Below, in pieces: positions 1 to 64,000 of a stretch of DNA of 64,000 nucleotides; within the stretch, counting starts at the first letter, position 1, and every line of letters begins with the position of its first letter. Location of the stretch: NCBI GenBank assembly GCA_038087875.1, contig CM075990.1, positions 7,070,001 to 7,134,000 of the forward strand. The letters run 5' to 3'. Under the pieces are notes generated by a model. It did no database searches and had not been told where the DNA came from. It was given only the letters and a program-made list of their open reading frames with translations. Made by a program: the position numbers and the translations under genes. This DNA comes from Malacoraja senta (lineage: Eukaryota).

Positions 1-59
1 TTCTTCAGTGTTGTGCACAGTGTAATGCCCACAGAAATGTTAAGCACCAAGTATCATAA

Positions 60-430
60 CCATTCAAAATAATCAAATCAAACAAAAAAACAATCATACC
101 CACTTCCTCAGAAGACAAAGGAAGTTCGGCATGTCTCTGACTCTTACCAATTTCTACATATGCACTGTAGGAAGCATCCTGTCGAGATACAACCCAGTTT
201 GGTTTGGCAGCAGCTCCTCCCAATGCTGCAATAAATTGTAGAAAATTCCTCACCCTCTTCCCAATCACTCCTTATACACTTCACACTACCTCTGGAAAAC
301 AGCCAACATAATCAAGGACCATTTTCACCCCTGTCATTCCCTCTTCTCCCTTTTCCCATTGGGAAGATGATACAAAATCTTGAAAGCACCACCTGATTCA
401 GGGACAGCTTCTTCCGCGCTACAAGGCCTG
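60..430 (+). mobile_element. Rex1/Babar-type LINE fragment
   Basis: aatttctacatatgcactgtaggaagcatcct and cacctgattcagggacagcttcttcc are homologous to the reverse complement of 26770-27110. Confidence 0.65.
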
Positions 431-1855
431 CTGATCTCTCTTTGTTTTTTTTAATGCATTTATCGTAGGCTCGATATGCGTCATCACAGACCTTCTGAAC
501 TCCGCTGTGTTTCTTGCCACTTTCAAGGTGGCCGAGAATGTTTAGTGGGGACAACAGGAACAGTATGCTCACTTCTGGCCCGAATAGAACAGGTGAACTT
601 GTGAGAAATGAAAAAGGTGCAAAATCTCAGGTTTTTGAACAGTTGGGCTTTTCTAACTTGTTATTCACCATAACTTACTTACTATAACAACTATTAAAAG
701 ATATTTGAACAGGTACATGGATAGGAAATGTTTAGAGGAACATGGGTCAAAAGTGGGCAGGTGGGACCAGTGAAGATGTGAATCTTGGCTAGCATGGGCA
801 AGTTGGGTGGAAGGGCCCGTTTGTGTACTGTATGACTAACTGAAGAGCGCAGCAACTGCAGAGTGGCAGGATTTTAACGTGTTGAAATAAAGGAGAAAAA
901 TAACCTTTATCTCCCAGGGGTTAAAGCAATACTTTTTGCGTGTGAAAAGTCAAACTTGGCATCTTCTGTGTTGATTTGAACTTGTGTCTTCAACAAATCC
1001 TGTCCACTCTCAATGCATGATGCTTGCTGTTTGTGTCCATTCATTAGATTGACTGGAGCCCAATGATACACTCGTCAGGAGCTCATTATAGTTGTTGGTC
1101 AGGAGGACACTGTTGAATTAAGTGGCCGTCATAACTATGTGTGTTATTAATCAAGGCCTGTTAGTATTTAAAGATAAAGCCCCTTGACCTTTAAGTCAGC
1201 TACCTACATCGATCCTTGCATAATCTTACAAACGGTGGAATTTCAGACCACTTGTAGTAATTTGAGAAAGTATGCAGTAAAACCCTTCTCTTCAGTCACA
1301 ATGCTCTCGCTTAATTAAATCATCCAACTTATGTAAGAGGGGATACTGCAAATGCCATGTTTTAAAATAGTTTGCATTTCACAACCACATTTATGTAAAT
1401 GTTTATTGAAAAAGAACATCACCATTTCTGCACTTTATTTTTATGTCTTTTTCACAACTGACATCACTGATGCAAAATATCCGAGGGAGATATCTGTTTC
1501 GGCATATTAGCTTTCTGCTTGCAGCAAATTGGATAACTCTTAATCTTTGTTGGGGCGGATGATATTTTTACTTTGTACTGCCAATGTGAAGCGAGGCTGA
1601 CTAGCTGAGAATAAATCCTGAACACCTCATAGGATTAGCTGTGAAAATCTAAAACTAATCATGGCAACCTTTCAATTTTAAACTGAAGTTTGGTTATTGT
1701 GCAATTAGTGTTAGGGATCCATGCTCTTCAGAAACTGATGGCATCTTCCTCTGATAACTAGTAACCAATGCCCACATGTTTTACTTTGCAGCATCTCTAA
1801 ATTACAAGTTTAGGATTTTTTTGTCCTTTAACCATTTTTTATATTGTTTCCAAGA

Positions 1856-2275
1856 CCCACACAGCGGTAGAGTTGCTGCCTTACAGACCCGGGTTCGATC
1901 CTGACTACGGGTGTTGTCTGTACAGAGTTTATAAGTTCTCCCTGCGTGGGTCTTCCCCGGGTCCTCCTGTTTCCTCCCACATTCCAAAGGCGAAAAGGTT
2001 TGTAAGGTAATTGGCTTTGGTAAAAATTGTAAATTGTCCCTAGTGTGTAGGATAGTGTTAGTGTACGGGGATCGCTAGCCAGGTGTGGACTCTGTGGCCT
2101 GAAGGCCCTATTCCTGTAGGAGGGCAGCAGAGTGGCACAGCAGTAGAGTTGCTGCCTTACAGCGCTTGCAGCGCCGGAGACCTGGGTTCAATCCCGGCTA
2201 CAGGTGCGGGCTGTACAGAGTTTGTCCGTTCTGCCTGGGTTTTCTCTGAGATCTTCGGTTTCCTCCCAACCTCCA
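1856..2275 (+). mobile_element. Two adjacent HE1-like SINE copies
   Basis: Two tRNA-like heads (gtagagttgctgccttacag) with core sequence. Confidence 0.75.
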
Positions 2276-2632
2276 AATAAGCTCTGAACCGCATAGACGA
2301 GGGGCCATTGATTTTGTCCATTTTGCACTATTATTGGTTGTTTGTTTGTTTTATGTATATGTTTTATTCTTCCTCTCCAATAGCACAGGCCGGCTCTGAA
2401 CATGGCGTGCAACAGTGCATTTTGCAACATTTATATTCTTATTTAACACACTCACTCTCAAACTGCCCTAATTTCTACTTCTGTATTCCTTCGTTCAGAT
2501 TTCCTCTTTCTAACCTGCCCCCATTGACTGGATGCCTTTTTTAAATTGTTCATCCTCTCAGCAACCCAGGTCTCGCCCACACAGACAGTTTCCCTTTGTA
2601 CTAGCTATCACTCCCTCTACTCTCTCTGCCAC

Positions 2633-2920
2633 TTAATTTACTTTAGAGATACAGCGTGGAAACAGGCCCTTCGGCCCACCGAGTCCACACTGACCAATGG
2701 GCAGCCATACGCTAGTTCTATCTTACACACTAGGGAGAATTTACAGAGGCCAATTAACCAACAAACCTGTATGTCTTTGGATGTTGAGGGAAACCGGAGC
2801 ACCTGGAGGAAACCCACATGGTCACAGGGAGAACATACAAACTCCTCACAGACAGCAGCCGTTGTCAGGATCGAACCTGGGCCTCTGGCACTGTGAAGTA
2901 GCAATATACAGCGGTACCAC
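2633..2920 (-). mobile_element. HE1-like SINE
   Basis: tttagagatacagcgtggaaacaggcccttcggccc ... caggatcgaacctggg. Confidence 0.8.
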
Positions 2921-3759
2921 TAACCAACTTCCCTGTTCTGATGAAAAGAGAAACCCTTTCTCTTTCCATTGATGCCACCTGACTTGAAGAATTCCAGAGT
3001 TTTTTTTTTCTCGTTTCTCATGTTATAATTTATGGCCACAAATAACGATTTGTTGGCTAATATTCATTTGTCATTCAAGGCTGGCAGAATAAAATAAATC
3101 ATCTGGCACTTGAAGATATGGTTTGTTAATATTTGAAAATAGGTTACCGCTTTTATAATTAGTTCATGGTGTGACTGGAAAGGATGACATTGTGGTCCAT
3201 CCTTCCATTCCCCATGAGAAGGCGATTAATGAATTGAAAGTTTAAGTAAAAGCATTCCACTGGTGACATATTTTTGAGATGATGGAGAACTTGGGGTAGT
3301 GGCATTTCCATGTGCCATTTGCTCATTTTGTGTTTGAAAGATATTTGGGTAACCAGTGTAATTTAGAGATGACGATAGACGCAAAAAGCTGGAGTAACTC
3401 ATCTCAGGCAGCATCTCTGGAGCGAACGAATGGGTGACGTTTCGGGCCAAGACCCTTCATTGGACTGGTTAGGGAGAAGGGAAACGAGAGATATAGACGG
3501 TGATTTGGAGAGATAAAGAAGGATGAATGGAAGATATGCAAAAAAGTTACGATGTTAAAGGAAACATGCCATTATAAGCTGTTTGTAGGGTGAAAATGAG
3601 AAGCTAATGCGACTTGGGTGGGGGAGGGATGTGACTTGGGTAGCAGTACTTTTTGTGCTGCTACCTAAGTTACATGCAAATGGACATAGGGTCATTAAGA
3701 CTTGAAAGCTGAATGCAGGGCTCAAAGAGTAGTGGGTGATGTGGGTTTTAAAATATGGG

Positions 3760-3842
3760 GCATTGCTTCCAATATTCTGGAAAGAGGGAGATGTTCTTTT
3801 GCATTGCTTCCAATATTCTGGAAAGAGGGAGATGTTCTTTTG
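3760..3842. repeat. Perfect tandem duplication, 41-bp unit x2
   Basis: gcattgcttccaatattctggaaagagggagatgttctttt repeated. Confidence 0.95.
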
Positions 3843-3915
3843 AAACATGCTTTGCATGTAATGAACTAGAACCAACATCCCAGTGAATTCAATAACAAGG
3901 TCTACAGATAAGGCT

Positions 3916-4141
3916 GTTGTTTAAGAAGGAACTGCAGATGCTTGTAAATCGAAGGTACACAAAAATGCTGGAGAAACTCAGCGGGTGCAGCAGCATCGAT
4001 GGAGCGAAGGAAATAGGCAATGTTTCGGGCCGAAACCCTTCTTCAGTCTGAAGAAGGGTTTCGGCCCTAAACGTTGCCTATTTCCTTCGCTCCATCGATG
4101 CTGCTGCACCCGCTGAGTTTCTCCAGCATTTTTGTGTACCT
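3916..4141. mobile_element. Palindromic non-autonomous Penelope terminal-repeat insertion
   Basis: Arms 3953-4046 and 4048-4141 with 2 mismatches in 94 bp; direct repeat ctacagataaggct at 3902 and 4140. Confidence 0.85.
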
Positions 4142-5903
4142 ACAGATAAGGCTTTTAACTATCCAGTTTGAGGAGGGGATCGGGTGAGGGGAAATTTTGC
4201 AAGTTCAATAGGGAAAGGATGAAGTGATAATGCAGGGTAGCATCGGGTGATGTATCCAAAATATGTCATGGCAGGCAGAATGAGAAAACACAAGAACATA
4301 CAAAAAATAGAGTCTAAAATCTGTAAATCGACAAAATAAAAAATGTTGCGTGTAAATGCATGCAGCATTCATAAGATGAATTAGTGCAAAAATAGAAATT
4401 GGTACACTAGTTTGGAGAGACAGAAAGTGACTCAGAAATGTGCGTGCAAAAAAGAGTAATATAATCATCATGGGAGACGTTAATCTATATGTAGACTGGA
4501 AAAAGCAAATTAGTAATGTAATTCATGCAGTACCTATGAAATGATTTTCAACATCTGTATGTTAAGCAAACATATTTTAGATCAAGTATGAGAAATGCTC
4601 AACCTTACACTTGAGGGAACCTTTAAGGAAGGGTAATCATACTAAAGTAGAATTTTATTCAAAGATTTGTGATTTTAGTTCAATTTGAAGCAAAGGTTTT
4701 AAACTCAGAGCAAATGGCAAATATAGGTAGAACAGCGTGTCAGGCAGCATCTCAGGAGAAAAGGAATAGGTGACGTTTCGGGTCGAGACCCTTCAGACTC
4801 GGCCCAAAACATCACCTATTCCCTTTCTCCCGAGATGTTGTCTGGCCCGCTGAGTTACTCTAGCTTTTTGTGTCCATCTTCGGTTTAAACCAGCAACTGC
4901 AGTTCCTTCCTGGGCAAATATAGGTAGATAGACCCAAAATGCTGGAGTAACTCAAATACTTTAAATATAAGGCTTTAACAAGGAAATAATGATTACATAG
5001 TTTAGAACAAAAAATCCCTTTAAGGTGTAATGACCAGCAGAAAAAGTAGTCTAGTGGTAACTATTGAGATGTTAAAGGTTCCTTCAGGATTAGTTCCTTC
5101 GAAACTAATCCTGATGTTTAAAAGGGGAATGGAACATTTCCAATTCATTATCCAGGCATTAACAAGAAAATGGATAGTAGAATATTGCAGCAATCCAATG
5201 AGAAACATGATGAAGTGTATAAAACTAAATAGATTAAAAGGGAAATTTGTAAACATTGATGTTAATCCTTTGGAGAAGAAACTATATTTGGGAATAAGGA
5301 AATGGGAGAGAAATTATGGTCATCGAGTCATACAGCAAAGAAACAGACCTTTCAGCCCACTGTGCCCAGACACCATTTTTATGTGCCTGATTAATCTCAC
5401 TTAACCACGTTAGGACTGCAGCATTCCATGGCACGGAAATTCAAGTAATTGTGTCGATGTTGTAAAAGTTTCTACCTCCACCACCTTTTCTGGAAGTGCA
5501 TTATAGATGCCAACCATCCTCTGTGTAGAAAACAATTCCCAGGTAGATCGCTATTAATTAAATGCATATCCTCTAGCTTTCTTCACAGACGTCACACTGT
5601 CTCCTGAAAATAGTGAAGAACAGCAGGTCGAGAGTGACTAAGGAGCTGGGAAAAATTACAATTGAATAAAATATTTAGTGTCGGATTAACTGGTGAGACA
5701 GAGAGACGATTAAAACCATAGGATCAGTTGACCTGCATCCCCCAAGTTTGGAAAGAGATGGGGATAATGGATGTGGTGTTTTGCATCCGCAGACAGCTTG
5801 CAGTAGGGTGACACGCAGGGCCCTAAATAAAATGAGGACACAGGTGATTGTGGGTAGGATATTCTTATAGATTGTGGTTTGATTGTCATCTTCCAAGATC
5901 ACA

Positions 5904-6443
5904 TAGACTAAAACATAGAACAGTACAGCACAACCCAGGCCCTTTGACCCACAATGTCTACGTTGAGCATGATACCAAGACCGTCACTTATCTTCCAGCA
6001 CAGAATCCTCCATTCCCTGCTTGTCCAAAAGTTTCTTAAAGGACACTATTGTGTCTGTCTCAACCACCACCCCTGGCAGTGTGTTCCAGACATGTGTGTG
6101 TGTGTGGGGGGGGGGGGGGGGGGGAAGACTTGCCCAATCACCTCCTTCAAACTTTGCCCCTTTCACCTTAAAAACATGCCCTCTAGTATTTGATATTTTT
6201 CCATCCTGGGGGAAAAAGGTTCTGGCTATCCATAGCTATGCCTCTCATAATGTTATATACTTCTATCAGGCCTCCCCGTAACCTTCAGCATTCCAGAGAA
6301 AATGACCCAAGTCTGTCCAACCTCCATCTGTGGCTCATACTGCCTAATCCAGGCATCATTCTGGTAAACCTCATTTGCACCCTTTCCAAAGTGTCCGCAA
6401 TGTTCCTGTAATGGGGTGACCAGAACTGCATGCAATACTCCAC
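5904..6443 (-). mobile_element. CR1-type LINE 3' fragment, degraded
   Basis: ggggtgaccagaactgca..aatactcca and aatccaggcatcattctggtaaacc match the CR1 EYCVQFWSP...RFTRMLPG region; catagaa-type tail. Confidence 0.75.
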
Positions 6444-7398
6444 ATTCTAAATCGGATCATGCAGATTGAAAGATTGCAAATGTCATCCCGCAATTTAAGA
6501 AAGGAGGAAGAGAGTGACCGGGGGTCTTAACATTAGTCTATCTGGCAACAGTTGTAGGGAGATTGCTAGAATCTGTTTATAAAGAAGTGGTAACAGCGCA
6601 CTCAAAGTAATAACATAGGATTTACGAAAGGGAAATGATTTTGACAAACCTGTCATTGCAGCTGTTGCAGCAGAATAGAAAGGGGACACCTAGACTAGAG
6701 GATGTAGTGTGTTTATACTTGCAAATTACTTTCAGTAGCGTGAAACATCGATTCCTGAAAAAAATTAGAGGACAGGTGATTGTGGGTAAGATTAACGTGG
6801 ATTAGTTAGCACACAAAAAACTCAGTTAGAATAAATGGGTCTTGTGAGTTGGGAAGCTTTGATCATTGGAGTGATTTCAATATTAAAATATTAGAGTCTG
6901 CTGTTGCTTCAAGTTGGTGGCAGTGTAGGTTGTGTAGAGGACACAGAGGGGTTCAGGGCTAAGCGAGCGGCCAGGCAGATGGGAAATAAGGTAGAAACAT
7001 GTGGTCATTCACTTTATAGTAAGTATAGAGGTAAGAGGGTTTTTTTAAAGGTGAGAGATTGAAAGTTTAGTTTAGCGATGCAGTGTGGAAATAGGCCCTT
7101 CGGCTGATTGAGTCCGTGCCAACCAGCAATCACCCATATACTAATTCTTATCCTATGCACTAGGGACAATTTACAGAAGTCCATTAATCTACAAACCTGC
7201 ATATCTTTGGAGTGTGGGAGAAAACTAGAGCACCCAGACATTGCACCTGGCATATTTTCTATATGTTTGGGTTTCACCTCAGGAACGTACATTCGCAAAG
7301 GAGCACCACACTATATCATGTGCTGTGCCAATACTTTTGCTCTCCATAGTTTCAAAGAATCAGATAATTTAATTGAAATTTGTACAAATCTCTTTCAG

Positions 7399-7982
7399 GA
7401 CAATAGACAATAGGTGCAGGAGTAGGCCATTTGGCCCTTCGAGCCAGCACCGCCATTCAATGAGATTATGGCTGATCATCCCCAATCAGTACCCCGTTCT
7501 TGCCTTCTCCCCATATCCCCTGACCGCTATCTTCAAGAGCCCTACCTAGCTCTCTCTTGAAAGTATCCAGAGAACCGGCCTCCACCACCCTCTGAGGCAG
7601 AGAATTCCACAGACTCACAACTCTCTGTGTGAAAAAGTGTTTTTAACATCTCCGTTCTAAATAGCCTACCCCTTATTCTTAAACTAGGTTTGAGGCCTGG
7701 TTCTGGACTCCCCCAACATCGGGAACATGTTTCCTGCCTCTAGCGTGTCCAAACCCTTAATAATCATATATGTTTCAATAAGATTCCCTCTCATCCTTCT
7801 AAATTCCAGAGTATACAGGCCCAGCCACTCCATACTCTCAGCATATGACAGTCCCGCCATCCCGGGAATTAACCTTGTAAACCTACGCTGCACGCCCTCA
7901 GTAGCAAGAATGTCCTTCCTCAAATTAGGGGACCAAAACTGCACACGATACTCCAGGTGTGGTCTCACTAGGGCCCAGTACA
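7399..7982 (-). mobile_element. CR1/HER1-type LINE 3' fragment
   Basis: Minus-strand ORF LYWALVRPHLEYRVQFWSPNLRKDILATEGVQRRFTRLIPGM (CR1 ORF2 C-terminus); short tandem tail gacaata. Confidence 0.88.
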
Positions 7983-8374
7983 GGGTCAATGCAGGGATGA
8001 TGTCTCCCATATTTGTGGTGTCTGAAACCAGGGTCACAATCTCAAAACGAGTGGAGAGCCATTTGGGACAGATATACGATTTTTTTTCACCCTTAGGATT
8101 GTGAATTTTGTAATTCTATGCCCAAAAGGCATGTGGATGAGTATATTTAAAATAGATTTCATGTTTGTTTTCTGAATCAAGAGTTGTGGGTTATGCAAAG
8201 AAAGTGGTGTTATGGTGCATGGGTCCAATTGCTTATTCCTATTTATGTTAGTTAATTTCCATTTTACTATTGATAAATTAATTCTAAATCTTGTCCCTCA
8301 TTAAAGTAATCATATCTGGCTTTATTTAAAGCTGTACATCAGCTTTAAGAGAGCGAAGATGTTACTAAATCTCA

Positions 8375-9505
8375 TCATCTCCATCACAGGAGACAGACTA
8401 TTGATCGATATCTACTACAAACCCACTGACTCCCATAGCTATCTGGACTACACTTCTCTCCACCCTGCTTCCTGTAAAGACTCTATCCCCTACTCCCAAT
8501 TCCTCCGACTACGCCACATCTGCACTCAGGATGAGGTTTTCCATACCAGGTCATTGGGAATGTCCTCATTCTTTAAGAAACGGGGGTTCCCCTCTTCCAT
8601 TATAGCTGAGGCTTTCACTAGGGTCTCCTCGATATCCCGCAGCTCTGCTCTTGCTCCCCCTCCCCCCATTTGTAACAAGGACAGAGTCCCCCTTGTCCTC
8701 ACCTTCCACCCCATCAGCCATTGCATACAGCATATAATCCTCCAACATTTTCGCCACCTCCAACGGGATCCCACTACTGGTCACATCTTCTCATCTCCAC
8801 CCCTATCTGCTTTTCGCAGAGACCATTCCCTCTGCAACTCCCTGGTCAACTCGTCCCTTCCCACCCAAACCACTTCCTCCCCAGGTACTTTCCCCTGCAA
8901 CCGCAGGAGATGCAACACCTGTCCCTATACCTCCCCCCTTGACTCCATCCAAGGACCCCAACAGTCTTTTCAGGTGATGCAGAGGTTCACTTGCACCTCC
9001 TCCAACCTCGTCTACTGTATCCGCTGTTCCAGGTGTCAACTCCTGTGCATCGGCGAGACCAAGCGCAGGCTCGGTAATCGTTTCACTGAACACCTCTGCT
9101 CAGTCTGCCTTAACTTACCTGATCTCCCGGTTGCTCAGCACTTTAACTCCCCCTCTGACCTTTCTGTCCTGGGTCTCCTCCATTGTCAGAGTGAGGCCCA
9201 GCGCAAATTGGAAACACAACACCTCATATTTCACTTCTGTAGCTTACACCCCAGCGGTATGAACATTGAATTCTCTAACATCAAATGCTCTTGCTTTCCC
9301 TCTCTCGCCATCCCCTCCCCCTTCCCAGTTCTCCCACCAGTCTTACTGTCTCCGACTACATTCTATCTCTGTCCCGCCCACTCCCCTGACATCAGTCTGA
9401 AGAAGGGTCTCGACCCGAAACGTCACCCATTCCTTCTCTCCAGAGATGCTGCTGTCCTCTGAGTTGCTCCAGCATTTTATGTCTACCTATGATTTTCCAG
9501 CCTGG
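8375..9505 (+). mobile_element. Penelope-like retroelement (probably Neptune-type), 5'-truncated: RT C-terminus, Cys-rich linker, GIY-YIG endonuclease and terminal repeat
   Basis: ORF 8359-9462: IYYKPTDSHSYLDYTSLHP..SIPYSQFLRLRHIC (RT thumb), FPCNRRRCNTC, NLVYCIRCSRCQLLCIGETKRRLGNRFTEH (GIY-YIG, with YIG changed to CIG). Confidence 0.9.
9397..9424 (+). ncRNA. Minimal type I hammerhead ribozyme motif at the Penelope 3' terminal repeat
   Basis: CTGAAGA-A-GGGT(CTCG)ACCC-GAAA-C-GTC: both conserved core boxes, 4-bp stem II, palindromic ACGT helix III and a GUC triplet. Confidence 0.65.
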
Positions 9506-12148
9506 TTCTTCATAATTGTATTAACAGGCACAGGAATGACACTTTTTTTAATTATATGGCTCGGTTAAGGTTTAATTAGCATACATAAGCTTAATTACAT
9601 TGGCCTAATTTACTGGTGTTATTTCTCCCATCAAAATGAATCATGCGCTTACATTGTTTTGCTGTTTCTGATAATAGACTTGTCGAAACAGTGTCTTGCC
9701 GCCGGCTGTGCAGATGCCTCCCTGTAATTTTTGTTTTTGCAGAATGTGATGTACAAGCATGTAGACTACACTTCATCTGTTTTGACCCAATTGGAGCACA
9801 GTTTGTAATGCAGGACCTCTGGTAAACTTGAAGCAGTTTCTGAAATATTCATCGAGTTTAAATAAAATCATTTGGCAAGTGCTTTATCTTTGCTAAATGT
9901 ATTTCTGTGCCTATTACATTCAGACCTGTCTAAATGACCAGGAACTGCCATAGCTCGCAGCATAAAATGATGGTCAGCACTCACACCGGCTCAACCAGCT
10001 GGCACTGCTTGACAAACTACCATTTTGTCGTATTGAGCACACACTAACCTTTTGTGCCTTAATCTGAGCTGCCACTGAGGCTGCAGATGCAAGGAGCTGG
10101 AATCTCGAGTAAAACGCAAAGTGCTGGAGTAACTCAGGCGGGTCATGCTGCATCATCTGGAGATTGTGGACATGCGACGCTTTGGATCGGGACCCTTCTT
10201 CAGGCTGAAGAAGAGCATCACCTGTCTATTCTCTCAGCAATGCTGCCTGACCCGCTGAGTTACTCCAGCACTTTGTGATTTACTGTCATCGAGGCTCCTC
10301 CATTCCTGAAATTGACATCTTGATTTAAACTCCTTCCATATCGTGGCTGTAACCCTTTCAAGCCTGTATTCTTGAATTCACATTTTCAGTGTTCTTTCAC
10401 TGTTGGTTTATCTAGCCACGTTTCGAGTCTTTTCCAGATATATGCTTGAAATCATCATATTTATCTTATTATAGTCATAGAGTCTCACAGCGTGGAAACA
10501 TGCCCTTCGGCCCAACTTGTCCCCACTGTCCAACATGTCCCATCTGCACTAGTCTCATCTGCCTGCATTTGACCCATATTCCTCTAAACCTGTCTATCCA
10601 TGTACCTGTCTAAATGTTTCTTAAACCTTGCAATAGTACCAGCCTCAACTACCTCCTCCGGCAGCTCGTTCCATACACCTCCACCGTTTGCGTGAAAAAT
10701 GTTTCTATTAAATCTTTCCCCCCTCTCCTTAAACCTATGTCCTCTGGTTCTCTATTCCCCTGCTCTGGGCAAGAGACTCTGTGCGTCTACCCATTCTATT
10801 CCTCTCATGATTTTGTTACAGATTACTGCACGTACATTGTATCAATGCTGAAAGAAACAATATTGTTCTTTGGGATATACATTGTATTTTCCCACCACTA
10901 GTGGTCCTGACTTACATCTTCCTCATGTAAAGAACGCTTGGGGCTGGAGGGGATGTTGACACTTTCCAGCTGCTAGAATTTTACAGGAACAGTTAGTTTG
11001 AAAGTTTTAAGTTGTTTGAAACCTTGCCCAATATTTCCTTCTATGTATCTTATACACCACATGATTCGAACTGCTAAGAAATTGTAATACTTTACAATAG
11101 AACTTGGAAACCTTCAGGCTAAATTTCAAATCTTAATATACCTATTATTATACCACTGTGGCATGGTTTGTGGGAAGACTTTATCGATACAATTGATTAA
11201 AAATGGTCTAAAAGGCTTCTTGAGTAGTCTCATTAGCTGAGGGTGTAGTTCCGATCTCTCAACTCTACTCATTGTGGCCCTCGCAGTTTTTAAAATCTAT
11301 GTTACTCTGTAGCGGTAATGCAAAAATGATCTAGCACCATGTTCTGCACTCTGCCAACTTTCTCTTTCAACTACCTATTGTACTAGTGTATTACTTGATT
11401 GGATCCCTGTATGGTATGACTAGACTGGATCGCATGCAAACAAAGCATTTCACTGTATCTGACAGTAATAAACCGGTTAGTTATGATTGTTATCCATGTT
11501 GTCTTACAAAATTGCATCCGTTATAAAGGATTATAAGTTTATTGTCATATTGTGTCCTACTATTCCTAATCGGGACTTCCGCGCCGATTGGCAGGTAGAA
11601 TATGCCCCTTGCAGCCTGGGCTTTGGAATACCGGCCCAGCTGGAGCCGGCAGATCCATTACCATAGTCGACTTCCGCGGCCGACTTTGTGGGCCGGTATC
11701 TCGGCTCTCCCCCTAGGTCTGTGACCTATGTTGGCCTGGCAAAACAGATAATACTGCAAGGCCCTGGAACCGGAAAACCGGTGGTGGACCTGTATTTTAT
11801 TCTATTTGAAATACCACATTATATTTTAGTTCTGCCAATTGAAGCTTTGCTTATTCAACCAATTTCTGTTTTGTTATTTACCAACCAGTTGAATGATGCT
11901 TAAGATTATTATTTTTTTTAAAATAGTGGATAAATGGTTGCCTTGTCCTTCTGCCTCCTCGACACATTTTTAAAATTATGTTATCCTGCTGATTTAAGTG
12001 GACCTGGTGTAAGTATCCCACAGTTCTTTGTCTTCTGGAGTGAGCATGTGGGGCAGTTCATTCTTCAGATCCAGCACTGTGTATCATTTTACCAGCTCTA
12101 AGTATTCCTTCCAGCAGCAGTGCGTGCTGAAACAGTATAACGCATTTT

Positions 12149-14410
12149 TGCAAGCAAAATCTATTTAAAAACCTGCCTTTTCTTTGCAGAATAAATGCAT
12201 TGTGGTTCTCAGGAGGAAGAGTTTTCAATGGCCATTGCTGGAAGATGTGCAAAAACAAAGTTGTGCATTTTGAATGGTGAGATAAATTGATCCATTTCTC
12301 CAGATCCCACATATTGAGGATTGGTTTCCTATCCAGCAAATTCCAATAGTTAAAACGTGGCCAACTAAAAGACTCCTTTTTAGCCGATTAATCTGGCATT
12401 ATAGTGCTGGTGTGCGTAGGAATCAGCATTCGAGGTTTAGTCTGAAGAACCTGATCCCTGAAATTTACAGCCTTTTGCCGTGGGGGTATTGACCTGAGGG
12501 AAGACGTAATCCATAAGTCTACTGTTACTTGGACATTTAACCCCGTACTCAAACCGCACTCTTAGATAATTAAGTTAATGCAATGCTAGAGCAATTTGGG
12601 TTAATTAGAGGTCAAATATGTATTGCATCAAGCTGTATAATTTTCTTAGAAATAATGGAATGGTACGTGAGTTGGGTTTCAAATTAGCTTTTAAGCATGT
12701 CAAATTTCTTATTAAATGGAATGCCTTCAAGAGTTAACTGGCCAGATTTGAAGTATATAATGGCAAGCTGGACACTGCCATTGTCGTGATTGCACCGATC
12801 TGAGACAACAATGGTGTTGTAAATGTTGTCTCCCATAAACTGTGAGATGAAATGTACGATCAAGTGTTTTCTTCCTGTTGGACATTTAATGTCCTGCTAT
12901 TGGCAATATCAAATGTCCAAGCTAGTAAAACATGTATTTAATAAATCTAGTTATATAGGTATTGGTCACAGGGATTAAACGTGTGTAGACCACTGTTCTA
13001 CACATACAAGATGTCTTGAAACATGTCATAGTCATACAACTTGGAAGCAGGCCCTTCGGCCCAATTTGCCCACACCGGCCAACATGTCCATCTATACTAG
13101 TCCCATTTGCCTGCTCTTGGCCCAAATCCCTCTAAACCCATCCTATCCATGTACCTGTCTTGTGGGCAACTGTCCTTGCTTTTTATCTGTTTTTATTTAT
13201 TGCAAGGAATGGATTCCTCATAGATTTACAGTGCCCTCCATAATGTTTGGGACAAAGACCCATCTTATTTATTTGCCTCAGTACTCCACAATTTGAGATT
13301 TGTAATAGAAAAAATCACATGTGGTTAAAGTGCACTTTGTCATATTTTATTAAAGGATTTTTATACATTTTAGTTTCACCATTATGCCAATCCCAATATT
13401 GCTCACAATATTCCAAATGTGGCCGTACCAACGCCTTATAGAGCCTCAGTATTACATCCCTGTTTTTATATACAAGCCCTCTTGAAATAAATGCTAGCAT
13501 TAAGTTTGCTTTCTTTACTACTAATTCAAGTACAATAGATAAAGCAAAGTGGAAGAGAGCACAACAACAGTATTGTAGGCCATCAGTTCCTTAGACAAAG
13601 TCCAGCATCATCAGTGGTGTAGAGGTGAATTGAACAGAACCCTAGCTTATGGAAGGACCATTCAGATGTCTGATAACGGAAGGGCAGCAGCTGTTCGTGA
13701 ATCTGCAGGCGTGCGTTTTCAAGCTTCTGTACCTTTTGCCGGACTGGACTGATAGAAGAAGCAATGACCCAGGGTGGGGTGTCTTTGATTCCATTTAATA
13801 AAAAAACAACTACAGATACTGGTTTGTACCAAAGATGGACACAAAATACTGGAGCAACTCAGCAGATCAGGCAGCATCTCTGGAGAAAATGGGTAGGTGG
13901 TGTTTTGGGCAGAAGGAACCCTTCTTCAGTCTGAAGGGTCCCGATCCAAAACTTTACCTATCCATTTTCTCCAGAGATGCTGCCTGACCCGCTGACTTGC
14001 TCCAGCATTTTGTGTCCATCTCAAGTCTTTGATTAAGTTGGCTGCTTTTCCGAGGCTGCGTGAAATGTAGATGGAGTCAGTGGTGGGAAGTCTGGTCTGT
14101 GTGATGGACAGAAGCACATTTTTTGGTGTGGTAAATATCAAACTGCATTGAGGTTGATTAGTAATTTGTGCTCGCCTGTTATAAAATTAATCTGTTTTCC
14201 CTTCCCTATTCCAGGTCAATGATCTACTTGTAACCAAGTTAGGAGAGAGATTAGGCAGATGGAACTGCGTGCTGAGACTTTTGTTTTTGTGCACAACTTT
14301 GTTTTTGCAAATCTTCCAGCAATTGCCATTAGAAACTCTTCCTCCTCAGAACCACAATGCATTTATTATGCAAAGAAAAAGCAGGTGTTTTGAAATCAAT
14401 TTTGCTTGCA
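12149..14410. repeat. Long-range inverted repeat, arms 12149-12267 and 14290-14410
   Basis: Manual alignment gives about 11 differences over about 120 bp. Confidence 0.9.
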
Positions 14411-15540
14411 TAGACTTCAGTGTGTTTTTAATCCAATGCTACCCAAAACTGTTGATTTTTTTTTGGCATGGTACATTGTTTTAAATGAGCACTAAATATT
14501 AGGCAATTGTCCCAATAATTCTACACCGATGCTTTTCTTCCATAACGCATTTTGTCCAATCCCACATTCTCCAACCATTTAAAATTCTGCTTTCAAAAGC
14601 AACTATCTAATTGTTTACTTAAAAAACACAGCTGAAAAATTCCACCTTTGCAACACATGCCTAGATTTTTCTAAGTTGGTTTAAATGTTAAGCTTGTACT
14701 CTCTTATTAGTGTCATTGCTGGTGCTTGAAATAACCTGTCAACATTCACTTTTATCAGAATCTTTTGCCATACTCCGGATCTTTGTCAGGTCTTCCCTTA
14801 ATGTTCCCAGTTTCATTAGAATGAAGGGTTAATTCATTCCCAGAGGAACTATACCTTCTTGTTTCCATCAATATCCACGTCAATGAAACTTCATTGTAAA
14901 TTTTCCATTGCTGACAGATATTTTCCATGATAACGTATGCAAAACCGCACAACAGGCTAAAACCTTGAAACAAGGCCAGGATGCCCCTTTACCTTTTTCT
15001 TTCTATTTTACTATTTTGATATGAACCTAGAAATGGGAGGAATATGCTCGTGAATCATGTTATTTCACAGCTTTTAAATTAATACAACGGGATAGTATGG
15101 AAGGAAAAACACCTGATTTTTTTAATCCAATCCTGTCTTTTTATTTTAATGATGTGGTGCCATTTCATGACTGAGGCAAAGGGCAAAACTTTCAGATGCT
15201 CAATTTCTCAAAAGCAATGTTTGTGTCACATTAATATTTGGACACACGTTACTTAGGAAAAGTCATTCCTGCTTTTGCAGTAGTATTGTGGTGCAGTCTG
15301 GAATGGTTAGTGTTGCTATAAATATTAAAGAGCTGTGACAATAGATGAATGAGATGGGCAGACTGCTGCCCTGAGATTGTTTGCCACCTGTGGCCCTGCT
15401 GCTTCTAGTGTGGTCCAGGTGAAGTCTTCTTCTTGTAGACTGTCTCCTGAGGCATGTACAGGGCTTCCCTCACCTAGGGCAGGTGGCTGCTTGTACTGAT
15501 GTACTCTGACAGCCAGTGATATCAAGGATGATGCCCAACA

Positions 15541-15805
15541 GGCGGGCACAGTGACGCAGTGATAGAGTTCCTGCCTTACAGTGCCAGATACCCAGGTTCA
15601 ATCCTGACTACAGGTGTTTGTATGTTCCTCCCCCCACCCCCCCCCCCCCCCCCCCCCCCGTGACCTGCGTGAGTTTTCTCCGGCAGCTCTGCTTTCCACC
15701 CACACTCCATTGTCCCAGTGTGTAGAAATTGTTAGTGTATATTGATCGCTTGACAGCACAGACGTGGTGGGCAGAAGGGCCTGTTTCCGCACTGTATCTC
15801 TAAAA
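15541..15805 (+). mobile_element. HE1-like SINE with internal poly-C expansion
   Basis: Head, B box and tail present; C run at about 15630-15659. Confidence 0.75.
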
Positions 15806-18800
15806 TCTAATAATTAAAATCAACTCCTGTGATCACTGGATGTAAAATTTCCCAATGGGAATGTTTATGAATATTTTTGGCATCCATGAACATACAAGAG
15901 TATCTGAAATTGATTTAAAAGCTATTAAAATATTTTAGTTAGGACTACCAAAATTATTCTTAATTAAAAACTGTTAATTAAGCCATATTCTGTCACAGCA
16001 GCTGATATCTAGGGGCAGTGAAGGCCAACCGGTATGGAGATGATAGATCAACAGGGCTTGTTGCTCATTGGAATTGTCCCAAACTCGGCTGTTCATGGAG
16101 AGTAGAATAAAGGAAGCCAACTAGGAATTAATGAGAAAGTAAAATGTATACAAAACAGAAATGTCTGAAGGTTTCACAATAGATGAGGGGAGACAAGTCA
16201 AATGATGTTGCAGAGATAAAAAATAACTGAACAAAGGCTACATGGATATGGTCCTTATCAGATTTGATACTGAGCTTGTAAACAATATGAATTTGGTCTG
16301 GGAGGGCAGTCTGGGAAAGGAATATGAATCTGTTGTGAAGGAAGGGAGTTCATTATATATAACGTAGAGAGAAGTACAGCACGAACAGGCCCTTCGGCCC
16401 ACGATGGCTGTGTCGAATATGCCAAGATAAAATAATCTCATCTGCCTGCACATGATCCATACCCTCCATTCCCCGCATGTTCACCAGCCTATCTAAAAGC
16501 CTCTTGTCGCCACTTTCGTCTGGACCAGAGGTGTTGGCCTTAGTTTTCCCAGTGCGAGGACTTTGAATATTTCAATGGTAGACAAAAATGCTGGAGAAAC
16601 TCAGCGGGTGAGGCAGCATCTATGGAGCAAAGGAATAGGTGATGTTTCGGGTCGAGACCCTTCTTCAGTGTTTTTCAATGTTAACTGATTTCTCTTTTTA
16701 AAAACACAATCAAACGCTTGCGAAAAAGCGATTGGAAAAGTCTTTGCAGTTTTTGTTCCCTGATGAAATTCAATGCAAACAATAAATGGCAACCAAATAA
16801 AATGTCCATGTTGCCTTCACCCTCTGCTGCGTGTGCCTTTTAAACTGTGCTAAAAGTAGACTAACAATGGCATTTGTTTATGGAATGTGCTGATCAATGG
16901 TGTGATGATGGTGTACAAAAAAATAACAGCGTAGGTGGAATGAAGCACAAAACCAACTATGTATGTCATTACATGAAAGAATGCAGAGTTCAGGCTGTGT
17001 CACCCAGCAAAAATCCAACAAAGCAACTGACAACCTTGGTTTAAAGAAAACCAAAGGTTCATTGTGAGTTATGGTATTTCTTGAGAGATAGCACATCAGG
17101 TTTATTTTAACTTATGTGCGTGTTTGGGTGAAGACAATAGCATGAATGGCACAACCCCCCACTACCCCATTGTTAATCTGTATCCAACAAGCAGCCGGGA
17201 TTGGAAAAGTTCCACTGCAGATCATGGAATGTTTTCACCATCAAGTGTGCAGAATTGGAGAACAGGGATATCAGATCAGTCCATGCCTTTTATTTTTTCT
17301 TGGATTTAATTGCACTTAGTACCTGAAAACAAACTGGTTGGTTCATCTTATTGACCAAAGTTTGTTTTGATAACATTATCAGAATTAATGCAAATCAACT
17401 TAATCAAGCTCTAATAAATAACAATGTTACCAGATTAAAGCAAAAACTGACAAATTCTGACCTTGTCAGAGGTAATTGCTGGATGGTAGACAGTTTAGGG
17501 AAAGATGTGAAGTTGGGCATCGTTCCCACACATGGAAACTCAAGGCAGCATGTAGATTAGAAACGGGAGTGGAGTGGGGAGTGCCAGAGAAAATGTGGAG
17601 GGGAAGTTAGTGCGACTACAGCTTTGTTGGCTAAGCGATATTTGTAATGCACAGGACGAAGGTCACAGAGTGTAGGAAGGAACTGCAGATGCTGGTTAAC
17701 ACCAACAACAGACAAACAATGCTGGAGCAACTCGGTGGGTCAGGCAGCTTCTCCGGAGAAAAGGAATAGGTGACGTTTCAGGTCGAGGCCCTTCTTCAGA
17801 AAGGTCATAGAGTTGTACAGCATAGAAACAAGCCCTTTGGCCCACTGAGTCTGCTCCTGCCATTATGCACACATTTATACTGATCCTACACTCATCCCAT
17901 TTTCATTCTCCCTACTTTCCCCTCAACTCCCCCAGGTTACAGTGCCTGAGGAGAGGTGGCAGTTAATGTTTTCAGCTTACGTAGGGCCAGGAGAGAAAGG
18001 TGATTCAGTACTTTGGGAACTGGAAGCAGGAGCTGAATCCTAGGCAAGATGAATTTTGAAGGGAAGAGTCAAGATAAGAGGGAATTAAGGGAAAGATACA
18101 AGTTTGTTACTGGTGAGGTAACATTAGTTGGGCTAGATTGAATAAGAAAAACCACAGACGAGTAGACAGGAAAATAGCGTTGTTTTTTTAGGGAACAAGC
18201 ATAACCAATGGAAGTGAAACTAGCATTCTTGTGTACAATGCAGAAGTTGCAAGTGTAAAATCAAATCTAATTAAAATCGCTGCAGTTCTGAATTAATGTA
18301 AGGGCTACTTGGAAGGTGAGAGGGCAATATGTATTTAGAAATCTTAAAATACTGGAGAAACAGGATAGACAGCATCTCTGGAACAAGATGAATATTTCTG
18401 ATTGATGACCTCCTCCAAACACTGCCCTGCAGTGCATTTCCATTGGGTGCTGTGAGGTTCTTTTTTGACAAAGTCATCAACCTGAAATGTTAACTTTGCT
18501 TCTCTGACCTTAGTATTTGCAGTATTTCCTGTTTTTATTTTGGTTCCAGAATCTGCAGTTCTTTCAGTGCAAATGTTGTGTCAGATCCTCTGGAGGGCAA
18601 GGTCTGAGACTGTAAATTCAGCGTGCAAATTTAAATTCCTCAGAATTTAATGTCCCTGCTCTGAACTCCATCCATGAAGATATTTTTAACCTACACTCAA
18701 TTTATTTGGACAACAGAAATGCTCTCCTCTCTGCTCTTTTGTTGTCTTCATCTAGGCATGGATGGACCTCTCTCCCAGCCACATTAGCCAGAGTGGTATC

Positions 18801-20829
18801 CTGAATGGAAGTGCATAATCAAAAACAAAAGTCATTCTACTTAACTGAAACAAGATTCTCAACCAGTATCCCTCATAACTCGCCAACCGTGGGTTAAATT
18901 CAGAATCTAAAATTCAGCAAGAATTCAAATATCATCACTTATGATGAATGACTGCTTTGTGGCATCCTACTGCTCCATTAAAGTACACTTGTTTGAAACT
19001 GTTGTCTATTTGAGATGCTCAACTACCCAACATGACTGAAGCATGGTGCTGGAAAGTAGTGTGAAGAAGGGTCTTGACCCAAAACGTCACCTATCCATGT
19101 TCTGCGGAGATGCCGCCCGGCCTGCTGAGTTACTCCAGCACTTTGTGTCCTTCCATGACTGAAGTCTGGATGAGCACTTTGAATCAATAAACCCAGGATA
19201 TGTTGTAGGAAGGAACTGCAGATGCTGGTTTAAATCGAAGAGAGACACAAAATGCTGGAGTAACTCAGTGGGTCAGGCAGCATCTCTGGAGAAAAGGAAT
19301 AGATGACGTTTCGGGTCGAGACCCTTCTTCAAACCAGGGTCTGAAGACAGGAAACTTTGGTGAAGGGGGATGGGGAGGAATCCAACAGTTGGCATTGAGG
19401 TAGTATGTTCGTTCAGTGAGAGTGGTTACAACTTGTGTGATGCAGGGTTTACATTAAACCAATTCATCACTTGTCCAGACCTAGGTTTCATGGCAATGTG
19501 AAGTATGAATAATTCACGGAGGTAGTACTGCTGGTATATTTATGAGAAGCTTGTGGTTGATTAAAAAATAAAGAGCTGATTAATCAGCTTTTATGACCCT
19601 CTGACCTTGCAGAAGATTATTCTCCCCACTTGCAAGGCTTTGCTTAAACTTCTATTTCCAATGATAACTTGTTTGGAAGGTATTTGAGCTGATGGTTGAT
19701 CCAGTCATAGGCACCAACAGTAAGAAACGATATGTGTACCGGCCGGCACCTTTTTGTCTGCAAATAAAGCACTGTTCAGCAGTATAATACTTTGCGCTTT
19801 GCATGGCATAGCATAGATCATCTTAGAGAGCTGTGCTTTGCCTTACTTGCTGTGAGATGTGCTATAGAATATAATATGAAAGTGGTTTGATTAAAACATG
19901 AAGTGTTGCAGTAACCCAGCATCTGTGGAGGGAATGGGTAGTCGATGTTTTGATTGGGACCCTTCTTCAGACAGTCTGAATAAGGGTCCCAAACCGAAAC
20001 GTTGCCTGTCCTGCTGAGTTACTCCAAGATTCAAGACAACGGCAGCAGTGTAAACAGGAGTGCTGCTAAACGGATTCGGTTCTTGCCTCACCTTGCCCCC
20101 AAAAACGCTCTGGGTGTTATGTGGTTGGCTGCGGGAGGCATCCCCGGGGCACAAAGACTGAGCGGTGGCCAGATGAGGTGAGGTTCGATGTGTCTGCATC
20201 GAGGTTTCCGTGGATGAGTCGCTGGCTCTGCAGCAGCCTGGGGCTCGATTGGATCAGGCACTACTCCAAGACAGCGGCACATGACACCAGCAACTTTGCT
20301 TAGCCATAAGAGCCCCCCCTCCCCCCCAACTATCTTCATCTAACTTGATCAGTTATCCCTTTATTTTATTTTCTGCTGTGTTAGGCCAATTTCCTATTAT
20401 GACCTCTGTTATGGTTTGAGTTCACAAATACCACATTCTGGCCACTCTTAAGTATCCAGTATTGCCTGAATTCCCTGATGGGTTAATCGGTTAATAGTAC
20501 TTTAATTGTCTTAATTTCACAGAGGAGGTGCCATAGTGCCCAACAAGTCAAGGCCTTAAATGTTTAAAAACTTCTATCAGGTCACCGTTAAAATGTTTTC
20601 CATTACATCTGTCCAACCATTTCCAAGTTTTATTGGCATGAGTTACTCTGTCAATGCAAATGCAATAGAGGTAGCTGCAGACTGGGTCTCCTGGAATAGG
20701 TTGATTATAAGTTGCTCTCTTGAGTTAATGAACCTCATTTTATGCCTACTTTTGCATTCACTCTGATGTATTAGAGCATTATAGCTTTCCGCTTGCTATA
20801 CATTTTTTTTAAAGTCATCTGTGATTACG

Positions 20830-21280
20830 TTTAGTTTAGTTTAGAGATACAGTACGAAAACAGGCCCTTCAGCCAACCGAGCCCGCACCAACCAGCGATC
20901 CCTGCACGTTAACACTACCCTACACACACTGGGGTACATTTTACATTTATACCAAGCCAATTACCCAACAAACCTGTATGTTTTTGGAGTGCGGGAGGAA
21001 ATCAAAGATCTCGGAGAAAACCAACGCAGGTCATGGGGAGAACGTACAAATTCCATACAGTCAGCATCCGTAGTCAGGATCGAACCGGGTTTCTGGTGCT
21101 GTAAGGTGCTCTGGTTTCCTCCCACATTTCAAAGATGTACAGGTTTGTAGGCTAATTAGCCTGGTATAATTGTAAATTGTTCCTAGTTTGTGTAGAATAT
21201 GTGTGCAGGAATCGCTGGTCGGCGTGGACATGGTGGGCCGGAGGGTCTTGGAGTAGTGCCTGATCCAAACTAAAACTAAG
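20830..21280. mobile_element. Inverted pair of HE1-like SINE pieces (minus 20830-21105, plus 21106-21280)
   Basis: SINE core in both orientations, adjacent. Confidence 0.75.
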
Positions 21281-22056
21281 AAACAATTCTTCCTCGGACT
21301 TGAACCTGTGTTCACTCGTTGTGGAAAGTGCAAGGGGTCTTAAGAGGTCCCTAATTACGAGGGTAGACGATATGTGGTTCATCAAACATTTCTCAAATTA
21401 ATTGCTTGAAGAGTCTTGCAGCTTAAGTATCTGTTCATCCGTGGATCAAAAAGCATTGCACTCGAGCATCAAGTCTCTATTCAAAAGCTTACAAAAATCT
21501 GGGGAAGTTGTATTGTAAATATTGAGTGCAGTTTCTTTGCTGGGGACCATCAAATCCGAGTCACTATTTCTTTTTTTGCATCCACCTCAGCTTATTTAGT
21601 ATGCAGGTTGTCCCAATTTTCACTTTCTAGTTGGTAACCACTACTTCCCATGAAGCAGATTGAAATGTTTTCTATCTTTAAATGAGATTTATTGAAAACC
21701 TTGTAGAATGTAAAATAGACCTGTTTTTGAGGAAGGTTGCTTGCCAAATGAATTGCTACACTGTACCATGTACCATGGCCAATAGATGCGACTTTTTAAC
21801 TCCTTTCCATTCATACAGCTTTTGATGTCTCAGGAGTTTTATGGTGAATTATATTGATTAGCACTGTCAGTGCATTCTTGTCTGTTTGTTGAAGGCTACG
21901 AGCTTCCAATTCATCAACTTCAGATGCGGAGGTATATGTGACTGTACATCTTAAAGACAAGCCTGGTTGTGCACTCCATATTTCAGCCGTTAACTCATTC
22001 ACATGTTCGCTAGTTCAGTGCACCTTTAACTTCAAAGTGTTGAATTATCCTGTTCA

Positions 22057-22350
22057 GTTTAGTTTTAGTTTAGAGATACAGCGCGGAAACAGGCCCTTCG
22101 GCCCACCAAGTCCACACCCACCAGCGATCCCTGCACATTAACACTATCCAACACACACTAGGGACAATTTTACATTTATACCAAGCCAATTAACCGACAA
22201 ACCTGTACGTCCTTGGATTGTGGAAGGAAACCGGAGATCTCAGAGAAAGCCCACGCAGGTCACGGGGACAATGTACAAACAAACAAGCCCGGATCAAACC
22301 CGGGTCTCTGCCGCTGTGAGACAGCAACTCTACCGCTACCCCACCGTGCC
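22057..22350 (-). mobile_element. HE1-like SINE
   Basis: Tail tttagttttagtttagagatacagcgcggaaac through to head ctctaccgctaccccaccgtgccg. Confidence 0.82.
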
Positions 22351-23741
22351 GTCATATCTGTGCAAATTGTGCAGTAATTACATAACAACGATCCTAATGG
22401 TCGCATTTGCAAGCTTTGGTGTTTTATCATAATAAAGCAAATTTATGTTTTTCAAAATGGTCACAATTTATAATGCCGTTTGCCATGGTATGTTCGTCCA
22501 CAGGTAGCTTAATTTGTGAAACTTCTTTAAAATTGTGCACCATTTAGTTTAGATTGCTTTTCATTCTGCCTGCTAATTTACACTTTGTTTGATCTGCTTT
22601 AGTTTATCACCCACCTGTCTTTTCAATCACTGTCTCGGTATTTCTGCCTGTCTAACACGAGACTTGTAAATTGATTTTTGGGTTACTCATGGTCAATTGA
22701 TTTTTTTAACATAAAAAATGGCAACAGAACTGAGAGAGACTGGGAGGCATTTCCTTGCTCCATCTATTGGCCAGAGCTTGTAAAAAACATAATTAAAGAC
22801 ATTTTTACACCCTTTATTTCCATTGTTGGCCGAAAAACATGAGCAGCAATAATAGGCTGTACAGGAAAGGCAGATGTGCCGAAGGCTTTCATCTTGTGAA
22901 AAGAATTGGCAAAATAACTTAATCTCATATTTAACGTCCATTGTTATCCAGACATTTGATTGATGGCAATATAACCCATCGCCATTAATCTTGGCAAACA
23001 GTTTCCTTGCATTGATCTGAGCATAAAATTCGGAAAATTATTTGCTGGGAAATATGCCTGAAGGAAAGACTGAAATATCAATCCATTGATTTTCTTCTGT
23101 TGGTTTGAGAGTTGTGAATTCTGTAATTTATTTTGGGGTGCTTTCGAGCTGAAAGATTCCACTTAATTGTTTCAGCTTGGTCTTGGTTATGTTATCATTT
23201 TCTTGCTGTAAAATTACTCAGCGGGTGGTGGAATAATGTTGAAGTTAAATCTTTTAAATCCTTCGAGTGGCAATTGATTTCCGTTCAGCCTTCTGAAGTT
23301 AATTTGAAAATCTGCAGGTGGCTGTTCTTGAAGCGTGCAATATTATAAGCCCGGCTGACCGCTGGTTTATTTGTACTAAGTCAAACTCTCTTGTGATCAA
23401 ACTCTCTTGTGATTTTATTTGCGTGGGAAATGGCAATTTTTAATTCCAGCTAAATAAATTGACTGCGCTACATGTAGCAGTAAGAAGGAACAATGCCTCA
23501 ATGTTCTTCAGCAACAATTTAATGTTTCCTTGTATCTTTCTGATATGTAGAGGAACATTTTTTCTGATTGCATTTGTTTTTGAAAATGGGCAGCTTGTAA
23601 AAGAAGTGAGGTCCTGAAGCACAAAGAAAACAGAGTGCCTAGACCTTAAAAAGAAAAGGTCCTAGATAATGAATGTGATTTTATTCATGAAGCATCAATG
23701 GTTAGATAGTCGAAATGGGCAGCCACTAATGAAGCTTTGCA

Positions 23742-23935
23742 TAAATGTGTAAGAAAGAACTGCAGATGCTGGTTTAAATGGAAGGTAGACACAAAATGCT
23801 GGAGTAACTCAGCGGGTGAGGCAGCATCTCTGGAGAGAAGGAATGGGCGACGTTTCGGGTCGAGACATAACCCATTCCTTCTCTCCAGAGATGCTGCCTC
23901 ACCCGCTGAGTTACTCCAGCATTTTGTGTCTACCT
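23742..23935. mobile_element. Palindromic Penelope terminal-repeat insertion
   Basis: Inverted arms of the gctggagtaactcagcgggtgaggcagcatctctggag unit; TSD atgaagctttgca at 23729 and 23936. Confidence 0.85.
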
Positions 23936-24314
23936 ATGAAGCTTTGCACCTCCATTTGGTGAATCTACTTACTGAAGGTCACGGCTTTGTATTCTTAAAT
24001 GATTATCGGTCTTTACTTCTATAGAAAGTTAATATATCAGGAGTAAAGTGCTTGACCTTCTGCTGTCTTTAACTGTGCGTGTCAGTAGACAGATCTAGTG
24101 TGACCTTGCGTGGTTTAGTTTATGAAATCATATGGGTAAGGGACAAATGCTTCACCATTCGCTTTGTTCATTAGGTGTTGGGCATACATGTCACACCGGT
24201 GTATACGGTTCATACACTGTTCATACTGCTGTATTAATTGATGCAGCAAGCGAATGGAGGTCATTTACTAACTGTGAGGTCTGGATTGTTATGTGGAAAC
24301 TTAGAACATTGTGA

Positions 24315-24562
24315 CGACCAGCAATCTCCGCACACTAACACTATCCTACATACCCTAGGGACAATTTACAATTTTACCAAGCCAACTAACCTACAAACCT
24401 GTACGTCTTTGGAGCGTAGGAGGAAACCGGAGCAGCCGAAGAAAACCCACACTGGTCACGGGAGGGCATACAAACTCTGTACAGACAGCACCCGTGATCA
24501 GGATCGAACCTGGGTCTCTGGCACTTTAAGGCAGCAGCTCTACTGCTGCGCCACCGTGCCAC
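24315..24562 (-). mobile_element. HE1-like SINE
   Basis: Core and head on the minus strand. Confidence 0.78.
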
Positions 24563-25059
24563 CCTAGATATAGTGAATACATCTAAACCGTACAAATGTT
24601 AAATATTAGGAAGATAAATGAAGAGCCAGACGAGAGATTCTGAAGCATGACTATCTTCTTGTTTCACCAAGGATAGATAGATAATTAATTTGTATCAATC
24701 ACAAAAGCCCCACAAAAAGTGGGATCTATTGCCCTGTTATGCGTTCTCTCTGGGAACTGTGGAGGATTAACCAGTTTTAGTTGTGTGTGGCTTTATTCAC
24801 TTAAGAAAAGTAAATATCATTGGCATGACCACCGTTTGTTGCTCATCTGTAATTGCATTTAAGAATGTGCAGAATAAAGTGGGCACAATGGCCTTGTGAT
24901 GTTGTGTTACGAATTTCAGAGGTGAGGTGAGGGTGACAGCCCTTGACATGACGGCAGCAAGTATTAAATTCCAGCATTGAGGGGGCCATTTTAAAACTAA
25001 ACTCAATGAGAATCAAAAAAAAAATGAAGGAGAAATGCTGCAATTAGTTCAAAGAACTT

Positions 25060-25425
25060 GGCTTGGCCTTCAACACACTCATTCATCCCCTCCAAAGTAG
25101 TTACCAAACTCGCGGACCTGAGTCTTTGCGGATCATTCTGAAAATGGATCCTTGGTTTCTTCATCTACAGACCACAATCTGTACGAACTGGCAGCAACAC
25201 TCCCTCCACGATAACTATCAGTGCAGGAGCACCTCTAGGCTGCGTGCTCAGCCCCTGCTCTACCACTCTATACTTGTGACTGTGTGGCCGGATCCAGTTG
25301 CAACATCATCTTCAAATCTGCCAACTACGTCAGAGTGTAGGAGGGAGACCAATCGACTGACCAAATGGTGCCAGAACAACAACCTAGATCTCAGCATCAG
25401 TAAAACCAAGGATCTGATTGTTGGC
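25060..25425 (+). mobile_element. Rex1/Babar-type RT fragment
   Basis: gccttcaacac (SAFNT), caggagcacctctaggctgcgtgctcagccc ([14 protein letters not shown]), WCQNNNLDLSISKTKDLIV. Confidence 0.7.
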
Positions 25426-26151
25426 AGATTCAATGTTAGAATAACAGGAACCTGCCTTATTCATGACAAAATTTGACCTTTGTAGACATGGCATGTTAAA
25501 GGCCAAGGTAGTTGAAGTTAAATGGATCTTGATAAACTCAGCTTATTGATAAACTATTTTGTGAGCTTTTAAATAAAGTAGTGTGGTCTGAGGTTAAAGG
25601 GGAGCATGCTGAAGTACATTTTAATTGATTAGCACAGGATGGTGATAATAAAACATATTCCTGAGGTCGGTCTTCTAGCAAGCATTTGTTTGCAATTTTG
25701 TGCATTAGTTGATTTTTTTTGGCAAATATTTACTTCAGTGTGACCTTTTATAGTGCTTGATTGGTTGTAGTCAGAGTATTTTAAGATTACACATCCTGCC
25801 AGTGTACGTCATTGTGTATTATTTTATGTTTCCTGTTTTATCCAGAGGATTTCAGAGCGCAAATTGTAATTATACTGTTTTCGGTGTTTTCTCCTATTTT
25901 TCAAGGCATGGTTTTCCAGTCAGGAGCAATTGGGTTATCACTACAAAATGTAAAAACAAGTAACTGCAGATGTTGGTTTACAGAAAAGGACAAAAGGCCA
26001 GATTAACTCAGCGGGTCAAGCAGCACCTCTGGAGAAAATGGATAGGTGATCTTTTGGATAGGGACCCTTCTTCAGGCAAACTTTGGGACTTTGGGGATAG
26101 GGATTTATAAGGGAAAATGTTGGCATAGAATTGTGAAGAAAAATAACAATG

Positions 26152-26410
26152 AGGCAGCACGGTGGTGCAGCAGTAGAGTTGCTGCCTTACAGCACCAGAG
26201 TCCCGGGTTCGATCCTGAGTACGGGTGTTTCTATGGTCTCCCTGTGACTGCGTGGGTTTTCTCCAGGTACCAATTTCCTTGCACACTCCAAAGATGCACA
26301 GGTTTGTAGATTAATTGGCTTCAGTAAAAATTGTAAATTGTGTGTAGGATAGTGCTAGTGTATGGGGATGATCGCTGGTTGGCGTGGACTCAGTGGGCCG
26401 AAGGGCTATA
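26152..26410 (+). mobile_element. HE1-like SINE
   Basis: A and B boxes, core, partial tail. Confidence 0.78.
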
Positions 26411-26524
26411 TCTGTGGATAATTGTTTGTTGGTGTGAGACTTTCATGTCTCCACTTTGTTAAATTGTCTATCTTTTAACGACACAGGATGGAAATGCAAC
26501 AATACTATACAGTATTCCTAATAA

Positions 26525-27648
26525 TTCAGTTCAGTTTAATTTATTGTCACGTGTACCGAGGTACAGCGAAAAGCTTTTGTTGTGTGCTATCCAGTCAGCA
26601 GCAAGACAATACGTGAATGCAATCGAGCCATTTACAATGTATAGATACATGATAAGGGAATAACAATTAGTGTAAGGTAAAGCCAGCAAAGTCCGATCAA
26701 GGATAGTCCAAGGGTCACCAAAAAGATAGTTGTTCAGGTCTGCTCTCTAGTTGTGGTAGGACGATTCCGTTGCCTGATAACAGCTGGGAAGAAACTGTCC
26801 CTGAATCTGGAGGTGTGCGTTTTCACACTTCTATACCTTTTGGATGATGTGAGAGGGGAGAAGAGGGAGTGGCCAGGGTGTGACTCGTCCTTGATTATGC
26901 TGCTGGCCTTGCTGAGGTAGCATGAGGTATAAGTAGGAGGGAGGTTGATTTGTGTGATGGTCTGGTCTGCATACGCAATTTGCTGCGATTTTATTTTTTG
27001 CGGTCTTGGATGGAGCTGTTCCCAAACTAAGCTGTGATGCATCCTGATAAACTGCTTTCTATGGTGCATCTGTTGAAGTTGGTGAGAGTTGTAGGGGACA
27101 TGCCAAACTACTTAAGCCTTCTAAGGAAGTAGAGGCGTTGGTGTGCTTTCTTGGTTGTTGCTTCAATATGGGTGGTCCAGGAGAAGTTGTTGGGAGATAT
27201 TGACTCTTAGACATTTGAAGTTTTCAACCATCTGTACTTCGGCACCATCAATTCAAACTGGGGTATGTGTATCGCTTCGCTTCCAGAAGTCGATCACTGT
27301 CTCCTTTGTCTTGTTGACAATGAGAGAAAGGTTGTTGTCTCGACACCAGGACACGAGGTTCTCGATCTCCTACCTGTACTCCAACTCATCATAATTTGAT
27401 ATCCGGCCCACAATGGTGGTGTCGTCTGCGAATTTGAAAATTAATTTAGATTTGTACAAGGCTGCACAGTCGTGGGTGTACAAGGAGTAAAAGAAGGGGG
27501 CTGAGAACGCATCCTTGCCGAGCACCCGTGTTGAGGATTATCGTGGAGGATGATTTGTCTGCTATCCTCACTGATTGGAGTCTGTTGGTCAGGAAGTCAA
27601 GGATCCAGTTGCAGAGAAGAGTGCTGACACCAAGTCCTGAGGGTTTGG
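26525..27648 (-). mobile_element. Rex1/Babar-type LINE, 5'-truncated
   Basis: Minus strand encodes [39 protein letters not shown] and HTSRFRDSFFPAVIR; ctgaa-type tail. Confidence 0.82.
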
Positions 27649-27944
27649 TAGGATATGTTAAATGTGCGGGTTAAGTATAGAGACTGAAGCCCTCCAGGAA
27701 TATTTCAACCTGCTGAACCATTATAGGTACAGTCTACTTTTTCAACTTAGCCTGGTATCCTTGAATACCTGCTCCATTTACAAGTTGCTAATAACTTGCT
27801 CCAAACCATCTAGGAAGCCGAGGAAGCAAACATAATATGTGCTCAATTTATATCATTTTCATCACTTTCCTTGTTCTACTTTTAAAATATTTGCATTCCT
27901 TGCAGGTTGGAGGGAGGCTCTTGCGTATGAATGCACATTGTTGA

Positions 27945-52441
<24,497 letters not shown>

Positions 52442-55400
52442 CTAGCCTTCCTCTCTCTGGGTTCTTACTGTTCGCGCTGAATGATAGAGAGGGACGACCA
52501 GCTTTTAAAAAGCTCTAATTGCATTTTAATTTTATTGGAATCGGTTTGCCATATAAATATGACTTTGAATTCTGTTGGATTTTGACACAGTAACTTAAAC
52601 ACAGCAACGTTTATTGTGGGGAACAACCCTAAAGCATGACTTGTACATTTGTAAAGGACTTGCATTTAACATCACTACATTTAAGTCTGTTTTGGAGGAA
52701 GAACAGAAAAATACAAATAAGCTCTGGCCTCCAGCCTGTTGAGGAGCAACTTAGTTAGGCTACGTGTCACTGTCGCATGAAGTGATTTCTGCCCTTTGAG
52801 TATTCTGGGAACATCTCTACTCCACTTGGCTAACTGCTAGTTGTGGACTAGGTCAATAAGTTACCATGTTTCAAGACCAGATTGCCAGTGTCCATAAATT
52901 CTGGTTGACTGTGGCTTGCCTACTTACACATCCAAAGCTAAGCCCGAGTGCGTTTTAAATTTTGATTCAGCCGTTTTGAGTCAGGCTACTGTGTACAGAG
53001 TTAAGAATAATGACACCAGTAAGAACAATCACCTCTCCACGCATAGGGCAGTGGAGGGAAGCAGAATTGAGATGTGAACACGTGGTTTTGAGAAGATTAG
53101 ATATCACAAGACTGAATGAGTGTTTTATTTTATCGAGTGCCAGCTCTGAATTCATTGTAATACGATCACATTGCCCCAAATGAGCTGTTCTTTCTAATTA
53201 CAAGTGATTTGGTTTAATTCCTTTCTATTATTCCAGTTCACAATGTAGAGTGCCCAGCAATAAAAAAAGTTTCATTTGTAGCTGGCTTTTCCTAACACAA
53301 AAAAAAGTCAACTTTGACGAGAATCCATGGCGTAGTGTTATATTCCAGGCAAACATAAGATCTATATCACTTATAAAGTGCATCATGTCTCCAGAGGTTT
53401 TTAAATAATTGATGAACTACCTCACACAATCAATGTACGATTTCAAGGACGTCGAGCTGCCCACTTTCTTACCAGTCAGTACAATATGGAACGTAACTTA
53501 TTTAATTTATTTCTGTTGTTAAAGAAGTCTCTGGTCCATCCCCAGAAGTTAGCCAAGTTCACAGCTGAAACCGTCGCCTCAGAGGAAATATTGTTCTACC
53601 TGTACTTTGTTAGAGAAATGTTTCATGTGTTTGTATATTTGTTTCCTCATAGTCAACCTGCAATAATATTTGCAAATTGTGATACAGATTTAATTGTAAA
53701 GATGGAAATAGCTGTGGTGTGGTAGACCTATTTTTGAGGATGGTGAGGGGATGATGGTGTTTTCTTCCTGTATAATGAGAAACACAATGGTAATAAGTGC
53801 CACGTTGGGTCGCTGAGGGCACCCTGTCTGGGTTAGTCTTCTTGGTGCATATATGTTGAATGATGTTCTTGCCTCCCTCCTCAATATTTCTGCCCCCCTC
53901 CTCCCCACCCCTCTACTAAATGGGGATATCCAGCGTGTACTGTTGGCATGTCTGAAGCAGAGTGGATATTATATATTAACTAATAAATAATATTGGGCGG
54001 CTCGGTGGCGTAGTGGTAGAGCTACTGCCTTACAGCGCCCGAGACCCGGGTGGGTGCTTGCCTCTATGGAGTTTGTACGTTCTCCCCGTGACCTGCGTGG
54101 ATTTACTCCGAGATCTTCTGTTTTCTCCCACACTCCAAAGACGTACAGGTTTGTAGGTTAATTGGCTTGGTATAAAAATGTAAAATTGTCCCTAGTGTGC
54201 GCGTGTATGGTAGTGTTAATGTGCAGGGATCACTGGTCGGTGCGGACTCTGTGGGCTAAAGGGCCTGTTTCCGCGCTGTATCTCTAAACTAAACTCAAAT
54301 CAAGGTAATGTTCATTTTAACAAACCCCATTCATCCTACTAATTGACAGTGTATGTACTGAAAACAGCTCGCTTCAGTTTCATAACAAAATGGAATGATT
54401 TATTTCATTTTATGAGTGCTCATGTAATAAGCGTAGCTTAATGGGTTCGTGGGATGTTCACAGTGGTACAACGATCTAACGTGAGCAATTTCCCAGAGCG
54501 TAGGATAACTTACAGTCTCTTAACCTTCTAGTTCAAAACAGCTTGTGAAATAGTAACTCCTTCTATCAAAGATTCTCTCAACCACACTGAACACACTCAG
54601 AGCTTAATCCTTTTGTGCTAGGAGTGGATCATCCTTTAACACTGGTGATTACAGGTGGGAATAAGATTTAAATACCTGTCTGCTTATACTGATTACAGTC
54701 GGTTTAAACACAAGTTAAATCATGTTGAGGGTTTCATGAAAATGTTCCGCCCTTCTGGCATAATTTAATAGAACTCTGAAATTTGAACCAGGCTGCAAAT
54801 TAGATGCTAACTTCAGTTTTATTTATAACCTATAGATTTTGATAATTATGTAAACATGAAGCTCAATATATCACACTGTTTGGGCATCACAGCTGCCCGC
54901 TTGGTGCAGTGAAATTACCCGCTAAATTATGGTTCAAAAAGAAGAAAATATAAGTGCTGGAAATTCTCCACACGAACATAATAACAAAAAAGCAGTCAAT
55001 CAGCAGCTGAAAGTGAAACTGGTTAAAGTTTGTCACCACATTCAGCTATCAACATGAAAATGGAAGCCAGTCTATTCATGGAGTCCACCATCCTGTTCTG
55101 AATTTTGCAGTATTTTCTGTTTCCATTACAGTTTGTTTCAAACCAAGAGATCACAAAAATATGCTGCAGTGGTCCTGAGTGTTGTGTGTTTTACATTTAA
55201 ATTACTACTTAAAAACAAAATATCTTATCTTGTTCATCAGTGTTTATTCTCCTCTTCCCCTCCCTCAGTGAAAATCAGTCTCACCATTTTCTCATCATTT
55301 AACTCTGTGTGTGTGTGTGTGAGATACACAAATAATTATGCTGTCAGTGCCAAATTTGTAAGGGGGCGGAAGAAATGGTTTCTTTTCACTAATTCATACA

Positions 55401-55600
55401 CAAAATTTGTCATTCAGTCGCATATTATCCTCTCTGTGGATTAATTCCTACAGTAAGCTCTTTTTTTAAAATACCCACTGTGACCCTCAGTAGTCCCAAC
55501 ATTTTACGTGAAGCTACACTTTGTGAATTTGTATTTCATGCTTTGTCGATGCACCATGATCTTCCAATATGGGAAAAATAAATGTTGGAAGTGTAACTCT
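52442..55600 (+). promoter_or_regulatory. Probable MAPK8 3' UTR with candidate polyadenylation signals
   Basis: About 1.5 kb after the stop has no recognisable repeats. AATAAA at 53259, 53982 and 55577; AU-rich ttatttaatttatt near 53498. The true 3' end cannot be determined from sequence. Confidence 0.5.
53994..54297 (+). mobile_element. HE1-like SINE downstream of the MAPK8 stop
   Basis: gggcggctcggtggcgtagtggtagag head ... gtatctctaaactaaac tail. Confidence 0.82.
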
Positions 55601-56644
55601 CTTGGATCTGACGTGTCTTGCCTGGGTGGATGGATGCGAGAGTGGGAACATTGGCAGGAGGAATGCAACTTGAGAAAAATGATCACGTCTGCAGAAGGGT
55701 CTCGACCCGAAACGTCACCCATTCCTTCTCTCCAGAGATGCTGCCCAAAATGGCGGAGGTTCCCCTCCATTGCGCACTACACGTCAGTCCATTGGATTTT
55801 GCAGGAGTGGTCTATCATAGCCTTCTATGATATTTGATGCTGCCTGTCCTGCTGAGTTACACCAGCATTTTGTGTCTACCTTCAAAATGATCAAGTGACT
55901 CTGTTTCCCCCAAGGAGGTTCATTGTAACACCGGGATAGTCTTAAAATTGCTGCAATCGTCCCAGAATTAGCAGAGGAAGGAAGCACTCCACCTTGCAGT
56001 CTGCTTGCCTGCCCCATCACCTACTTCCTGCCCCATCTGTGGAAGATTCTGTGGGCTTCACTTGGGGTCTCATCAACCACTTCTGAACCCACAATATCAG
56101 GATGGAAGCAAGTCTTCCACAATCCCATGTCACTGCCCAAGAAGAGATAATTGAGTTTTTCCAGCTGCAACTGAAACACTGAGCTGGTGGGTGGGCATGT
56201 TGCTGGAATTCCCAGCTCTTGTATCTACAGGACCCAAGATACCACTTCAGAAATTTCCCAGGAAGGAAATAAACATGAGTTTTTATACCACTAGCGTTTA
56301 TTATAATGTTTTTTTTCCGCTAATTTTATTTTTCTAATTTGGATTTACCCATTTGGATACATTTTAGTTTTGGAGATACACCATGGAAACAGGCCATTCG
56401 GCCCACCGACCTCACGCCAATTATCAGTCACCTGTTTACACTAGTTGTGTGTTATCGCACTTAATCATTCCCTACCCGTTAGGGGTAATTTACAGAGGCC
56501 AATTAACCTACAAATCGGCACATCTTTGGGATGTGAGAGGAAATCAGAGCACCGGGAGAAACGTGGTCACAGGGAGAACGTGCAAACTCCATGCATTCAG
56601 CACTGAGGTCAGGATCAATCCCGGATCTCTGGCACAGTGAAGTC

Positions 56645-57290
56645 ACAGATAATAGGAGCAGAATGAGTCCATTCGGCCCATCAAGTCTACTCTGCCATTC
56701 AATCAAGGCTGAACTATCCCTCACCGCATTCTCCTTCTTTATCCCCATAACCCCTGACACCCGTACTAATCAAGAATCTATCTCTGCCTTTAAAATATCC
56801 ATTGACTTGGCTTCCACAGCCTTCTGTGGCAAAGAATTCCACAGATTCACCACCTTCCTCGTCTCCTACCAAAAGGAATGTCATTATGACCTAGACTCCC
56901 ACTAGTAGAAACATCCACTCTATCCAAGCCTTTCACTATTCGGTAAGTTTCAATGAGGTCCCCCCTCATTCTTCTAAACACCAACAAGTGTAGGCCCAGT
57001 GCCGTCAAACGTTCATCATAATTCCTAGGATAATTCTTGTAAACCTCCTCTGGACCCTCTCCAGAACCAGCACATCCTCAGATTGGTGCCCAAAATTGCT
57101 CACAATACTCCAAATGCGGCATGACCAGTGCCTTATAGAGCCTCAGCATTACATCCCTGTTTTTGTATTCTAGCCCTCTTTAAATAAATACTAGCATTAC
57201 ATTTGCCTTTACTACCGATTCGACTTGCAAATGAACTATTTGGGAATCCTGCATTAGCACTCCCAAGTCGATTTGCACCACCTGATTTCT
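56645..57290 (-). mobile_element. CR1-type LINE 3' portion
   Basis: Same family as 13385-13525 ([16 protein letters not shown]); ctggaccctctcc and aaggcttggatagagtgg on the minus strand. Confidence 0.8.
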
Positions 57291-58696
57291 GGAGGTAGCA
57301 GCTCTACAAGTTGTGCTACTCTTAAACTTTGGCCGTTCAGCAGGTGTGTGTTTGACCCACCATGACATAATCGGGTCATATGGGAGAACTGTCTCGTTCA
57401 GCAAAGATAGACACAAAATGCTGGAGTAACTCGGAGGGACAGGCAGCATCTCTGGATGGAAGGAATGGGTGACGTTTACCATCACGTCAATTTACGGTGA
57501 ATTTCTTTTTTTGCATACAGTTCAGTAACAATCCCTCCATACATAGGCACAATCTTACTTACGTATAAGATTGTAAGATATGGATTACCCTGCAGTGGTA
57601 CACAGGAGTTGCCATGTTTCTGGGTAACATTCTTGTACCCTTCAAGTTCAGAAATGTTAAGAATGTTGGATTCTTAACTTCACCATGAATGCCTGTTGTC
57701 CTGGATTACAGCACTGGTTTGGAGTTGCAGAGGTCGACCTGGCCAGGCCATATTGTTGATTCCCTCCACCGACACCTGATCTAATCGAGCCCCAGGCTGC
57801 AGCAAGGCCTCCAGCGGCCCACTCCAGCAACACCCTCAATCCACTCTATTTTAAACCCTCCCCAGTAGCACTTCCTCACCTCACATGGCCACCACTCAGC
57901 CTCCCTGCCCCATGACACCTCCCACAGCCGGCCTTGGAACACCCAGAGCATCCCATACGTCAGGCAGAAATAAATAGATTCTTGATTAGTATGGGTGCCA
58001 GAGTTATGGGGAGAAGGCAGAAGAATGGGGTGTGGAAGGAGAGATAGATCAGCCATGATTGAATGGCGGAGTAGACTTGATGGGCCAAATAGCCTAATTC
58101 TACTGCAATCACTTATGGCCTTATGATGATGTCCAAAGGCACGGGAGGTGAGCCCCAGTCTGATCACCGGCGGGTTGTTCTCTTCCCGCCACCGCTATCT
58201 TGAAGGCTTTCAGCCCTGACCTTGGGGCTAACCAATATCCTTGCAGGGACATTTGCTTTTGCTACTGGGGAGAGTTTCAACTTGAGTTGCAGAGGTGTGG
58301 GAGCCAGAGCAACAGGTCAGTAAGTGGAGGGACTGATGGGAAGATGGAGGTTCAGCCTGAAGAAGGGTCTCAACCCGAAACGTCACCCATTCCTTCTATC
58401 CAGATATGCTGCCTGTCCCGCTAAGTTACTCCAGCATTTTGTGTCTACCTTTGGTGTAAACGAGCATCTGAAGTTCATTCCTACACATTATGACAAACAA
58501 GTCTGAAAGGAAAGACACGTTAAAGAACATGGTGATATTGATGGGCTGTGTGTTCAGTTCAAAGCAACACATATTATAGGTAAAGCTGGTGAACCTAGAC
58601 CCTCAATCAGTGCATCCTTGCAGGATATGTGCTCATTAATATGTCCCCATTATAGAGACATGGTGGTAAGAGGGCCAGTGTTTTAGGCATGACAGG

Positions 58697-59385
58697 TTTA
58701 GTTTTAGAGATACAGTGCGGAATCAGGCCCACCGGGTCCACGCCGACCAGCGATCCCCGCATATTAACACTATCCTACACACACTAGGGTCAATGTTTAC
58801 ATTTACCAAGCTAATTGACCTACAAACCTGTACATCTTTGGAGTGTGGGAGGAAATCGAAGAACTTGGAGAAAACCCATGCAGGTCACGGGGAGAAAGTA
58901 CAAACTCCGTACGGACAGCACCTGTCGGTGGGATCGAACCCGGGTCTCCGACACTGCAAACGCTGCGCCACCGTGCCGCCCGAGAGGGAGAGGTTGAGAA
59001 GTTGCATTACTAATCAGTGACAATGTCACAGCTGGACTGAGGTGATGTGGGTAGAGCTAAAGAATAACACGGGGGCACTCACTGATCAGTTTAAAGGTAT
59101 AGCATGGAAACAGGCCTTTCAGCCCACCGATGCCAAGCTGACCGTTGATCACCTGTCAACGTGTGTGTAGTTCTACCCGGCACACTGGGGATAATTTACA
59201 GCAGCCAATTAACCTGCAAACCTTCACGTCTTTGGAATGTTGGAGGAAACTGGAGCACCCGAAGAAAGCCCACACGGTCATAGGGTGAACGTACAATCTC
59301 TGTACAGACTTCACCTGTAGTCAGGATCGAACCCGAGTCTCTAGCGCTGTGAAGGAGCAACTCTACCGCTGTGCCACCGTGCTGC
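58697..59385 (-). mobile_element. Two HE1-like SINEs (58697-58981 and about 59090-59385)
   Basis: Tail, core and head motifs on the minus strand. Confidence 0.78.
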
Positions 59386-59557
59386 TGCCTTATATTATAG
59401 GCCTTCCACTAGCCAGCGCAAGATAGAGGAACGGATATGTAGACAGATTTAAAAAACATGTAAAAGCAACAGGTTATCTTAGTGGGTGACTTTAATCGTC
59501 AATCTTGGGAAATGAGGCTGACCAGATGAAGTGGCAAAAATCACATTTAGGCAGGAG

Positions 59558-59779
59558 ATAGACACAAAATGCTGGAGTAACTCAGTGGGACAGGCAGCTT
59601 CTTTGGAGAGAATGAATGGGTGACGTTTCAGGTCGAGACCCTTCCTCAGACCGGGTCTCGACCCAAAACGTCACCCATTCCTTCTCTCCATTGATGCTGC
59701 CTGTCCCACTGAGTTACTCCAGCATTTTTGTGTGTATCTCAGGTGTAAACCAGCATCTGCTGTTCCTTCCTACACTTTA
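59558..59779. mobile_element. Palindromic Penelope terminal-repeat insertion
   Basis: Inverted arms; TSD ttaggcaggag at 59547 and 59780. Confidence 0.8.
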
Positions 59780-60754
59780 TTAGGCAGGAGCTTGATGAGT
59801 TAATCGGGTGCAGCTGTTACTGGGGAAAGTCCTCAGCAGACATGTGGAAGTCGTTTAAAGAGCAGCTGATTGGAGTTCTGGCATATTCCAGCAAGGAGGA
59901 GGAACAAGTAAGGTAAGGGAAGGGAACCTCTGATGTTGAGAGAGAATGGACATTTAGTCAAAAAGGAATTGGAAGGTTTAGGCTGATTAAATCAGACATT
60001 GCCTTTGAGGAATTTAAAGGAAGCAGGGGGGACCTTAAACATGGAGTTAGGAGGCTGGAAGAGGCAGTGAAATATGACTCGGGTTAGATTAAACAGTGTC
60101 TCAAGGCATTTAAAAACAAGAGGGTGGGGCCACTCAAAGATAAAAGGAAGGGGAGGGGGAGAATTTATGCTTGAAGTCATAGTGTGCAGGCAAGTTGCTA
60201 AAGGAGTAGTTTGCATTGTCCTTCACTGAGGAGAAGGACTTGGAGAGTAGTGAACAGTGTGAGGTATGGACTATGCCAAAGCATTTTGACATCAGAGGTA
60301 GTGGTGTTAGGTCTCTTGAAGAGAATTAAGATAGATTAGTCTCCAGGACCTGATGGAATCTATCCCAGTTTATTGAACGGGGCAGGAGAGGTGAATGATA
60401 GGACCTCTTGACAAAGATTGTTGTATCTGCACTAATCACACGTAGCCATTGTTGTTCCTTTGTTTGGGAAGAGATGTCGGAATAATCCAGGAAGTTATAG
60501 ACTGTGAGCCTGGCATCTGTGGTAGGGAAATGTTTGCAAGGGTTCTCAGGGATAGGATTTACTTACACATCAAGTCGCCTTTGTTTTAATTGCTTCAAAT
60601 ACATTTTTACGATCAGCTAAAATGGGAGATTTTACACAAAGGAGTAACTCAGCGGGACAGGCAGCATCTCTGGATAAGAGGAATGGGTGACGTTTTGGGT
60701 TGAGACCCTTCTGAAATAGGAGTTCTGTTGACGGGTATGTTATGCATGAGTAAA

Positions 60755-61042
60755 GTTTAGTTTAGAGATACAGCGTGAAAACAGGCCCTTCGGCCCACCG
60801 GGTCCGCACCGACCAGCAATCCCCGTACACTAACCCTGTCCTACACACACACTTATACCAAGCCAAGTAACCTACTTCTTTGGAGTATGGGAGGAAACTG
60901 AAGATCTCGGAGAAAACCCACGGGGCCACTGAGCGAATGCACAAACTCCGTACAGACAGCGCCCATAGTCAGGATCGAACCCGGGTCTCTGGTGCTGCAA
61001 GTGCTGTAAGGCAGCGACTCTACCCCTGCGCCACCTTGCCGA
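60755..61042 (-). mobile_element. HE1-like SINE
   Basis: Tail, core and head motifs on the minus strand. Confidence 0.8.
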
Positions 61043-62146
61043 CCCCAAGTGGTGATGATAATAGTGGTAATGCATGAAAGGATAATTAAAGGAGTCTATT
61101 GTTCCCGGCAAGGGCAAGGTTGTTTTAAAAAGCCACACGAAATTGCGACATACTTGTGCGGGGTGGAAACAGTCTCTATGACTCAAAGTTCACACTTAGC
61201 GTCAGGCACACATCTATACCTTTCTTCCACCAATCCCATTTTAATTATGTCACATTCCCATCAATTCCTCCCCCACCCCCAGAATCTGCAGCTCATCCGC
61301 ACACTTGGGGCAATTTACAGCTGCCAAGTATTTTATCCAAAAATATAATTTATTCAGAATAAAAATATATACAAAATACAAAAATGTGCAAAGCTCTTCT
61401 GACATTTCTCGCATCTATGCATTTATGTGTGTCATGCTCTATAGTGCTCGCACTTGTTTTTAAACACAACCCCCTTTCCACTGGGGTGATATCCCTTCTC
61501 TCATTTGAGGGGGGGGGGTCCCCACTAGACTCTGCCCGTCAGTGTCCTGTGGTAGACTGTGGACCTCTCCCACGGAGCCTTGGCGTTGGCTGCACCGAGC
61601 CTCAATGCGTCCCTCAGCACACACTCCTGCACTCTGGAGCGGGCCAGTGGGCAACATCCCCCGACGGACATCTCGCTCTGCTGGGAGGCCAAGTTTCTGG
61701 CAGACCAAAGACTGCCTTTCAGTGAGTTGATGACCTATCATCAGCACTTGATGTCTGTAAATCAGAGAGGCCTCTGTTACAGAGCTGTTCATGTAACTGT
61801 AACAAGGACCCTTGCATCATTCTCCAGGTTCTCTCTGCAAAACCACACTCTGCGAAGAGGTGGGCAACCGTCTCCTCTCCGTAGCAGCCGTCCCGAGGGC
61901 AGCCTGCATCGGTAATCAGATTCGGACGGTGCAGGAAATACCAAGTGACCTACAAAGCTGCTCATCTCTGGGATGCGGGAAGAAAGTGGAGTACCCAGGG
62001 GAAACTCTCACAGTCACAGGGTGTACAGGGACACAATAGGCCATGGCAGACAATGGGGTAAAGAGGAGCGTGGGCTGAGGCACATCAGCCCAAGATGTAG
62101 GATGATCTTCAAGCCTGGATGAGGGGCCTCTCTCTCTTTAAACCAG

Positions 62147-62918
62147 TCAATGGTTCAATGGTCCTTTATTGTCACGTGTAGTGAGATACAGCGAAATCTG
62201 ATTTACCGTACAGTCATACAAAGAAAAAGCAACACGATACATAACTACATGAAGGTTAAGCATAGACTTAAACATCCAACACAGCGGCGAGTGAGAATCC
62301 CAATGCACACAGCATAAGCGGAGACCCACAGCCACCAGTTCAATGTCCGCGCCACACACACGCTCCTTGTACCGACTGCTGTGACTCTCGCTGCAGTCCC
62401 TGTCCGCTCGAACAGTCAGAAAGACGTCCACACTCGCACCAGGCTCTGGGATGTCCTCACAAAGCCATGTCCCCGCAAACACCGAGATCACTGCACTCAC
62501 AGCACTCCCTCCGAGTCCCCACCAGCGCAGGCAGCACGTCCATCTCGGCGACCTCACATTCCCCACCGTGATGGAAGGCAAGTAACGCATACCTTCTTTC
62601 CTCCTTTTCTCCCGCGGTCGGGGCGAGCGAAACATCGACAGTCGGGGCGATCGAAGCTCCCGCAGTCTGCGATCGAAACCCCGGCGTCGGGGAGATCGAA
62701 GCCCCCGCGATGTTAAGGCCGCAGTGTGGATGGAGATATGATACGAAAAAAGTTGCATCTCTGTCGAGGGAAGATATAAAAAAGTTCCCCCAACCCCAAA
62801 TAATACAACAACTAAAGATACACTAAAACATACAAGTAAAAACAGACTAAAAGCAACAAAAAAAAGAGCGACGAGACAGGCTGTTGGCGAGGCTGCCATG
62901 TACGGAGCCACCCGGTGG
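62147..62918 (-). mobile_element. Internally deleted Rex1/Babar-like element (5' UTR and start of endonuclease joined to the 3' tail)
   Basis: YLPSITVGNVRS..., FAGTWLCEDIP, TVRADRDCSES, CGADIELVAV, then directly the 3' UTR also seen at 26540 and a ccattgaa tail. Confidence 0.65.
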
Positions 62919-64000
62919 CAGTGACCAGTTGCAAATAAAGTGACCTTCCAGTGAGCCGATGCCTGGAAACTGTCCAGCAACCACTCCACGGACTCCAGGG
63001 GAAGGGGAAATGCAGATAGGTTTACACTGGGCAGTGCAAAAATCGATATATGCTTTGTGTTTATGAACATCTGTTGTAGGTTTATAAACAGCTGCCCCAG
63101 GACTTGTCTCTCAAGTTGGCAAATTTGTAATAACGAGAATAATAAAAAATAATGTCTGAAGAAGGGTCTCGACCAGAAACGTCACCCATTTCTTTCCAGA
63201 GATGCTGCCTGTCCCATTGAGTTACTCCAGCATTTTGTATCTATCTTTGATTTAAACCAGCATCTGCAGTTCCTTCCTACCCATTGCAATAAAGAGAGCT
63301 TGTTCTGAAAGTAAACCCCAGACTCCATATGAATTGTTCCTATTAACTCAGGGAGAACATGCAGACTCCACATGGACAGTACCTGAGGTCAAGATTGAAC
63401 CCAGGTTGCTGGAGCTATGAGGCAGGAGCTCTATCAGCTGCATGACTGCACTGCCCATATTTGGAAGGATATGTATTCTACCATAAAATATTAGGCAAAT
63501 CATTGCTTAATGGCAAATTAGACATTAGGGTTTGGCTTACAAGGATTTCTTGAGAAGACTGTCTATCTGATGTTAAATAGTTCATAAGAACCTGAATCAT
63601 TAAATAATTTATTTCTGACTGCTTAACAATTGTTTTTCTTGCCGAGTTACAAAAATATTAATTCTAAAACTAAATCAATAGCTTTTGATTCATGGAATTA
63701 AAAGGTAGATGTTCCAATTAACCACAAAGATTCGACATTAGCATTTTACAAAGCTTAAATTTGAATTTAAAATGTCATGAAATCTAACCTGCTAGAACAT
63801 AGACAACTTAATCCTTTCATTTATCTTCAACATTTTACGCAAGGCAAGCTATAGGCTATTGCTGTCAGTGCAATAAGCAGTTCTTTTGGAGAATTTCATT
63901 CGTGGAAATAACATGTTCCGTTGGTCTAGTCCACCAGGCAGTAGTGTGCATAGAGCGGTAAAGAAGGTATCAGATATACTTGCCTTCATTGCTCCCAGCA

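Follow-up and report, generated by a model that had tools for sequence, protein, structure and literature searches.

Structure of the skate MAPK8 locus

The DNA analyzed here is a stretch of 64,000 nucleotides from Malacoraja senta (contig CM075990.1 of assembly GCA_038087875.1), referred to as the window. Seven exons of MAPK8, the gene for JNK1, were found in it by tblastn, and they encode residues 1-150 and 333-427 (Table 1). The stretch between them, 36043-42429, lacks the exons for residues 151-332, among them those of the kinase core and the pair of alternative exons; the 200-N assembly gap, and not a real deletion, likely accounts for their absence. No neighbouring genes were recognised within the 64-kb window. 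Three long stop-to-stop frames of 385, 281 and 344 codons (8305-9462, 49604-50449 and 62147-63181) gave no Pfam match and are probably repeat-derived.

The assignment to JNK1, first made by a reading of the sequence only, was confirmed by protein comparison. Among the matches listed (120 of 252), the 47-residue p54 tail matches MAPK8 of Rhinoraja, Leucoraja and Amblyraja at 100% identity, shark and chimaera MAPK8 at 98%, and most MAPK10 at 72-77%. A maximum-likelihood tree of 26 rows, hand-picked from the stored protein matches, places the window on the MAPK8 side (support 100/99) and within the skates (95/93). The tree and the tail identity rule out MAPK10 as the identity of the gene. Because the tree was built without an invertebrate outgroup, the branching order of the three JNK paralogs was taken from the literature, in which they are derived from early vertebrate duplications (PMC2453138, PMC8586503, PMC4494069) and a published tree has MAPK8 and MAPK10 as sisters with MAPK9 outside (PMC3202601).

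The last exon is entered through either of two tandem splice acceptors, and the p46 frame closes early, so the motif described below belongs to p54 only, as had been proposed. Acceptors 5 nt apart are also present in the other JNK loci that we recovered (L001-L003) and are hence common to JNK genes, which are described as having a conserved dual-coding region (10.64898/2026.05.28.727796). One contig from a relative (X9), RNA by our guess, joins the preceding exon to the upstream AG and represents the p46 splice form; the contigs are uninformative on the p54:p46 ratio. The matches listed (120 of 252) include skate p54 proteins of 427 residues, two of which come from Logan contigs as well, which suggests that the p54 mRNA exists in skates.

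Table 1. Positions of the MAPK8 features in the window (strand + is the forward strand)
Feature	Position	Strand	Basis or remark
Four 5' coding exons, residues 1-150	27960..36042: about 27960-28079, 30648-30779, 35336-35395, 35905-36042	+	tblastn with skate MAPK8 proteins, 95-100% identity
Assembly gap, 200 N	37250..37449	.	exons for residues 151-332 absent from the window, likely within the gap
Two penultimate coding exons, residues 333-353 and 354-380	42430..44115: about 42430-42492, 44035-44113	+	tblastn
Tandem splice acceptors, 5 nt apart	52289..52295	+	AG 52289-52290 leads to the p46 frame, AG 52294-52295 to the p54 frame
p46 stop, TGA then T	52305..52307	+	sequence
p54-specific tail, 47 codons, the Cys-Cys-Arg codons 52430-52438 last	52298..52438	+	identity to skate MAPK8
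p54 stop codon TGA	52439..52441	+	sequence
CTAG readthrough motif and CC	52442..52447 (CTAG 52442-52445)	+	six bases equal to +1..+6 of teleost-type MAPK10; same in three close relatives
Potential extension, 12 open codons, LAFLSLGSYCSR	52442..52477	+	13 residues if the recoded stop is counted
Second in-frame stop TGA	52478..52480	+	unchanged in the three relatives as far as listed
Possible hairpin, arms 52448-52456 and 52486-52494	52448..52494	+	9 bp, one G-U, starts at +7

The p54 stop codon and the frame behind it

The frame before the p54 stop ends GPLGCCR. The sequence-only reading had described this stop as TGA CTAG CC followed by 12 open codons and a second TGA, and had counted 13 residues in the extension; both statements hold, the recoded stop being the thirteenth residue. 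CTAG directly follows only 8 of the 2398 TGA triplets in the window (0.33%), so the motif is uncommon at a real stop. The open run behind the stop, by contrast, is ordinary and lies at the chance median: from random positions the median run is 14 codons, with at least 12 in 55% of cases and 12 or 13 in 5%. The extended p54 tail matched no Pfam family, and an Rfam search of 51500-56000 gave no match. The extension ends Cys-Ser-Arg, which we take to fit neither the PTS1 nor the CaaX pattern.

A stem of 9 bp with one G-U pair, starting 7 nt after the stop, can be drawn as claimed, but a role for it as a readthrough stimulator was not borne out. Its folding is at chance level (z -0.14, with 87 of 200 shuffles as good), also when the segment is cut tightly to the arms (z -1.25, 24 of 200), and 52494 A>T in the relatives disrupts its end pair. 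Together with the lack of an Rfam match, this led us to reject the stem as a stimulator, and the hairpin is probably incidental.

Conservation in close relatives

For cartilaginous fishes, the post-stop DNA compared here is that of contigs from the window's organism (X1) and from three very closely related organisms (X9, X16 and X19; about 97% alike), over 52150-53300. The sequencing runs listed in a run search were all from near-identical organisms, and none was recorded as RNA, which carries no information on expression. X1 showed 0 differences from the window over the whole stretch and may be the source of the assembly. The three relatives have no listed change in TGACTAG or in the second stop, and no indel in 52442-52616; change counts here and below are of listed changes, and two further differences exist. 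At the substitution rate of the UTR, seven unchanged bases are expected with P 0.78, so conservation in organisms this close is without power. The only listed change in the extension, 52466 T>A, is common to all three relatives and converts Tyr to Asn, and the extension (1 listed change in 42 nt) fares no better than the adjoining UTR (2 in 133 nt).

On a larger scale, the first 170 nt after the stop (52442-52613) have 3 listed substitutions and no indel among the three relatives, whereas the next 687 nt have 27 listed substitutions and several indels; judged from this pattern, constraint may act on the entire proximal UTR. In X9, X16 and X19, contigs from another JNK paralog also aligned at 52334-52371; their flanking letters make this paralog MAPK9-like. 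Among the matches listed in the protein searches (120 of 252 in one of them), none was a read-through translation of a cartilaginous fish.

Post-stop sequences in other JNK genes

A scan of metagenome contigs gave 47 pattern matches, from which five loci were obtained; three of these are JNK exons (L001-L003), and the other two, L004 and L005, are spurious. For viral contigs the yield was 0 of 16, and for prokaryote genomes 1 of 24, a chance match of low complexity. The amniote-like MAPK8 locus L001 reads TGA CTAC, followed by a 41-codon frame; the teleost-type MAPK10 locus L002 reads TGA CTAG CC with 13 codons; and the MAPK9 locus L003 reads TGA TCAG. The UGA CUA C given for human MAPK8 in the sequence-only reading agrees with L001, although this locus is amniote-like and not human itself.

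Trp stands directly after the aligned tail end in 48 of 181 stored proteins. We read these as probable gene calls in which TGA was translated as Trp, since one of them (P0055) equals the L002 extension exactly and another (P0001) has the length of the L001 frame. In the MAPK10-type proteins the first residue is Leu in 12 of 12, and the next Trp follows after 13 residues in 12 of 12; the start is Leu-Ala in 10 of 12, so the short Leu-Ala extension ascribed to MAPK10 is the usual form. The tails of MAPK8 type from bony vertebrates begin with Leu in 20 of 20 cases (8 clusters including near-copies, only MAPK8-type clusters having been expanded), and their second residue is Ser in 19 and Leu in one, which excludes G at +4 in all of them. 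Leu is first in 0 of 16 MAPK9-type tails. These counts come from protein translations; outside skates, L001 is the only MAPK8 locus in which the codon itself, CTA, was read. The MAPK8-type frames past the stop differ in length, with frameshifts even within one cluster, and share neither a coding-type conservation nor a fixed second stop with the skate extension. L001 (754-876) and P0001, both amniote-like, have similar 41-codon frames after TGA-Leu without a frameshift, which may be an extension particular to this lineage or simply reflect UTR sequence conserved between closely related species.

The skate and L001 UTRs have no similarity in blastn, so the kept triplet after the stop stands as an island. 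The skate gene and MAPK10 (L002) are identical at +1..+6. Past +6, the extensions are no more alike than shuffled sequences (DNA p 0.51 and 0.72; for the peptide, p 0.46), and at +5..+12 only 3 of 8 bases match. Homology of the two extensions past +6 was thus undetected (p 0.46-0.72), and the proposed likeness to the MAPK10 extension failed after the first two residues. The skate extension has 12 codons and that of MAPK10 has 13, and both end Arg-UGA; this closeness might be what is left of an extension once common to both. The 7-bp helix across the stop that Loughran et al. noted for MAPK10 forms in L002 but not in the window; neither fold is significant.

The stop context of MAPK10, AG-GTGACT (L002 719-726), can act as a splice donor, and some teleost MAPK10 models (P0069, P0075 and P0122) splice there to other C-terminal exons. 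Skate MAPK8, with AGA as its last codon, is without the GT of this donor.

Interpretation of the skate p54 stop

Our preferred reading, which we hold as somewhat probable, is that the skate p54 stop is a UGA-CUAG inherited from the JNK1/JNK3 ancestor, with a low basal leak and 13 extra residues that are tolerated rather than selected. CUAG in the mRNA entry channel of the ribosome would weaken recognition of UGA by the release factor, and a near-cognate tRNA would compete with that factor and decode UGA; the near-cognate tRNAs for this codon are those for Trp, Arg or Cys. Translation would then run to the UGA at 52478 and give p54 with 13 additional residues, in which Cys-Cys-Arg has become internal, at an expected rate of about 1 to a few percent. 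The most parsimonious history places UGA-CUA, probably including the G, before the JNK1/JNK3 split; JNK3 would have kept the signal and fixed a 13-codon peptide, while in the JNK1 line the UGA-CU(A) core would have been kept and the sequence behind it would have drifted, with skates still carrying the G.

The low leak is expected from reporter studies. All 17 of 17 previously untested human UGA_CUAG contexts leaked in reporters (1.3-6.7%), and UGA-CUA without the G gave about 1.5% readthrough (PMC5868278); since every tested human context leaks, low readthrough at the skate stop is likely. In a mutagenesis study (bioRxiv 10.64898/2026.07.14.738498), CU at +1/+2 was essential, only the -3..+4 window was transferable between genes, and +5..+12 had strong effects in MAPK10. 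Single-copy reporters in the same study gave 0.5-6.4%, and even AQP4, MAPK10 and OPRK1 gave only 0.5-1.9%, so the skate leak could be near background.

The age of the signal is suggested by the residue after the stop. Because Leu is first in all MAPK8-type and MAPK10-type tails and in none of MAPK9 type, the UGA-CU(A) core likely predates the JNK1/JNK3 split, with skates keeping the full CUAG. The identity with MAPK10 at +1..+6 and the sister position of MAPK8 and MAPK10 in the published tree also favour inheritance. What is new here is that Leu, likely CUA, is likely kept throughout JNK1 behind the stop, with no conserved peptide. The sequence-only reading had made the signal ancestral to vertebrate JNK genes in general; this is likely for the MAPK8/MAPK10 pair, but extension to all vertebrate JNKs is unsupported, since MAPK9 is without the signal. 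The skate peptide itself is likely unselected, judging from the absence of MAPK10 likeness past +6, a length at the chance median, a residue-altering change in the relatives, and the drifting MAPK8 frames.

The closest known system is the readthrough of MAPK10 (JNK3; Loughran 2014, PMC4132726), a paralogous gene with UGA-CUAG-CC after the Cys-Cys-Arg of p54 and a short frame closed by UGA. The MAPK10 extension is reported there as always 13 codons long, with a peptide conserved to lamprey, a conserved +5..+12 element, AGG as the last codon and measured readthrough; +4 is G in 68 of 73 MAPK10 sequences, and the MAPK10 account predicts no conserved structure. Skate MAPK8 differs in having 12 codons, an unrelated peptide, 3 of 8 matches at +5..+12 and AGA as its last codon. 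It also resembles those human UGA_CUAG genes that show no coding signature, among them VDR (Loughran 2018, PMC5868278), which have the full motif, a predicted leak of low percentage and an extension without shown deep conservation; the same study found a coding signature in only 4 of 23 UGA_CUAG genes. Unlike the VDR type, the UGA-CU(A) core of the skate gene appears old and is common to a paralog with proven readthrough. The basal readthrough of LDHBx and MDH1x (PMC4359377, PMC4207609) likewise uses a UGA CUA G context and needs no downstream structure, but their extensions end in a peroxisomal targeting signal and the skate extension ends Cys-Ser-Arg. By analogy with these systems, we infer that the skate p54 stop would work like basal UGA-CUAG readthrough.

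Alternative explanations

A selected leak is possible, though on balance unlikely: the UGA-CU(A) stop of JNK1 would be kept leaky across jawed vertebrates with any peptide behind it, cartilaginous fishes would keep the full ancestral CUAG, and JNK3 alone would have fixed the peptide.

Programmed readthrough as in MAPK10 is doubtful. According to this explanation, a JNK1 extension of 13 residues that masks Cys-Cys-Arg is under selection in cartilaginous fishes and has been lost in bony vertebrates. The full motif with CC common to skate MAPK8 and MAPK10, the similar extension length, and the unchanged motif and second stop with no indel in 52442-52616 in the three relatives are consistent with it, as is the palmitoylation of JNK3 at Cys-Cys-Arg (10.1101/2020.11.17.387191). 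Against it stand the skate peptide, which is unlike that of MAPK10 past two residues and is without a Pfam family, the amino acid change as the sole listed substitution in an extension no better conserved than the UTR behind it, and the absence in skate of the MAPK10 +5..+12 element and of the 7-bp pairing across the stop. Furthermore, JNK1 palmitoylation was undetected in mammalian neurons, as far as the accounts of 10.1101/2020.11.17.387191 and PMC7464089 go.

It is quite improbable that MAPK8 and MAPK10 retain UGACUA for a function outside decoding, for instance as a protein-binding site or an RNA element (this region is 3' UTR in the p46 mRNA), with readthrough as a by-product. An island of about three bases kept after the stop with a free frame behind it would fit such a role, and so would a last exon read in two frames and hence under several constraints (10.64898/2026.05.28.727796) and the fact that the single RNA-type contig compared, X9, is the p46 splice form. 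However, the kept bases are exactly those essential for readthrough in mutagenesis (bioRxiv 10.64898/2026.07.14.738498) and are in register with the p54 stop, and no Rfam match was found in 51500-56000.

That the G at +4 is a chance, functionless state specific to skates on an older UGA-CUA, with no ancestral CUAG in the JNK1 line, is very unlikely: G is excluded in 20 of 20 non-skate MAPK8-type tails and was seen only in close relatives of the window's organism, and G alone would arise in skates with a chance of 1 in 4, but +4, +5 and +6 all equal MAPK10 (a post hoc chance of about 1 in 64, assuming independence) and a single loss on the bony-vertebrate stem is more parsimonious than a loss followed by a regain.

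Significance

A full-text search of the open literature, with subscription papers outside its scope, found no paper on MAPK8/JNK1 readthrough. MAPK8 is not mentioned in the available text of the MAPK10 readthrough paper (PMC4132726) or of three other readthrough papers (PMC4359377, PMC4207609, PMC12233894), and none of MAPK8, MAPK9 and MAPK10 is named in two supplements of PMC4359377. Skate JNK1 is thus a candidate UGA-CUAG readthrough gene, previously unreported in the literature searched.

Under our preferred reading of an inherited, basally leaky stop, the motif in skate MAPK8 would make the signal older than the duplication that gave JNK1 and JNK3. If the motif alone has survived, with no function, the skate stop is one more leaky stop of the ordinary kind and adds a footnote to UGA-CUAG biology. 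For MAPK10 readthrough, a paralog with the stop context but without the peptide offers a natural comparison for whether the leak or the added sequence is under selection. If the leak itself is selected, programmed readthrough would predate the JNK1/JNK3 split, and its effect would be to leave part of the p54 pool without a free Cys-Cys-Arg end or to tune p54 turnover.
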